DNA from: Thermoanaerobaculia bacterium
GTDB taxonomy: Bacteria > Acidobacteriota > Thermoanaerobaculia > UBA5066
Reading direction: 5' to 3'
Assembly: GCA_038319835.1 (NCBI GenBank)
Contig: JBBQDQ010000005.1
Span: forward strand, 1-56,397
DNA length: 56,397 nucleotides
The number at the start of each line of letters is the position of its first letter. The stretch's first letter is position 1. A model generated the notes under the pieces. That model searched no databases and was not told the DNA's origin. It saw nothing but the letters and a program-made list of their open reading frames with translations. Below are positions 1 through 56,397 of the stretch, piece after piece. Both the position numbers and the translations under genes were made by a program.

Positions 1-161
1 GGAAGCTCGAGCGCCCGCGCCCCGAGCGCATGCCCCTCGCCCCCGAGCGCGCGGGCGACCCGTCGCGCTGGGTCAGCCTGCGAGCGCTCACGATCCTTCA
101 GCACTTCCGTGGGCTCGAGGTCCCCGGCACGGCCCCGGCCCGAAGGGCCCCACGAAAATGA
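1..161 (+). CDS. 3' end of a protein running in from the left edge; tail resembles prenyltransferase/squalene-cyclase-repeat-like hypothetical proteins
   Basis: Open frame from nt 3: KLERPRPERMPLAPERAGDPSRWVSLRALTILQHF...RK*. The TGA at 159-161 overlaps the ATG at 158 of the next gene. Confidence 0.55.
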   Translation, partial: KLERPRPERMPLAPERAGDPSRWVSLRALTILQHFRGLEVPGTAPARRAPRK

Positions 162-787
162 GACGTCCGCGTGCAGCCGCCCTCGCCGTCTGCGTCGCTC
201 TCGCCGCAGTCGCCGCGCTCACCGGGTGCTGGTCCGACCCGGTCGGCGGGCCCAATCGCGCGGCTACGCATGGCTACCGCGCGCGCGTGACCCTCAAGAC
301 GGACGGCCTCGAGACGGACTCGTACGAGATCGCCGTGCGCGGAGACCTCCGCCGCAAGGGCCTCGGAGACGGCCCCGCGCTCGTCCTCGACACGGCGGCG
401 AGGAAGGCGTGGCGCCTCGCGGCCGGCGGGAAAACCGCGACGCCCGTGGACTTCGCCGCAGCGGAGAAAGAGATGCCGGCCGGGATCCCCCTCGCGACCG
501 GCTTCGACGAGAAGAAGGAAGCCGCGCGGCGGAACCTCACCGTCTACCACCGCGAGAGCGACGAGGTCTTCGCGGGCCATGCCTGCGCGATCTGGCGCTT
601 CGACGACGATCCGTCCGCGCTGAACTCGCCGATGACGACTTACTGGGTCGCCACGGACCTCGACGGCCTCGTCGTGAGGTACGAGCGGGAGCTCCCGTCG
701 CCCGGCGGCAAGGGGACGAAGATGGTGATCAACCTCACGGACGTACGGGTCGGGGCCCTCCCGAAGCTGTTCACCTCGACTTCCTGA
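158..787 (+). CDS. Lipoprotein of unknown function (possibly DUF4412/LolA-like beta fold)
   Basis: Signal peptide ending in lipobox LTGC; segments GHACAIW and YWVATDLDGLVVRY; GC3-rich codons. Confidence 0.7.
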   Translation: MRRPRAAALAVCVALAAVAALTGCWSDPVGGPNRAATHGYRARVTLKTDGLETDSYEIAVRGDLRRKGLGDGPALVLDTAARKAWRLAAGGKTATPVDFAAAEKEMPAGIPLATGFDEKKEAARRNLTVYHRESDEVFAGHACAIWRFDDDPSALNSPMTTYWVATDLDGLVVRYERELPSPGGKGTKMVINLTDVRVGALPKLFTSTS

Positions 788-860
788 GACACGGGCTCAG
801 CTCCGCTGCTATGCTCCACGCCCTCCGGTGCGCCGGAGGATTCCTTCGAGGAGTGTTCGC

Positions 861-1715
861 ATGAAACCCACCAGAACTCTCGCGGCCGCGCTCGCCGTCT
901 TCGCGCTCGCCCTTCCGGGCTTCGCCGAGACCCCGAAGGACCCGAAGTCGCCGATTCCCGGTCTGCCTGACGGCCGCGGCCCTTCGGGTCCGGTCACGCT
1001 CAAGATCGGGTCGCCGAAGGCGGACGAGGTCATCGCGATCCCGCCGGCCGCGGCCGGCCAGCCCGCCGCGACGGGCGCGCCCGTGGAGGTCAAGATCGAG
1101 CTCGCGGGCTACGAGACGTTCCAGGATCCGGCCACGAAGACCGGCCAGTACGTCGCGCTCGTGCTCGACAACTTCCCGACGGTCTTCGCCTATTACGACG
1201 TCGCCAAGCCGTGGCTCTTCAAGAGGATTCCGAAGGGCACTCACACGCTCCGCGCCTTCCCGGTGCGGCCGTGGGGCGAGTCTCTGAAGGACGACACCGC
1301 GTTCGCGACGGTCACGTTTCACGTCGGCGAGAAGGACGGGAAGAACGTGAACGGGCCGGGCGTGCCCTACCTCACGGTCGTGTCTCCGCGCGGCAAGGTG
1401 AAGGGCGAGACCGGAAGGGTCCTCCTCGACTTCCTCGTCACAGGCTGCCCGATCGCCGAGAAGACGGCCAGCCCCGAGAGCTGCCGCGTGCGGTACAAGA
1501 TCGACACGGAGAAGGAAGTCACGCTCGCGAAGGAACAGAGTGTGTGGCTCGAGGGCGTCGCGCCCGGCAAGCACGCGTGGGTCGTCGGGATCACGAAGGA
1601 CGACAAGGTCGTGCCCGGCACCTTCACCCTCGCGCAGGGTTCGTTCGAGCTCGAGGCTTCGGGGAACCCCGCCGCGCCCGCCGCGGCGCCGCAGGGAAAA
1701 GCCACCGGCCAGTAA
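861..1715 (+). CDS. Secreted beta-rich hypothetical protein
   Basis: SD GAGGAG before ATG 861; signal peptide MKPTRTLAAALAVFALALPGFA; conserved-looking GTHTLRAFPVRPWGESLK. Confidence 0.75.
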   Translation: MKPTRTLAAALAVFALALPGFAETPKDPKSPIPGLPDGRGPSGPVTLKIGSPKADEVIAIPPAAAGQPAATGAPVEVKIELAGYETFQDPATKTGQYVALVLDNFPTVFAYYDVAKPWLFKRIPKGTHTLRAFPVRPWGESLKDDTAFATVTFHVGEKDGKNVNGPGVPYLTVVSPRGKVKGETGRVLLDFLVTGCPIAEKTASPESCRVRYKIDTEKEVTLAKEQSVWLEGVAPGKHAWVVGITKDDKVVPGTFTLAQGSFELEASGNPAAPAAAPQGKATGQ

Positions 1716-1726
1716 AATCCCGTTCC

Positions 1727-2737
1727 ATGAGCCTGGTCTACGGCGGCGCGGGAACCCGTCCCTGCTTCGTCGATCCCCCCCTCGTCCTCGCGCCCATGGC
1801 GGGGATCACGGACATGACGTACCGGCTGCTCCTGCGCCGGATCGGAGGGGTGGGACTCGTCACGATGGAGTTCGTGTCGTCCGAGGGGCTCACGCGCGGC
1901 AACAAGCGGACGGCGCGCCTCCTGCGCTGGGACCCGGCCGAGCGCCCGCTCTCCGTTCAGATCTACGGGGCGGACGCGGAGCGGATGTCGGTCGCGGCGT
2001 CGCTCGTCGAGGAGATGCAGGTCGACGCCTGCGACATCAACATGGGCTGCCCCGCGAACAAGATCCTCAAGGGCTGCGCGGGAGCCGGCCTCATGCGCGA
2101 CCTGTCCCGGGCGCGCGCGATCGTCGCGGCGTGCCGCAAGGCGCTCCCGACGACGCCCTTGACGGTGAAGTTCCGGCTCGGCATCAACGACCAGACGGAG
2201 AACTACCTCGAACTCGGACGCATCTGCGAGGGCGAGGGCGTCGCGGCCGTCGCGCTCCACGCCCGGACCGCAAAGCAGATGTACACGGGCCGTGCGGACT
2301 GGTCGAAGATCGCGCGCCTCAAGGAAGCCGTGTCGATCCCGGTCGTCGGGAACGGCGACGTGAACACCGCTGACGACGTCGCCGCCATGTTCCGCCAGAC
2401 GGGCTGCGACGCCGTGATGTGCGGCCGCGCGACGATGAAGAACCCTTGGATCTTCAAGCAGGCCGCCGAGCTCCTCGCGGGCCGGCCCTGGCGCGAGGCG
2501 ACGCTCGCCGAACGGCGGGACGTGATCCTCGAGCACTTCCGCCTCATCCAGCGCGACCAGTCGGACGCGCCCAAGGCCATGATGTCGAAGCTCCGGACGT
2601 TCACGTCGTGGTACACGCACGGCCTGCCGAACGGCTCGGATCTGCGCCGCCGGATCGCGAGCCTCGAGAGCCCGCAGGCGTTTCGTGACGCCGTCGAGGA
2701 GTTCTTCGAGACGCACGCGGCGAGAGTCGCGGCCTGA
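1727..2737 (+). CDS. dusB: tRNA-dihydrouridine synthase (DusB/NifR3 type)
   Basis: LAPMAGITD, DINMGCP, VALHART, PVVGNGDV, AVMCGR motifs. Confidence 0.92.
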   Translation: MSLVYGGAGTRPCFVDPPLVLAPMAGITDMTYRLLLRRIGGVGLVTMEFVSSEGLTRGNKRTARLLRWDPAERPLSVQIYGADAERMSVAASLVEEMQVDACDINMGCPANKILKGCAGAGLMRDLSRARAIVAACRKALPTTPLTVKFRLGINDQTENYLELGRICEGEGVAAVALHARTAKQMYTGRADWSKIARLKEAVSIPVVGNGDVNTADDVAAMFRQTGCDAVMCGRATMKNPWIFKQAAELLAGRPWREATLAERRDVILEHFRLIQRDQSDAPKAMMSKLRTFTSWYTHGLPNGSDLRRRIASLESPQAFRDAVEEFFETHAARVAA

Positions 2738-2763
2738 GGGCTCGCGCGCGGCGGCGTGAACCC

Positions 2764-4194
2764 TCAGTACGTCTTCGGCTTCGCGTCCGGCGCGAGCGGG
2801 CTCACGTAGGGCTTCCCGGCCGTCGCCTTCGCGAACTCGGTCCTCGCGGCGGCGACCGCCGCGGGATCCGTCAGGAGATCCGTCGTCGATGCGGCGAGGA
2901 TCTTGGCCGCGACGAGCATGCCCTTGACGCCGATCGGGCTCGCCGCGCACGAGGCGACGTCCCAGTGGTGCCACGGCGCGCCGGTCGGAGCCGTCTGAAC
3001 GCCGAGCTCGATGAGCGGGTAGGCGGCGCTCACCTCGCCGATGTCGGACGAGGCGCTGACCCCGCGGCCGGGCGCCCAGGGCAGGACGGCGCGGGAGAGG
3101 CCCTTCTCCGGAATCCCGACCTCCTTCTGGATCGCCTTCGCGAGCGCCTCGTCGGCCGCGTCCCACTTCGGCGGCCCGACGCGGTCGAGCTCCTTCTGGA
3201 CGAGCCTCGAGAGCGTCTCGTTGTAGAGCGGCTCGCGCGTCGACGCGAGAATCGTGACCTTCGACGATGTCTCCGTCGCGAGGCCGGCCCCGTCCGCGGC
3301 CTTCCGCAGGCGGCCGATCATCTCGTTCACGCGCTCGCCGTTCGTGTCGCGCACGAACCATTGCACGCGGGCGTAGTCCGCAATGATGTTCGCGGCGAGG
3401 CCGCCGTCCTTGATGACGCGGTGGAGGCGCGCCGTGGGCAGCACGTGTTCGCGCATGAGCGACATGGCGTGCTCGAAGACTTCCACGGCGTCGACGGAGC
3501 TGCGGCCCATCCACGGATTTGCCGCCGCGTGCGCCGTCTTTCCGAAGAACTCGACGTCGACGGCCGTGATCGCGAGGCGTCCGCCGGAGACGAGATAGCT
3601 TTCGGCCTCCGGGTGCCACGAGAGGACCGCGTCCGTCCCCGCGAAGACGCCGTCGCGCAGCATGAAGGTCTTGCCGAGGATCTGCTCCTCGGCGGGCGTT
3701 CCGAAGACCCGGATCGTGCCGGGGAGCTTGCGGGCGATGCGGTCGCGATTTGCGGCGACGCCGGCGGCGACCGCTGCGGTTCCGAGGAGGTTGTGGCCGC
3801 ACCCCTGGCCCGGCGCTCCCGCGACGGCGGGGGACTTCTTCGCCTCTCCCGCCTTCTGCGAGAGGCCCGGGAGGGCGTCGTACTCGGCGAGAATCGCGAC
3901 GACGGGCGCGCCCGAGCCCGCGGTCGCGACGAAGGCCGTCGGCATTCCCGCGACGCCGCGCGTGACGGTGAAGCCCTCCTTCTCGAGGATCTCCTCGAGG
4001 AGAGCCGCGGACTTCGTCTCGGCGAGGGCGGTCTCGGCGTAGTCCCAGATCTTCCGGGATGCGTCCTCCCAGCGCGACGCCGTCGCGTCCAGGTAGGCGT
4101 CGGTGGCGACGGGAACCGCCGCCGGGGCGGCGGGAGCCGCCGCGAGGACGAGGCCGAGGGCGAGGGCGGCGAGGCTGCGGAAGGGAACTTGCAT
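2764..4194 (-). CDS. Secreted M20 amidohydrolase (AbgB-like)
   Basis: AEYDALPGL, GCGHNLLG, GTPAEE, HAAANPW, SSDIGEVS motifs; signal peptide; SD GGAGG before ATG 4194. Confidence 0.88.
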   Translation of the reverse strand: MQVPFRSLAALALGLVLAAAPAAPAAVPVATDAYLDATASRWEDASRKIWDYAETALAETKSAALLEEILEKEGFTVTRGVAGMPTAFVATAGSGAPVVAILAEYDALPGLSQKAGEAKKSPAVAGAPGQGCGHNLLGTAAVAAGVAANRDRIARKLPGTIRVFGTPAEEQILGKTFMLRDGVFAGTDAVLSWHPEAESYLVSGGRLAITAVDVEFFGKTAHAAANPWMGRSSVDAVEVFEHAMSLMREHVLPTARLHRVIKDGGLAANIIADYARVQWFVRDTNGERVNEMIGRLRKAADGAGLATETSSKVTILASTREPLYNETLSRLVQKELDRVGPPKWDAADEALAKAIQKEVGIPEKGLSRAVLPWAPGRGVSASSDIGEVSAAYPLIELGVQTAPTGAPWHHWDVASCAASPIGVKGMLVAAKILAASTTDLLTDPAAVAAARTEFAKATAGKPYVSPLAPDAKPKTY

Positions 4195-4250
4195 CGGGCG
4201 CCTCCGAGCGGGGGATGTGTCGCTTGAGGAAGACAGCATACGATGTCGGA

Positions 4251-6158
4251 ATGCGAAAGAGTCTCGCACTGGCCCTGAGTCTCCTCGCTCTCGCCGGAGG
4301 CGCCCTCGGGCAGCCGGCTCCTCCGGCGGACGCCCAGAAGAGCCGGATCGACGCGCCCGGCATCTCGATCCCGCTCGAGGTGAGGGAGCAGTACCTCGGC
4401 AAGACGGGTGGGAAGACGGCCGTCAGGTTCGTCCTGACCGTCAACCGGGCTGACTTGAGGGGCCCGGGGAGCACGCCGAAGCTCGTCTCGTTCCTGCTCT
4501 CGGGCGTCGTGAACGACGCGAAGGGCGCGAACGTCGACGCCTTCCGCATTCCCGCGGACGTCGACCTCGGCGCGGACGCGGGCAAGCCCGTCTCGATCTC
4601 GTTCCTCAGGCCCCTCCCTCCCGGGACGTACGAAGTCCAGTTCCGGCTGGAGGGCGCCGCCGGCCGGGCCATCGGGACGAAGGCCGTGTCGATCACGGTC
4701 CCGGCGATGTCGTCGGAGTTCCGCGCCGAGGACGCCGGGACCGACACGGCGGGGCTTCCGAGCGCCGCCGCCGTCATCCTCGAGTCGGAGAACCGGCAAG
4801 CCGCACCGCCGAACGCGGGGAATCTCGTGAAGATCCTCGCGCCGGAGACGGAGGTCCCCGTCGGCCTCCTCCGGGTCGGCTGCGAGGTGAAGCCTCCGGT
4901 CACCCGCATCGAGTTCTGGCTCGAGGACAAGAAGATCCTCGTCAAGAACCGCGCGCCCTACGAGGTCGAGCTGGACCTCGGGAAGGTCCCGAAGCGGCAG
5001 ACGCTCAAGGCGCTCGGTTTCGACGCGCAGGGCAACTTCGTCGACGCGGACGCCTGGGCGATCAACGAGAAGGATGCGCGCCTGTCGGTCCGCCTCATGG
5101 AGCTTCCGAAGAACAAGTCCGCGGGCGACCTCGTCGAGCTGAAGATCGCGGTCCAGTCCATGGCGGGGGGCGCGGCGACGAAGCTCGAGCTCTACCTCGA
5201 CGACCGGAAGGTCAAGGAGTGGTCGCACCCCCCGTACGTCGTCATGGTCCCGGTCGCGCAGATCCAGAAGGCGACGCTCATGCGCGCGACGGCCACGGAC
5301 GAGGAAGGCAAGGAGTTCACGGACATCAAGCTCCTCAAGGGCGAGTCGCGCTTCATGTCGAAGGTCGAAGTCGACCTCGTCGAGCTGCCCGTCTCCGTCT
5401 ACGACGCGGAGAGCCGCCTCGTAAAGGGCCTCGCGAAGGAGGACTTCACGGTGACCGAGGACGGCGTGAGGCAGGAGCTCACGAGCTTCGAGTTCGCCGA
5501 GTCCCTCCCGCTCTCCCTCGGGATCCTGATCGACGGCTCCGGCTCGATGAAGGACGCGATGCCGATCGTCCACCAGGCAGCGTCGGAGTTCGTCCAGAAG
5601 CTCGTGTCCAAGGAGAAGGACCAGGGCTTCGTGATCGAGTTCCGCGAGCGGCCGGCGCTGCTGGCGGCCCTCTCGCACCGGGCGACGGACCTGGAGCGCG
5701 CGATCGCCGAGACGCACGCGAACGGCGCGACCGCGCTCTACGACGCGGTCGTGATGGCGCTTTACCAGTTCCGCGCGACGCCCGGGCGCAAGGCCGTCGT
5801 CTGCCTCACGGACGGGGACGACAACCACTCCTGGACGGACTACGCGACTCTGCGGCGCTATGCGCGCTCGGCCGGCGTCCCGATCTACTTCATCGGCCTG
5901 AACATCTCGTTTCTCGACCGTGGGATCAAGGGGCGGATGACCGAGCTCGCCGCCGACACGGGCGCCGAGGCGTTCTTCGTGAGCAAGGCGTCGGCGTTGC
6001 CCGAGGTCTACAGGAAGATCGAGACGGAGCTGCGCTCCCAGTACTTCCTGCGCTACCTCACGAACTCGCAGAAGGGCGAGAACCAGTTCCGCGCGATCGA
6101 CGTGAAGCTCAAGGACCCGAAGCTGCGCGCCAAGACGATTAGAGGCTACTTCCCGTGA
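4251..6158 (+). CDS. Secreted VWA-domain protein (Acidobacterial VWFA-related type) with N-terminal Ig-like regions
   Basis: Signal peptide; VDLVELPVSVYD...GLAKEDFTVTEDG; MIDAS DGSGSM, TALYDAV, LTDGDD; C-terminal RGYFP. Confidence 0.88.
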   Translation: MRKSLALALSLLALAGGALGQPAPPADAQKSRIDAPGISIPLEVREQYLGKTGGKTAVRFVLTVNRADLRGPGSTPKLVSFLLSGVVNDAKGANVDAFRIPADVDLGADAGKPVSISFLRPLPPGTYEVQFRLEGAAGRAIGTKAVSITVPAMSSEFRAEDAGTDTAGLPSAAAVILESENRQAAPPNAGNLVKILAPETEVPVGLLRVGCEVKPPVTRIEFWLEDKKILVKNRAPYEVELDLGKVPKRQTLKALGFDAQGNFVDADAWAINEKDARLSVRLMELPKNKSAGDLVELKIAVQSMAGGAATKLELYLDDRKVKEWSHPPYVVMVPVAQIQKATLMRATATDEEGKEFTDIKLLKGESRFMSKVEVDLVELPVSVYDAESRLVKGLAKEDFTVTEDGVRQELTSFEFAESLPLSLGILIDGSGSMKDAMPIVHQAASEFVQKLVSKEKDQGFVIEFRERPALLAALSHRATDLERAIAETHANGATALYDAVVMALYQFRATPGRKAVVCLTDGDDNHSWTDYATLRRYARSAGVPIYFIGLNISFLDRGIKGRMTELAADTGAEAFFVSKASALPEVYRKIETELRSQYFLRYLTNSQKGENQFRAIDVKLKDPKLRAKTIRGYFP

Positions 6159-7005
6159 CGGTCCGGGCGACGGCGGCCGTGTGCGCCGCCGTCGTCCCGC
6201 AGCAGCCGCCGACGAGGCGGGCGCCGCTCGCGACCCACTGCATCGCGAGCATCGCGTAGATCCCGGGCGGGACGGGATCCGCGAAGACGTTCCCGTACGC
6301 CGCGAGCGGGACTCCGGGCGCCGCCGCCGCGAGCCGCGTGAGGTCGCCCGCGAGCCGTCGTGCCGGGACGCAGTTGACTCCGAGGGCGTCGGGCGGCGAG
6401 GGCAGGGCCAGAAGGACGCGCGCGAAATCCTCGATCGGCTCGCCGGACAGGAGGCTCCCGCGCCCGTCGGTCACGCAGGAGACGACGACGGGCAGCCCCG
6501 TCTCCGCCGCCGCTCGCGCCGCGGTGGCGGCCTCGCGGACGGTGTTCATCGTCTCGACGAGGATGAGGTCGACGCCCGCCTTCGCCAGCGCCGAAGCCAT
6601 TGCGCGGTGCCCGGAGGAAGTCTCTTCATCGGAGGGGACCCGATCAGGCCGGTAGCAGTCTTCCAGAGGGGCCAGCGACCCGGCTATCCAGCGGCCGTTG
6701 AAGATTTTCTTGGAAGGGTGTGTGGCGCCTACCGCTCGAGCGATGAGCTCGCGGTTTGATCCTCCTGCGTTTCTCCAATGCAGCCGGAAGCTCGCGATCG
6801 TCAGGACGTTCGCCCCCGCCTCTGCGTTCTCGCGGTGGATCGTTTCGACGAGCTCCGGCGCGTCGAGGAGGGCCTGTGCGCTCCAGAGGGGGGTCTGAAG
6901 GAGGGCGCCCCTGGCGAGGAGGTCCGTCCCGAGGGCCGCGTCGAGGACGAGCGGCGGCCCCGAGCGGAGTCTTTCGCGGAAATCCGGGGCGGGTGGGCTG
7001 GGCAC
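6139..7005 (-). CDS. Homocysteine S-methyltransferase family protein
   Basis: LDAALGT, GSLAPLEDCY, DLILVETM, GVNC, GGCCGT zinc motifs. GTG start at 7005 inferred; 3' end overlaps the convergent VWA gene. Confidence 0.85.
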   Translation of the reverse strand: MPSPPAPDFRERLRSGPPLVLDAALGTDLLARGALLQTPLWSAQALLDAPELVETIHRENAEAGANVLTIASFRLHWRNAGGSNRELIARAVGATHPSKKIFNGRWIAGSLAPLEDCYRPDRVPSDEETSSGHRAMASALAKAGVDLILVETMNTVREAATAARAAAETGLPVVVSCVTDGRGSLLSGEPIEDFARVLLALPSPPDALGVNCVPARRLAGDLTRLAAAAPGVPLAAYGNVFADPVPPGIYAMLAMQWVASGARLVGGCCGTTAAHTAAVARTVTGSSL

Positions 7006-7057
7006 GGCGGGCTCCCGGAAAGGAGGATATCGGGTCGCCCTGCTAGCATTCCGGACC

Positions 7058-7855
7058 ATGGCAAGTCGCTCGTGGGCCCTCGTCCTCGGGGCCTCTTCCG
7101 GATTCGGGGAGGGCGCGTCCCTCGCGCTCGCCCGCGCGGGGAGGAACGTGTTCGGCGTCCACCTCGACCGCAAGGCGACCCAGCCCAACGTCGACCGCAT
7201 CACGGCGGAGATCGCAGCCGCCGGGGCGCGGCCGGTCTACTTCAACATGAACGCCGCGGACGACGCGAATCGGACCGGGGCGATCGCCGAGATGGGGAAG
7301 GTCCTCGACGCCGAGGGCCACCGGGCCGGGATCGATGTCGTCCTCCACTCCCTCGCGTTCGGGACGCTCAAGCCGTTCCTGACGGAGAGCCCGGCGGACC
7401 GGATCAACCGCACGCAGATGGACATGACGCTCGACGTCATGGCCCACTCGCTCGTCTACTGGGTGCAGGACCTCCTCTCGGCCGGCCTCATGGCCGAGGG
7501 CGGGCACGTCTTCGCGATGACGTCCTCGGGCGGCCACCGGATCTGGCAGTCCTACGGCGCCGTCTCCGCCGCCAAAGCGGCCCTCGAGAGCCACTGCCGC
7601 CAGCTCGCCGTCGAGCTCGTGACCCGCAAGATCGCCGTCAACGCGATTCGCGCTGGCGTCACGGACACCCCCGCGCTGCGCAAGATCCCGGGCAACGCCG
7701 GAATGATCGAGCGCTGCCTCGCGATTCATCCCGCCGGCCGTCTCACGACCCCGGCGGACGTCGCGAACGTGATCGTCGCGCTCTCGCGGCCCGACACGGT
7801 CTGGCTGACGGGCAACGTGCTCGGCGTCGACGGCACGGAAGACGTGATCGGCTGA
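7058..7855 (+). CDS. SDR oxidoreductase, FabL/FabI-like enoyl-ACP reductase
   Basis: GASSGFG, YGAVSAAKAALE, VNAIRAGVTDTPAL. Confidence 0.85.
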   Translation: MASRSWALVLGASSGFGEGASLALARAGRNVFGVHLDRKATQPNVDRITAEIAAAGARPVYFNMNAADDANRTGAIAEMGKVLDAEGHRAGIDVVLHSLAFGTLKPFLTESPADRINRTQMDMTLDVMAHSLVYWVQDLLSAGLMAEGGHVFAMTSSGGHRIWQSYGAVSAAKAALESHCRQLAVELVTRKIAVNAIRAGVTDTPALRKIPGNAGMIERCLAIHPAGRLTTPADVANVIVALSRPDTVWLTGNVLGVDGTEDVIG

Positions 7856-7863
7856 GGCCGGCG

Positions 7864-8685
7864 ATGAAGAACGCGCGTCTCCTGTCCACGGCCGCCTGCG
7901 CGACGCTGTCGCTCGCGCTCATGGGGGCTTCCTGCGAGACCGTGCACCCGAAGGTGAAGGCGCAGTCGGACGTCCCGTCGGCCGGGAAGTTCCCACATGG
8001 GATCTTCGGCCGCTTCCTCGAAAAGGTCGTCCAGGACGGCCTCGTGGACTACGCGACGGCGTCCCTCGAGGCGTCGACCCTCGAGGAGTACCTCGCCGAG
8101 GTCGCGCGCGTCTCGCCCGACTCGCATCCGCACCTCTTTCCGACGGAGCCCGACCGGCTCGCGTACTGGATCAACGCCCACAACGCCTGCGCGATCCGCG
8201 GCGTCCTGAGGTTCAACCGGCCTCCCACCTTCAAGGACATCGACCACCGCTTCGACTCCGACACGAAGTACGTCCTGGGCGGGCACGACCTGTCGCTCAA
8301 CCAGATCGCGGCAATCGCCTACCGGAAGTTCACGGACGCGCGCGTGCACTTCGCTCTCGTGAGGGCGCGCCGCGGCGGGCCGCCGCTCGCGAAGGACCCC
8401 TGGGACGCGGCGGACCTCGAAGACCGGCTCGAGGCGGCCGCGAAGGCGTTCGTTGCCGACCCGCGCCACATCGACTGGAAGGCCCCCTCGCTGAAGGCGG
8501 GCTTCTCGCGCGTCATCCTCGATTTCCGGGGCGACTTCGAGCGCGAGGTCCCGTCCACCGTGTCGGGCGACCCGCGCCTCGTCGGGTCGATCAACCGGTG
8601 GCGCGAGCGCACGGACAAGGTGAACGCGACGACGATCTACGCGATCCCGTTCGACGAGCGCCTGAACGACATTTCGAACCGATGA
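7864..8685 (+). CDS. DUF547-domain lipoprotein
   Basis: Lipobox GASC; DGLVDY, LAYWINAHNA, DARVHFAL...GPPL. Confidence 0.82.
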   Translation: MKNARLLSTAACATLSLALMGASCETVHPKVKAQSDVPSAGKFPHGIFGRFLEKVVQDGLVDYATASLEASTLEEYLAEVARVSPDSHPHLFPTEPDRLAYWINAHNACAIRGVLRFNRPPTFKDIDHRFDSDTKYVLGGHDLSLNQIAAIAYRKFTDARVHFALVRARRGGPPLAKDPWDAADLEDRLEAAAKAFVADPRHIDWKAPSLKAGFSRVILDFRGDFEREVPSTVSGDPRLVGSINRWRERTDKVNATTIYAIPFDERLNDISNR

Positions 8686-8697
8686 ACGCCTGAGCCG

Positions 8698-9618
8698 ATG
8701 CGCTTTCCGCGCCGCGCCGCCCCGGCCCTGCTCGCGGCCTTCGCGGCCGCGTGCGGAAGGCCGTCGGTCCGCGAGGCCGCGCCCACGCCCGCTCCCGCGG
8801 CGGCGCCGGCGCCTCCCGCTCTCGAAGGCGGGATCCCGCTCGCGCCGGGCCTCGTGCTTTCGCTCGTCCCGAACCTGCCGGGCGTGGACGGCGAGGACGT
8901 GCCCGACCTCGCGCGCCGCGAGGTGGAGGTCCTCGAGATCGGCAAGGGGAAGCTCCGCCTGAGGTGGACGGGGCAGGTGCGCGTCGAGAAGGCCGAATCT
9001 GCGCGCCGCCGCGAGGACTGGGTGCACGCGCGGGCGAACGCGCCGCACGCCGCGACGCCCGAACCGGCGATTCCGGCCGTCTACGAGACGCGCGAGGTCG
9101 GGGGCACGCTCTTCTTCCCGGACTTCGGGACCGCGGCGGAGCTGCTGCTCCCGGGCCTTTGGCCGGAGGGAAACGCGACGATCCCCGGCTCGACCGCGCT
9201 CTGGATCTCGCCGAACGCGCGGGCGGAGCTCAAGGGCGGCGGCAGCGCCTCGGTGCCGCTCGCCGCGTCGGCACCGTCGGCGCCGTCGCTGCGCGAGCCC
9301 GCCGCGATGCTCCTGCGCCGGGCCATCGACCTCTCCGCTGCGGCGCCGTCGGGGCGTCCGGGGGTCTGGACGGCCGGGCCGCCCGCCGCGTTCGGGCTAC
9401 GCCTCGACGGCGCGGACGTGACGGTCGAAGCGCTCGGGGCGCGCGACTGGCTCGCGGCCTACGCGGTGCTCGACGGAACGTCGCCGGCGCTCGTCCTCGC
9501 CGTGCTCCCGCAGCCGGCCAGCTCGCCGCTGGCGGACCTCTTCGCTCCCGCGCACACGCTGCGGAGCCTCCTCGGGTACCGCGTCGCCGAGGTCACGCGT
9601 CCGCGCGAGAAGAAATGA
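8698..9618 (+). CDS. Hypothetical lipoprotein
   Basis: Signal peptide with lipobox AAAC, Pro/Ala linker, in-operon position. Confidence 0.65.
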   Translation: MRFPRRAAPALLAAFAAACGRPSVREAAPTPAPAAAPAPPALEGGIPLAPGLVLSLVPNLPGVDGEDVPDLARREVEVLEIGKGKLRLRWTGQVRVEKAESARRREDWVHARANAPHAATPEPAIPAVYETREVGGTLFFPDFGTAAELLLPGLWPEGNATIPGSTALWISPNARAELKGGGSASVPLAASAPSAPSLREPAAMLLRRAIDLSAAAPSGRPGVWTAGPPAAFGLRLDGADVTVEALGARDWLAAYAVLDGTSPALVLAVLPQPASSPLADLFAPAHTLRSLLGYRVAEVTRPREKK

Positions 9619-9625
9619 GAAAGAC

Positions 9626-10423
9626 GTGACGGACGCGCTTGGGCTCGCTGTCGTCACCGGAGCCTCCTCCGGAATCGGCGCTGCCCTTGCGCGCCTCCTC
9701 GCGGAGGAAGGCTGGCCGGTCCTGCTCGTCTCCCGCTCGGGCGACAGGCTGGAGGCGCTCGCGTCCGCGCTCAACGCCGCAAAGGGCGGCCATGCCGAGG
9801 TCCTCGCGGCGGACCTGGCGACCCCGGAGGGCCGCGACGCCCTCTGGAACGCCACGGAGGGCACCCTGCGGCCGGTCGCGCTGCTCGTCAACAACGCGGG
9901 CTTCGGCCTGAACGGGTCCGAGGCCGACCTGCCGTTCGAGAGGCTGCACGCGCTCCTCGAGCTGAATGTCGTCGCGACGGCGGAGCTCACGCACCGGTTC
10001 CTCGTCGCGATGAAGGCGCGGCGCGGGGGAGCGATCCTGAACGTCTCGTCGACGTCCGCGTTCTACCCGACGCCGTACTTCTCGGCCTACGGCGCGAGCA
10101 AGGCGTTCATCCTGAACTTCTCGCACGCCCTCCACGAGGAGGCCAGGGGGTACGGCGTCACGGTCACGTGCCTGTGTCCGGGCTTCACGAGGACGAACTT
10201 CGCCGCCGTCGCGGGGATGAAGGGCGCCGAGGCGACTCCGTTTCCCGAGATGACGGCCGAAGCCGTCGCGAAAATCGGCCTCGCGGCGGTGCGCAAGCGC
10301 AGGGCGGTCGTCGTGGCGCACCCCCTGGACCGTGTCTGGATCCTGTCCGGCCGCCTCGTTCCGAGCTGGGTGCCAGCGAAGCTCGGGGCGCGCTTTTTCC
10401 GGAAGACCCGGCTCGACGGCTAG
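9626..10423 (+). CDS. SDR family oxidoreductase (DltE-like)
   Basis: TGASSGIG, NNAGFG, YGASKAF, LCPGFTRT. Confidence 0.9.
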   Translation: MTDALGLAVVTGASSGIGAALARLLAEEGWPVLLVSRSGDRLEALASALNAAKGGHAEVLAADLATPEGRDALWNATEGTLRPVALLVNNAGFGLNGSEADLPFERLHALLELNVVATAELTHRFLVAMKARRGGAILNVSSTSAFYPTPYFSAYGASKAFILNFSHALHEEARGYGVTVTCLCPGFTRTNFAAVAGMKGAEATPFPEMTAEAVAKIGLAAVRKRRAVVVAHPLDRVWILSGRLVPSWVPAKLGARFFRKTRLDG

Positions 10424-11061
10424 TGAACGGGCGCTGCCGCGCCCCAGAGCTGCTTGAGACGCGAGTCGCGGCCGCAGCCGGAGCGGTAGAAGTTGTACCG
10501 GATCGGGTTCTTCTTGTAATAGCTCTGGTGGTAGTCCTCGGCCGCCCAGAAGACGCCCGCCTTGACGATCTCCGTCACGACCGGCGCCTTGAGGACGTGC
10601 GAGGCCTCGAGCGCCTTCCGCGACGCCTCGGCGGCCAGCCGCTGCGCCTCGTCGTGGACGAAGATCGCCGTGGTGTATGAGAAGCCCGAGTCGCAGAACT
10701 GCCCGCCGGCGTACGTCGGGTCGACGTTGTGCCAGAAGACGTCGAGGAGCTTCTCGTACGAGACCTTCTTCGGGTCGAAGACGACCTCGATCGCCTCGCG
10801 GTGGCCCGTGCCGCCCGCGCCGACCTCGTGGTACGTCGCGCCCGCCTTCGTCCCGCCCGTGTAGCCCACGGTCGTCGAGACGACGCCGGGAACGGCGTCG
10901 TACGGCCCCTGCATGCACCAGAAGCAGCCACCCGCGAACGTGGCTTTTGCGAGGCCGGCCGGAGGGGGCGGCGTGGCCCGCGTCGGCTCGTCCGCGCGGG
11001 CGAGCGCCGAGAGAAGCAGGAGGGCGAAGAGCGGCAGGAGGAAACGGGTGCGGCGGTGCAT
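10420..11061 (-). CDS. msrA: Peptide-methionine (S)-S-oxide reductase, exported
   Basis: FAGGCFWC, GYTGG, TGHREA, AEDYHQSYY; signal peptide from ATG 11061 with SD GGAG. Confidence 0.93.
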   Translation of the reverse strand: MHRRTRFLLPLFALLLLSALARADEPTRATPPPPAGLAKATFAGGCFWCMQGPYDAVPGVVSTTVGYTGGTKAGATYHEVGAGGTGHREAIEVVFDPKKVSYEKLLDVFWHNVDPTYAGGQFCDSGFSYTTAIFVHDEAQRLAAEASRKALEASHVLKAPVVTEIVKAGVFWAAEDYHQSYYKKNPIRYNFYRSGCGRDSRLKQLWGAAAPVH

Positions 11062-11129
11062 GTGGGTCTCCGGAGGGGGTACGGACGTTCTCCCCTCCCT
11101 GGATGCCGGAAGGGACCGGTTCTCTTCCC

Positions 11130-11642
11130 TCAGATACGGTAGGGACGCCGGAAAAGGTTCGTCAGCGCGTCCGCGACGGACTGGAAGGCGAGCGCGAGGC
11201 CGGAGGCCTCCTCGGGCGTGAACCACCCGACCTCGAGGGTCTCGTCCCCCGCGTGCGGCTCGCGGCTGCCCGCGGCCAGGGCGCCCCGGTAGACGGCCAC
11301 GACGACGGGCCGCCCCGGATACGAGAAGAGGCCGAGGAGCCCTTCGAGATCCGCGATCGCCCCGCACTCCTCGAGCGTCTCGCGCAGGGCGGCCTCCTCC
11401 ACGGTCTCGCCGCGGTCCACGTGGCCCCCGGGAAACGTCCACTTGCCGTAGCCGGGCTCGATCGCGCGCTTGACGAGCAGGACGCGCTCGTCGCGGACGA
11501 TCAGGACGCCCGCCGCGACCTTCGGGTCGATCCAGTGCACGGCGCCGCAGGCCGGGCAGACGGGCACGTTCCTCCCGGGACTCTTCTCGCGCGGCTCGAG
11601 CTTCCGGGCACACTGCGTGCAGAAGATCGGGAGCTCGTACAC
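11130..11642 (-). CDS. NUDIX hydrolase with N-terminal zinc ribbon
   Basis: CTQC...CPAC; Nudix box GGHVDRGETVEEAALRETLEECG. Confidence 0.9.
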   Translation of the reverse strand: MYELPIFCTQCARKLEPREKSPGRNVPVCPACGAVHWIDPKVAAGVLIVRDERVLLVKRAIEPGYGKWTFPGGHVDRGETVEEAALRETLEECGAIADLEGLLGLFSYPGRPVVVAVYRGALAAGSREPHAGDETLEVGWFTPEEASGLALAFQSVADALTNLFRRPYRI

Positions 11643-11652
11643 CAGCGTCAGG

Positions 11653-13173
11653 CTACCGCGTTTCGGCGCCGCGGGGTCGGGTGAACGAGACCCCTCCGTC
11701 GCGTCCGAGGCGGACGGCCCCGAGCCGCTCGGCCGCGAGCGCGCCGGACATCGCGGCGGCGAGCGTCCCCTGGCCGGGAAACGTCGTGTCGCCCACGAGC
11801 TGGAACCCGGGCAATCCGAGCGTCGGGTCCAGCGCGAAGAAGCCCGAGTTCCGCCGGGTGATCGGCAGCCCGCCCACGCGTCCGCCTCCGCGCCGTGTGA
11901 AGCGTCGGAACGTGCGGGGCGTCCCGACGTCCTCGTGCGCGACCGCCGCGTCGAGACCGGGGTAGAGGCGCGCGAGGACGACGCGCATGCGCGCGCGCGC
12001 CCTCTCCTTCTTCCTCGCGTAGCCGTCTCCCCGGAGGGAAGCCCACGCGCCTACGTCGACGTGCGTCGAGACGGAGAGGGTCTGGCCTCGGGGCGGCGCG
12101 GCCGGGTCGCCCGGAGGCGAGAAGGAGAGGAAGAGCGACTCCGGCGCGACGAGCCGGTGCAGGCGTCGCGGGTCCGGACTCACGACGCGCGAGAGCCCGA
12201 GATTGAGGACGACGGCCCCCCAGCCGTCCTCCTTCCCGCGGACCCGCGCCGAAACGCGGCCCGCGTCCTCGCCCTCGAGGAGGCGGGGTACGTTCGCCGC
12301 GGTGAGGTTGGCGACGACGTGTCGCGCACGGATCTCGTCGCCCGCCGCCGTGCGCAGCGTCCAGAGGGAGCCCGCGCGCGCGAGGCGCGTCACGGGTGTG
12401 CGTAGCCGGACGTCCGCGCCAGCTGTCGACGCCGCATCCGCGAACGCGGTGGCGAATGACTTCATGCCGCCCCGCGCCCGGGAGACTCCGCGCCGGAAGA
12501 GGTCGAGGCCGAGCGCGCCGTTCCACCAAGGGGCGACGTCCGGGCCCGACTGCACGGTGATGAGGAGCGAGAGGTCGACGAAGGCGCGGAACGCGGCGTG
12601 CGCGGACGGCGCGCCCGTGAGGGCCTCGACGTCGGAGACAGTGCGGTCGAATGTCGCGACGAGCGGAAGGACGAGAGATGGAGAAAGAGAAAGGCGTAGA
12701 GCTCTCAGGAGGTCGGAGGGGGACAGGAGCGGCAGACGCGGCCACCGGCGAGCCAGGCCCCACAGTCGATTACCGTCCCCTCTCACCCTTTCGAAGAAAT
12801 CTTCCGCCTTCGGGAAGATCCGGCGGACCTCGCCGCGCCACGCCTCCTCGTCCCGTCCGAAGCAGAAGGACTCCCCTCCGATCGTCACGTCCACTCCGTC
12901 CACGGGCTCTAACTCCAGGCCGCCAGGGCCCAACCGGACTCCCATTGCGTCTGCGAGGGCATGGAGAGGGTCGCCGGGGTCGAAGCCCACGAGCGTCGTG
13001 GCGCCCGCGTCGAACGTGAACCCTTTCGCCTCGTACCAGCCCGCTGTTCCGCCGGGCTTGTCGTGCGCCTCGAGGACGACGACGCTCCGCCCGGAGCGGG
13101 CGAGAAGCCCCGCGGCGGTCAGTCCCGCCGGGCCCGCCCCCACGACCGCGACATCCCAGGTGACAGGCGACAC
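11653..13173 (-). CDS. FAD-dependent phytoene-desaturase-family oxidoreductase (CrtD/CrtH-like)
   Basis: VVGAGPAGL, FDAGAT, GGMKSF, GTPRTFRRFTRR, VGDTTFPGQGT; GTG start at 13173 inferred. Confidence 0.85.
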   Translation of the reverse strand: MSPVTWDVAVVGAGPAGLTAAGLLARSGRSVVVLEAHDKPGGTAGWYEAKGFTFDAGATTLVGFDPGDPLHALADAMGVRLGPGGLELEPVDGVDVTIGGESFCFGRDEEAWRGEVRRIFPKAEDFFERVRGDGNRLWGLARRWPRLPLLSPSDLLRALRLSLSPSLVLPLVATFDRTVSDVEALTGAPSAHAAFRAFVDLSLLITVQSGPDVAPWWNGALGLDLFRRGVSRARGGMKSFATAFADAASTAGADVRLRTPVTRLARAGSLWTLRTAAGDEIRARHVVANLTAANVPRLLEGEDAGRVSARVRGKEDGWGAVVLNLGLSRVVSPDPRRLHRLVAPESLFLSFSPPGDPAAPPRGQTLSVSTHVDVGAWASLRGDGYARKKERARARMRVVLARLYPGLDAAVAHEDVGTPRTFRRFTRRGGGRVGGLPITRRNSGFFALDPTLGLPGFQLVGDTTFPGQGTLAAAMSGALAAERLGAVRLGRDGGVSFTRPRGAETR

Positions 13174-13219
13174 GCCGGAGCCTACGTTGGGGGAGCGTTT
13201 GGCGGTTTCTTTGATGTCC

Positions 13220-13248
13220 TTGACGGAACAGGGCCGGGTAACGAGAAT
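13220..13248 (+). promoter_or_regulatory. Putative sigma70 promoter for the TPR-glmU-glmS operon
   Basis: TTGACG (13220-13225), 17-nt spacer, GAGAAT (13243-13248). Confidence 0.5.
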
Positions 13249-13291
13249 CTGCCGTCCTTGCGGGCCTCCGGCCCGCCTCCCCGGAGGGCCC

Positions 13292-13975
13292 TTGACCAAT
13301 ACACGCAAGTGGACCGAAGACGACGCCCGGTGGCTCAGAGCCAACTTCGGGCGCATGGACTCCCAGACGCTGTCACGCAAGCTGGGCCTTTCTCTCGAGG
13401 ATCTCGAGAAGAAGGTCAAACAGCTCAAGCTCGTGGCGCCCGAGCCGGACAAGGCGCGCAAGGCGCCGGCTTCGCTCAAGGAAGCCGTCCGCGAGTTCTC
13501 GGCGGCGCGCAAGGAGTACGAGAAGGCCATCGAACTCTTCCACAAGCGCCACTTCGACGACGCGGCGCGGCGGTTCGAAGACTTGATCGAGAAGCATCCC
13601 GAGGAGAAGGAGTTCCTCGACCGGGCGCGCATGTATCTCACGGCCTGCCGGAACGGCAAGAAGGCGAAGGCCGCCGCCATGGAAAGCCCGGAGGAGGTCT
13701 ACCACGCGGCCGTGTTCGAGAAGAACCGCGGCAACGTCGAGAAGGCCCTCGAGCTGCTCCGCAAGAACGCGGGAAAGAAGGACGGCGACGGACGCGGGCA
13801 CTACCTCGCGGCCTGCTGCTTCGCGCTGCAGGGGGACGCCGAGCAGGCGCTCCAGTCGCTCCGCAAGGCGATCGCAGCCGACGACCAGAATCGCATCCAG
13901 GCGCGCCTCGAGGCCGACCTCTCGGTCCTGCGCGGTACGCAGGGGTTCACGGAGCTCGTCGCGGGAGGCGCGTGA
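13292..13975 (+). CDS. TPR protein with N-terminal Myb/GcrA-like helix-turn-helix
   Basis: TTG start after GGAG; KWTEDDARWLRANF...LSRKLGLS...KVKQLKL; TPR helices ending HYLAACCFALQG...ARLEADL. Confidence 0.75.
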   Translation: MTNTRKWTEDDARWLRANFGRMDSQTLSRKLGLSLEDLEKKVKQLKLVAPEPDKARKAPASLKEAVREFSAARKEYEKAIELFHKRHFDDAARRFEDLIEKHPEEKEFLDRARMYLTACRNGKKAKAAAMESPEEVYHAAVFEKNRGNVEKALELLRKNAGKKDGDGRGHYLAACCFALQGDAEQALQSLRKAIAADDQNRIQARLEADLSVLRGTQGFTELVAGGA

Positions 13976-15363
13976 CGACCGTCGTCCTCCTCGCCGCGGG
14001 CCGCGGCGTGAGGATGAGGTCGTCTCGGCCGAAGGTGCTGCACGAGGCGGCGGGCCGTCCGCTCCTCGACCGCGCCCTCGACACCGCGTTCGCGATCACG
14101 GGCGACGCGGCGGCCGTCGTCGCCGTCGTCTCGAAGGAAGGCGCCGCCGTCGGCGCGTACTTGAAGGCGAACCATCCGCGCGTCCGGATCGCCGTACAGG
14201 ACCCCCCGCGCGGGACGGGCGACGCGGTCCGCGCCGCCGCGGGCGCGTTCGGGAAGGCGAAGACCATCGTCGTCCTCTCGGGCGATGTGCCGCTTCTCGA
14301 CGCCGGGATCGTGGCGAGCCTCGTCGCCGGTCTCGAGAAGGACAAGAAGGCCGCGGTGGCCGTGCTGACGGCGCGGCTCGGGGACCCGACGGGATACGGA
14401 CGCATCGTGCGGAACAAGAAGCGTGCGTTCGTGAAGATCAAAGAAGAGAAAGATTCCTCGAGTGAAGAGAGAAAAATCACCGAGGTCAACACCGGGACCT
14501 ATGCGTTTGACCGGGCGTTTCTCGAGCGGTCTCTGCCCCTCCTCACCTCCAAGAACTCCCAGAACGAGTTCTATCTGACGGACGTGCTCGCGCTCGCGCT
14601 CAAGGCGAAGCGAACGGTCGTCACCGTCGAAGGCGACCCGCTCTCGGCCCTCGGCGTGAACTCCCGGGAGGATCTCGCCGCCGTGGACCGCCTCCTCCGC
14701 GACCGCGCGGCCCGCGCGGCCCTGCGCGCCGGGACGACGATCCTCCGCCCCGAGACCGTGACGCTCGACGAGACGGTCGTCTTCGAGGCTGACACGCTCG
14801 TCGAGCCGTTCGTGACGCTCCTCGGGGCGACCCGCGTCGGGAGCGGCACGGTGATCGGCCAGGGGACGATCGCGAAGAACACCGTCTTCGGGAAGAACGT
14901 GACCGTGAAGCCCTACTGCGTCATCGAATCCGCAATCGTGGGCGACGGCTCGATCGTCGGCCCGTTCGCGCGCCTCCGCGAGGGGACGGACCTCGCGGCG
15001 GGTGTCCACGTCGGGACCTTCGTCGAGACGAAGAAGGCGAAGCTTCACGAGGACGTCAAGGCAAATCACCTCTCGTACCTCGGCGACACCGAGATCGGGG
15101 CCCGCACGAACGTCGGGGCGGGCGTCATCACGTGCAACTACGACGGCTTCGCGAAGCACCGGACCACGATCGGGCGGGACGTCTTCGTCGGCTCGGACGT
15201 CCAGCTGGTCGCTCCCGTGGCCGTGGGAGACGGCGCGATCGTCGGCGCCGGAACGACCGTGACCGCGGACGTCCCGAAAGACGCCCTCGCCATCTCGCGC
15301 ACGCCGCAGAAGAACGTAGAGGGCGGAGGCGCCCTCTACCGGGCCCGGAAGAAGAAGAGCTGA
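13972..15363 (+). CDS. glmU: Bifunctional UDP-GlcNAc pyrophosphorylase / GlcN-1-P acetyltransferase
   Basis: LAAGRGVRMRSSRPKVLH, EVNTGTY, EFYLTD, HLSYLGD, TCNYDG, hexapeptide repeats; GTGA overlap with the upstream gene. Confidence 0.95.
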   Translation: MTTVVLLAAGRGVRMRSSRPKVLHEAAGRPLLDRALDTAFAITGDAAAVVAVVSKEGAAVGAYLKANHPRVRIAVQDPPRGTGDAVRAAAGAFGKAKTIVVLSGDVPLLDAGIVASLVAGLEKDKKAAVAVLTARLGDPTGYGRIVRNKKRAFVKIKEEKDSSSEERKITEVNTGTYAFDRAFLERSLPLLTSKNSQNEFYLTDVLALALKAKRTVVTVEGDPLSALGVNSREDLAAVDRLLRDRAARAALRAGTTILRPETVTLDETVVFEADTLVEPFVTLLGATRVGSGTVIGQGTIAKNTVFGKNVTVKPYCVIESAIVGDGSIVGPFARLREGTDLAAGVHVGTFVETKKAKLHEDVKANHLSYLGDTEIGARTNVGAGVITCNYDGFAKHRTTIGRDVFVGSDVQLVAPVAVGDGAIVGAGTTVTADVPKDALAISRTPQKNVEGGGALYRARKKKS

Positions 15364-15367
15364 CGCG

Positions 15368-17212
15368 ATGTGCGGGATCGTGGGCTACGTGGGCCCGCGC
15401 GAGGCGACGCCGATCCTCCTCGACGGCCTCAAGCGCCTCGAGTACCGCGGCTACGACTCCGCCGGCATCGCGGTCGTCGGGGACGACGGCGACGTCCGTG
15501 TCGCCCGCAGCGAGGGCAAGCTCGGCAACCTGACGGAGAAGATCGCGAGCGCGCCGCCCCCGGGCCGATTCGGGATCGGGCACACGCGGTGGGCGACGCA
15601 CGGGCGCCCGTCCGAGGAAAACGCGCACCCGCACCGCGACGCGTCCGGCCGGATCGTCGTCATCCACAACGGCATCATCGAGAATTTCCTCCCGCTCAAA
15701 CAGGGCCTGCAGCGCGAGGGAGTGAAGTTCCTGTCGGAGACGGACACGGAGGTCGTCGCCCACGCGCTCGCGGCGGCCCGCCACGCAGCGCCGGAGAAGC
15801 CGTTCGCCGAGATCGTGCGGGAGACGGTCTCGGGACTGAAGGGGATGTACGCGCTCGTCCTCTTCTCGGCGGACGAGCCCGGGGTCCTGTACGCTCTCAA
15901 GTGGGGGCCGCCCATCGTCCTCGGCCTCGGGAAGGGCGAGAACTTCGTCGCCTCGGACGCGACGGCCCTCCTCCCGCACACCCGGGACCTGATCTTCCTC
16001 GAGGACGGGGACCTTGCGCGCATCACGGCCGATGCCGTCACCGTGACCGGTTTCGACGGCGTGCCGCGCTCGCGGCCCGCGAGCCGCGTGCCGTGGGACG
16101 CCGTCTCGGCGGAGAAGGGCGGCTACCCGCACTTCATGGCCAAGGAGATCGCCGAGCAGCCGACCGTCGTGATCGAGACGATCGGCAACAAGCTGTCGCT
16201 CGAGACGGGTCTCTTCAACGAAGACGAGATGGGCGTCCCGAAGGCGCTCCTCCGCGAGATCGACCGCATCCAGATCGTGGCCTGCGGGACCAGCTGGCAC
16301 GCCGGGCTCGTCGCGAAGTTCCTCCTCGAGGAGATCGCGCGCCTCCGGACGGACGTCGACTACGCGTCCGAGTTCCGGTACCGCGCGCCGCTCGTCGACA
16401 AGCGGACGCTCGTCGTCGGGATCTCGCAATCGGGCGAGACGGCCGATACGGTTGCGGCGCTCAAGGAGACGAAGGCGCTGGGCGGCCGGACGGTGGGCGT
16501 CGTGAACGTGCCGGGCTCGGCGATCGCGCGCCTCGTGGACGGCGTCCTCGCGACGCACGCGGGCCCGGAGGTGGGAGTCGCGTCCACGAAGGCCTTCACG
16601 ACGCAGCTCGTCGCGCTCGTCCTCTTCGCCCTCTACGTGAAGTCGGTGCGCTCGGGCGCCGAAACGCCCGTCGACGTGGACTTCCTCACGGCGCTCGCCC
16701 GCCTTCCGGCTGCCCTCCGCGAGACGCTCGAGCTCGAGCCCGCCATCGAGAAGCTTTCGGCGCGGTTCGAGAAGGTCTCCCACGCTCTCTTCCTCGGGCG
16801 CGGGGCGCACTACCCGATTGCCCTCGAGGGCGCGCTCAAGCTCAAGGAAATCTCGTACATCCACGCGGAGGGGTATCCGGCGGGCGAGATGAAGCACGGG
16901 CCGATCGCGCTGATCGACGAAGCGATGCCGATCGTCGGGATCGCGCCCATGGACGCGCTCTACGACAAGGTCGCGTCGAATCTCCGGGAGGTCAAGGCAC
17001 GCTCCGGGATCCTCTTCGCGCTCGTGAACCCGGGCGACGCGGACGTATCGACCTTTGCGGACGTGGTGCTGACCATTCCGAAGACGCACCACGTCCTTCA
17101 GCCCGTCGTCTCGGTCGTCCCCCTCCAGCTCCTCGCGTACCACGTCGCCCGCCGCCGCGGGTGCGACGTCGACCAGCCCCGCAACCTCGCCAAGTCGGTC
17201 ACGGTCGAGTAG
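15368..17212 (+). CDS. glmS: Glutamine--fructose-6-phosphate transaminase
   Basis: MCGIVG, GHTRWATHG, SQSGETAD, PRNLAKSVTVE. Confidence 0.97.
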   Translation: MCGIVGYVGPREATPILLDGLKRLEYRGYDSAGIAVVGDDGDVRVARSEGKLGNLTEKIASAPPPGRFGIGHTRWATHGRPSEENAHPHRDASGRIVVIHNGIIENFLPLKQGLQREGVKFLSETDTEVVAHALAAARHAAPEKPFAEIVRETVSGLKGMYALVLFSADEPGVLYALKWGPPIVLGLGKGENFVASDATALLPHTRDLIFLEDGDLARITADAVTVTGFDGVPRSRPASRVPWDAVSAEKGGYPHFMAKEIAEQPTVVIETIGNKLSLETGLFNEDEMGVPKALLREIDRIQIVACGTSWHAGLVAKFLLEEIARLRTDVDYASEFRYRAPLVDKRTLVVGISQSGETADTVAALKETKALGGRTVGVVNVPGSAIARLVDGVLATHAGPEVGVASTKAFTTQLVALVLFALYVKSVRSGAETPVDVDFLTALARLPAALRETLELEPAIEKLSARFEKVSHALFLGRGAHYPIALEGALKLKEISYIHAEGYPAGEMKHGPIALIDEAMPIVGIAPMDALYDKVASNLREVKARSGILFALVNPGDADVSTFADVVLTIPKTHHVLQPVVSVVPLQLLAYHVARRRGCDVDQPRNLAKSVTVE

Positions 17213-17250
17213 ACGCCGGCCTCGCGGCCGGTGCGCTACCATCGCGCCCC

Positions 17251-19623
17251 TTGGTCGCCCGCCCGGAAGATCTCCTCGAAGGCCTCAATCCCGAACAGGC
17301 CGCCGCCGTCTCGCACGGTGAAGGGCCGCTTCTCGTCCTCGCGGGAGCCGGTTCGGGGAAGACGCGCGTCCTGACCCGCCGTCTCGCGTGGCTCGTCGCG
17401 CAGGGCGTCCCGCAGGAGGGGATCGTCGCGGTCACGTTCACGAACAAGGCCGCCGGCGAGATGAAAGAGCGCGTCGGAAACCTCCTCGGCACGGACCGCC
17501 CGCGCTCTTACGTCGGGACGTTCCACGCCTGGGGCGTGCGCCTCCTGCGCCGCTTCGCGGACGAGGCCGGTCTCCCGCGCGGCTTCGTCGTCTTCGACTC
17601 GGACGACCAGCTCGCGGTCGTCAAGCGCGTCATGAAGGAGGTCGCGATCCCGGAGAAGTCCGCGACCCCGCGCCAGATCCAGTCGAAGATCTCGGCCGCC
17701 AAGAACGAAGGGATCTCGCCCGACGACTTTCCGCGCCGCTTCGGCGACTTCCTCGGCTCGCGCCTCGCGGACGTGGCCCGCGGGTACGAAAGGCAGCTGC
17801 GGGCGGCACAGGCGCTCGACTTCGACGACCTCCTCGTCCTCTCGGCGAAGCTCGTCGGCTCGAACGAAAAAGTGCGCGACCTCCTCCGGCGCAGCATCCG
17901 GCATCTCCTCGTCGACGAGTACCAGGACACGAACCGCGTCCAGGCGAAGCTCGTGAAGCACGTCACGGGCGAGGCCGGGAACCTCTTCGTCGTCGGCGAC
18001 GAGGACCAGTCCATCTACCGCTGGCGCGGTGCGGACGTGTCGAACATCCTGGAGTTCACGCGCGAGTTCCCGATGGCGAAGACGGTTCGCCTCGAGCGCA
18101 ACTACCGCTCCACGGCGCCGATCCTCAAGGCGGCCGGCGCGGTCGTGGCCGAGAACAAGCGCCGCCTCGGCAAGACACTCAAGGCCACGAAGCCGGGCGG
18201 CGAGAAGGTCAAGCTCGTCGCGTTCGACGAGGAGCGGGATGAGGCCCGCGAGATCGTCCAGCGCGTCGCCGCGGCCCGGCGCGCCCGGCCCCAGGGTGAG
18301 GTCGCGGTCCTTTTCCGGACGAACGCGCAGTCGCGGCCGTTCGAGGACGAGCTCCTGCGCGCGAACATGCCGTACATCCTCGTCGGCGGGACGAAGTTCT
18401 ACGAGCGGGCCGAGATCAAGGACCTCCTCGCGTACCTGCGCCTCGCGCGGAATCCGGCCGACGGCGTGTCGTTCCGACGGGTCGTCAACGTCCCGGCGCG
18501 CGGCGTGGGCGCCGCCACGCTCGAGGCGCTCGAGGCCCACGCCATCGAGAAGGGGGTCCCTCTCCTCGAGGCTCTCGGCGAGCTGCCGTCCGGCATGACG
18601 GAGCGCGCGAAGAAGGCACTGACGGAGTTCCGGGAGCTCGTGAAGCGCCTCGCGGACTTCGGCGCGGGCGAGAGCAACGGCGCCGGAGCGGCGGTGGCGT
18701 TCGCGCTGGAGGAGACCGGCCTCACGAAACTCTACGAAAACCCGCTCGACCCGCAGGACGAGGCCCGCCGCGAGAACCTCGACGAGCTCCTCGCCGCCGC
18801 GCGCGAGCACGAGCGCGCGGCGTCCTACGGCGGGGAGGGCGACGACCCGACGATCGCGGGTTTCCTCGACGCCGTGACGCTCCGCGCGGACGCCGACGAG
18901 GCGGACGAGAAGAAGGGGATCCTCCTCATCACGCTTCACGCGGCCAAGGGCCTCGAGTTCGACGACGTCTTCCTCGCGGGGGCCGAGGACGGCTCCCTTC
19001 CTCACGCCTCCTCGCGCGACGACGACGACCAGTTCGAGGAAGAGCGCCGCCTCGCGTACGTCGGAATGACGCGCGCCAAGGAGCGCCTGACGATCTCGTG
19101 GGTGCGGCGGCGGATGGTGCGCGGCGAGTGGATGAGCCGCGACCGGTCCCCGTTCCTCGACGCGATTCCCGGGGAGGTCGTCGAGTACGAGGATCGGACG
19201 TCCGGGTTCGGAGGAGGGAGAGGAGGGGATTTCTCAGAAGGGGAAGGGGGGATGGGCGCGTTCGGCGGCGGGCGGCGGCCGTTCGGCGGAGGCCTGGCCG
19301 GCGGCTCTCTGTTTCCCGACTACGAAAACGAATCCCAGGAGGCTTCGTCCTCGCGCCAGCCCTATTCACCTTCCAAGAAATCCCTCTTCGGCCGTCCCCC
19401 AATCCGGAACATCACCCCCGTCCGCGGCGTCATGAAGCGCACGCCGCCGCCGCCGACGGCATCGGGTTTCCGGCGCGGCTCGAAGGTGCTGCACCCCGAC
19501 TACGGCGTGGGCGTCGTCCTGACGGTGGAGGGCTCCGGCGACGCCGAGAAGCTGGTCGTCTACTTCGACCGCGCGGGCCGCAAGAAGTTCGTCGCGAAGT
19601 TCGCGAACCTGTCCCCCGCCTGA
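17251..19623 (+). CDS. uvrD: UvrD/PcrA SF1 DNA helicase
   Basis: LAGAGSGKT, TFTNKAA, VDEYQDTN, NYRST, TLHAAKGLEF, EERRLAYVGMTRA, C-terminal Tudor-like domain. TTG start at 17251 inferred. Confidence 0.93.
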   Translation: MVARPEDLLEGLNPEQAAAVSHGEGPLLVLAGAGSGKTRVLTRRLAWLVAQGVPQEGIVAVTFTNKAAGEMKERVGNLLGTDRPRSYVGTFHAWGVRLLRRFADEAGLPRGFVVFDSDDQLAVVKRVMKEVAIPEKSATPRQIQSKISAAKNEGISPDDFPRRFGDFLGSRLADVARGYERQLRAAQALDFDDLLVLSAKLVGSNEKVRDLLRRSIRHLLVDEYQDTNRVQAKLVKHVTGEAGNLFVVGDEDQSIYRWRGADVSNILEFTREFPMAKTVRLERNYRSTAPILKAAGAVVAENKRRLGKTLKATKPGGEKVKLVAFDEERDEAREIVQRVAAARRARPQGEVAVLFRTNAQSRPFEDELLRANMPYILVGGTKFYERAEIKDLLAYLRLARNPADGVSFRRVVNVPARGVGAATLEALEAHAIEKGVPLLEALGELPSGMTERAKKALTEFRELVKRLADFGAGESNGAGAAVAFALEETGLTKLYENPLDPQDEARRENLDELLAAAREHERAASYGGEGDDPTIAGFLDAVTLRADADEADEKKGILLITLHAAKGLEFDDVFLAGAEDGSLPHASSRDDDDQFEEERRLAYVGMTRAKERLTISWVRRRMVRGEWMSRDRSPFLDAIPGEVVEYEDRTSGFGGGRGGDFSEGEGGMGAFGGGRRPFGGGLAGGSLFPDYENESQEASSSRQPYSPSKKSLFGRPPIRNITPVRGVMKRTPPPPTASGFRRGSKVLHPDYGVGVVLTVEGSGDAEKLVVYFDRAGRKKFVAKFANLSPA

Positions 19624-19632
19624 CGCCGCGGC

Positions 19633-21312
19633 TCAGGCGGGGTCTTTCGCGAGCGCGACGATCGCCCTGCGAAGCTTGCCGTGCGCGTCGAAGAGGCGGA
19701 CGAAGTCCGACTCGCGCCGTCCGCCCTTGGCGCGGATCACCCCCGTGAGCGCGCTCTTCTGGGCAGCCGTCCAACCCGTCACCCCCGGCAGGATCGAGAC
19801 GAGCGGCGCCCAGCGGCGGAACGCGAGGCGTTCGGCGGACGTCCACCCGGCCGTCCGCGCGCCGAGGAGCCGCGCCGCCTCTGCCGTCAGGACCGACTCC
19901 GCCCTCTCGCGGTCCGAGCCGAAGCGCGCCGCGAGCATGTCCGTCACCCTGAGGCCGACGTTCGGGAGCTCGACGAGGCCGATCGCGTTGCTCCGCACCC
20001 GCCCGCCGAACCAGTAGAGGTTCTCCGAGGCGAGGACCTTCAGGTCCGCGAGCGACGTGCGGTGCTTCGGGTCGGCCGCCATCCGGCGCTCCTCCTCCTG
20101 CATGAGGGCGACCGCCCGCGGGGCGCGCGGGACGAAGCCGAGCTTGCGGTAGAACCACCAGGCTCCGGACTCGAGCGCTTCGGGGTTGCCGTAGCCGCCC
20201 AGCTGGTACGGGAAGATCGTGAAGACGTCGGACCCGAAGAGGGCCCGCGTCATCGAAAGGACCTTGCCGTAGACGAGGCCCGACTCGCCGCCCCGGAACG
20301 ACTCGAAGACGTTGTAGGCGATCTCGGAGGAGCCGAAGAGCGCGCTCGTGAGGACGTAGCCGATCGGGACGCCGTTCTTGAGCGTCAGGAACCCGTAGAC
20401 GGACTCGAGGAGGAGCCGGCGCTCGGGGACGACGCCGATCGCGGCGAAGGCGAGGCCGTCCGGGTACGTCACGAGGCGGACGTCGTTCGGGTCGCCCCAC
20501 TGGAAGGCGTCGAGATCCCGCTGGCGCGCGACCATCGCCTCCCTGGCGAGGTCGAGCCAGCGCCCCGCTTCGCGCGCGGGAACCGCCTCGATCGAGAGAG
20601 GGGGCCTCGCGCGCTCGCGGCGGACGTCGGGGCGGCCGCGGTCGAGGGGCTTCGTCTGGAAGACGACGGGCGCGGTCCTGAGACAGGCGTTCGTTCGCGC
20701 GGGCGTGCCCGCTCCGGCGTCGAGGACGAGCGGGAGCTCGAGGCTCTCCCACGCCGCCTCCCGCTCGAACGTGCCCCGGCCCAGCGTGGACAGCCTCCGG
20801 ACGAGGAAGGTGGCGTCCGTCTCCTTTGGGCCCTTCAGGCGATTCACCCAGCCGCGCGGCTTGAGGTCGAGCTCGTCGAGGGCGGGTGTTTCGGACCAGA
20901 GGGAGACGAGGGGGAGAAGGCGCTCGAGGGCAGGTCCCTTGTCGAACGCCTTCCAGTCGACGTGGAGCTTCCCGCCCCAGCGCGCCGCGAGCCAGCGCGC
21001 CGTGCCGGCGAAGAACGGGAAGCGCGTTTTCGTTCCCGCGATTCCGCTGTCTTCGAGAGCGGCGCGGTGGAGCCGGAGGTCGGGCCGCCGGGCGAAGCGC
21101 GCGAGGAGAATCTCGACCTTCGCCAGGACGGGCGCGTCGTCGGGGTAGGCGCGGAGGAAGCACAACGCCTCGTGGAGACGCTCGACCTCTTTCGCGGTCG
21201 TGAGGCGCGCGCGGGAGAGGACGTCGAGCGCGGTCCGCCGGCGGGCCACGGCGTCCTGTCCGCGGTCCGTCCGCGCCGACTCGAGGACGCGCAGGGCGTC
21301 CTTCGCCCTCAC
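19633..21312 (-). CDS. Uncharacterised ~560-aa protein with a GNAT-like C-terminal half
   Basis: GTG start overlaps the padR stop; KNGVPIGY...NVFESFRGGE...NPEALESGAWWFYRKLGF. Confidence 0.7.
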   Translation of the reverse strand: MRAKDALRVLESARTDRGQDAVARRRTALDVLSRARLTTAKEVERLHEALCFLRAYPDDAPVLAKVEILLARFARRPDLRLHRAALEDSGIAGTKTRFPFFAGTARWLAARWGGKLHVDWKAFDKGPALERLLPLVSLWSETPALDELDLKPRGWVNRLKGPKETDATFLVRRLSTLGRGTFEREAAWESLELPLVLDAGAGTPARTNACLRTAPVVFQTKPLDRGRPDVRRERARPPLSIEAVPAREAGRWLDLAREAMVARQRDLDAFQWGDPNDVRLVTYPDGLAFAAIGVVPERRLLLESVYGFLTLKNGVPIGYVLTSALFGSSEIAYNVFESFRGGESGLVYGKVLSMTRALFGSDVFTIFPYQLGGYGNPEALESGAWWFYRKLGFVPRAPRAVALMQEEERRMAADPKHRTSLADLKVLASENLYWFGGRVRSNAIGLVELPNVGLRVTDMLAARFGSDRERAESVLTAEAARLLGARTAGWTSAERLAFRRWAPLVSILPGVTGWTAAQKSALTGVIRAKGGRRESDFVRLFDAHGKLRRAIVALAKDPA

Positions 21313-21827
21313 GTGCGCGCCCTCTCGGCCGGACCGAGCGACCGGCCGGCGAGGAGCGCGGCCGACTCCGCGTCCGCCCACGCGAGCTCCGTCTCGAGGA
21401 GGACGCGCCGCCGCCGCCGTGCGGCCGTCGTGCCCGTCGCGGCGCGCTTGAGCTCGTCGGCGAGAAGGTTTCGGTACTCCTGCAGGCGCCGCACGCGGTC
21501 GGGCGGGAGGCTGCGCTCGAGAAGAGCGAGGCGGGCGAGCGTCGCGTCGTGCGGGCGCGGGAGCGAGAAGGGCTCCGCGACCCACTCCTTCAGCTCGCGT
21601 CGGCCGGACGGCGTCGCGCGGTACTCGCGCCGCGGAGGCCCCTTCGGCGAGCGCCGCCGCTTGAGCGAGACGAACCCGCCGCGCAGGAGACGCCGGAGAG
21701 AGGGATAGATCTGGGAGAGGTCCGCGTCCCAACCGCGCGCGGGATCTTCCGCGAGCCGCTGCTTGAGATCCCACCCGCTCGCGGGCGACTCGACGAGGAG
21801 CCCGAGGAGGACGTGGGAGAGGGACAT
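21309..21827 (-). CDS. PadR-family (AphA-like) transcriptional regulator
   Basis: MSLSHVLLGLL...SGWDLK...SQIYPSLRRL...GPPRREYRATPSG. Confidence 0.88.
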   Translation of the reverse strand: MSLSHVLLGLLVESPASGWDLKQRLAEDPARGWDADLSQIYPSLRRLLRGGFVSLKRRRSPKGPPRREYRATPSGRRELKEWVAEPFSLPRPHDATLARLALLERSLPPDRVRRLQEYRNLLADELKRAATGTTAARRRRRVLLETELAWADAESAALLAGRSLGPAERART

Positions 21828-21833
21828 GCGGTA

Positions 21834-21854
21834 AGTATATGACGACTCATATAC
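21834..21854 (-). promoter_or_regulatory. padR -10 element overlapped by a palindromic operator
   Basis: Perfect inverted repeat GTATATGA-cgac-TCATATAC (21835-21854); TATACT on the minus strand (21839-21834), 6 nt before the ATG. Confidence 0.7.
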
Positions 21855-21926
21855 CGCCGTGGAAAACCCGTGGAGTGCCCTGTGAATTACTGCCGTGCCC
21901 CGAGGCCAGGCGGCCGGTCTCCGGAC

Positions 21927-21955
21927 AAAAAAATAAGGGGGCTGGTGTAGCCCCC
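21927..21955 (-). terminator. Intrinsic terminator of the Lys-rich peptide transcript
   Basis: Minus-strand RNA GGGGGCU-ACACC-AGCCCCC-UUAUUUUUUU. Confidence 0.8.
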
Positions 21956-21999
21956 GAATCCCGGAAATACCTTGATTGGAATGGTTTGAAGTAACTAAG

Positions 22000-22062
22000 T
22001 TACTTCTTGCCCTTCTTCGCCTTCTTCGTGGTCTTCTTCGCAGCTTTCTTCTTGGCCGGCAT
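22000..22062 (-). CDS. 20-aa Lys-rich peptide MPAKKKAAKKTTKKAKKGKK (below the ORF-track cutoff)
   Basis: ATG at 22062, TAA at 22002-22000; SD GAGGAGGTGA (22080-22071) 8 nt upstream; own promoter and terminator. Confidence 0.8.
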   Translation of the reverse strand: MPAKKKAAKKTTKKAKKGKK

Positions 22063-22094
22063 GGTTTCTGTCACCTCCTCACTGGCAGGTTTCG

Positions 22095-22124
22095 TTGACA
22101 GTGCCGGAAGCTGCGTGCTAGGTT
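22095..22124 (+). promoter_or_regulatory. Putative antisense sigma70 promoter
   Basis: TTGACA (22095-22100), 18-nt spacer, TGc-TAGGTT extended -10 (22116-22124). Confidence 0.45.
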
Positions 22125-22234
22125 GTCCGCCCCTCGAAGGACGGGGACTAGCGCTCTTCCGGATTCTGTCGACTGCCTTGATTCAAGTCTCGCGACTCTA
22201 AGCGTCGATAGATTTCAAAAGATCTGGTTCCCGT

Positions 22235-22280
22235 GGGACGGCATCGTGAGTCACGATCACGGCGCCGTCCCTTTTTTCTT
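22235..22280 (+). terminator. Hairpin plus T-tract; possible terminator of an antisense RNA
   Basis: GGGACGGC-ATCGTGAGTCACGAT-cacggc-GCCGTCCC followed by TTTTTTCTT. Confidence 0.5.
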
Positions 22281-22290
22281 CCTGTAACGA

Positions 22291-22330
22291 ATTGTATAGA
22301 GGCCATACGGCGCGAATCAAGAATTTTTTT
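22291..22330 (-). promoter_or_regulatory. Sigma70-like promoter with A-rich UP element driving the leader and peptide
   Basis: Minus strand: AAAAAAATTC-TTGATT (22320-22315), 18-nt spacer, TACAAT (22296-22291). Confidence 0.65.
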
Positions 22331-22432
22331 CTTGACGAGCGAAGATTTTTTCACCCGTCGTTCCCGTCCCTTCGGACGACCGCGCGCACATCCGGGCTAG
22401 GATCGCGCGTGGAGAAAAATCCGGAGCCTCAC

Positions 22433-23281
22433 ATGACAGACGCACTCGTGCTCGCTCACTCGCCCGACTCCGACGACGCGTTCATGTTCTACGGACTGCG
22501 CGCGAACGCGGTGGACACCGAGGGCGTCACCTACACGCATACGCTCGCCGACATCGAAACGCTCAACCGCCGCGCGTTGGCGGGAGAGCTCGCGATCACG
22601 GCCGTGTCCTTCCACGCGTACGCGTATCTCGCGGACCGTTACGTGCTCCTCCCGCACGGTGCCTCGTTCGGCGACGGGTACGGCCCGTGCGTCGTCGCGC
22701 GTAAGGACGGCGGGCCGCGCACGCTCGCGGACCTCAGCGGCCGGCGGGTCGCGATCCCGGGCGTCCTGACGTCCGCCGCGATGTCGCTCGCGCTCTACAC
22801 GCAGGGCGTGACGCCCGTCGTGATGGCGTTCGACCGCGTCGGCGACGCCGTGAACGCCGGCGAGGTGGACGCGGGCGTCGTGATCCACGAGGGCCAGCTC
22901 ACATGGAAGGAAGAGGGGTTCCACCTCGTCGCCGATCTCGGCGTCGTCTGGAAGGACGAGACCGGCCTCCCGCTCCCCCTCGGCGGCAACGCGGTCCGCC
23001 GCGACCTCGGGCCGGAGCTGATCGCCCGCGTCTCTCGCGCCCTCGGCCGCTCGATCGTCTACGCCCTCGACCACCGTGAGGACGCCCTCACGGACGCGAT
23101 GCGCTTCGCCCGCGGCCTCCCGCGCGAGAAGGCGGACCGTTTCGTGGGGATGTACGTGAACGACTGGACGCGCTCCTACGGGCCGAAGGGCCGCGAGGCG
23201 GTCCGACTCTTCCTGAGGCGCGGTTTCGAGGCCGGGATCCTCCCGAAGCTCGTCGAGCCGGAGTGGGTGGCGGAGGACTGA
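22433..23281 (+). CDS. mqnD: 1,4-dihydroxy-6-naphthoate synthase (futalosine menaquinone pathway)
   Basis: AHSPDSDDAFMFY, GDGYGP, AGVVIHEG, LPLPLGG, MYVN. Confidence 0.88.
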   Translation: MTDALVLAHSPDSDDAFMFYGLRANAVDTEGVTYTHTLADIETLNRRALAGELAITAVSFHAYAYLADRYVLLPHGASFGDGYGPCVVARKDGGPRTLADLSGRRVAIPGVLTSAAMSLALYTQGVTPVVMAFDRVGDAVNAGEVDAGVVIHEGQLTWKEEGFHLVADLGVVWKDETGLPLPLGGNAVRRDLGPELIARVSRALGRSIVYALDHREDALTDAMRFARGLPREKADRFVGMYVNDWTRSYGPKGREAVRLFLRRGFEAGILPKLVEPEWVAED

Positions 23282-23299
23282 GGGCGTGACGGGTGTGAT

Positions 23300-23800
23300 G
23301 TGAAGACGGGAACGCGGGCGCTCGCGGGGGGATTCCTGTTCCTGGCCGCGCTCTGGTGCGGGATGCTCGCCTTCTTCGGAGCGTTCGGGGCCCGGGTCGT
23401 CCTCGAGACGTCGCCGAGCCGCCACGCGGCGGGCGCCGTGAACAAGGTCCTCCTCGACGTCCTCGACGCGGCGTCTCTCGGCGCGGTCCTCGTGCTCGGC
23501 GTCCTTCTCGTCCTCTGGAACCGGGTGCGGCCCTGGACGGCGCGCGCCCGTGGCTACGCGGTCCGCTTCCTGGCCGTGGCCGCGGTCGCGGCTGTCGCGT
23601 CGCTCTTCGTCGTGACGCCCGAGATGATGGAGCGGCGCGCGCGGATGGGCCCGATCGACCTCGTCTCCAAGGAGGATCCCCTGCGCAAGGCCTGGGGGCG
23701 GCTGCACGGCGTCTCGTCGCTGACGCTCCTCGTCAGGCTCCTCGCCTCGGCGGGCGTCTTCGCGGCGGGGTTCGCGCAGCTCCCGAAGGGCGACGCCTGA
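23300..23800 (+). CDS. DUF4149-like membrane protein
   Basis: Four hydrophobic helices; AWGRLHGVSS. Confidence 0.75.
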   Translation: MKTGTRALAGGFLFLAALWCGMLAFFGAFGARVVLETSPSRHAAGAVNKVLLDVLDAASLGAVLVLGVLLVLWNRVRPWTARARGYAVRFLAVAAVAAVASLFVVTPEMMERRARMGPIDLVSKEDPLRKAWGRLHGVSSLTLLVRLLASAGVFAAGFAQLPKGDA

Positions 23801-23807
23801 TCCCTTC

Positions 23808-24686
23808 TCAGGCCGTGGTGCGGAGGAAGAACTCCGTCCAGCGCCGCTCGTACTCGTCCGGCAGGACGGCCTGGGGCTCGTCGGCGTGGTGGCAGTGGCC
23901 GCAGGCCGGGACGCGCCAGAACGTCTTCGGACCCGCGAGCGCCTCGTAGAGGCGCGGCGAGAAGCGGATCGGTACGAGAGCGTCCGTCTCGCCGTGGACG
24001 ACCGTCGTCGGGCACGTCACGCGTCGGGCCGCCGCGACGGGTTCGGCCTGCGAGAGGTCGAGCTTCTCGGTCTTCTCGATCCGGCGGACGAGGAGGCGGA
24101 CCGGCCCCTCGAGGAGGACGCGGGGCAGGCCCGTCGCGCGGTGAAGGTAGTGGACCGCCATCGCGCGGAGGTCGCCGAACGGCGACTGGAGCCAGAGGGC
24201 GGCGGGAGTCCGCGCGGCGGCGAGCTGGAGCGCGAGGAGCGAGCCCATCGAGCAGCCGTCGATTCCGAGGCGGGCGGCCTCGACGCCGAAGCGCTCGCGG
24301 GCGAGGTCGAGGAGGAGGAGGAGGTCGTTCGTTTCGCGGATCCCGCACGTGATCCTCCCGCCCGTCGACGGCGGGTGGCCGCGCAGCTCAGGCACGAGGA
24401 CGTTGAAGCCGAGCCGGAGCGCCCGCACGGCGTCCTTCGTCCACTCCGCGCCGCCGCCGCCCTTGCCGTGGAGGAAGAGGAGCGTCGGGCGCGTCCGGGG
24501 GGCGCCGGGCGACGCGAAGAGCGTCACGAGCCGGGCGGGCTCTTCGGGGTCGCCGTCGTGGACGAGCGTCTCGACGACGCCGGAGCGCCCGGCGGCCGTC
24601 GTCACGGCCTCGTGGAACGCCTCCGTCGACGCGGTGACCGGTGCGAGCCCGACGGGAGAGAGGAGAATTCCCGCGAGCGAGCGCAT
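23808..24686 (-). CDS. Alpha/beta hydrolase
   Basis: LFLHGKGG, ELRGH, GCSMG nucleophile, VHGETDALVP, CGHCH. Confidence 0.85.
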   Translation of the reverse strand: MRSLAGILLSPVGLAPVTASTEAFHEAVTTAAGRSGVVETLVHDGDPEEPARLVTLFASPGAPRTRPTLLFLHGKGGGGAEWTKDAVRALRLGFNVLVPELRGHPPSTGGRITCGIRETNDLLLLLDLARERFGVEAARLGIDGCSMGSLLALQLAAARTPAALWLQSPFGDLRAMAVHYLHRATGLPRVLLEGPVRLLVRRIEKTEKLDLSQAEPVAAARRVTCPTTVVHGETDALVPIRFSPRLYEALAGPKTFWRVPACGHCHHADEPQAVLPDEYERRWTEFFLRTTA

Positions 24687-24703
24687 GCGCGGAGGCGAAG
24701 GGC

Positions 24704-26047
24704 TCAGGAAGCCTTCGCGGCCTTCTTCTTCGCGGGGTCCTTCGCCGGGACGTCCGCTCCGGCCTTGTATGCGGCGTTCGCGGGCTCCAGCTCGTACGCG
24801 CGCCGGAGCGCCGCCGCCGCGCCCGCCGGGTCGCCCGTCGCGCGGAGCGCCGCCGAGAGAGCCCCCTGCGCGCCCGCGTCCTCGCCTTGCGAGAGCTCGA
24901 CGGCGCGCCTGGCGTACTTCAGGGCCTCGGCCGGCTCCTTGAGGGCGAGCGCGGTCCTCGACGCGCGGGCCGCGAGGGCCCCGTCCAGCGTGCCTCCGCC
25001 CGCTTCGAGCGCGGCGGCCCATGCCTTCTTCGCGTCGGCGGTCCGGCCCGCTGCAGCGTGCGCCTCCGCGAGGTCGAGCTGGCGCTCGACGCGTACGCCC
25101 GGGGCTGCCCCGTTGCGCCCGGCCGCCTCGGCCGCGCGCGTGTACGCCGCGATGGCCTCGGCCGCGTGGCCGGCCTTCTTCTCGGCGCCGCCGAGAGCGG
25201 CGAGGACGTCCGCGTTGTAAGGCCCGCCTTCGCCGACCGCGGCGAGGGTCTCCTTCGCGATCGTCCGGGCCGTCGCGACGTCGCCGCGCTTCCCGAGAGC
25301 CGTCACGTATGCCGCGGCGAAGAAGCCGCGGCGGGGATCGGTCCCGAGACGGGGCAGGAACGTCGCGATGAGGTCGCCGGTCTCGGGCGAGTAGTCGTCG
25401 TCGAGCGTCTCGATGGCGGCGAGCTGGGCGAAGAGCTGGAAGACCTCGGGGCGCGAGAGCTCGCCCTCCTCGGAGACGACGCGCAGGGCGATCGGCCGCA
25501 GGCGCGCGCGGTCGCGGCGCAGCGCGAGGGCGCCGCCGAGCCGGATGGCCTCCTCGTGGTCCCACTTCGCCCTGAGCTTCGCGAGGCCCTCGAGGAGCGG
25601 AGTCTGGCCGGAGAGGATCGCGTCGCCGCCGCGCTGGAAGTCCGCGGCCTGGTAGGCGCCGACGAGCCGGTCGATCTCGTTTCCGTCGCCGTCGAGGAAG
25701 ACGATCGTCGGGAAGGAGAACGCCTGGTAGCGCGCGGAGACCTTCCGGCCCTCGCCCTTCTCGGCGTCGACGCGGGCGGGCACGACGGACTTCTTCGCCC
25801 ACGCGACGACGCCCGGGTCCGCGAACGTCGTCTTGTCCATGATCTTGCACGGGCCGCACCACGCCGCGACGACGTCGAGCATGACGGGCTTGCCCTCCGC
25901 CTTCGCGCGCCGCAGGACTTCGGCGAACGGTTTTCCCTCGGCGAAGGGGACGTGAACGGCGGCGGGTTTCGCCGCGTCTGTTCCGGCGGCGGGGAGCGGC
26001 GGGGCGACGGCGAGAGCCGCGGCGGCGAGGAAGGGGGAGAGTCTCAC
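24704..26047 (-). CDS. Exported thioredoxin-fold protein with TPR repeats
   Basis: Signal peptide from GTG 26047; GKPVMLDVVAAWCGPCK, FPTIVFLD; Ala-rich TPR C-terminus. Confidence 0.85.
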   Translation of the reverse strand: MRLSPFLAAAALAVAPPLPAAGTDAAKPAAVHVPFAEGKPFAEVLRRAKAEGKPVMLDVVAAWCGPCKIMDKTTFADPGVVAWAKKSVVPARVDAEKGEGRKVSARYQAFSFPTIVFLDGDGNEIDRLVGAYQAADFQRGGDAILSGQTPLLEGLAKLRAKWDHEEAIRLGGALALRRDRARLRPIALRVVSEEGELSRPEVFQLFAQLAAIETLDDDYSPETGDLIATFLPRLGTDPRRGFFAAAYVTALGKRGDVATARTIAKETLAAVGEGGPYNADVLAALGGAEKKAGHAAEAIAAYTRAAEAAGRNGAAPGVRVERQLDLAEAHAAAGRTADAKKAWAAALEAGGGTLDGALAARASRTALALKEPAEALKYARRAVELSQGEDAGAQGALSAALRATGDPAGAAAALRRAYELEPANAAYKAGADVPAKDPAKKKAAKAS

Positions 26048-26061
26048 TCGCGGATGATGCC

Positions 26062-26865
26062 TCAGAAGCCGGGGCGGAAGGGGTCGACGGGCGGCGGCGG
26101 CGGGTCGCCCGGGTAGGTCACGGACTCGAGGAAGAGACCCGAGGGCGGGGACGTCCACGCGGCGCTCTTCGCCGTGCGCGTCGTGAGCATCTCCTTCACG
26201 TCCTGGACCGCGAGGCGGCCCGTGCCGATCTCCACGAGCGTTCCCGTCAGGCGGCGCACCATCTTCCAGAGGAAGTGCGACGCGCCCATGCGGAAAAGGA
26301 GGAGGTCGGGCGCCTCGGGCGGCGATTCGAGGCGGGCGAACTCCACCTCCACGAGCGTCGAGTCGTGCCCCTCGGCGTTCTCGCAGAAGCTCCCGAAGTC
26401 GTGGCGGCCCGTGAAGAGGTCGGCGGCGGCCTGCATCGCCTTCGCGTCGAGCCGATCCTTGATCCACCACACGTAACGCTTGCCGAACGCGGTGCGCCGC
26501 CGCGAGATGCGGTAGCGGTAGACGCGCAAGCCCGCGCTGTGGCGCGCGTGGAACGTGCGCGGGGCCGGCTGGAGGTTCAGGACGTGGATGTCGGGCGGGA
26601 GATGGTCGTTGATCGCCTGCCGGAGCTTCCCGAGCTCGGCGGCGGGCGCCTGGAACGGGCCGTGGAGCGAGGCGACCTGCGCGAAGGCGTGGACGCCCGC
26701 GTCCGTCCGGCCCGCGCCGTTCACCTTGACGTCCTTGCCGAGGACGTCCCGGCACGCGGCGTAGAGCTCGCCCTGGACCGTGCGGGCGTTCACCTGGGAC
26801 TGCCAGCCGCGGTAGCGGCCGCCGTCGTATTCGAGGGTGGCGCGAAGGACGTTGAGGGCGGTCAC
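26062..26865 (-). CDS. truA: tRNA pseudouridine(38-40) synthase
   Basis: LEYDG, GAGRTDAGVHA, FHARHSA, GRHDFGSF, FLWKMVR. Confidence 0.93.
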   Translation of the reverse strand: MTALNVLRATLEYDGGRYRGWQSQVNARTVQGELYAACRDVLGKDVKVNGAGRTDAGVHAFAQVASLHGPFQAPAAELGKLRQAINDHLPPDIHVLNLQPAPRTFHARHSAGLRVYRYRISRRRTAFGKRYVWWIKDRLDAKAMQAAADLFTGRHDFGSFCENAEGHDSTLVEVEFARLESPPEAPDLLLFRMGASHFLWKMVRRLTGTLVEIGTGRLAVQDVKEMLTTRTAKSAAWTSPPSGLFLESVTYPGDPPPPPVDPFRPGF

Positions 26866-26906
26866 GGCCCCATTGTCGCCTCGAACCCGCTATCCTGCCC
26901 CTGCTC

Positions 26907-28097
26907 GTGACGAGCGAGACGCTGGAAGCCGCCCGCCCCTTCACGCGCGCCCGCGACGCGGGCGCCGAGGCGCGCGCGGCGGCGGGCTTGAGGGCGCTTC
27001 TTTCGGCCCTCAAGGACGCCGCCGGCGACGCCTGGGCCGGCGCCGCCCTCGGCGGCGCTCTCGGCCGCGGCGAGGGAGCGACGCTCGTCGGACGCGACGG
27101 GACCGGCCACCCGGCCGACCCGTTCGAGATCCTCGCCGTCCTCGACGCGCCGGTCCGAGACGTCCCCGCGATCGCCCGTCGACTCGCGAAGGCCGCCGGC
27201 GACGCGGCCCGCGCCCGGAAGATCCAGGTTTCCGTGGACGCGGTCGCGCGCCGCGCCCTCGCGCTTCTGCCGCCGACGCTCGCGAACATGGAGCTCCTCG
27301 CGGCTCGCCGCGTCGTGGACGGCCCGGAGGACCTCTTCCCGGCGTTCGCGGACGTGTACCGTGGCGGGCCCGACCGCTTCGAGGGACTGCGCCTCCTCGC
27401 GCGGACGGGCGCGCACCTGCTCGCGGCCGAGCGCCTCGTGGACCGCTCGGCGACGGGCGCGAGAGCCCGCGAGGCGCTCCGCTTCGTCCAGGGAGCCGAC
27501 CTCGCGTGCGGCGAGGCCATCCTGATCTCGGCGGCGCGCTGGGCGCCCGGCGTCGCGGCGCGGGAGGCCGAGCTCAAGGCGCTCGGGGCCGAGTCGCCCG
27601 ACGGGCCGCGCCGCCCGGGCTTCCACGTGAAGATGAGCTGGACCCGCTTCAAGGACCTCGTCGACCGGCACCGCGCCGCGGCCGCCGCCCTGCAGGCGCC
27701 GGCCGGCCCGGAGAACGTCGATGCGCGCCGGCAGGTCGCGCGCGCGGGCGACCGTTACATGGAGGTCCTGCGCCTCTTCGAGGAGGAGCGGCTCTCCGCC
27801 GACCTCCCGAACTGGACGGAGTACGCGATCGCGCTCGCGCGGCGGCGAAGCGGGGTGGCGGTTTCCGAGCTCTTTGGCGAGGAGGAGGAGATCGAGGACG
27901 CCGCGGGCGTGGGCCGCGTCGCACGCAAGTCCGCGCGCACGTGGCCGCTCGCCGAGCGCGTGGCCCCGGCCGCCGCGGCGCTCGTGGACTGGGACCCGGG
28001 CGACCTCCCGATCGTGCCCGTCCTCCTCGACCTTCCGGACACGGCCTCGCGCGACGCGCTCCGCCAGCGCGCGATCGCCTGGGGCGAGACGGCGTGA
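26907..28097 (+). CDS. Hypothetical protein with a degenerate nucleotidyltransferase-like N-terminus
   Basis: LGGALGRGEG motif followed by DPFEILAV; mostly helical C-terminus. Confidence 0.6.
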   Translation: MTSETLEAARPFTRARDAGAEARAAAGLRALLSALKDAAGDAWAGAALGGALGRGEGATLVGRDGTGHPADPFEILAVLDAPVRDVPAIARRLAKAAGDAARARKIQVSVDAVARRALALLPPTLANMELLAARRVVDGPEDLFPAFADVYRGGPDRFEGLRLLARTGAHLLAAERLVDRSATGARAREALRFVQGADLACGEAILISAARWAPGVAAREAELKALGAESPDGPRRPGFHVKMSWTRFKDLVDRHRAAAAALQAPAGPENVDARRQVARAGDRYMEVLRLFEEERLSADLPNWTEYAIALARRRSGVAVSELFGEEEEIEDAAGVGRVARKSARTWPLAERVAPAAAALVDWDPGDLPIVPVLLDLPDTASRDALRQRAIAWGETA

Positions 28098-28098
28098 G

Positions 28099-28130
28099 GT
28101 AGTGGGAAACCCGTCAGGCGGGTTTCCCAC
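28099..28130. repeat. Perfect 12-bp palindrome between convergent genes (REP-like or bidirectional terminator)
   Basis: GTGGGAAACCCG-tcagg-CGGGTTTCCCAC, with GTAG at 28099-28102. Confidence 0.55.
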
Positions 28131-28141
28131 GGTGCCTGCGC

Positions 28142-28927
28142 CTACAGTCTCGAGCGGCCGCGCGTCAGGGCCAGCGAGAAATCCAGCAGCGTGTTCGTGC
28201 CGCGGACGGCGACGCGCTTGAGGCGATACGGGTCGGAGAGATCGGGCGGGATGCCGCCGCGGATGACGGTCGCGGCGCGGTAGCCGGCGGCGCGGACGGC
28301 TTCGACGCTGCGGTCGTCGAACGCGCCGTAGGGATAGCAGAAGGAGACGACGGGCGCTCCTGTGACGGCCTCGAGCGCGGCCTTGCTGCCTGCGACCTCG
28401 GAGGCGAGGTCCGCGTCGGAAAGCTCCGGGAGCGCGCGGTGCGTGGCGCCGTGCGAGCCGATCTCGATTCCCGCCGCGGCGAGGGCGCGGACGCCGTCCG
28501 CCGCGAGCAGCGCGTCGCCGGGGATCTCGCCGTCCCAGTCGTTGACGCCGCCGGTCTTGCCCGAGACGACGAAGACCGTGGCCGCGAAACCGTGCGCCTC
28601 GAGGAGCGGCAGCGCGCGCGAGAGGACGCCTTCGTAGCCGTCGTCGAACGTGAGGACGGCGCGTCTCTCCGACGCCTGTGGGCGGTCGAGCAGGTCGCGC
28701 AGCGCGACGCCGCGGTACCCGTGCCGCGCGAGGTGCTCGAGCTGGCGCGCGAGGTCGTCCGGGAGGACGCGCCAGTGGTTCAGGCGCGAGGCCGGCCGGT
28801 GCGGGCCGACCTCGTGGTACATGAGGATCGGCGTGCCGGGCCGCTTCGGACGCCACCAGTTGAAGCGCAGCGAAAGGCCGATCCCCGCCCCCACCAGCGC
28901 GGCGGCGCCGAGTGCCGGGGCGTCCAT
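28142..28927 (-). CDS. Polysaccharide deacetylase (CE4/NodB, IcaB-like)
   Basis: PILMYHEV, LTFDDGY, IGSHGATH, FCYPYG; N-terminal membrane anchor. Confidence 0.9.
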   Translation of the reverse strand: MDAPALGAAALVGAGIGLSLRFNWWRPKRPGTPILMYHEVGPHRPASRLNHWRVLPDDLARQLEHLARHGYRGVALRDLLDRPQASERRAVLTFDDGYEGVLSRALPLLEAHGFAATVFVVSGKTGGVNDWDGEIPGDALLAADGVRALAAAGIEIGSHGATHRALPELSDADLASEVAGSKAALEAVTGAPVVSFCYPYGAFDDRSVEAVRAAGYRAATVIRGGIPPDLSDPYRLKRVAVRGTNTLLDFSLALTRGRSRL

Positions 28928-29787
28928 CAGCGGGCCCGCGTGAGCGCCCGGATGCGCAGGACGGCCGTGTCCTCGGCGCGGGCGTTCGCGGGGGGCAGGC
29001 GCTCGCCACGCGCAATCGCGCTCTCGAGCTCGCGGAGCTTGACGTATTTCAGGAGCGTGTTGGCGGCCGAGAGCGCCGCGAACGTGAGGCCGGCCGTTCC
29101 GTCGAGGACGCCGAGCCTCAGGAAGGCCCGGTCGAAGAACTCCCACACGACCCGGACGGGGAGGAACGGCATGGCGCCCTTGCGCGCCGCCCACTTCGCC
29201 TCGGCCGCAAGCGTCGTGTAGCGGTCGAGCTTCTCGAGGTAGTGGGAAAGGTCGCGGTACGAGCGGTGGAGGATCGACTCGTCGAGCGCCTCGACGGGCC
29301 CGTTCGCGAGGACCTTCTCGTGGACGGGGTCCTCGGAAAAGCGCGCGCGCTGCCGGTCGTAGAGGCGCGCGGGACGAACGACCGTGTCGCGGCCGAAGTG
29401 GAGCTCGCGCCCGAGGAACTCGAGGCGGATCGGGATCCGGAACGCGGCGGGCGGGCTCTTTTCCGAGACGGTGGACGCGAGGCGGGCGCGGATCTCGAGC
29501 GCGAGCGCGGGCGAGACGATCTCGTCCGCGTCGATCGAGAAGACCCAGCGGTGCGTCGCGAGAGCCGCGGCCGCGTTCTTCTGCGTCCCGAAGCCGTCGA
29601 ACGTGCGGACGAGGACGCGCGCGCCGGCGGCTTCGGCAACTTCCGCGGTTCGGTCCGTCGTCGCGGCGTCCACGACGACGATGATCTCCTCGGCGAACGC
29701 CACGGCGGCGAGGGCGGCGGGGAGGCGGTCCTCCTCGTCGCGCGCGATCAGCGTGACCGTGAGCGGCGGGCCGGCCGGGTCGGACAT
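28927..29787 (-). CDS. GT2 glycosyltransferase (WaaE/KdtX-like)
   Basis: LIARDEE, TDRTAEVA, QKNAA, SIDADE, VHEK, KLDRYTTL, GVLDG. Confidence 0.9.
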   Translation of the reverse strand: MSDPAGPPLTVTLIARDEEDRLPAALAAVAFAEEIIVVVDAATTDRTAEVAEAAGARVLVRTFDGFGTQKNAAAALATHRWVFSIDADEIVSPALALEIRARLASTVSEKSPPAAFRIPIRLEFLGRELHFGRDTVVRPARLYDRQRARFSEDPVHEKVLANGPVEALDESILHRSYRDLSHYLEKLDRYTTLAAEAKWAARKGAMPFLPVRVVWEFFDRAFLRLGVLDGTAGLTFAALSAANTLLKYVKLRELESAIARGERLPPANARAEDTAVLRIRALTRAR

Positions 29788-29853
29788 CGGGGCAAGAGTA
29801 TGGACCCGGGCGCGCCCGGGTCCACGCGCGCCGCCGTCCGTATACTCCGCCTC

Positions 29854-31422
29854 GTGTCCGCCGGACGTCCGTCTGAAGATCCCGGAGCGTCCGGGCGCCT
29901 CCTCTTCGCGGCGGCTTTGGCGGCCGGGGCGCTGCTTCGGCTGATCCTCCTCGGCCGTCCCGACCTCTTTGCCGCGGACGAGGGCCGCTGGGCGGTGGGC
30001 GCGCGAAACGTCCTCGAAGGCGGCGCGCAGGTCCTCGCGCCGTCCACGACGCCCCTCGGGGACCCGTCCGGCACGCCGATCCTCTTCCCGTGGCTCCTCT
30101 CGGGCATGGTGCGCGTGTTCGGTGCCGAGGAGTGGGCCGTGCGCTTCCCGTCTGCGATCCTCGGCCTCGTCGCGGCGTTCGTCGTGGAGCGGATCGTCCG
30201 GCGCGGGTGGGGGCAGCCGGCGGGCCACCTCGCCGGCGCGTTCGTCGCGCTCTTCCCGCCGCTCGTCGCGGCCTCGCGCGTCGCGACCGTCGAGACGACG
30301 CTCGTGACGCTCGGGCTCGCGGGAATCATCTTCGGCCTCCGCGCCTTCGAGGAGGACATCCCGTGGGAGGGCGCGCTCGCGGGCGTCTTCTTCGGTCTCG
30401 GCTTCCTCGCGAAGGGCTACGCGATCGGTCTCTTCCTCATCCCGCTGCTCCTCGCGCTGGCGGCGCGCCCGCGTCTCTTCGCGCTCGGACGGACGAAGCG
30501 ATCTCTCGCCTTTCTCGTCACGACGCTCGTCCTGGTGGGTGGGTCGCACCTTCTCGCGGTCTTCCTCCTGCGCCCGGAGACGTTTGCGTTCCAGCTCGCA
30601 ACGGCGTTCGGGGCGTCCGCGGCGGCGGCCCGGCTCGCCGCGCTCCCGACGGCGTTCTCGGCCGAGCTCCTGTCGATCCTCCGGCCCGTTTTCTGGTTCC
30701 TGCCGGTCACGCTCCTCGGCGTCGCCTTCCTCTGGCGGGACGTCGGCGAGGACGAGATCGCGACGGGCGCGACGGGCGGGGACCGGCGCCTCGCGCACGG
30801 CCTTCTCTGGGGCGCGTACTTCGTGGAGCTCGTGATCGTCGTCGCGGTGGCGGGACGCTACCGCCTCTCGTCGATCCCCGTCATGCCGGCGATCGCGACG
30901 CTCACGGGCCTCGGGGCGACGGCCGTCGTCGTCTCGGCGCGCGCGCGGACGTCGCTCGGGACGCAGCGCGTGGCGGCGGGCGCGATGGGCGCTCTCCTCG
31001 TCCTCGGGGGCGTCGAGGCGGCGCGCCGGATCCGTCACGACCTCCTGACGCATCGGACGGGCGCCCGCGAGCTGGCCGCGCAGATCGCCCCGGCCGTCGC
31101 GCCGCTCTCGCCGCGGGCCGTCGCGTTCCGGGCGCCCGAGCCGGACGCCGTGGCCTTCCATCTCTTCCGGACCGGTCTCGAGTGGAATGGCTCGGAGACG
31201 CCCGCGTCGCTCGAGGCCGAGGCGCGCGGCACCCTGCGCGCCTGGGCGTGGCGCAAGGCGGACGCCGCCCCCCTGGCCCCGTCCGCGGGCGCGAAGGAGT
31301 GGCTCGCCGCGCACGCGAGGGACGTCACGGCCGACGTGAACGCACGCGCGGGCCGCACGACGGGGCTCGCCGTCTTTGTCCCGGAGCCCGCGGTTCCCGC
31401 CGCGGGCTCCGCCCGGCCATAA
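29854..31422 (+). CDS. ArnT/PMT-family (GT-C) membrane glycosyltransferase
   Basis: ADEGRW, PILFPWL...FGAEEWAVRFPS, GFLAKG; many transmembrane helices. Confidence 0.82.
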   Translation: MSAGRPSEDPGASGRLLFAAALAAGALLRLILLGRPDLFAADEGRWAVGARNVLEGGAQVLAPSTTPLGDPSGTPILFPWLLSGMVRVFGAEEWAVRFPSAILGLVAAFVVERIVRRGWGQPAGHLAGAFVALFPPLVAASRVATVETTLVTLGLAGIIFGLRAFEEDIPWEGALAGVFFGLGFLAKGYAIGLFLIPLLLALAARPRLFALGRTKRSLAFLVTTLVLVGGSHLLAVFLLRPETFAFQLATAFGASAAAARLAALPTAFSAELLSILRPVFWFLPVTLLGVAFLWRDVGEDEIATGATGGDRRLAHGLLWGAYFVELVIVVAVAGRYRLSSIPVMPAIATLTGLGATAVVVSARARTSLGTQRVAAGAMGALLVLGGVEAARRIRHDLLTHRTGARELAAQIAPAVAPLSPRAVAFRAPEPDAVAFHLFRTGLEWNGSETPASLEAEARGTLRAWAWRKADAAPLAPSAGAKEWLAAHARDVTADVNARAGRTTGLAVFVPEPAVPAAGSARP

Positions 31423-31432
31423 TCGGCCCCCC

Positions 31433-32776
31433 ATGACGACCGTCCTTCTCGCCGACCGCGACGGCGCGTCCTTCGGGCCGCTCGCCTCGAGGGTCGTGCC
31501 CGCCCTTCTGCCACTCGCCGGCGTCCCGGTCCTCGAGCGCGCGCTCGAGGCGCTCGTCGCGGCCGGGCGGAAGTCGGCGCTCCTCGTCGTCGGCCCGCGC
31601 GCCTCGGAGGTCGAGCGCCGCTTCGGGAAGGGCATCCGCTGGGGCATCGCCCTCGAGATCGTCCGGCGCGAAGACGGGGAGACCACGGGCGATGTCCTGC
31701 GCAGGCTCGAGCACCGCCTCGACGGCGAGACGATCGTCGTTCGCGGCGACATCGGCGTCCACGCGGCCGTTGGCGAGTTCCTCCGGAAAGTGGAGGACGC
31801 CCGCGGCCCGATCGTCGAGGCGACGGCCGGCGGCCGCCCCGCCGGCATGTGGCGTCTCCTGCCCGGCGCCGTCAAGAAAAAGGACTTCCCGCGCGAGCCC
31901 GGCGCGCCGGAGTGGGCGCACGATCCGGACTTCGCCCCGCTGCCGCTGGAAGCGGCGCCGATCCTCATCGACGGAGTCGCGGCCTACCGGCGTGCGGACG
32001 CCGCGCACGCGAAGGGGCAGCCTGCCTTCGCGGAGCGAGCGCGCTCCGACGGGAACGCGCGGCTCGAGGGGTCGACGACGGTCGGCGAGGAGGCGTCGGT
32101 CCTCTCGGGTGCCCGCCTCGTGGACACGAGCGTCCTCCCGAAGACGGCGATTCCGCCCGGCGTCACGATCGAGAACGCGGTGGTCTCGGGAAACCTCGTC
32201 GTAGACGCGGCGACGGGACGCGCGGGCCTCCTGACGGACCAGCTTCCTCCGGCCGGCGCCTCGCACGGCGGCGGTCGCGCGCTCGGCCTGGCGGCCCTCA
32301 CCCTTTCGCTCCCGCTCTGGCCGGTCGCGGCCGTGTGGAGCGCGATCGCGAACGCGGGCCACGCGACCGGGCCCGTCACCCTCTCGGGCAACGCGCCCGG
32401 CGGCGGCCGCGCGCCCTTCACGACGTTCCGGTTCGAGACGGCCGTGCCCGTCCTGCGCGACCTCCCGCTTCTTCTCGCCGTCGTGCGGGGCCGCCTCGCC
32501 CTGACGGGGGTCACGCCGCTGACGCCGCCCGAGGAGGCCGCCCTCGCCGAAGCCTGGGAGAAGGTCCGGACGGAGGCGCCCGCCGGCCTCCTGTCCCTCG
32601 CGCGCCTCGCGGTTCCCGCCTCGGCGCCGCCGGAGGTCTCCCGCGTCGTGGACGCTTTCGAGGCCCGCCGGCCGTCCGCGCTCCTCGGCCGCGCTCTCTC
32701 CGCGCTCTTCTCGTCGCGGGCCTGGACGGCGCCGAGGGTGTGGAACCCGGACGAGCTGAGGGACGAGAAGTCGTGA
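31433..32776 (+). CDS. Fusion of degenerate sugar-nucleotidyltransferase, beta-helix and sugar-transferase-like domains
   Basis: FGPLASRVVPALLPLAGVPVL; FGKGIRWG; hexapeptide-like repeats; LRDLPLLLAVVRGRLALTGVTP. Confidence 0.7.
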   Translation: MTTVLLADRDGASFGPLASRVVPALLPLAGVPVLERALEALVAAGRKSALLVVGPRASEVERRFGKGIRWGIALEIVRREDGETTGDVLRRLEHRLDGETIVVRGDIGVHAAVGEFLRKVEDARGPIVEATAGGRPAGMWRLLPGAVKKKDFPREPGAPEWAHDPDFAPLPLEAAPILIDGVAAYRRADAAHAKGQPAFAERARSDGNARLEGSTTVGEEASVLSGARLVDTSVLPKTAIPPGVTIENAVVSGNLVVDAATGRAGLLTDQLPPAGASHGGGRALGLAALTLSLPLWPVAAVWSAIANAGHATGPVTLSGNAPGGGRAPFTTFRFETAVPVLRDLPLLLAVVRGRLALTGVTPLTPPEEAALAEAWEKVRTEAPAGLLSLARLAVPASAPPEVSRVVDAFEARRPSALLGRALSALFSSRAWTAPRVWNPDELRDEKS

Positions 32777-34158
32777 GCGAAGCCGCGGCCGAGCTCGTCG
32801 TCCGCGCGCCGTTCGACGGGGCGGAGGTCGCGCGCCTCCCGCGGCCTTCCGCCGGCGACGTCGAGTCCGCCGTCGCGAAGGCCGTGGCCGTCTTCGAGGA
32901 GACGCGGGCGCTCCCGACGTACGTCCGCGTCGCGATCCTCAGGCGCGTGGCCGCGGCGCTGGAGTCCCGCCGCGACGCGCTCGGCGAGACGATTGCGCGC
33001 GAGGCCGGCAAGCCGCTCAAGGCGGCGCGCACCGAGGTCGAACGCGCCTCCGCGACGTTCTCGGCCGCCGCCGCGGCCCTCGAAGCGTGGAAGGGCGACA
33101 TGCTTCCGCTCGACGTCAATGCGGCGTCGCTCGGGCGCTGGGGCGTTGTGAAGCGCGTCCCGCTCGGGCCGGTCCTCGCGATCACGCCGTTCAACTTCCC
33201 GCTCAACCTCACGGCGCACAAGGTCGCGCCCGCGATTGCGGTCGGCGCGCCCGTGGTCCAGAAGCCGGCGTCGCAGACGCCTCTGTCCGCGCTCGCGCTC
33301 CAGGCGATCGTCCGGGAGGCGGGCTGGCCCGCGGACGCCTACGCGGTCCTGCCGATCTCCGGCCGCGAGGCCGAGAAGCTCGTGACGGACCCCCGCCTGC
33401 CCGTCGTCTCCTTCACGGGCTCGGGGGCCGTCGGCTGGCGGCTCCGGGAGATCGCGCCCCGGAAGCGCGTCGGCCTCGAGCTGGGCGGCAACGCCGCGGC
33501 CGTCGTCCACTCGGACGCGGATCTCGACGACGCGGCCGCGCGAGTTGCGGCCGGCGCGTTCGGGTACGCCGGTCAGTCCTGCATCTCCGTCCAGCGCGCG
33601 CTCGTCCAGAGGGACGTCTTCGACGCCTTCCGCGAGAAGCTCCTCGCGAAGACGGCCGCCCTCGTCTGCGGCGACCCGCTCGACGCGACGACCGACGTCG
33701 GACCGATGATCTCGCCCGAGGAGAGCGAGCGCGTCACGGCGTGGATCGCGGAAGCCGTCGCGGGCGGCGCGCGGGTCCTTTCGGGCGGGACGAGGAACGG
33801 CTCCGTCGTCCTCCCGACCGTCCTCGCCGGGACGTCGCGGGACATGAGGGTCGAGGCGCAGGAAGTCTTCGCGCCGGTCGTGACGCTGACGGCGTACGAC
33901 ACGTGGGACGAGGCGCTCCGGCGCGTGAACGACTCGAAGTACGGCTTGCAGGCCGGGATCTTCACGCGGGACTTCGGGCGCATCCAGCGCGCCTTCGACG
34001 TCCTCGAGGTGGGTGGAATCCTCGTGAACGACGTCCCGACATGGCGTGCCGACCGGATGCCCTACGGCGGCGTGAAGGAATCGGGGATCGGGCGCGAGGG
34101 CCCGGCCTACGCGATGGAAGAGTTCACGGAGCCCCGGCTCCTCGTGCTCCGGCCCTGA
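32773..34158 (+). CDS. Aldehyde dehydrogenase
   Basis: ITPFNFP, FTGS, LELGGN, GQSCIS, EVFAP, MPYGGVKESG. Confidence 0.93.
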   Translation: MSEAAAELVVRAPFDGAEVARLPRPSAGDVESAVAKAVAVFEETRALPTYVRVAILRRVAAALESRRDALGETIAREAGKPLKAARTEVERASATFSAAAAALEAWKGDMLPLDVNAASLGRWGVVKRVPLGPVLAITPFNFPLNLTAHKVAPAIAVGAPVVQKPASQTPLSALALQAIVREAGWPADAYAVLPISGREAEKLVTDPRLPVVSFTGSGAVGWRLREIAPRKRVGLELGGNAAAVVHSDADLDDAAARVAAGAFGYAGQSCISVQRALVQRDVFDAFREKLLAKTAALVCGDPLDATTDVGPMISPEESERVTAWIAEAVAGGARVLSGGTRNGSVVLPTVLAGTSRDMRVEAQEVFAPVVTLTAYDTWDEALRRVNDSKYGLQAGIFTRDFGRIQRAFDVLEVGGILVNDVPTWRADRMPYGGVKESGIGREGPAYAMEEFTEPRLLVLRP

Positions 34159-34176
34159 GGAGCCGAAAGGACGGTC

Positions 34177-34620
34177 ATGGACGGCGTCTCGACCTTCTCG
34201 ATCACCGCAACCTGGGATCCCGCGTCGAAGGAGGGCCGCCTCGCGAACGCGGACGGCTCGTTCGCGACGAAGCACACGGGCGCCCGGGCGCTGGACGGCC
34301 TCGGCGGCTCGGTCAATCCGGAGGAGCTTCTCCTCGCGGCCGTCTCGGCGTGCTTCGTCCAGACGTGGGCGATCTTCGTCGAGAAGCTGAAGCTGCCGAT
34401 CGCGACCCCGCGCCTCGACGCGACGTGCGACCTCGAGAAGGACCCGGCGGGCGGCTTCAAGGTCACGCGGATCGGCCTCGCGGCGCACGTCCCTGCGGCG
34501 CTCCTCGCCGAGCGCAAGGCGGACGTCGAGAAGACGCTCGTCCTCGCCGAGAAGTACTGCATCGTGTCGAAGGCCGTGAAGGCCTCGCTCGCGCTGGCCG
34601 TGACGCTGAAGGCCGTCTAG
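34177..34620 (+). CDS. OsmC/Ohr family protein
   Basis: NPEELLLAAVSAC...AEKYCIVS (both Cys present). Confidence 0.88.
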   Translation: MDGVSTFSITATWDPASKEGRLANADGSFATKHTGARALDGLGGSVNPEELLLAAVSACFVQTWAIFVEKLKLPIATPRLDATCDLEKDPAGGFKVTRIGLAAHVPAALLAERKADVEKTLVLAEKYCIVSKAVKASLALAVTLKAV

Positions 34621-36773
34621 AGGTTCTGCTCGAACCACTCCACGAGGCGCTGGTTCCGGTAGAGGAGGGCCTCGCCGCGCGGCCCGTGCGCCTGGCGCGG
34701 GAGGGGGACGAAGACGAAGTCCTTCCGGGCCTTCATGAGCTCGTCCACGAACTTCATCGTGTTCTGCATGTGGACGTTGTCATCCGACGTCCCGTGGAAG
34801 ATCACGAGCTTCGTTCCGAGGTCCTTCGCCACGAGGAGGGGAGACGAGGTCTTGTAGCCCTCCGGGTTGTCCTTCGGCGTCTTCATGTACCGCTCGGTGT
34901 AGATCGAGTCGTAGAGCGTCCAGTCCACGACGGGCGCGCCCGCGGCGGCGCATTTGAACGTCCCGCCCGCGTGCGTCGCGGCGTAGAGCGTCATGTACCC
35001 GCCGTACGACCAGCCCGTGATCCCGATGCGCCCGCCGTCGACGTACGGGCGCCTCTTCAGCTCCGCGACGCCCTCGAGCTGGTCCTTGAGCTCCTGCGCG
35101 CCCATGTTCCTGAGGACCGGCGTCTCGAACGCGTGCCCGCGCCCCCACGAGCCGCGGCCGTCCAGCGTCCAGACCAGGAATCCTTTTGACGCGAGCAACG
35201 ACTCGAGGGCGCCCGCCGGCGCGTTCTGGACGAGCTGCGTGTGCGGGCCGCCGTAGACGTTGACGACGACGGGGTATTTCTTCGCGGGGTCGAAGCTCGA
35301 CGGCTTCACGAGGCGCGTGTAGAAGAGCGTCCCGTCGGCGCCGGTGAGGGTTCCGAGCTCGACGGCGCCGAGGTCGAACTCGGCGAGCGGATGCGGCTTC
35401 TCGTCGAGGACCGCGGCGACCGCGCCGGACACCGAGCGCACGACCGAATGCGGGAGCGCCGTGACGTTCGAATACGTGTCGACGAAGTATGCGGCTCCCG
35501 GCGCGAAGACCGGCGTGTGGACGCCGGGCTCGGCCGTCACGCGCACCATCGAGGAGCCGTCCAGCTTCGCGACGAAGACCTGGCGCTCGCGCGGGTCGGC
35601 CGTCGTCGCGCGGAACCAGACCGTCCCCATCTTCTCGTCCACGGCCCACGGGCCGTCGACCATCCACGGGCCCTTCGTGATCGCGTTCTTCACGGACCCG
35701 TCGGCCGCGTGCCGGTAGAGGTGGAAAAAGCCGCTGCGCTCGGAGAGGAAGACGAAGGAGCCGTCCTTCAGGAAATGCGGCGGCGCGATCGCGTTGACCC
35801 ACGCGGGATCGCTCTCTCCGAGGAGCTTTCTCGGCGCGCCGCCCGCGCGCGGAAGAAGGAAGGCGTCGACATGTGTCTGGGCGCGGTCGAGAAGGAGGAA
35901 GCAGACGTTCTTCCCGTCGTGTGTCCACGACAGCTCGGGGGCGACGTAGACGTCGTCGGGCGACGGCGCGAAGGTGGCGGTCTCCCTTCCGGCGAGGTCC
36001 ACGATGTGAACCGAGGGGACGGCGTTCGGATCGCCGGCCTTCGGGTAGCGCTGCGTCTCGACCTTCCCGTTCACCGGGGTGTAGTCGACGATCGGGTACG
36101 TCGGGACGCGCGTCTGGTCGAGCGCGATGTAGGCGATCGCCGAGGAGTCGGGCGACCAGGTGAACGATCGGCTGCCGCGGCGTTGCGCGAGCTCCTCCCC
36201 GTACACCCAGTCGAGCGTCCCGTTCAGGACGAGGTCCGAGCCGGACGTCGTGAGGCGCGTCTCCCTGCCCGTCGCGGCCTCGACGGCGAAGACGTCGTGC
36301 TTGCGGACGAAGGCGAGCCGCGTCCCGTCCGGCGACCACGACGGGGCGGTCTCGTCCTCGGCGTCGTTCGTGAGGCGCTTCGCCTCGCCGCCCGGCGTCA
36401 CGAGCCAGAGGTCGTGGTCGAAGGGCACGGCGAACGCGTCGCCCTTCGGAGTCCAGACCGCGCCGCGCAGGGAAATCTTCTTCTCCTTGCCGTCCCTGTC
36501 CTTCACGGCGGGCGCGTCGAAGAGCTTCGTCTTCTTGCCCGTCGCCGCGTCCGCCTGCCAGAGCGCGGTGGACGCGTCGAGGGCGGCGGCTTCGACCCAC
36601 ACGACGCGCGTCGCGTCGCGCCACGTGAATGCCGTCGGCATCCGCATCTCGGACGCCTTCTCGAGCGTGAGGGCCTTCCGGGCCGGGACCGTGCCCGGGA
36701 CGAGGGGCGACGGCGGCGCCGCGGTGGCCTGCGCGGCGAGAGCCGCCGCGAGGACGGGGGCGAGGAGGATCAC
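34617..36773 (-). CDS. Secreted S9 peptidase, dipeptidyl-peptidase IV type
   Basis: DWVYGEE, YPKAG, VYGGP, GWSYGG, HGTSDDNVH. Confidence 0.93.
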   Translation of the reverse strand: MILLAPVLAAALAAQATAAPPSPLVPGTVPARKALTLEKASEMRMPTAFTWRDATRVVWVEAAALDASTALWQADAATGKKTKLFDAPAVKDRDGKEKKISLRGAVWTPKGDAFAVPFDHDLWLVTPGGEAKRLTNDAEDETAPSWSPDGTRLAFVRKHDVFAVEAATGRETRLTTSGSDLVLNGTLDWVYGEELAQRRGSRSFTWSPDSSAIAYIALDQTRVPTYPIVDYTPVNGKVETQRYPKAGDPNAVPSVHIVDLAGRETATFAPSPDDVYVAPELSWTHDGKNVCFLLLDRAQTHVDAFLLPRAGGAPRKLLGESDPAWVNAIAPPHFLKDGSFVFLSERSGFFHLYRHAADGSVKNAITKGPWMVDGPWAVDEKMGTVWFRATTADPRERQVFVAKLDGSSMVRVTAEPGVHTPVFAPGAAYFVDTYSNVTALPHSVVRSVSGAVAAVLDEKPHPLAEFDLGAVELGTLTGADGTLFYTRLVKPSSFDPAKKYPVVVNVYGGPHTQLVQNAPAGALESLLASKGFLVWTLDGRGSWGRGHAFETPVLRNMGAQELKDQLEGVAELKRRPYVDGGRIGITGWSYGGYMTLYAATHAGGTFKCAAAGAPVVDWTLYDSIYTERYMKTPKDNPEGYKTSSPLLVAKDLGTKLVIFHGTSDDNVHMQNTMKFVDELMKARKDFVFVPLPRQAHGPRGEALLYRNQRLVEWFEQNL

Positions 36774-38326
36774 TTCTTGTCTCCCGGCGCCGCCTTCGGG
36801 ACGGGCTGCATCGTGAACGGGTCGCGGAGCGGGAGCTCGACGAGCTTGCCGCCCGTGAGGTCCGCGAACGCGACGGGGTGTTTCGGGTCGGGGTTCAGGA
36901 GCTCGGATTTGCGGCCGACGACGAGGATCGTCGCGGACTCGGGCTTGAGCAGGCGTTTGGCGACGCGGGAGACGTCGGCCTTCGTGACCTTCTCGACCTT
37001 CGTCTGGTACGCCGCGTAGTAGCCCGGGTCGGAGGCGTACCGGCCCGTGAACTCTTCGTCCGCGAGGCCGTCCACGACCTGGACGGGCGTCGCGAAACGG
37101 CGGGGGAGCGTATCGACGAACGAGCGCTTCGCCGTCTCGAGCTCCTCGCCGGTGACCTCGCCGTCGCGCAGCTTTTTCATCTCCTCGAGGACGATCTGCG
37201 AGGCGTAGGCGGACGTCCGCACCTTCGACTGGAAGGCGGCGCCGAAGCGCCCCGGGTACCAGACTCCGCCCAGGAGGACGGAGCCGGCCGAGTATGCGAG
37301 CCCCTCGTCGGAGCGGACGCGGTTCGTGATGCGGCTCGTGAAGCCGCCGCCGCCGAGGACGTCGTTCATCACGGAGGCGGGGATGAAGTCGGGGTCCGTG
37401 CGCTGGAGGCCGGGAAGGAGGATCGAGACGCGCCCCTGGTTCACGTCCTTGTCGACGAGGAACGTGCCGGGTGAAAGCGCATGCGCCGGCTTCGGGACGG
37501 GCGGCGCGGCCTCACCCTTGAACGGCCAGTTCGCGAGGAGCGCGTCGAGCTTCGCGGCCATCTCGGCCTTCTTGAAGTCGCCCGCGGCCGACACGATCAT
37601 GTTGCGGGGCGCGATCCAGCGCGCGTGGAACGCGGCGAGGTCGGCCTGCGTGAGGGACTCGACGGACGCCTTCGTCTCCCAGCGGTTCGTGTAGAAGTCC
37701 GCGCCGTTGAGGAGGACGCCCCTCTCGCGCGTCTCGATCGCCGCGGAGGAGTCGTTGCGCTGCTTCATCTCGGCGACGAGCTGCTCCTTGCGGAGCTTCA
37801 GGCGGTCGTCCTGGAAGGCGGGTTCGGTGAGCACTTCGCGCAGGATCGCGAGGCCCTCGTCGAGATCCTTCGCGAGGAGGTTCAGAGACACGACGCCGCG
37901 GTCGTCGAAGTATCCGGAAGCCCGCGGCCCGCCGGGACGGCCGCCCGCCTGCTCGGGATTGAGCTGGGCGGCGAGGAATGCGAGGCGCTCCTCGAGCTCG
38001 TCGGCCTTGCGCTTCTTCGTGCCGCCGCGCGCGAGCAGCCAGCCCGTCGTCTCGGCGAGCCCCTCCTTGCCGGGCGGGCTCAGGTACGTGCCGCCCCGGA
38101 GCAGGATCTGGACGTTCACGAGCGGAAGGTCGTGGTTCTCGGCGAGGTACGCCACGACGCCGGATTTTCTGAGGACGACGCGGTAGTCCTTCGCGGAGGG
38201 TGGCGCCCACGCGAAGGGCTTTGCAGGAATCTGCTCCGGCCGCGCGGGGATCGCGTCTGCGGCGGCGACTGCGCCGGTCAGGACGAGGGCGGACGCGAGA
38301 GCGGCCGTCTTGAGGATGTTCTTCAT
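36770..38326 (-). CDS. M16 peptidase, non-catalytic subunit
   Basis: HDLPLV, LGGGGFTSR, VRSDEGLAY; no HXXEH motif; signal peptide. Confidence 0.88.
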   Translation of the reverse strand: MKNILKTAALASALVLTGAVAAADAIPARPEQIPAKPFAWAPPSAKDYRVVLRKSGVVAYLAENHDLPLVNVQILLRGGTYLSPPGKEGLAETTGWLLARGGTKKRKADELEERLAFLAAQLNPEQAGGRPGGPRASGYFDDRGVVSLNLLAKDLDEGLAILREVLTEPAFQDDRLKLRKEQLVAEMKQRNDSSAAIETRERGVLLNGADFYTNRWETKASVESLTQADLAAFHARWIAPRNMIVSAAGDFKKAEMAAKLDALLANWPFKGEAAPPVPKPAHALSPGTFLVDKDVNQGRVSILLPGLQRTDPDFIPASVMNDVLGGGGFTSRITNRVRSDEGLAYSAGSVLLGGVWYPGRFGAAFQSKVRTSAYASQIVLEEMKKLRDGEVTGEELETAKRSFVDTLPRRFATPVQVVDGLADEEFTGRYASDPGYYAAYQTKVEKVTKADVSRVAKRLLKPESATILVVGRKSELLNPDPKHPVAFADLTGGKLVELPLRDPFTMQPVPKAAPGDKK

Positions 38327-39897
38327 GGCACCTTCGCCTCCGGGGCCCCAGAAACGGCTCTTGGCATCTCGCGCCGGCGTGGCGCGGCGCCGCCCTTGCG
38401 GGTGTACGTCGCGACGCCGCGGTTCTCCTTCGTGAGGTACGTCTGCGCCACGCGCCGGACGTCCTCGGCAGTGACGGCCTGGATCCGCTTCGGACCGTCG
38501 CGGAACTCCTTCCAGTCGCCGCGCCCGTCGTTGCCGAGCAGCTGGTAGAGGACGCCCATGTTCGTCTGCATCGAGCGGAACGCCTGCGCCGCGGAGTTGT
38601 TCTTGACCTTCTGGAGCTCGTCAGCCGGCACGAGGTCCTTCTTCAGCTTCTCGATCTCCGCGTAGACGGCGCGTTCGGTCTCGTCGGGCGCGCGCCCGTC
38701 CTTGACCTGGGCTTCGACGCCGAACTCGCCCGCGTACTTGCGCGCGGACGAGCTGGCCTGGGCGCTCGTCGCGACCGGATTCTCGCCGGCCACGAGGGTC
38801 TTGTAGAGGCGGCCCGTGCGCCCGTTCAGGATCTGTGCGAGGACCTGCAGCGCATACGAGTCCTTGTGCTGGAAGGGCACCGCGTGCCAGTCGATCTCGA
38901 CGCGCGGGTTCGTGTCGGCCTCGCCGTTCAGGCGCATCTCGGCCTCCCACTTCGGGGGGAGGATCGTCATCTCGGGCGGCGGGTTCTTCCCGCGCGGGAT
39001 GCGCCCGAAGTACTTCGCCGCGAGCCCGAGAGCCTCCTTCGGATCGAAGTCCCCGACGAGGACCGCCGTGATGTTGTTCGGCGCGTAAAAAAGCGCGTAG
39101 TACTCGTCCGCCTGCGCCTTCGTGATCGCCGGGATGTCCGACGCGTAGCCGACGACGGGCCACGTGTACGGGTGGCCGTGCCAGAACATCTCCTCGAAGG
39201 CCTCGTCGAGGCGCCCGGTCGGCGTCGACTCGGTCCTCAGGCGGCGTTCCTCGAAGACGACGTCGCGCTCGGAGTAGAACTCGCGGAAGACGGGCGCTCT
39301 CAGCCGGTCCGACTCCATCCAGAACCACAGCTCGAGCCGGTTCTTCGGCACGACGACGAAGTACTGGGTGAGGTCCGTGTTCGTCGAGGCGTTCATGCCC
39401 GACGCACCGGCCTTCGTGTAGATCCGGTCGAACTCGTTCTTCACGAGGAGGCCGCGCTGCTCTTTCACGAGCGCGTCGAACTCCTTGTCGAGCTCCCTGT
39501 ACCGGGCCGTCTTGCTCTCGGGCTTCGTGACGTCGTCGATCTCGCCCCGGCGCCAGGCGGCGCGCAGGACGGCGTCCTCGTCGCGCATGAGGGCGCGCAC
39601 GCGCTCCTGCTCGGCGATGAGGACCGCGTCCCGGGCGGGATCCTTCGAGCCGACCGTCTGCGTGCCCTTGAACATCATGTGCTCGAAGAGGTGGCTGATC
39701 CCCGTGATGCCGGGGCGCTCGTTCGCGCTCCCGACGTGGGCGACCCAGCCGGCGGCGATCGTCGGCTCGTCGGTGCGGGGGACGAGGAGGAGCTTCATCC
39801 CGTTCGGCAGGACGTGCTCCTCGACCTTCAGCTCCTGCGCGCGCGCGGGCAACGCGAGGGCGGCGAGCGCCGCCGCGAGAATGATTCTGTTTCGCAT
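38323..39897 (-). CDS. M16 zinc peptidase, catalytic subunit
   Basis: GISHLFEHMMFKGT (HXXEH), NAST, EERR, YAPNN; signal peptide from ATG 39897. Confidence 0.9.
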   Translation of the reverse strand: MRNRIILAAALAALALPARAQELKVEEHVLPNGMKLLLVPRTDEPTIAAGWVAHVGSANERPGITGISHLFEHMMFKGTQTVGSKDPARDAVLIAEQERVRALMRDEDAVLRAAWRRGEIDDVTKPESKTARYRELDKEFDALVKEQRGLLVKNEFDRIYTKAGASGMNASTNTDLTQYFVVVPKNRLELWFWMESDRLRAPVFREFYSERDVVFEERRLRTESTPTGRLDEAFEEMFWHGHPYTWPVVGYASDIPAITKAQADEYYALFYAPNNITAVLVGDFDPKEALGLAAKYFGRIPRGKNPPPEMTILPPKWEAEMRLNGEADTNPRVEIDWHAVPFQHKDSYALQVLAQILNGRTGRLYKTLVAGENPVATSAQASSSARKYAGEFGVEAQVKDGRAPDETERAVYAEIEKLKKDLVPADELQKVKNNSAAQAFRSMQTNMGVLYQLLGNDGRGDWKEFRDGPKRIQAVTAEDVRRVAQTYLTKENRGVATYTRKGGAAPRRREMPRAVSGAPEAKVP

Positions 39898-39968
39898 GAA
39901 ATCTCCTGTGGACACGGCGTGAAAGGCGATCCTACGCCCGTCCCCGGCCGCTGAAGATCGATCGCAGC

Positions 39969-41168
39969 TCAGCGGCGCGTGGGATCCCGGCGCCAGACGG
40001 TCCGGCCCTTGCGGACCTCCTCGACGACCTCGAGCTTTCGGGCGGAAGCGTCGGAGGCGGACGGGTCGCGCGAGAGGACGGACATGTCGGCGGGCCTGCC
40101 GGTCTCGAGGACCGCGCGCCCGGCCAGGACGTCCGCGACGAGAGCGGTGAGGGCTTCGGAGCCTGCGTCGCGAGGGGCCGCCGGGAGAGGGGTCGGGACG
40201 GAGGCGACGGCAGGCGCGGGCGCGGGGGCGGGAGTGGGTGCGAGCGGAGGCGTCGCGACCGCCACGGCCGCAACGGGCCGCGCGGATTCGGGCTCCTCCG
40301 GGGTGTTCAGCCGGACGCTCTGCTCGTGGAGCCGCGCGCGCTCCTTCTCGTCGAGGCGCGGGACGAGCTTCGCGAACGCGGCAGCGTGAGCCGTGCCCTC
40401 GAGGACGCCGTTCGGCTCGTGGATGCGTCCGCGGCGCCGGATCGTCCCGCCGGGCGGGTCCTTCGTGCGCCACGAGATCCCGGCCTTCTGGAGGGCGATC
40501 GTGTTGTAGGCGCCCGCGTCGCCCGTCTTCGAGACGACGATGACGGGCAGCGTGGCGGAGACCGTGTCGAGCTCCTCGCGCGTCGGCGGGCGCTTCTCCT
40601 CCAGCTTCGACTCGTCGTAGCCGAAGCCGACGACGACGCGGTGCCGCCTCGGGAGATTCGAGCGGAGGACCCAGATCCGGAGCGCGTCCCGCACGGACGT
40701 GATCGTGTACGGGAGGCCGGCGGGCGGCGGCGAGACGTCCGCGGCCAGCGCCTCGAGGGGCGGCGCGGGCGGGCGCGGGGCGGGCGGCGGGGTCGGGGTC
40801 TTCCCCGGGGCGGGAGCCGGCGCCGCCCGGGCCTCTCCGGGCTGCTTCTCGATTCGGAAGGCCCTTGCCGTCTTCGGCGCGGGCGTCGTCACGGGTCCGG
40901 GCGGCGAGGCGACGAGGCCCGCGACGAGCGCCTGCCCGTTGAGGTCGATCGGGAGCGTGCCCTTGCCCTTCCACTTCTTCTCGATGTCGGACCGCGTCCC
41001 GAGAGCGACGACCTTCCCGTCCTTCACCGCGAGGGCCTCGGGCCGCGCGCCGGCGCCCGCGAAGATCGGGCCGCCGTACCAAACGAAGTCCGCGTTCTGC
41101 GCCCGGGCGGGCGCCGCGAGCGTGGCGGCGAGGACGGTGAGGATCGCGAGGGCTCGGGGGCGCGGCAT
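39969..41168 (-). CDS. Secreted, internally deleted amidohydrolase-3 (YtcJ-like) derivative with Pro-rich inserts
   Basis: EALAVKDGKVVALG...IDLNG, PTREELD, NTIAL...DPPGG...PNGVL, GRPADMSVLSRDP; metal-binding His motifs absent. Confidence 0.7.
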   Translation of the reverse strand: MPRPRALAILTVLAATLAAPARAQNADFVWYGGPIFAGAGARPEALAVKDGKVVALGTRSDIEKKWKGKGTLPIDLNGQALVAGLVASPPGPVTTPAPKTARAFRIEKQPGEARAAPAPAPGKTPTPPPAPRPPAPPLEALAADVSPPPAGLPYTITSVRDALRIWVLRSNLPRRHRVVVGFGYDESKLEEKRPPTREELDTVSATLPVIVVSKTGDAGAYNTIALQKAGISWRTKDPPGGTIRRRGRIHEPNGVLEGTAHAAAFAKLVPRLDEKERARLHEQSVRLNTPEEPESARPVAAVAVATPPLAPTPAPAPAPAVASVPTPLPAAPRDAGSEALTALVADVLAGRAVLETGRPADMSVLSRDPSASDASARKLEVVEEVRKGRTVWRRDPTRR

Positions 41169-41248
41169 GCGAGCGCCGATGGTAACGCCGGCGGCAAGAG
41201 GGGCTTTCCGCGGCCGGATTCGCCGGCCGGTGAGAGAATTGAATACAA

Positions 41249-43501
41249 GTGACATTGTTCCGCTCGGGCGAAGAGCTGTCCTTGCCCGACCTGGCGCGCG
41301 CGCAAGGACTGACCTCGGACACGTTCACGGTCGTCGACGTCATCCGCGGCGGGATGGGCGTGTGCGCGAAGGTGCGGCAGGGGCAGGGCCCCGCCTTCGC
41401 CGTCAAGGCGCTGCCGGCGGGCGGCAAGCAGGGTGAGGCGTTCGAGCGCTTCCTCGTCGAGCTGCAGACGTGGCTGAAGCTGTCCGTCTGCGATGGCATC
41501 GTCGAGGCGCTCTGCGTCTTCACGTACAAGGACACACCGGTCGTCTGCTCGCGCTGGATGGCCGGAGGCAACCTCCGGCCGCACATGACCGACAAGGACC
41601 CGGAGCTCTTCTACCGGACGATCGTCCGCATCGCGGGCGCCCTCGACTGGGCCCAGCGCGAGCACGGGATCCTCCACCTCGATCTCAAGCCCGAAAACCT
41701 CCTGATCGACGACCTCAACCGCGCGGCCGTGTCGGACTGGGGAATCGCGGGGTCGCGCGACGACGCGGACTCCGGCGGTACGGACGGCACGATGGTGATC
41801 TACGGGACCGCGGCCTACGCCTCGCCGGAACAGCTCCTCGGGGGAGTCCCCCTCGACGTGCGGTCGGACATCTACAGCCTCGCGTGCCTGATGTACGAAT
41901 GGGAGACCGGGCGCGTGCCCTTCACGGGCGACTGGCACGAGATCCGGGGGGCGAAGATCCGCACCGAAGCGCCCCGCCTCGCGTCGGGGATGTTCCGGCG
42001 CTCCACGTTCGGGGCCGATGACATCATCATGCGCGGCCTCGAGCGCGAGCGGCACGGCCGCTACCCGGACTGGAAGTCCTTCACCACCGACGTCCTCAAT
42101 GCGTCGCAGCGGCGCGAGCTGAAGATCGGGCGATTCATCCCGAAGATGCGTTACCAGGCCTCCGAGGTGCGCGGTGAGGTCCTGCGCGCCAGGGTCGCAA
42201 CCGGAGCGGTCGTAACGGGCCGGGGCGGGCCCGCCGTCGACGTCCGCGGTGCAAAGAGAGAGCTCGACGAGGCGATCCGCCTCGCGGAGAAGGAAGACTG
42301 GGCCGGCGCGGTCGCGGTCCTCTCCCGCGTCGTCCTCCCGTCGGTCGTGCGCGAGCTTCCGGACGACCCGCTGCAGCAGACGTCCGCGATCACCCTCGCG
42401 CGCGGCCTCCTGAAGCTCGACCGGCCGGCGGAGGCCGTCGCCGCTCTCGACGCCCTCTCGGCGGCGACGGACAAGCCGTCGGACATGTTCGCGCTCCTCG
42501 CGGACGCGCACCTCAGGCTCGGCAACGCGAGCCTCGCCGAGCGCGCGGCGCGCACGGGCCTCCTCCTCCACAAGACCGACGCGGGGCTTCTCGACCTTCT
42601 CCTCGCCGCGCAGGGCGCCCAGGGCCTCTCTTCAGATGCGGTCGCGACCGCGCGCCAGCGCATCGCCGGCCGCCGCGACGCCGGAACGCTCGTTGACGCC
42701 GCCGAGCAGCTCCTCCGCCACGCCGCGACCGTCCCGGAAGGCCGGCTGCCGGAGCACTTCACGGACGTGCACGAGGCGCTCGCGCTGGCGACCGAAGCCC
42801 GGGGCCTCGCGCCGAAAGACGCCCGCGCGCGCGTCCTGACGGCGCGCGCCCTCCAGGCGCTGGAACGCTGGGCCGACGCGAAGGCGGAGCTCGGCGGTCT
42901 TTCGGACGCCGGCGGGCCCGGGCTGAAGCGCGAGGCCGCCGAGGCCGGGGCGCGGTGCCTGCTCCGGCTGACGGAGTACGCGAGCTGCCTCGCCCTCTGC
43001 AACAAGGCGCTCGCAGCTTTTCCGGAGAGCGCGAGCCTCGCGCGGACGCGCGCGCTCGCGTTCGCGGAGGGCTTCGTCCTCGGAGTCGAGACCGGCGGTC
43101 GCCGCGTCGTCGACGACGCGACGATGGGCTTCTTCGCGAGGGCGGTCGCGGACCCGGCCGTGTGCGAGCCGGGGGATTTCGTGACGCTCGCGCGCTACCG
43201 CGAGTGGACGGGGCGCGCCGAAGAGGCCGTCTCCGTCCTGAGGGAGGGGAAGGCTGTCTTCCCGAAGTCGTGGGAGATCGGCGTCGCGCTCGCGCGCCTC
43301 CTCGAGCGCCGCGGCGAGTTCGAGGACTCACTCGAGGTCGCGCTGGAAACCACGCGGGCCGCGCCGTTTCGGCCGGAAGCCTGGCGCGCCCTCGCGGCGG
43401 TGAAGGGCGTCCTCGGGCCGAAGGCCGAGGCCGACGAGGCGCGGCAGAAGGGCGCGCAGGCCGAGAAGCGCCTCCGGGCGCTGCGCACGAAGCCCGGCTG
43501 A
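41249..43501 (+). CDS. Cytoplasmic Hanks-type Ser/Thr kinase with TPR repeats
   Basis: GGMG, AVK, HLDLKPENLL, DWG, GTAAYASPEQ, SDIYS; TPR-like C-terminus; no transmembrane helix. Confidence 0.88.
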   Translation: MTLFRSGEELSLPDLARAQGLTSDTFTVVDVIRGGMGVCAKVRQGQGPAFAVKALPAGGKQGEAFERFLVELQTWLKLSVCDGIVEALCVFTYKDTPVVCSRWMAGGNLRPHMTDKDPELFYRTIVRIAGALDWAQREHGILHLDLKPENLLIDDLNRAAVSDWGIAGSRDDADSGGTDGTMVIYGTAAYASPEQLLGGVPLDVRSDIYSLACLMYEWETGRVPFTGDWHEIRGAKIRTEAPRLASGMFRRSTFGADDIIMRGLERERHGRYPDWKSFTTDVLNASQRRELKIGRFIPKMRYQASEVRGEVLRARVATGAVVTGRGGPAVDVRGAKRELDEAIRLAEKEDWAGAVAVLSRVVLPSVVRELPDDPLQQTSAITLARGLLKLDRPAEAVAALDALSAATDKPSDMFALLADAHLRLGNASLAERAARTGLLLHKTDAGLLDLLLAAQGAQGLSSDAVATARQRIAGRRDAGTLVDAAEQLLRHAATVPEGRLPEHFTDVHEALALATEARGLAPKDARARVLTARALQALERWADAKAELGGLSDAGGPGLKREAAEAGARCLLRLTEYASCLALCNKALAAFPESASLARTRALAFAEGFVLGVETGGRRVVDDATMGFFARAVADPAVCEPGDFVTLARYREWTGRAEEAVSVLREGKAVFPKSWEIGVALARLLERRGEFEDSLEVALETTRAAPFRPEAWRALAAVKGVLGPKAEADEARQKGAQAEKRLRALRTKPG

Positions 43502-43509
43502 CGGCCCGG

Positions 43510-44214
43510 TCAGATGAACCGGCGGACGTGCTCTTTCCAGAACGGCCAGTCGTGCCCGAAGACCCCGGGCCAGAACTCGGCCTGGACGCGCTGGCCCTGG
43601 CGGGCGAGGAGGTCGGCGAACGCGTGGTTCTGGGCGACGAGGGAGTCCTTCTCGCCCGTCGCGACGACCCACTCCACCTGCCGGAGCTTGTCGAGCCAGG
43701 CGCCGTCCATGTCCGCGATGTACGCCTGCGGCGTGTGGTAGTAGCAGAGCTCGTCCCAATAGCCGTCCAGGAACTGGCCCACGTCGTACAGACCCGAGAA
43801 GCAGATCGCCTTCGTGACGCGCCCCGGGTACCGTCCCGCGAGGTTCGCCGCGTGATACGCGCCGAAGCTGGCGCCGAGCGTCACGACGTTGCCTCCCGTC
43901 CGGCTCTCGATGAACGGGAGCATCTCGTCGCGGAGGTAGCGGTCGTAGTCGTCGTGGCGGCGCGCGCGGTCGCGCGGGGGGGCCTTCTTGTTGTACCAGC
44001 TCTCCTCGTCCACGGAATCGACGCAGACGAGCTGGAGGAAACCGGCGTCGACCTTGTCCGCGAGCGCGCCCGTGAGGCCGAAGTCCTCGTTCTGGTAGAA
44101 GCGCCCCATCGACGTCGGGAACATGAGGACCGGGCGGCCGCGGTCACCGAACCAGAGGTACTCCATCGGGCGCGAGAGGGCGGCGCTCCGCCACGAGCCG
44201 TATTCGCGTTTCAT
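43510..44214 (-). CDS. Putative esterase (alpha/beta hydrolase)
   Basis: FPTSMGRFY, GASFGAYHA, SGLYD, GHDWPFW. Confidence 0.85.
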   Translation of the reverse strand: MKREYGSWRSAALSRPMEYLWFGDRGRPVLMFPTSMGRFYQNEDFGLTGALADKVDAGFLQLVCVDSVDEESWYNKKAPPRDRARRHDDYDRYLRDEMLPFIESRTGGNVVTLGASFGAYHAANLAGRYPGRVTKAICFSGLYDVGQFLDGYWDELCYYHTPQAYIADMDGAWLDKLRQVEWVVATGEKDSLVAQNHAFADLLARQGQRVQAEFWPGVFGHDWPFWKEHVRRFI

Positions 44215-44296
44215 GAGCGCGGAGTCTAGCGCGGCCCGATTGCGGTGCCTCGCGCGCCTCCGCTAGGATGCCGCGAGGCAGAGAGAGGGCGACGAC

Positions 44297-45250
44297 ATGA
44301 CGAGGAAGCGGATCGGCGTTCTGTTCGGGATGGAAGACACCTTCCCGTGGGCACTCATGAACGAGATCAACGAGATCGCCGCCCGGAACGGCGACGACAT
44401 CGAGGCGGGGCCCGTCAAGCTCTCGGTCCTCGTCCAGGAGCAGTCCTTCGAGGACGCCGTGATCCTCGACCGGATCAGCCACGAGGTCCCGTTCTACCGC
44501 ACGTTCCTCAAGTGCGCGGTCGCGCGAGGCGCACAGGTCGTGAACAACCCGATCTGGTGGTGCGCCGACGACAAGTACTTCGACAACCTCGTCGCGCTCG
44601 CGGCGGGCGTCGCGGTTCCGAAGACGGTGCTTCTCCCCCACAAGGAGAACCCGCCGAACACCTCGGCGACGTCCTTCCGCAACCTCGACTTCGTGGACTG
44701 GGACCGGGTCTTCGCGTACCTCGGCTTCCCGATCTTCATGAAGCCGGCGAACGGAGGCGGCTGGAAGGACGTGTACAAGTGCGACACGCCCGAGGACTTT
44801 TTCGCGGCCTACGACAAGACGCGCGACCTCGAGATGATGGCGCAGGAAGCGATCGAGTTCACGGACTACTACCGCTGCTACGTCGTGGGCCGTTCGCGCG
44901 TGAAGATCATGCCGTACGCCCCGAAAGAGCCGCACGCCTTCCGGTACTCCGCCGTCGCGGGCAAGCCGGTCCCGGCGGCGATGGCCGAGCGGGTGACGAA
45001 CGACGCGCTCGCGCTCTGCCGCGCCCTCGGGTACGACCTCAACACGGTCGAGTTCGCCGTGCGCGACGGAGTCCCTTACGCGATCGACTTCATGAACTGC
45101 GCCCCGGACGCCGACCGGGCGTCCGTCGGCGAGGAGAACTTCCAGTGGATCGTGAAGGCGATGGCGGAGCTCCTCATCGACCGCGCGAAGAATCCGCGGC
45201 CCTTCGAGGCGACCGGCGCGTGGCCGGACCTCCTCGGCCTTTCGAAGTGA
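44297..45250 (+). CDS. ATP-grasp ligase (RimK/GshB-like)
   Basis: DRISHEV, VVNNP..W.ADDK, FMKPANGGGWK, NTVEFA, IDFMN. Confidence 0.85.
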   Translation: MTRKRIGVLFGMEDTFPWALMNEINEIAARNGDDIEAGPVKLSVLVQEQSFEDAVILDRISHEVPFYRTFLKCAVARGAQVVNNPIWWCADDKYFDNLVALAAGVAVPKTVLLPHKENPPNTSATSFRNLDFVDWDRVFAYLGFPIFMKPANGGGWKDVYKCDTPEDFFAAYDKTRDLEMMAQEAIEFTDYYRCYVVGRSRVKIMPYAPKEPHAFRYSAVAGKPVPAAMAERVTNDALALCRALGYDLNTVEFAVRDGVPYAIDFMNCAPDADRASVGEENFQWIVKAMAELLIDRAKNPRPFEATGAWPDLLGLSK

Positions 45251-45267
45251 GCCGGGCGGCCTGACCC

Positions 45268-46380
45268 GTGGGCGCGTCCCGCCCGTCGTTCACCCTCGGG
45301 ATCGAGGAAGAGTTCCAGATCGTCGATCCGGTGACCCGGGCGCTGAAGGCGCACATCCAGGAGCTCTTCGCGACGGGTGAGTCGCGCCTCAAGGACAAGA
45401 TCAAGCGCGAGTTCCACCAGTCGGTCGTCGAGGTCGGGACGGGGATCTGCCGGAACATCGCCGAGGCTCGCACGGACGTCACCCACCTCAGGAAAGAGCT
45501 GGTCCGCCTCACGGGCGAGAGTGGGCTCGCGATCGGCGCGGCCGGGACGCACCCGTTCACGCACTGGTCGGAGATCCCGGTGACGCCGAGCCCGCGCTAC
45601 GAGCAGATCCTCTACGACCTCGGCCACGTCGCGCGAGGCAACCTCATCTTCGGCCTGCACGTGCACGTCGCCGTCGAGTACGACGAGACGCGGATCGCGC
45701 TCCAGAACGCGGCGCGCTATTTCCTGCCGCACGTCTTTGCGCTCTCGACGAACTCGCCTTTCTGGGGCGGGCGCGACACGGGGTGGAAGAGCTACCGGGC
45801 CAAGGTGTTCGATCGGTTCCCGCGGACGGGTATCCCGGACCAGTTCGACTCGTGGGCCGACTACATGAGCTACGTCGAGACCCTCGTGAAGACGAACTGC
45901 ATCGACAACCCGAAGAAGATCTGGTGGGACGTGCGCCCCCACCCGTTCTTCCCGACGCTCGAGTACCGGATCTGCGACATCCCGATGCGCGTGGACGAGA
46001 CGATCTGCCTCGCCGCCCTCTTCCAGGCGATCACGGTCAAGCTCTGGAAGCTCCACGACCGGAACCTTTCATACCGGCTCTATTCGCGGGCCCTCATCAG
46101 CGAGAACAAGTACCGGGCTGCGCGCTTCGGGATCGACGGGAAGCTCATCGACTTCGGCAAGAAGGAGGAGGTTCCGTTCACGGACCTCCTCGGCGAGCTC
46201 CTCGAGTTCGTGGACGACGTCCTCGACGAGCTCGGTTCGCGGAAGGAAGTCGAGTACGTACACACGATCGTCGCACGCAAGACCGGCGCCGACCGCCAGC
46301 GCGAGGTCTTCGAGCGGACGAAGAGCCTTCCGGCGGTGGTCGACTACATTCTCGAGGAGACGCGCCACGGCCTCGACTGA
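45268..46380 (+). CDS. ybdK: Carboxylate-amine ligase (YbdK/GCS2 family)
   Basis: TLGIEEEFQIVD, GTHPF, FGLHVHV, SPFW, WWDVRP, EYRICD, ENKYRAARFG. Confidence 0.9.
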   Translation: MGASRPSFTLGIEEEFQIVDPVTRALKAHIQELFATGESRLKDKIKREFHQSVVEVGTGICRNIAEARTDVTHLRKELVRLTGESGLAIGAAGTHPFTHWSEIPVTPSPRYEQILYDLGHVARGNLIFGLHVHVAVEYDETRIALQNAARYFLPHVFALSTNSPFWGGRDTGWKSYRAKVFDRFPRTGIPDQFDSWADYMSYVETLVKTNCIDNPKKIWWDVRPHPFFPTLEYRICDIPMRVDETICLAALFQAITVKLWKLHDRNLSYRLYSRALISENKYRAARFGIDGKLIDFGKKEEVPFTDLLGELLEFVDDVLDELGSRKEVEYVHTIVARKTGADRQREVFERTKSLPAVVDYILEETRHGLD

Positions 46381-47824
46381 GCCGCTCTTCACGGCGGCGG
46401 AGGTCGCCCGCGCGGCGGGGACGGCGACGCCGGCCGGTACGCCGCCGGCGTTCCCGTCCGTGTCGACGGACACGCGTGCGGTCCCGGTGGGCGCGCTCTT
46501 CGTCGCGCTGAGAGGCGAGCGGTTCGACGCGCACGCCTTCCTCGCCGAGGCGAAGGCGAAGGGCGCCGGCGCTGCGGTCGTCCGGAGGGGGACGCCGCCC
46601 GTTCCGGGCTTCCCGCTCTTCGAGGTCGGCGACACGCTCGGCGCTCTCGGCGCTCTCGCGGCGTTCCACCGGCGGCGCTTCGCGCTTCCCGTCGCGGCCG
46701 TCGCCGGATCCAACGGCAAGACGACGACGAAGGAGATGCTCGCCTCGATCCTGAGAACGCGCGGACCGGCGCTCGCGACGGAGGGCAACCTCAACAACGA
46801 GATCGGCGTGCCGCTCACGGTCTTCCGGCTGTCGGCGGAGCACCGCGCCGCGGTCCTCGAGCTCGGGATGTCGGCGCCGGGCGAGCTCCAACGGCTCACG
46901 GAGATCGTGCGGCCGGACGCCGGCGTCGTCACGCTCGTCGCGGCCGAGCACCTCGAGTTCCTGAAGGACCTCGACGGCGTCGCGGAGGCGGAGGGAGAGC
47001 TCTACCGCGGGCTTCTTCCGGGCTCGACGGCCGTGGTCAACGCGGACGACCCGCGTTGCGTGGCGCAGGCCGAACGGGTCGCGAGCGGCGTGAAGAAGAT
47101 TTTCTTTGGCAAGAGTGCTTTGGCGGACGTCCGTCTTCTCGAGTCAACGTCTCTTGGGCTGGAAGGTCAGAGGATTCTCCTGGAAGGTGAAGAATGGGAG
47201 GGTGACGGCGACGCGGGTCGTCTCGTTCGTGGCTCGAAGCTACAGCGCAGCGCGATCACCGTCAGGCTGGGGTTCGTGGGGGAGCACAACGCCATGAATG
47301 CGGCGGCGGCGGCGGCGGTGGCTCGGGCGCTCTCTTACTCATTCGAAGAAATCTCCCGGGGTCTCTCATCGGCTCGACCTTATTCGCACCGCTCCCGCGT
47401 CGTTCCGGGTCTCGGCGGCGTCACGATCCTCGACGACTGCTACAACGCCTCGCCCGCCTCGATGGAGGCCGCGCTCGCGACGCTGAAGTCGCTGACGGAG
47501 GGCGGGAAGGGCCGCGCGGTCGCGGTTCTCGGCGACATGCTGGAGTTGGGGACCTTCGAGGAGGAGGCGCACAGGGCGCTGGGCCGCCGTGCTCTCGAAG
47601 AAGGGCTCGCCGTGGCCGCCTTCTTCGGCCCTCGTTCCCCTCTTACCTTCAAAGAATTCTCTCTTTCTTCTTCTTCCTCCTCGGCCCACTTCACGGAGAT
47701 CGAGCCGCTCCTCGCGTGGCTGCGCCCGCGCCTCGCACCGGGCGACGTCGTCCTCGTGAAGGGGAGCCGGGGGATGAAGCTCGAGCGCGTCGTGGACGCG
47801 CTCGCCGTTCGGGCGGAAACCTGA
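46367..47824 (+). CDS. murF: UDP-MurNAc-tripeptide--D-Ala-D-Ala ligase (start proposed at ACG 46367; first canonical start is GTG 46460)
   Basis: STDTR, LRGERFDAH, GSNGKTTTKE, NLNNEIGVP, DCYNASP, LGDMLELG, VKGSRG. Confidence 0.92.
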   Translation, partial: TASTEPLFTAAEVARAAGTATPAGTPPAFPSVSTDTRAVPVGALFVALRGERFDAHAFLAEAKAKGAGAAVVRRGTPPVPGFPLFEVGDTLGALGALAAFHRRRFALPVAAVAGSNGKTTTKEMLASILRTRGPALATEGNLNNEIGVPLTVFRLSAEHRAAVLELGMSAPGELQRLTEIVRPDAGVVTLVAAEHLEFLKDLDGVAEAEGELYRGLLPGSTAVVNADDPRCVAQAERVASGVKKIFFGKSALADVRLLESTSLGLEGQRILLEGEEWEGDGDAGRLVRGSKLQRSAITVRLGFVGEHNAMNAAAAAAVARALSYSFEEISRGLSSARPYSHRSRVVPGLGGVTILDDCYNASPASMEAALATLKSLTEGGKGRAVAVLGDMLELGTFEEEAHRALGRRALEEGLAVAAFFGPRSPLTFKEFSLSSSSSSAHFTEIEPLLAWLRPRLAPGDVVLVKGSRGMKLERVVDALAVRAET

Positions 47825-47833
47825 GCGAAAGCG

Positions 47834-47920
47834 CTACTTCGCGTCCTCGAGCGTGAAGGGGTCGGGCGAAACCGGCACGGACACGAATTTCAGCCCCTGC
47901 GCCTCCACGGCCTCGCGGAA
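47834..47920 (-). pseudogene. Short gene remnant resembling a DUF442/phosphatase-like segment
   Basis: Reads FREAVEAQGLKFVSVPVSPDPFTLEDAK*; in-frame stop just upstream at 47930-47932. Confidence 0.35.
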
Positions 47921-47921
47921 C

Positions 47922-49061
47922 CTAGCGTGTCAGCGCTGCCCGCGCCTCGAGGACCCTCCGGCGGGCCTCCTCCGGCGTCGCGGCGAGAGCCGTGAGGTGC
48001 CCCATCTTGCGGCCCTGGCGCGGTTCCTTCTTCCCATAGAGGTGGAGGGCGATGCCCGGGACGGCGCAGGCGTTCTCCCAGCGCGGGACGCCCGCCGCCC
48101 AGAGGTCGCCGAGGAGGTTCGCCATCGCCGCCGGCCTGAGGAGCTCCGTCGAGCCGAGCGGCAGGCCGCAGACGGCGCGGAGCTGCTGTTCGAACTGGCT
48201 CGTGACGCAGGCGTCGATCGTGAGGTGCCCGGAGTTGTGCGGCCGCGGCGCGATCTCGTTCACGAGGAGACGGCCGTCTCGCGTGTGGAAGAACTCGATG
48301 CACAGGACGCCGACGTAATTCAGAGCTTCGAGGATCGTCCGGGATATTTCGCGGGCCTGATGTTCTTCGAAGGTGGCGAGAGCGGACGGGCAGCGGGAGA
48401 CGTCGAGGATGTGCCTGCTGTGCTCGTTCTCGAAGGCGGGGAAGAAGGCTGTCGCGCCGTCGATGCCACGCGCGGCGACCACGGAAACCTCTCGTTGAAA
48501 CTCGATGAACGCTTCGAGGACGCACGGCACTCTGCCGACCGCGTTCCATGCGCGCTCCGCATCCGATACTTCCTTCGAAGAAATCGTCTCCTGTCCCTTC
48601 CCGTCGTACCCGAACGCGGCCGTCTTGAGGACGGCGGGGGCCCCGACGGAGGCGAGCGCCGCGGCGAGGTCCTCGGCAGTCCGCACGGCCGCCCAATCCG
48701 CGACGGGCGCTCTTACCCTTCCAAGAAATTCTTTCTCCCTCTCCCTGTTCTGACTCACCCACAACGCGTCCGGCGAAGGACGGATCGGGACGAGCCCGTC
48801 GAGCGCGTCGAGCGCCGTGCGCGGGACGTTCTCGAACTCGAACGTGAGGACGTCGAGGCTCTTCGCGAACGCGCGCAGGGAGTCGAGATCGTCGTATGGC
48901 GCGGACACCTCGACGTCCGCGACGTGGCCGGTTGGCGAGTCCTTGTCGGGCGAGTACGTGTGCACGCGGTAGCCCATCGAACGGGCCGAGAGCGCGAACA
49001 TGCGGCCGAGCTGGCCGCTCCCGAGGACGCCGACCGTCGAGCCCGGAGGGACGACCGTCAC
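47922..49061 (-). CDS. purK: N5-CAIR synthase
   Basis: [39 protein letters not shown]. Confidence 0.95.
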
Positions 49062-49552
49062 GGGAGCCGGGACTTCAGGACCGTGCGCGTCTGCTTCGAC
49101 CGGAAGGCGTTGAGCTTCCTGCGGAGCGCGGGCCGGGTGTTCGAGAGGATCGCGACGGCGAGGAGCCCGGCGTTCGTCGCGCCGGCCTTGCCGATCGCGA
49201 GCGTGCCGACCGGGACGCCCGCGGGCATCTGCGCGATCGAGAGGAGCGAGTCGAGCCCCTGGAGAGCCCGGCTCTCGACGGGCACGCCGAGGACGGGCAC
49301 GGCCGTCTGCGCGGCGAGCATTCCGGGGAGGTGCGCCGCGCCGCCGGCGCCCGCGACGATGACCTCGAGGCCGCGGGCCTCGGCCTCCGCGGCGTACGAG
49401 GCCAGGAGCTTCGGCGTGCGGTGCGCCGAGACGACGCGCGTCTCGTGCGGAACGCCGAAGCGCTCGAGCGTCTCGGCGGCGTGCCGCATCGTCTCCCAGT
49501 CCGACGTGGAACCCATGACGACCCCGACGAGGGGCCGTGCGCCCTTCTTCAT
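49058..49552 (-). CDS. purE: N5-CAIR mutase
   Basis: [31 protein letters not shown]. Confidence 0.96.
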
Positions 49553-49574
49553 GGGCGCGATCCTACCGTGAAGC

Positions 49575-50432
49575 TCAGGCGCTCCAGGCCCGGGCGATCT
49601 CGGCGGCGAACTCGTCGAAGCGGCGCGGCGCGTGGCCGAGGAGGGCGGTAAGGCGCTCGAGGTCGGCCGGGGTCGCCTTGAGGCCCTTCTCCTGGAAGAA
49701 CGCGTACATGAGCCGGAAGTCGAAGACCATCCACGCGGGCATGTAGGCGAGGGACTGCTGCTCCCACGCGTCGAGGTCGTTTCCGCCGTACGCGATCTTC
49801 CGGCCGAGGACGCCGCCCCAGGTCGCGGCGGTGCCCGTCGCGGTGAGGGCGTCCGGACCCACGAGGTTGACGGTCTCGTTCCTCGCCTCGTCGGTCGTGA
49901 GGGCGATCGCGGCGGCCTCCGCGATGTCGCGGACGTCGACGCGCGAGACGCCGGCGTCGCCGAAGGGCTGCGGGTACACGCCGAAGCCGAGCATCGCGTC
50001 CTTGAACCAGAGGTCGTTCTGGAAGAAGTTGTTCGGCCGGAGGATCGTGAAGGGGAGGCCCGAGGCCTTGAGGGCGATCTCGATCGGGAGCTTCGCTCCG
50101 AAGTGCGGGAGGTGCGGCGCGGCGTCCACGTGGTGGACCGACAGGTAGACGACCTTCCGGACGCCGGCCATCCGCGCGCCGTTCACGGCCATGAGGCCCT
50201 CGTGGCACTCGGTGGCGCTCACGGCGTTCAGGAGGAAGACGGCGTCCCGCCCCGCGAACGCGGAGCGGATCGTGGAGGGGTCGAGGAGATCGCCCGCGAC
50301 CGGCCTGGCGCCGGCCGCGAGCGCCTTTTTGACGTCGCGGGTGAGGACGGAGACGTCCGCGCCCCTCCTGAGAAGCTCCCGGACGACCTGCGAACCGACG
50401 GTTCCGGTGCCTCCGAGGACGAGAACGTTCAT
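49575..50432 (-). CDS. NmrA-like NAD(P)H-binding protein
   Basis: [31 protein letters not shown]. Confidence 0.88.
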
Positions 50433-50450
50433 TCCGGGAGCCTCCTCAAT

Positions 50451-51749
<1,299 letters not shown>

Positions 51750-51854
51750 GAGCGTCCTCCTTCGTTCGGGCGCGGATCATAGGGGCCGGGCACGGCCCCG
51801 GGCAACGAAGCGGTTGAATCATCCCTGCGCTGGCGACGATTAGACTGGCGGACC

Positions 51855-52850
51855 ATGGCCGGACCGCCCGCCCCCCGGACGTACAGCGTCGTGATCCCCG
51901 TCTTCAACGTCGAGCGTTACCTCGGCGGGGCGATCGAGAGCGCCCTGGCGCAGACTCTGCCCCCGCTGGAGGTCCTGGTCGTCGACGACGGATCCACGGA
52001 CTCGAGCCGGGCAGTCGCCGCGGCGTTCGCCGGCCGCGTCCGGGTGTTTTCCGGCCCGAACGCGGGCCCCTCGGCGGCCCGCAACCGCGGGGTCCGAGAG
52101 GCGCGCGGAGACTGGGTCGCGTTTCTCGATGCGGACGACCTCTTCGAGCCCGGTTACCTTCGGGCCGCGGACGCCCACCTCGCGGAGAACGCCAACGTCG
52201 GCCTCCTCTGCTCCAGCGTGCGCATCCTCGAGGACGGGCGGCCGACGTCGCACGTGATCCGCAAGAATTCTCCGGGGCCGGCATACTCAACCGCCGGGTT
52301 GCTCGAAGGCGACATCGGGACCATCTGCACGCCGCTCGTCAGGCGCGACCTCTTCCTTTCGATCGGGGGCTTCGACGAGTCGTTCCGCGCGAACGAGGAT
52401 GGCCACCTCTGGCTCCGTCTCTCTCGCCTCACGAGCGTCCACCAGACGCGCGAGCCTCTTCTTCTCTACCGGCGCCACGCGGGGAACTCCAGCGGAGACG
52501 TCCTCGCGAACGCTCGCGAGTCCGTGCGCTCGCTTGAACGGCTGGAGGCTTCGCATCCGGAGTTCGTCGCCGAGTTCCGGCGGCCCATGCGCCGGCTGCG
52601 CGGGAAGGAGTACCTGCGGCTGGGCCGTGAGCTGCTCGTCGGGGGTGGCGATCTCGAGGGCGCACGCGCGGCGCTACGCAACGCCGTCACGTACCGGCCG
52701 GGCCGGCTGCGCGGCTGGATCTACTTCGCCTTCGCCTGGATTCCGGGAGGCCCGCGGGTCGTTGCGGCCTTCCGGCGGAGAGAGCTCGTCGTGCGCCACC
52801 GGCTGAGCGCGGGGCGGCTCGCTGCCGCCTATCGCGCCGTGCGCTCGTGA
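51855..52850 (+). CDS. GT2 glycosyltransferase
   Basis: SVVIPVFN, VDDGSTD, ARNRG, FLDADD, NED, YRRH. Confidence 0.9.
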   Translation: MAGPPAPRTYSVVIPVFNVERYLGGAIESALAQTLPPLEVLVVDDGSTDSSRAVAAAFAGRVRVFSGPNAGPSAARNRGVREARGDWVAFLDADDLFEPGYLRAADAHLAENANVGLLCSSVRILEDGRPTSHVIRKNSPGPAYSTAGLLEGDIGTICTPLVRRDLFLSIGGFDESFRANEDGHLWLRLSRLTSVHQTREPLLLYRRHAGNSSGDVLANARESVRSLERLEASHPEFVAEFRRPMRRLRGKEYLRLGRELLVGGGDLEGARAALRNAVTYRPGRLRGWIYFAFAWIPGGPRVVAAFRRRELVVRHRLSAGRLAAAYRAVRS

Positions 52851-53380
52851 CCTCCCTCTCCGTGGTGATCCCGTCGTACCAGCACGCGCGCTGGGTCGGC
52901 GAGGCCGTGGAGAGCGCTCTCTCTCAGACGCGGCCGCCTGACGATCGTCGTCGTGGACGACGGCTCGACGGACGAAACAATCGACGTCCTGCAGGGCTTC
53001 GGAACGCGGATCCGGGTTCTCGCGCGCACGGGCGGCGAGCGCGGCAGCGTGGGTAGGACATACAACCGCGGCGCCGCCGGTATCCGGGCGACGAATTCAC
53101 CCTCGAAGGATTTCTTGCTGGAGAGCTTGGGGCCAGCTCGACGCCGGTCGTGCGTCGCAAGGCCCTCCTCGACACGGGTCCCTGCATGACGGACAGCTAC
53201 GCGGCTGACGCCGACATGGCGCTCCGCTTCTCGCTCACGCACCGCATGGGCTACCTCGACCGGCCGCTCTACCGGAACCGCCGCCACGGGACTAACGCGT
53301 CGGCGAGCCTCCTCGAGAGCGTGCGCCACAACGTCCCGATTCTCGAGCGGCTCCTCGACCCGGCGCGCCCGCGCCCGCTC
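52847..53380 (+). pseudogene. Frameshifted and deleted GT2 glycosyltransferase
   Basis: Three pieces in different frames: SVVIPSYQ...; IVVVDDGSTD...YNRG; RRKALL...YLDRPLYRNRRH. The DxD region is missing. Confidence 0.8.
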
Positions 53381-53382
53381 GT

Positions 53383-55101
53383 TCAGTCGGGCCTGAGGCG
53401 CGCCTCGAGCGGGTACGGGTACACGTCGACGATTTCGCCCGCGCGCTCCCGGCGCTGCGCGTCCAGCCAGAAGCGCACGCCGAGGAGGTCCGAATGCCGC
53501 TCGAGGAACGCCTCGCGTGCGGCGCCCCTGAGGCCCATGAACGTCAGGAACTCCTCGGGGAAGACGTCGTGCTCGCCGACGAAGAACGAGGCGTCATCCC
53601 CGCCCGCCTCCTCGTCCGCGCCCGCAGGCAGCTCGCGGAAGTTGACGTCCGTCAGGAAGTCGATCTCGTCGTAGTCGTAGAAGACGACGCGGCCGTGCCG
53701 CGTGAGCCCGAAGTTTTTTGGTAGGAGGTCGCCGGGAAAGACGTTCGCCTTGGCGAGGTCGCGGATCGCCTCGCCGAAGTCGAAGATCGCGGCGCGCGCC
53801 TTCTCCGCAGTCGCATCCCTGAGCGCGATGTCGAGCGGCGTCAGGCGCCGTTCCGTGAAGAGGTGCCTGAGGACGACCTCGTTCCTGCGCACCTCCACCG
53901 TTTCTGCGGCGCCCGCGAGGAGGATTCCGAGGAGCGCGGGGTCGAAGCGGGCGACGGGGAAGGAGAGGTGCTCGAATTCCTGGACGTCGGCAAGCCGGCC
54001 CGCGCGCGTGTGCCGGAAGACGAGGCGGTACTTGTCGAGGACGTCCTTGCGGCTCGCTGTCTTCGGCGGCGCGAAGGAATCGCGGATGACCTTGAAGACG
54101 ACGTCGTAGGACGGCAGCGTGAAGACGAGCATGACCATCCCGCGCGCCCCCGGCGCCTCGACGAACCGGTCGTCTGACGCGTCGAGGTGGCGCAAGAGGT
54201 CGCGGTAGAGCTCCGTCTTGCCGTGCTTGTTGAAGCCGAGGGCGGTGTAGAGCTCGCCCACGGGCTTCTTCGGCATGAGAGTCTTGAGGAACCCGACGAG
54301 CGCGGCCGGGTGCTCGGCGTCCACGTGGAAGTACGAGCGCGTGAAGCTGAAGACGATCGACGCTTCGTCCTTGTCGGCGAGGACGGCGTCGAGCGCCACC
54401 CGGCCCGAGCGGTTCAGGAGGGCGAAGACGACTGGACGGCTTCGGCCTTCCCTTCGGACGCGTCCGACGAGATAGGCGCCCTTCCCGCGGAAGAAGACGG
54501 GCCGGAGGAGATCCAGCGCGTCGAACGCCGGCGCCCCCCAGGCCGCGGCGAGGATACGGTCGAGCGCGCGCGTCGCGAGCGCCGCATCGCGGGCGAGATC
54601 CTCCCACCCCGCGGCGAAGGGAAAGGCCGCGAGCGCGCTCCTCACGGCCGCCTCGCGGCCCGGCCGCCCGTCGAACGAGGCGAGGAAGCGGCCGGCGGCT
54701 TCGACGGGCAGCGAGGCGGGCTCGCGGCGCACGAATTCGGCACGGTCGTCGACGCCGACGGTGTGGAAGACACGCCGCGACGCGGAGTTGAAGAACGTCT
54801 CGACGAGCTCGACGTCGAGCCGGCCTGCGACGAGCGCCGCGAAGCGCTCCTTCATTTCGGACCAGACGGCCGGGTTCTCGACGCCCGAGCCGAGAATGCG
54901 GCCGAGATCCCCGAGGGCGGGATCGAGCATTCGCTTGTAGAGCTCGAGGCGCTCGAGCGCGTCCGCACGCACCCCGCGCCAATCGCGGGCCGAGAAGCGC
55001 ACGGGCGCGCGGCGCGTGAGTGAGGCGAAGGCGCGGGCGTACGCGTCCCACGCCTCGAGGAGGCGCTCGGCGCCGGCGCGGGCGGCTTCTTCCGGACTCA
55101 G
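53383..55101 (-). CDS. aceK: Isocitrate dehydrogenase kinase/phosphatase (start proposed at CTG 55101)
   Basis: ETFFNS, FSFTRSYF, KHGKTELYR, APGARGMVMLVF, VFKVIRD, FPGDLLPKNFG, RVVFYDYDE. Confidence 0.92.
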   Translation of the reverse strand: MSPEEAARAGAERLLEAWDAYARAFASLTRRAPVRFSARDWRGVRADALERLELYKRMLDPALGDLGRILGSGVENPAVWSEMKERFAALVAGRLDVELVETFFNSASRRVFHTVGVDDRAEFVRREPASLPVEAAGRFLASFDGRPGREAAVRSALAAFPFAAGWEDLARDAALATRALDRILAAAWGAPAFDALDLLRPVFFRGKGAYLVGRVRREGRSRPVVFALLNRSGRVALDAVLADKDEASIVFSFTRSYFHVDAEHPAALVGFLKTLMPKKPVGELYTALGFNKHGKTELYRDLLRHLDASDDRFVEAPGARGMVMLVFTLPSYDVVFKVIRDSFAPPKTASRKDVLDKYRLVFRHTRAGRLADVQEFEHLSFPVARFDPALLGILLAGAAETVEVRRNEVVLRHLFTERRLTPLDIALRDATAEKARAAIFDFGEAIRDLAKANVFPGDLLPKNFGLTRHGRVVFYDYDEIDFLTDVNFRELPAGADEEAGGDDASFFVGEHDVFPEEFLTFMGLRGAAREAFLERHSDLLGVRFWLDAQRRERAGEIVDVYPYPLEARLRPD

Positions 55102-55577
55102 GCGGCCTTCTTGAGCGCGGAGGCGTCGAGCTTCCGGATGCCGCCGTCCGGGTGGCCCCCGGCCGTCCCGCACGACCCGTCCGCGGGGTGCGTGAAGTGG
55201 ATGAGGTCCCTGCCATCCGGCACTGCGACGTACTCGCCGCGGATCTCGGCCCCGTCGCCGGGCAGAAGATCGACGCGCGCGCCGCCGCACGAGAGGTCGT
55301 GGACGACGTGGATCCGGCGGTCCTGGCGGATCGCGAGCTTCGGGTCGGCGGCCCCGTCGCCGGGGAGCCGCTCGAACGACACGATCGTGACGTCGAACTC
55401 GAGGAACTTCCGGTGGTTCTTGTGGGTCTTCTCCGCGGGCGCCGTCTCGACGCGGCACACCGCGACGATCTGCGTGTGCGGGCTCTTCTTCGAGGGCTTC
55501 TTGGCGGCGTGGACCGGCGCGGCGGTGAGGAGGAGGAGGGCGAGACCGAGGGAAACGAGGCGCGTCGTCTTCAGCAT
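55098..55577 (-). CDS. Secreted DUF3465-like protein
   Basis: Signal peptide; VHDL...GD..EIRGEY...LIHFTH...HPDG. Confidence 0.7.
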
Positions 55578-55645
55578 GGCGGAATGCTAACCTCTGCGCC
55601 CCCGGCGCCCGCGTCCGCGCGGCGCCTCACCCCGAAAGGACCTCC

Positions 55646-56397
55646 ATGCTCCGAGCCGGCATCGTCGGCCTTCCGAACGTCGGGAAGTCGACGCTCTTCA
55701 ACGCCCTCACGAAGACCCGCAAGGCCGAGGCGGCCAACTACCCGTTCTGCACGATCGAACCAAACGTCGGCATCGTGACGGTGCCCGACGCGCGCCTCGC
55801 GCCGCTCGCGAAGATCGCGAAAACGCCCGTCCAGATCCCGGCGACGTTCGAGTTCGTCGACATCGCCGGCCTCGTCAAGGGCGCGAGCAAGGGCGAGGGC
55901 CTCGGCAACAAGTTTCTGTCGCATATCCGCGAGGTGGACGCCGTCGTCCAGGTCGTCCGCTGCTTCGACGACAAGGACGTCGTTCACGTGTCCGACACGC
56001 TCGACCCCGTGGCCGACATCGAGACGATCGCGACGGAGCTCGTCCTCGCGGACCTCGAGTCCATCGGCAAGCAGAAGGAGCGTCTCGAAAAGCTGGCGCG
56101 CGGCGGCCAGAAGGAGGCGAAGGCGCAGCTCGCCGTCGCCGGGAAGCTGATCCCGCACCTCGACTCCGGCAAGCCCGCCCTCACGCTCGACCTGACGGAA
56201 GAGGAGAGAGCCGCCGCCCGCGGCTTCTTCCTCCTCACGATGAAGCCCACGCTCTTCGCCTGCAACGTCGCGGAGTCGGACCTCGCGCACGCGGACGACC
56301 TTCCACTCGTGAAGAAAGTCCGCGCGTGGGCCGAGGCGCACAGCGGCTCGGAGGCCGTCGCGATTTCCGCGAAGATCGAGGCCGAGCTCGGCGAGCT
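55646..56397 (+). CDS. ychF: Redox-regulated ATPase YchF (runs off the window)
   Basis: [50 protein letters not shown]; absent from the ORF track because there is no stop in the window. Confidence 0.95.

What the first reader, a model, noticed from the sequence alone, without database searches (positions are those of the whole stretch)
21927..22330. Self-contained transcription unit for a 20-aa Lys-rich peptide
Seen on the minus strand in order: A-rich UP element with TTGATT-N18-TACAAT, about 220 nt of leader, SD GAGGAGGTGA (the strongest I noticed in the window), MPAKKKAAKKTTKKAKKGKK (11 of 20 Lys, no acidic or aromatic residues), and a clean intrinsic terminator. Standard gene callers would miss it. 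Known analogues of tiny basic proteins are histone-H1-like PAKK/AKK nucleoid proteins and small ribosome-bound peptides (bTHX, bS22, eL41), but it matches none I recognise. Inference: a highly expressed nucleic-acid- or polyphosphate-binding microprotein under post-transcriptional control.
Basis: partly seen in the sequence, partly recalled or inferred. Interest (0 to 1): 0.85.

Follow-up and report, generated by a model that had tools for sequence, protein, structure and literature searches.

The report
Unannotated 20-residue lysine-rich microprotein gene
A tiny stand-alone gene for a 20-residue, lysine-packed peptide, with its own promoter, a folded 220-base leader and a terminator, is conserved in almost every genome of its bacterial order and look-alikes occur in several other phyla, yet no annotation lists it.

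Summary
On the minus strand lie a promoter (22320-22291), a ~220-nt leader, SD GAGGAGGTGA (22080-22071), ORF MPAKKKAAKKTTKKAKKGKK (22062-22000) and an intrinsic terminator (21955-21927). The organism is a Thermoanaerobaculia (Acidobacteriota) MAG, going by the record titles of same-genus hits. The whole unit is 76-93% identical in 22 of 24 same-genus genomes. A loose SD+ORF pattern finds it once per genome in 27 of 29 sampled genomes of the order, against 1 of 91 in the rest of the class and 0 for a reversed control. Coding is supported: Lys codons change only AAG/AAA, Ser switches AGC/TCG, length changes come in threes, and the stop is conserved. The leader folds into a conserved four-helix rod that ends at the SD, and no Rfam family matches it. 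Contigs from four metatranscriptome studies cover the unit. An exact-pattern scan of one genome per species gave 120 loci, of which 118 are ORFs of 13-26 codons. About 38 carry non-Acidobacteriota labels (Limnocylindria, Eisenbacteria, Phycisphaerales and others) and have different leaders. The peptide matches no Pfam or NCBIfam family and is absent from a 15-billion-protein collection. Its function is inferred, not shown: an abundant polycation that binds RNA, ribosomes or DNA, made under translational control. No translation or binding data exist.

The parts
22321..22334 (-). A-rich tract directly upstream of the -35 hexamer (UP-element-like)
   Evidence: Read. The stretch with the -35 hexamer is invariant in 20 of 20 aligned same-genus loci. 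Calling it an UP element is inference.
22291..22320 (-). Sigma-70-type promoter: TTGATT, 18-nt spacer, TACAAT; predicted start near 22284
   Evidence: the only promoter-like site in 21500-22800 (shuffle mean 0.1). It is conserved in the genus. The other families have TTGACT-type and CACAAT/GAGAAT-type hexamers at the same relative place.
22235..22271 (-). 5'-proximal hairpin of the leader, preceded by an A-run
   Evidence: Present in the minimum-free-energy and centroid folds. The two arms differ between genus sub-clades yet stay complementary (alignment, read by eye).
22084..22177 (-). Leader core: an irregular rod of four helices. P1 is GGCAG (22177-22173) with CTGCC (22088-22084). P2 is GACAG (22170-22166) with CTGTC (22101-22097). 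Then come inner helices and the apical hairpin P4 (22146-22127). An invariant unpaired TAGCA lies at 22120-22116.
   Evidence: RNAalifold on 23 sequences of the window's family predicts P1, P2, inner helices and P4. The same architecture was set by hand on 56 sequences of the other two families. It is 99.0% paired against 36-58% when partners are slid; 4 pairs change on both sides, which 0 of 500 shuffles reach. No Rfam family matches.
22071..22080 (-). Shine-Dalgarno GAGGAGGTGA, 3 nt after the end of P1 and 8 nt before the ATG
   Evidence: This 10-mer plus a start codon occurs only 3 times in the genome. Predicted unpaired probability is 0.08 in the window's sub-clade and averages 0.30 over 85 orthologues.
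22000..22062 (-). ORF of 20 codons plus TAA: MPAKKKAAKKTTKKAKKGKK (11 Lys)
   Evidence: Substitutions are mostly at third positions, with a Ser AGC/TCG switch. Length changes are in-frame. It is a single copy. The GTG-extended 24-aa reading is not conserved, because in the other families that frame meets a stop (sequences).
21988..22006 (-). Small hairpin that contains the stop codon in its 5' arm
   Evidence: Fold. In the other families the matching hairpin (GTAAGT-loop-ACTTAC) also occurs as GTAAAT/ATTTAC (output, read by eye). It was detected by pattern in 52 of 68 distinct units.
21956..21974 (-). Conserved 3'-UTR stretch between the ORF and the terminator; may pair with the 5' part of the leader
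   Evidence: Nearly invariant in 20 of 20 same-genus loci, while ORF third positions vary. It pairs with the region around 22233-22226 in the fold. Its function is inferred.
21927..21955 (-). Intrinsic terminator: 7-pair stem, 5-nt loop, T-run
   Evidence: Conserved in the genus. 79 of 79 loci with the window-type leader have a terminator-like site within 120 nt of the stop.

Best explanation
This is a real, independently transcribed gene for a translated 20-residue polycationic microprotein. It is single-copy and near-universal in one order of Thermoanaerobaculia.

Shown:
- The unit is conserved as a whole.
- The ORF carries the marks of selection on a peptide: Lys at fixed places, small residues (A/G/S/T) as spacers, and a preserved frame and stop.
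- It has one of the strongest ribosome-binding sites of the genome.
- RNA-library contigs cover it.
- Its leader is a conserved folded RNA whose basal helix ends 3 nt before the SD.

Inferred:
- The peptide has a net charge of about +11 and no hydrophobic or acidic residue. It probably acts through charge, as a genetically encoded polycation that binds RNA, ribosomes or DNA (less likely polyphosphate).
- The leader probably sets how much is made, by stabilising the mRNA and by opening or closing the translation start region. This may respond to the peptide itself or to the cell's cation status.
- Peptides of the same kind with the same SD occur in other phyla behind unrelated leaders, so the peptide rather than the RNA is the common product.
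For: Conservation:
- The 461-nt unit matches over 420-460 nt at 76-93% identity in 19 same-genus genomes, one of which holds two copies. It is cut at contig ends in 3 more, giving 22 of 24 (alignment).
- The order's other families keep the promoter position, leader core, SD, a 19-20-aa Lys peptide, the terminator and both neighbouring genes.
- A loose pattern (GGAGGTGA, 3-9 nt, ATG and four codons) is found in 27 of 29 genomes of the order, in 1 of 91 in the rest of the class, and 0 times when read backwards in 121 genomes.

Coding:
- Variable sites by codon position are 1/2/10 in 13 distinct ORFs and 3/3/13 in 28 distinct ORFs. All Lys changes are AAG/AAA, and there is an AGC/TCG serine switch.
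- The distance from the ATG to the stop-codon hairpin is a multiple of 3 in 50 of 52 units, with four lengths among those 50.
- 118 of 120 pattern hits stop after 13-26 codons.
- The antisense frame has an SD-like site in only 3 of 128 units.

SD rarity.

RNA:
- Contigs from 4 of 4 metatranscriptome runs (4 studies) lie on 21920-22262. For example, a 300-nt contig of depth 221 covers 21974-22185 with 2 other letters.

Leader structure: (z -4.95).

Other phyla:
- About 38 of 120 loci carry non-Acidobacteriota labels and sit among unrelated neighbours.
Against: - No ribosome profiling, mass spectrometry or binding data exist, so translation and function are inferred.
- The non-coding parts of the unit are as conserved as the ORF or more so. 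Some ORF conservation may therefore be an RNA-level constraint.
- The third-position pattern fits one antisense frame equally well. Only the SD, ATG, promoter and terminator orientation decide between them.
- The patterns fix the SD and the first codons. The likeness of those parts among hits is therefore by construction.
- Such a simple peptide could arise independently, so the cross-phylum hits may not be homologues.
- The RNA evidence is contigs only. They show no strand, start, end or level, and DNA can be present in RNA libraries.
- The peptide was not found by the pattern in most other orders of the class. It is not a universal component.
Confidence: 0.55

Rival explanations
1. The peptide is specifically a stoichiometric small ribosomal protein, a lineage-specific counterpart of bTHX, bS22 or bL37. 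Its leader would then be an autoregulatory mimic of the peptide's rRNA site.
For: - It is single-copy and near-universal in the order (27 of 29), with a top-rank SD and a conserved structured leader as in ribosomal-protein operons.
- The genome shows no bS22 (PF08213) and no Thx hit above cut-off.
- There is precedent. Passages of PMC10618245 describe an unannotated bS22, 61% Lys/Arg, found in a ribosome only by cryo-EM.
Against: - It matches no ribosomal family.
- It is Lys-only, with no Arg or aromatic residue, and has variable length and spacers (13-26 aa). That looks unlike a peptide fitted to one rRNA pocket.
- It was found in 1 of 91 genomes of the other orders of the class.
- rRNA mimicry could not be tested, because no rRNA is assembled in this genome.
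Confidence: 0.15
2. The RNA is the main product: a roughly 355-nt regulatory or dual-function small RNA. Its conserved unpaired stretches (TAGCA junction, 3'-UTR block) would act on other RNAs or proteins, and the short ORF would be secondary.
For: - The leader and the 3' UTR are at least as conserved as the ORF.
- The fold is strong, with z -4.95.
- Unpaired motifs are invariant across families.
- RNA-library contigs have roughly the size of the unit.
Against: - Peptides of the same kind behind the same SD occur with entirely different leaders in other phyla.
- The ORF shows in-frame length change and a serine codon switch.
- No Rfam family matches.
- No target was sought or found.
Confidence: 0.15
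3. The ORF is a cis-acting leader peptide. Translation of its 11 Lys codons would report lysyl-tRNA or ribosome status, and control read-through of the terminator into the PadR operon downstream.
For: - A run of one amino acid's codons followed by a terminator, upstream of same-strand genes, has the outline of classical attenuators (recalled).
- The PadR gene follows in all three families of the order.
Against: - PadR has its own conserved palindrome and spacer just upstream of its start. It also has no link to lysine.
- No alternative anti-terminator pairing appeared in the folds.
- In other phyla the downstream genes are unrelated.
- The ORF lies about 45 nt from the terminator stem, with a separate hairpin between them.
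Confidence: 0.04
4. It is a type I toxin-antitoxin-like locus. A harmful basic peptide would be kept silent by a tightly folded mRNA with a hidden SD and by an antisense RNA.
For: - The leader is long and structured, the fold predicts 5'-3' pairing, and the SD is largely paired in the window's sub-clade (0.08 unpaired).
- The ORF is small and followed by a terminator.
Against: - The peptide has no hydrophobic segment.
- The locus is single-copy, in fixed synteny and near-universal in an order. Mobile, multi-copy toxin loci do not behave so.
- No antisense promoter was found in the scan.
Confidence: 0.05
5. It is a chance ORF in a conserved non-coding region, with no product of its own.
For: Purine-rich runs can stay open by chance, and the peptide is of low complexity.
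Against: - The ATG sits at a fixed distance from a perfect SD, and the stop is conserved.
- 118 of 120 pattern hits end within 26 codons, although these are G+C-rich genomes.
- The reversed-pattern control gave 0 of 401 and 0 of 121.
Confidence: 0.02

Closest known systems
Very small basic ribosomal proteins (bS22, bTHX, bL37)
   Same: They are 24-33 residues long, mostly Lys/Arg, and often missing from annotation. bS22 was found in a spirochaete ribosome only by cryo-EM, and its transcript is abundant (passages of PMC10618245).
   Different: There is no HMM match. The peptide here is shorter, Lys-only with Ala/Thr/Ser/Gly spacers, and variable in length. Ribosome binding is not shown.
Histone-H1-like Lys/Ala-rich nucleoid proteins and tails (AlgP, chlamydial Hc1/Hc2, HU tails of actinobacteria; recalled, AlgP paper seen only as a search listing)
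   Same: The composition is alike (AKK/PAKK-type repeats). They are expected to bind DNA, RNA or polyphosphate through charge.
   Different: Those are long proteins or tails on folded domains, with many tandem repeats. This is a free 20-mer with its own transcription unit and a structured leader.
Ribosomal-protein and other autoregulated mRNA leaders (recalled)
   Same: A conserved folded leader ends at the ribosome-binding site of a gene for a nucleic-acid-binding product.
   Different: No similarity to any curated leader (Rfam). Neither the regulator nor the signal is known.
Dual-function small RNAs that also encode a peptide (SgrS/SgrT, RNAIII/delta-haemolysin, SR1/SR1P; recalled)
   Same: A short stand-alone transcript has both a highly conserved structured part and a tiny ORF.
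   Different: No target pairing is known here. The same kind of peptide occurs with unrelated leaders elsewhere, which points to the peptide as the common product.

Membership tests
bS22 (Pfam PF08213 COX24_C) | Match to the family profile | tested here: not met
   No Pfam or NCBIfam family at E up to 10 for the 20-aa or the 24-aa reading. There is no PF08213 match anywhere in the genome at E up to 1.
bS22 (Pfam PF08213 COX24_C) | Bound in the 16S rRNA pocket of the small subunit | not testable with these tools
   This needs ribosome purification with cryo-EM or top-down mass spectrometry.
bTHX (Pfam PF17070) | Match to the family profile | tested here: not met
   The peptide has no hit. The only genome hit scores 16.2 bits, below the 29.7 cut-off, and lies inside a 215-aa frame elsewhere.
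Histone-H1-like Lys/Ala repeat nucleoid proteins | Lys/Ala-rich repeat composition | tested here: met
   11 Lys, 4 Ala, no acidic or aromatic residue.
Histone-H1-like Lys/Ala repeat nucleoid proteins | A long repeat array, or a tail joined to a folded domain | tested here: not met
   The ORF has 20 codons, and 118 of 120 relatives have 13-26 codons. Only two hits are longer (42 and 174 aa).
Type I toxin-antitoxin toxin | Small hydrophobic membrane-active peptide | tested here: not met
   No hydrophobic stretch.
Type I toxin-antitoxin toxin | Overlapping or nearby antisense RNA | tested here: inconclusive
   The scan found no promoter-like site on the plus strand in 21500-22800. The contigs carry no strand information.
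Attenuator leader peptide | Alternative terminator/anti-terminator pairing and a co-transcribed operon tied to the sensed amino acid | tested here: not met
   The folds show no competing anti-terminator. The downstream gene is a PadR regulator with its own conserved palindrome. Downstream genes differ in other phyla.
Any curated RNA family (Rfam 15) | Covariance-model match to leader or 3' UTR | tested here: not met
   0 matches at E up to 1 in 21000-23500. Only rRNA and tRNA reached gathering score in 18 related loci, none at the units.

The most novel reading that the evidence does not exclude
Oligo-lysine microproteins of 13-26 residues may form a widespread, wholly unannotated class of gene products in bacteria (Acidobacteriota, Chloroflexota, Eisenbacteria, Planctomycetota and others). 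They would be genetically encoded polycations that do for ribosomes, RNA or the nucleoid what polyamines and Mg2+ do. Each lineage would have evolved its own riboregulatory leader that closes the start region when polycation is plentiful. The result would be a polycation homeostat, and the four-helix rod of Thermoanaerobaculia would be a new class of cis-regulatory RNA.
Probability: 0.25. Interest if true: 0.85.

Novelty: new variant of a known kind. Interest (0 to 1): 0.72.

Why it matters
If the peptide is made, this is a conserved and probably abundant cell component that every gene caller and protein database misses. It is absent from a collection of 15 billion predicted proteins. It would also escape tryptic proteomics, because trypsin cuts it into pieces of one to four residues.

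It gives a concrete sequence to look for in unassigned density of ribosome or nucleoid structures from little-studied phyla. It is also a candidate for a peptide equivalent of polyamines.

The leader is a new conserved RNA structure with an easy read-out, translation of a 20-codon ORF. The way it controls expression is therefore directly testable.

The simple search pattern used here could be applied widely to count such genes.

Tried and rejected
- One search aligned loci that were not in one orientation. It was discarded and redone.
- Alignment A1 put the 5' strands of P1/P2 of the two leader types out of register. The grouping also failed. I therefore analysed the two types apart (A2; A3).
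- One search used a faulty grouping expression and was replaced.
- Covariance model R1, built from the other two families, did not re-find the unit in the window's own genus (0 of 26, stricter filters). It is not a sensitive detector for this leader type. It did find a variant in another genus of the family, whose 24-aa peptide begins MATKKAPKK. This shows that the exact patterns undercount.
- In the window's fold, part of the leader pairs with the start codon and codons 6-8. By eye I could not find this pairing in the other two families beyond 4-6 pairs next to the SD, so I do not claim a conserved two-state switch.
- Neighbour analysis in other phyla gave no shared context.
- rRNA mimicry by the leader could not be tested, because no rRNA is assembled in this genome.
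- Misses in the order are uninformative. In G023 the neighbouring gene is cut at a contig end. In G020 and G123 the neighbouring gene was not found either with this query.
- No cover in RNA contigs: depth was zero over 21700-21903 (PadR side) and over 22278-22311 in the four runs.
They are no evidence of habitat or expression.
- Supplementary notes of PMC10618245 (bS22 sequences) could not be seen. They might allow a direct comparison with bS22.
- Literature: five searches found no description of such a peptide. Substrings of the peptide gave one unrelated antimicrobial-peptide paper and nothing.
- Unpublished genomes: the tallies include G030 and G025. L038 (from G030) appears. It was left out of alignments A1-A3 and.

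Full report
WHAT IS THERE

The menaquinone gene (PF02621, plus strand from 22433) and the PadR gene (PF03551, minus strand from 21827) were identified.

- An A-tract lies at 22334-22321.
- The -35 TTGATT and -10 TACAAT are 18 nt apart (22320-22291). This is the only promoter-like site in 21500-22800, where shuffles give 0.1.
- A leader of about 222 nt follows.
- The SD GAGGAGGTGA is at 22080-22071.
- The ORF for MPAKKKAAKKTTKKAKKGKK runs 22062-22000.
- The terminator has a 7-pair stem and a T-run (21955-21927).

G+C drops from about 0.72-0.77 in the flanking genes to 0.52-0.58 over the unit. The genome has 70% G+C. In it, GGAGGTGA plus a start codon occurs 21 times and the full 10-mer plus a start codon 3 times. 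No other Lys-rich short ORF with an SD exists in it. Record titles of same-genus hits name Thermoanaerobaculia, Acidobacteriota.

CONSERVATION

A BLAST of the 461-nt unit against 41 relatives (G000 included) matched 33. Within the genus, 19 genomes hold it over about 420-460 nt at 76-93% identity, and one of them (G011) holds two copies. Three more hold it cut at contig ends (G004, G024, G019). G023 gave only a 34-nt Lys-codon stretch elsewhere, and G020 gave nothing.

The alignment of 20 loci shows that the promoter, a 5' hairpin, the leader core, the SD, the ORF, a 3'-UTR block and the terminator are all conserved. The spacer towards PadR is not, apart from a palindrome.

The two other families of the order carry MATKKKAAKKAKKATKKKK or MATKKKAAKKKTAKKSTKKK. 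These sit behind GGGAGGGAGGTGAC, with a promoter at the same relative place, a recognisably related leader core, a terminator and the same two neighbours.

A strict pattern found the unit in 82 of 401 genomes of the class: 16 of 18 in the genus, 51 of 58 and 4 of 4 in the sister families. The reversed control gave 0 of 401. That pattern misses variants. A covariance model found a unit in another genus of the family whose 24-aa peptide begins MATKKAPKK.

A looser pattern found the unit in 27 of 29 genomes of the order, not counting the window's own genome, which also matches. It found 1 of 91 in the rest of the class, and the control gave 0 of 121. The unit occurs once per genome.

The misses tell little. 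In G023 the neighbouring gene is cut by a contig end. In G020 and G123 that neighbour was not found either.

IS IT CODING?

- In 13 distinct 20-codon ORFs, variable sites by codon position are 1, 2 and 10. In 28 distinct 19-codon ORFs they are 3, 3 and 13.
- Every Lys codon varies only between AAG and AAA. Spacer residues vary among A, G, S and T. One Ser switches between AGC and TCG.
- The first eight codons of loci from the pattern scan are partly fixed by the pattern. The same holds in the BLAST-found genus loci and in codons 9-20, which the pattern does not fix.
- In the sister families the stop codon lies in the 5' arm of a small hairpin that can be located without reference to frame. The ATG-to-hairpin distance is a multiple of three in 50 of 52 units, with four lengths among those 50: 57, 60, 66 and 69 nt.
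- One antisense frame shares its wobble positions with the sense frame, so the position bias alone does not choose the strand. That frame has an SD-like site in 3 of 128 units, no start codon in 17, and lengths from 13 to 105 codons. The promoter and the terminator also read only on the minus strand.
- The GTG eight bases into the SD is not a conserved start. In the sister families that frame meets a stop at once (sequences).

RNA

Rfam has nothing here. The predicted 355-nt transcript folds at -130.2 kcal/mol, with z -4.95 and 0 of 100 shuffles as good.

For 56 distinct leader cores of the sister families I set four helices by hand (P1 to P4). They are 99.0% paired, against 36-58% when partners are slid by 1-3 columns. 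Four pairs change on both sides, which 0 of 500 shuffles reach, but each such change occurs in a single sequence.

The slid control is biased, because I drew the structure from the consensus. Covariation is also sparse, because the sequences are 85% identical per column.

Independently, RNAalifold on 23 sequences of the window's family predicted the same rod, with one compensatory pair (AU in 13 sequences, GC in 8).

P1 ends 3 nt before the SD. A TAGCA in the 3' strand between P4 and P3 is invariant in all 80 sequences of alignment A1.

The predicted unpaired probability of the SD is 0.08 in the window's sub-clade and averages 0.30 over 85 orthologues, below the transcript average of about 0.4. 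There the leader also pairs with the start codon. I could not show that this closed form is conserved outside the sub-clade.

EXPRESSION

Of the 22 runs listed, 20 hold part of the stretch, and 6 of those are RNA libraries. I laid four metatranscriptome runs from four studies at 85% likeness or more. All four have contigs on the unit:

- 21974-22185: a 300-nt contig of depth 221, with 2 other letters and 2 gaps
- 21962-22262
- 21920-22082
- 22053-22250
- 21960-22155

These are contigs of relatives. They show presence in RNA libraries, not strand, ends or level.

BEYOND THE ORDER

Of these, 118 are ORFs of 13-26 codons, and the other two have 42 and 174 codons.

By my count of the titles, about 82 loci are labelled Acidobacteriota or Thermoanaerobaculia and about 38 carry other labels:

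- 17 Limnocylindria/Chloroflexota (MPAKKKAAKKTAKKKAKKK and variants, behind an HTH_17 gene)
- 4 Eisenbacteria (MPAKKKAAKKKAAKKK, behind a response-regulator gene)
- 2 Phycisphaerales
- 1 Rokuibacteriota, with two tandem copies
- 4 records labelled Bipolaricaulia, Fraserbacteria or Thermotogae that share one long leader; it holds a stretch complementary to the SD region
- 2 archaeal labels, and others

Neighbouring genes are unrelated between these groups. A canonical terminator follows in 79 of 79 loci with the window-type leader, but in only 6 of 37 others by my simple test.

Because the pattern fixes the SD and the first nine residues, these hits show that such genes exist widely. They do not show that the genes are homologous.

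WHAT IT IS NOT

- No Pfam or NCBIfam family matches at E up to 10.
- Three exact look-ups failed in a 15-billion-protein collection.
- The genome has bS21 but no bS22, and no Thx hit above cut-off.
- Five literature searches found no description of such a peptide.
- Passages of PMC10618245 give the closest precedent. An unannotated bS22, 61% Lys/Arg, with an abundant transcript, was found in a ribosome by cryo-EM.

READING

I hold with about 0.85 confidence that this is a transcribed and translated microprotein gene. How the peptide works is inference.

With eleven Lys in twenty residues and nothing hydrophobic or acidic, it can hardly fold or insert into a membrane. It should bind polyanions.

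Several features fit an abundant structural or buffering polycation for RNA, ribosomes or DNA:

- a single copy in fixed synteny;
- presence in nearly all genomes of the order;
- a top-rank SD;
- a stabilising 5' hairpin with possible 5'-3' pairing.

The conserved rod at the SD fits control of translation, possibly by feedback. A stoichiometric ribosomal protein is a special case that I rate at 0.15.

The variable length and spacers, the absence of Arg, and the patchy spread in the class make me prefer a less site-specific role. The whole statement gets 0.55.

LIMITS

Supplements of papers were closed. The peptide is too short for the homology, structure, atlas and complex tools.

Noticed in passing
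window 21835-21854 (minus strand), 8 nt upstream of the PadR start at 21827: A palindrome (GTATATGA-GTCG-TCATATAC) is conserved in all aligned relatives. In the sister families it takes the form CTATATCT..GATATAG. It is probably the PadR operator/promoter, which would make the PadR operon separate from the peptide unit.
   Followed up: partly
window 19633-21312 (minus strand): The 559-aa ORF downstream of PadR has no Pfam family at E up to 0.001.
   Followed up: no
G011:C2:640129-640558 and G011:C2:177834-178258 (L009, L031): One same-genus genome holds two full copies of the unit on one 872-kb contig, 86% and 80% identical to the window. Each resembles a different sub-clade of the genus.
   Followed up: partly
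L107 (Rokuibacteriota-labelled record), about 60 nt after the first ORF: Two tandem copies of a 13-aa ORF (MAAKKKAAKKKKK), each with its own SD.
   Followed up: no
L133 (archaeon-labelled record), upstream of the peptide ORF at 7813-7875: The Lys peptide ORF directly follows a short ORF for an extremely acidic Asp/Glu-rich peptide. This may be an acid-base pair of microproteins.
   Followed up: no
L061, L083, L101, L136: Four records labelled Bipolaricaulia, Fraserbacteria or Thermotogae share a different leader of about 250 nt. About 110 nt upstream of the SD it holds a stretch complementary to the SD region, with G-U wobble in some records. This is an independent case of a hidden start region before the same kind of peptide. 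Rfam has no match there.
   Followed up: partly
window 21988-22006 and the matching place in relatives: The stop codon sits in the 5' arm of a small conserved hairpin, with paired changes between families (GTAAGT/ACTTAC and GTAAAT/ATTTAC). Its purpose is unknown.
   Followed up: partly
window 22007-22201 (plus strand): The antisense strand of the Lys ORF is open and would read as a Phe-rich hydrophobic peptide. It shares wobble positions with the sense frame, but lacks a conserved start and an SD.
   Followed up: yes
L138 (record labelled Saccharimonadales) and L046 (labelled Gammaproteobacteria): L138 has the same peptide and the same upstream context as the Limnocylindria loci, so the label or the binning may be wrong. 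In general the labels on these MAG contigs should be read with care.
   Followed up: no

Follow-up and report, generated by a model that had tools for sequence, protein, structure and literature searches.

A conserved structured 5′ leader tied to a polylysine micro-gene in one order of uncultured Acidobacteriota

The 5′ leader of a 20-codon polylysine gene in a Thermoanaerobaculia genome is a genuine structured RNA, conserved and not described before, that is tied exclusively to this micro-gene. It lies in a stretch of 56,397 nucleotides (contig JBBQDQ010000005.1, positions 1 to 56,397; here called the window, whose numbering we use throughout), in which an earlier note, made from the letters of the sequence, had proposed a structured RNA leader ahead of a peptide gene. 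That proposal is borne out: the leader is conserved, its homologs keep their helices, and it matches no known family. The explanation that we favor, with a probability of roughly 0.5, is a leader on the minus strand that combines a 5′ stabilizer with a rod-shaped operator.

Anatomy and coding content of the unit

Positions 22335 to 21927 of the minus strand form a single compact transcription unit, with an mRNA of ~360 nt whose sole reading frame is the 20-codon polylysine micro-gene. The interval flagged in the earlier note (22063 to 22284) is exactly the 5′ leader of this unit, ~220 nt long. Along the minus strand, the unit opens with an inverted repeat (TCAAGAA-N5-TTCTTGA; 22317 to 22335), which overlaps the −35 box and carries an A-tract. 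The predicted promoter is of the sigma-70 type (22291 to 22320; −35 TTGATT, 18-nt spacer, −10 TACAAT; 9 of 12 matches) and was the 1 promoter-like site found in a scan of 1.3 kb, against 0.1 expected; we infer a transcription start near 22284. Between the promoter and a 5′ hairpin (22236 to 22272; 9 bp, a 1×1 internal loop, and 5 bp) runs an A-rich single strand. A variable linker (22178 to 22235), which differs among families, leads from the hairpin to a four-helix rod of 94 nt (22084 to 22177), delimited by folding and by a comparative model. Next come an 8-nt Shine-Dalgarno (SD) sequence, GGAGGUGA (22071 to 22078), placed 8 nt ahead of the start codon, and the micro-ORF itself, MPAKKKAAKKTTKKAKKGKK (22000 to 22062; 20 codons and a stop). 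The unit closes with a conserved block of the 3′ untranslated region (UTR) and a predicted intrinsic terminator (21927 to 21975; stem at 21955 to 21937, then a T run). We regard this anatomy of promoter, hairpin, rod, SD, ORF, and terminator as very probably correct.

The boundaries of the unit are also those of its conservation. In its genus, 20 further genomes carry the 411-nt unit over its full length, at 76 to 93% identity. Mean identity within the genus was 0.88 for the promoter, 0.90 for the rod (70 of 95 columns invariant), 0.91 for the ORF, and 0.94 for the terminator block; it was 0.63 for the linker and 0.41 to 0.60 for the flanks, so that conservation begins at the promoter and ends at the terminator. 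The order has three families, and the architecture is common to all of them: promoter, 5′ hairpin, linker, rod, SD, lysine-rich ORF of 18 to 26 codons, and terminator. The inverted repeat showed no change in 20 sequences of the genus and reads CAAGAAA...TTCTTG in families f2 and f3. It is possibly a candidate operator that, with its A-tract, is held in common with a divergent MqnA-like gene, and its conservation suggests additional control at the level of transcription.

Four RNA libraries, each from a different study and labeled as wetland, freshwater, peat, and sediment metagenome, yielded contigs that cover positions 21920 to 22262. Library X1 contributed two contigs (21920 to 22082 and 22053 to 22250), and X2 (21960 to 22155), X6 (21974 to 22185; 300 nt, depth 221), and X7 (21962 to 22262) contributed one each. 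Because these contigs are 85 to 99% alike to the unit, they derive from relatives. They fit with transcription of the unit in nature, given that such contigs show neither strand nor ends and that an RNA library may also contain DNA. None fell on 21850 to 21912, and a 39-nt piece at 22313 to 22351 was the only one on 22270 to 22450; they give no evidence for the ends of the transcript.

In every copy examined, the rod precedes a lysine-rich ORF of 18 to 26 codons, an exclusive link. To assess coding, we used 66 distinct ORF sequences, which specify 29 distinct peptides. Variable sites at the first, second, and third codon positions numbered 4, 3, and 13 in the 19-codon class (n = 28), 7, 6, and 13 in the 20-codon class (n = 17), and 0, 1, and 7 in the 21-codon class (n = 5). 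Pairwise codon differences were synonymous versus nonsynonymous in 1607 versus 396, 561 versus 420, and 35 versus 4 cases for the three classes, respectively, and 15 nucleotide versions yielded one identical peptide. Because changes fall mostly on third positions and are mostly synonymous, we conclude from this substitution pattern that the micro-ORF is coding. A hand count of lysine plus arginine over the 29 peptides gave 11 such residues in 20 peptides, 12 in 8, and 10 in 1; acidic and aromatic residues were absent. Length (18 to 26 residues) and residue order vary, and the peptides are conserved mainly in composition and charge. An exact look-up of seven peptides among ~15 billion proteins found none of them.

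Fold and strand of the leader RNA

The rod had been described in the earlier note by four pairs of arms, written as plus-strand letters, all of which are present: GGCAG (22084 to 22088) with CTGCC (22173 to 22177), GTTGACAG (22094 to 22101) with CTGTCGAC (22166 to 22173), CCGGAAG (22104 to 22110) with CTTCCGG (22156 to 22162), and GTGCTAG (22115 to 22121) with CTAGCGC (22148 to 22154). Folded alone as minus-strand RNA, the 94-nt rod reached −40.6 kcal/mol (z = −3.91; matched by 0 of 200 shuffles); as plus-strand RNA, it reached −42.7 kcal/mol (z = −2.75; matched by 4 of 200). The minus-strand and plus-strand z scores of the whole 228-nt stretch were −3.31 and −4.38, respectively. The comparative model is one long hairpin on the minus strand. 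Helix P1 (5 bp; 22177 to 22173 with 22088 to 22084) is separated by a bulge on the 3′ side from P2 (5 bp; 22170 to 22166 with 22101 to 22097); P3 (22162 to 22156 with 22110 to 22104), whose length and letters vary among relatives, extends toward the apex; and an asymmetric internal loop leads to the GC-rich apical hairpin P4 (22144 to 22138 with 22133 to 22127). Two sets of letters outside the helices are invariant in the alignment, namely, the unpaired CAA..UAGCA on the 3′ side of the asymmetric loop (22125 to 22116) and the bulge after CUGUC (22096 to 22089). The fourth pair of arms, a CUAG/CUAG helix, does form in the minimum free energy fold of this sequence, but it is lineage-specific and not general: in other genera, its place is taken by a short helix with other letters and in another register, and UAGCA is invariant. 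The distance from rod to SD, put at 3 nt in the earlier note, holds if the SD is read as GAGGAGG; with GGAGG (22078 to 22074) as the SD and 22084 as the last pair, it is 5 nt. The rod ends 0 to 5 nt ahead of the 8-nt SD in every family.

We measured support for these helices on several alignments. Alignment A7 was fitted to a covariance model, toward which it leans; all 84 sources matched, leaving 72 distinct rows. In A7, 90.9% of cells pair, compared with 31 to 47% when partners are slid by 1 to 3 columns, and the covariation score was 0.267 versus 0.178 in shuffles, a value reached by 0 of 500. Double changes were seen at 11 of 24 pairs, and at least as many arose in 82 of 500 shuffles. Figures for alignment A6 (42 rows) were similar. 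Alignments made within families by MAFFT, which is blind to structure, showed pairing of 94% and 90%, but their covariation did not exceed that of shuffles: it was 0.107 versus 0.092 for A5 (reached by 31 of 500 shuffles) and 0.126 versus 0.125 for A4 (reached by 188 of 500). The double changes thus counted lie mostly between families, on model-fitted alignments, and represent few independent events. A7 includes loci of the unpublished genomes G025 and G030, and no statement rests on unpublished genomes alone.

Direct reading of the lineages gave a consistent picture. P1 is GGCAG/CUGCC in family f1, GGCAG or GACAG with CUGUC in f2, and GGUAG/CUACC in f3. P3 is CCGGAAG/CUUCCGG here, GUGAAGAA/UUCUUCAC in genus g11, GUCGCG with CGCGAU or CGCGGC in genus g18, and GGCGA/UCGCC in f2; P4 is CCGUCC/GGGACGG in f1 and CGCCCC/GGGGCG in f2. 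Rods of distant relatives, folded alone, took the same shape (z = −4.69 and −3.56). Across the three families, the helices are kept under different letters. Because lineages compared in this direct way keep their helices while the letters differ, we consider the rod fold well supported, short of formal covariation proof. Covariation among homologs, on which the earlier note had staked its proposal, is moderate overall, where it falls between families, and weak within them. We also considered pairing of the 5′ strand of P3 with a block of the 3′ UTR, UUUCCGGGAU, and rejected it: locus L018 carries the compensating change in the 3′ strand of the rod itself, and genus g18 keeps the 3′ UTR block despite other letters in P3.

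While the surrounding helices change letters, the unpaired CAA..UAGCA and an AAUC bulge stay invariant across the three families. GAGGUGA occurs in 72 of 72 distinct aligned sequences, most of which were collected with a pattern containing GAGGUGA. Likewise, the invariance of CTGTCAA and GGAGGTGAC stems in part from the collection pattern, and the copies that the model recovered have GUGUCAA and GGAGGUGAA instead.

The earlier note had left the strand unsettled; the comparison settles it in favor of the minus strand, that of the peptide itself, as read from wobble pairs and the direction of the signals. Among the 72 distinct sequences, pair 9-91 of P2 is A-U in 53 and G-U in 19, pair 2-104 of P1 is G-U in 34, G-C in 33, and A-U in 4, and pair 38-51 of P4 is U-G in 25. 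These G-U cells would be A-C mismatches on the plus strand, which places the RNA on the minus strand, and this is also the direction of the promoter, SD, ORF, and terminator. Two wobbles of the plus strand that had been cited on the other side correspond to C-A juxtapositions on the minus strand; because these never vary, they are uninformative for the strand. The T run that follows the hairpin at 22236 to 22272 on the plus strand corresponds to the A-rich stretch with which the minus-strand transcript begins. Both hairpin and T run are present, and the terminator scan did not list them as a plus-strand terminator; we rejected an intrinsic terminator there, given the absence of a conserved plus-strand promoter and the G-U pattern, which fits the minus strand.

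The second hairpin described in the earlier note, that at 22236 to 22272, is real (−20.6 kcal/mol; z = −3.64), and CACGGC (22258 to 22263) is complementary to CCGTG (22231 to 22235), as had been observed. The 6-nt bulge attributed to it is absent from the best fold, which is instead the plain hairpin given above; the letters of the supposed bulge derive from a local duplication that is missing in 6 of 20 sequences of the genus. Nor does a pseudoknot or alternative fold with the flank withstand comparison: about half of the subgroup-B sequences of the genus have lost CCGUG in the 5′ arm while the flanking ACGG stays, and the subgroup-B changes are compensated within the hairpin itself. Sequences of the genus show double changes at 4 of the pairs in this hairpin. 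In families f2 and f3, the equivalent place, 6 to 8 nt past the −10 box, is taken by a hairpin unrelated to it. A hairpin just past the transcription start occupies the usual position of an mRNA 5′ stabilizer and, by this analogy, the 5′ hairpin probably stabilizes the 5′ end of the mRNA. A conserved upstream ORF in the leader was rejected: the 9-codon AUG frame inside the hairpin is without an SD and is missing in subgroup B.

Distribution and comparison with known RNAs

Among the genomes searched, we found the element only in one order of uncultured Acidobacteriota. The pattern CTGTCAA-N(6-25)-GGAGGTGAC occurred in 145 of 175 genomes of one Thermoanaerobaculia order, in 78 of the 89 of good quality, and in 17 of 24 genera. 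It was nearly always single-copy, and a reversed control pattern scored 0 everywhere. We built two covariance models, R1 from f2 and f3, which found 42 of 42 loci tried, and R2 from all three families, which found 84 of 84. In a draw from the class, R1 matched 26 of 29 genomes belonging to the three families, as against 0 of 91 belonging to 13 other families; in a set of 151 genomes of the phylum, R2 matched only the 3 of the order itself and 0 of the 148 outside it. Both zero counts were obtained under stricter Infernal filters, with which weak matches can be lost. Of 5 genomes without the pattern, R2 found divergent copies in 2 and gave no match in the other three, all from the family to which the window belongs (G020, 91% complete; G023, 96%; G154, 96%), two of them from the same genus. 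Counts for the pattern and for the R1 and R2 surveys include at least one of the unpublished genomes G025, G030, and G089. A search of genome contigs with an 18-mer of the apical hairpin returned 105 loci, 25 of which hold the element and 80 of which are chance matches; the element-bearing contigs belong to metagenome-assembled genomes (MAGs) of Thermoanaerobaculia or Acidobacteriota. Other classes of the phylum have stand-alone lysine-rich micro-ORFs with different, shorter leaders, beside long H1-like lysine-rich proteins; one such leader folds into a hairpin (z = −2.94), and another lacks structure (z = +0.50).

None of the 4227 Rfam models scored at its gathering threshold in the window or in the element of five relatives. 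Up to an E value of 10, the interval 21850 to 22450 gave a chance match of ncS16 on the terminator and nothing else. The Rfam check proposed in the earlier note therefore names no known family, RF00013 (6S RNA) included. We rejected 6S RNA also because a canonical copy lies elsewhere in the genome (C19:14346-14525; 65.1 bits against a cutoff of 46.4). The two share the shape of an interrupted rod, but that of 6S RNA is ~180 nt with a large central bubble, whereas here it is 94 nt with only small asymmetric loops and leads into an SD and an ORF. Our literature search found no paper on the leader RNA or on such peptides in Acidobacteriota.

The element resembles the orphan cis-regulatory leader motifs and riboswitch candidates that comparative genomics has yielded, such as those of Weinberg et al. 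2010 (PMC2864571). Two Acidobacteria motifs described there, Acido-1 and Acido-Lenti-1, were submitted to Rfam (PMC2864571), and the Rfam search matched nothing here. Common to such motifs and to the leader are 5′ UTR helices that persist under sequence change, invariant loops, and association with one gene class in one lineage; the leader differs in that it has no Rfam match, in that its gene is a polylysine micro-ORF and not an enzyme or transporter, and in that no conserved expression platform was found. A 5′ UTR domain with helices kept by compensatory change, as is asked of a riboswitch, was found, with moderate support that is weak within families.

Autoregulatory operators directly 5′ of the SD occur in the leaders of ribosomal proteins (S15, L20) and in the thrS operator. 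They share with the leader a folded domain that abuts the SD and a small basic product, and feedback of the product on its own leader is conceivable. Here, however, the peptide is of low complexity, and no Rfam leader family matched. The variable length and residue order of the peptides also argue against a fixed binding fold. The long structured 5′ UTR of the cspA type is a thermosensor. It has in common with the leader its length and conservation, a strong promoter, and a small product that is probably abundant and nucleic-acid-binding, but the two have no similarity in sequence or model. An RNA thermometer of the ROSE, fourU, or cspA type was rejected for lack of an Rfam match and of conserved pairing with the SD.

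Possible roles of the leader

For this genus, RNAalifold prefers a hairpin in which CUGUCA and CUGCC pair with UGACAG and GGAGG, and the SD of this sequence is predicted to be 0.08 unpaired versus 0.29 with shuffled leaders. In f2 and f3, where the letters that follow GGUGA are variable, this hairpin does not recur. Over 27 sequences, predicted accessibility of the SD was 0.31 unpaired in native leaders versus 0.34 in shuffled ones and was lower in 17 of 27, which is no signal, and the predicted partners of the SD differ between lineages. These predictions do not support a conserved, simple on/off hairpin over the SD.

In the explanation that we favor, the leader consists of two conserved modules, a 5′ hairpin that most probably protects the mRNA and the 94-nt rod beside the SD. 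The rod would act as a cis-acting operator adjoining the SD, and its invariant CAA..UAGCA and the bulge after CUGUC would be recognized by a trans factor; the candidates are a protein, a small ligand, a polycation, and the peptide itself. Once bound and stabilized, the rod would alter the loading of 30S subunits or the decay of the mRNA and thereby determine how much peptide is produced. The unpaired letters of the asymmetric loops stay invariant while neighboring helices change, the signature of a recognition surface, and this favors an operator bound by a trans factor. We put forward such binding to the rod next to the SD tentatively, at slightly less than even odds. That the leader in some way helps to set the amount of peptide made is probable.

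The leader might instead be a constitutive module for stability and translation, in which hairpin and rod shield a very short mRNA and expose a strong SD at the base of a helix, with no specific binding and no regulation. A strong promoter, an 8-nt SD, and a strong terminator suggest plain high expression of this kind, no conserved fold that sequesters the SD was found, and the lysine-rich micro-ORFs of other classes make do with the short leaders described above, one with a hairpin and one unstructured. Stability alone, however, does not demand that the unpaired CAA..UAGCA and the AAUC bulge be invariant across three families. The rod is also as strongly conserved as the ORF (0.90 versus 0.91), and we consider this account unlikely while taking it seriously.

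The transcript could also have two functions. Small RNAs that carry a micro-ORF as well, such as SgrS/SgrT, SR1/SR1P, and RNAIII/hld, are stand-alone units of a few hundred nucleotides with a structured RNA and an ORF of <50 codons. This unit resembles them in its predicted promoter and terminator of its own and its short ORF, all conserved across families. An abundant transcript would then act in trans through the rod or its loops, as a base-pairing small RNA or a protein sponge, and the micro-ORF would be a second product. Consistent with this, the letters of the RNA are better conserved than those of the peptide (the loops are invariant, whereas peptide length and order vary), and a short contig in an RNA library reached the depth of 221. 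The conserved single strands are short, however, and the rod lies upstream of the SD of its own ORF and always adjoins, indeed touches, it, which is the usual position of a cis element. We therefore regard a role in trans as doubtful.

A further reading would make the rod a sensor of the polycation state of the cell: free polylysine peptide, polyamines, or Mg2+ would bind the bulged helix beside the SD and feed back on translation. We think this rather improbable. If true, the unit would be a charge-homeostasis circuit and, in view of the stand-alone lysine-rich micro-ORFs in other classes of the phylum, a convergent and so far undescribed RNA-based feedback.

A riboswitch-like switch between two states is less credible still. 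The 3′ strand of P3 (CACCUC in f2, CUUCC here) would serve as an anti-SD held by an SD-like 5′ strand, and a ligand that stabilizes the rod would free the SD. The hairpin over the SD in the genus and the low predicted accessibility in this sequence agree with such a switch, as does P3 of f2, whose 5′ strand is SD-like and whose partner holds CACCUC (a pairing read by eye). The genus hairpin is not kept in f2 and f3, however, the 27 sequences gave no accessibility signal, and the complementarity in f1 is weak, all of which makes this reading very improbable.

Finally, a plus-strand RNA (an antisense small RNA ending at the 22236-to-22272 hairpin and T run) or a protein-binding DNA palindrome can be dismissed almost entirely: the 228 nt fold slightly better on that strand, and its hairpin is followed by TTTTTTCTT, but 19, 34, and 25 G-U cells at three pairs would become A-C, the rod alone folds better on the minus strand, the plus strand has no conserved promoter, conservation is lowest in the stretch past the stop codon (0.62), the T run is the A-rich start of the minus-strand transcript, and the element is single-copy and not dispersed, as a DNA repeat would be.

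The leader is thus a defined candidate for an RNA family, with 72 distinct sequences, a working covariance model, clear boundaries, and a range of one order among the genomes searched. It is also the only conserved noncoding handle on a group of never-annotated polycationic micro-proteins of 18 to 26 residues with 10 to 12 positive charges. The binding partner of the rod, or the condition under which it opens, would reveal when cells make the peptide and would hint at the role of the peptide.

Peptide composition and Lys-rich genes elsewhere

Across the ORF at 22000-22062 (minus strand) and its relatives, the encoded peptide varies in both its length (18 to 26 residues) and the order of its residues. 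Positive charges, tallied by hand on a list of 29 peptides, numbered 10 to 12 per peptide (11 in 20/29, 12 in 8/29, and 10 in 1/29), and the same hand count found no acidic or aromatic residue in any of the 29. Lys-rich micro-ORFs that stand alone, 22 and 14 codons long, are present in other Acidobacteriota classes, where their leaders are short and unrelated to that of the micro-gene; these classes also carry long Lys/Ala-rich proteins with the same MATKKK start (loci for the two kinds of gene together, L224:1501-1569, L243 on the minus strand, and L237-L240).

Copy number and the downstream side

One genome of the same genus, G011, has two complete copies of the unit on a single contig (C2:640136-640533 and C2:177861-178258, which match the window at 87% and 80% identity, respectively), one from each of the two genus subgroups. 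In two further genomes, the unit is split over contig ends within the AAG-rich ORF (G004, ends of C9 and C27; G024, end of C29 and start of C35), which looks like an assembly break at a low-complexity repeat.

Directly 5' of the terminator lies a 3' UTR block, AAGGUAUUUCCGGGAUUC (block and terminator together, 21927-21975), that is almost unchanged in family f1, which includes the window's genus, with an identity of 0.94 within the genus. Pairing with the rod, the folded leader element, was rejected as the cause of this conservation, as it does not fit the comparison of relatives. Immediately downstream of the terminator, the window's genome has a PadR-family regulator gene on the same, minus strand (21312-21827). 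This genome also encodes a canonical 6S RNA (contig C19:14346-14525, minus strand; 65.1 bits).

An inverted repeat possibly shared with the divergent gene

The -35 box of the micro-gene's predicted promoter is overlapped by an inverted repeat, TCAAGAA-N5-TTCTTGA (22317-22335), which sequence comparison found to be kept across all three families of the order. The repeat is positioned between the micro-gene and a divergent VitK2_biosynth (MqnA-like) gene (22433-23281) that adjoins the micro-gene in all three families, and it may be an operator common to both genes.
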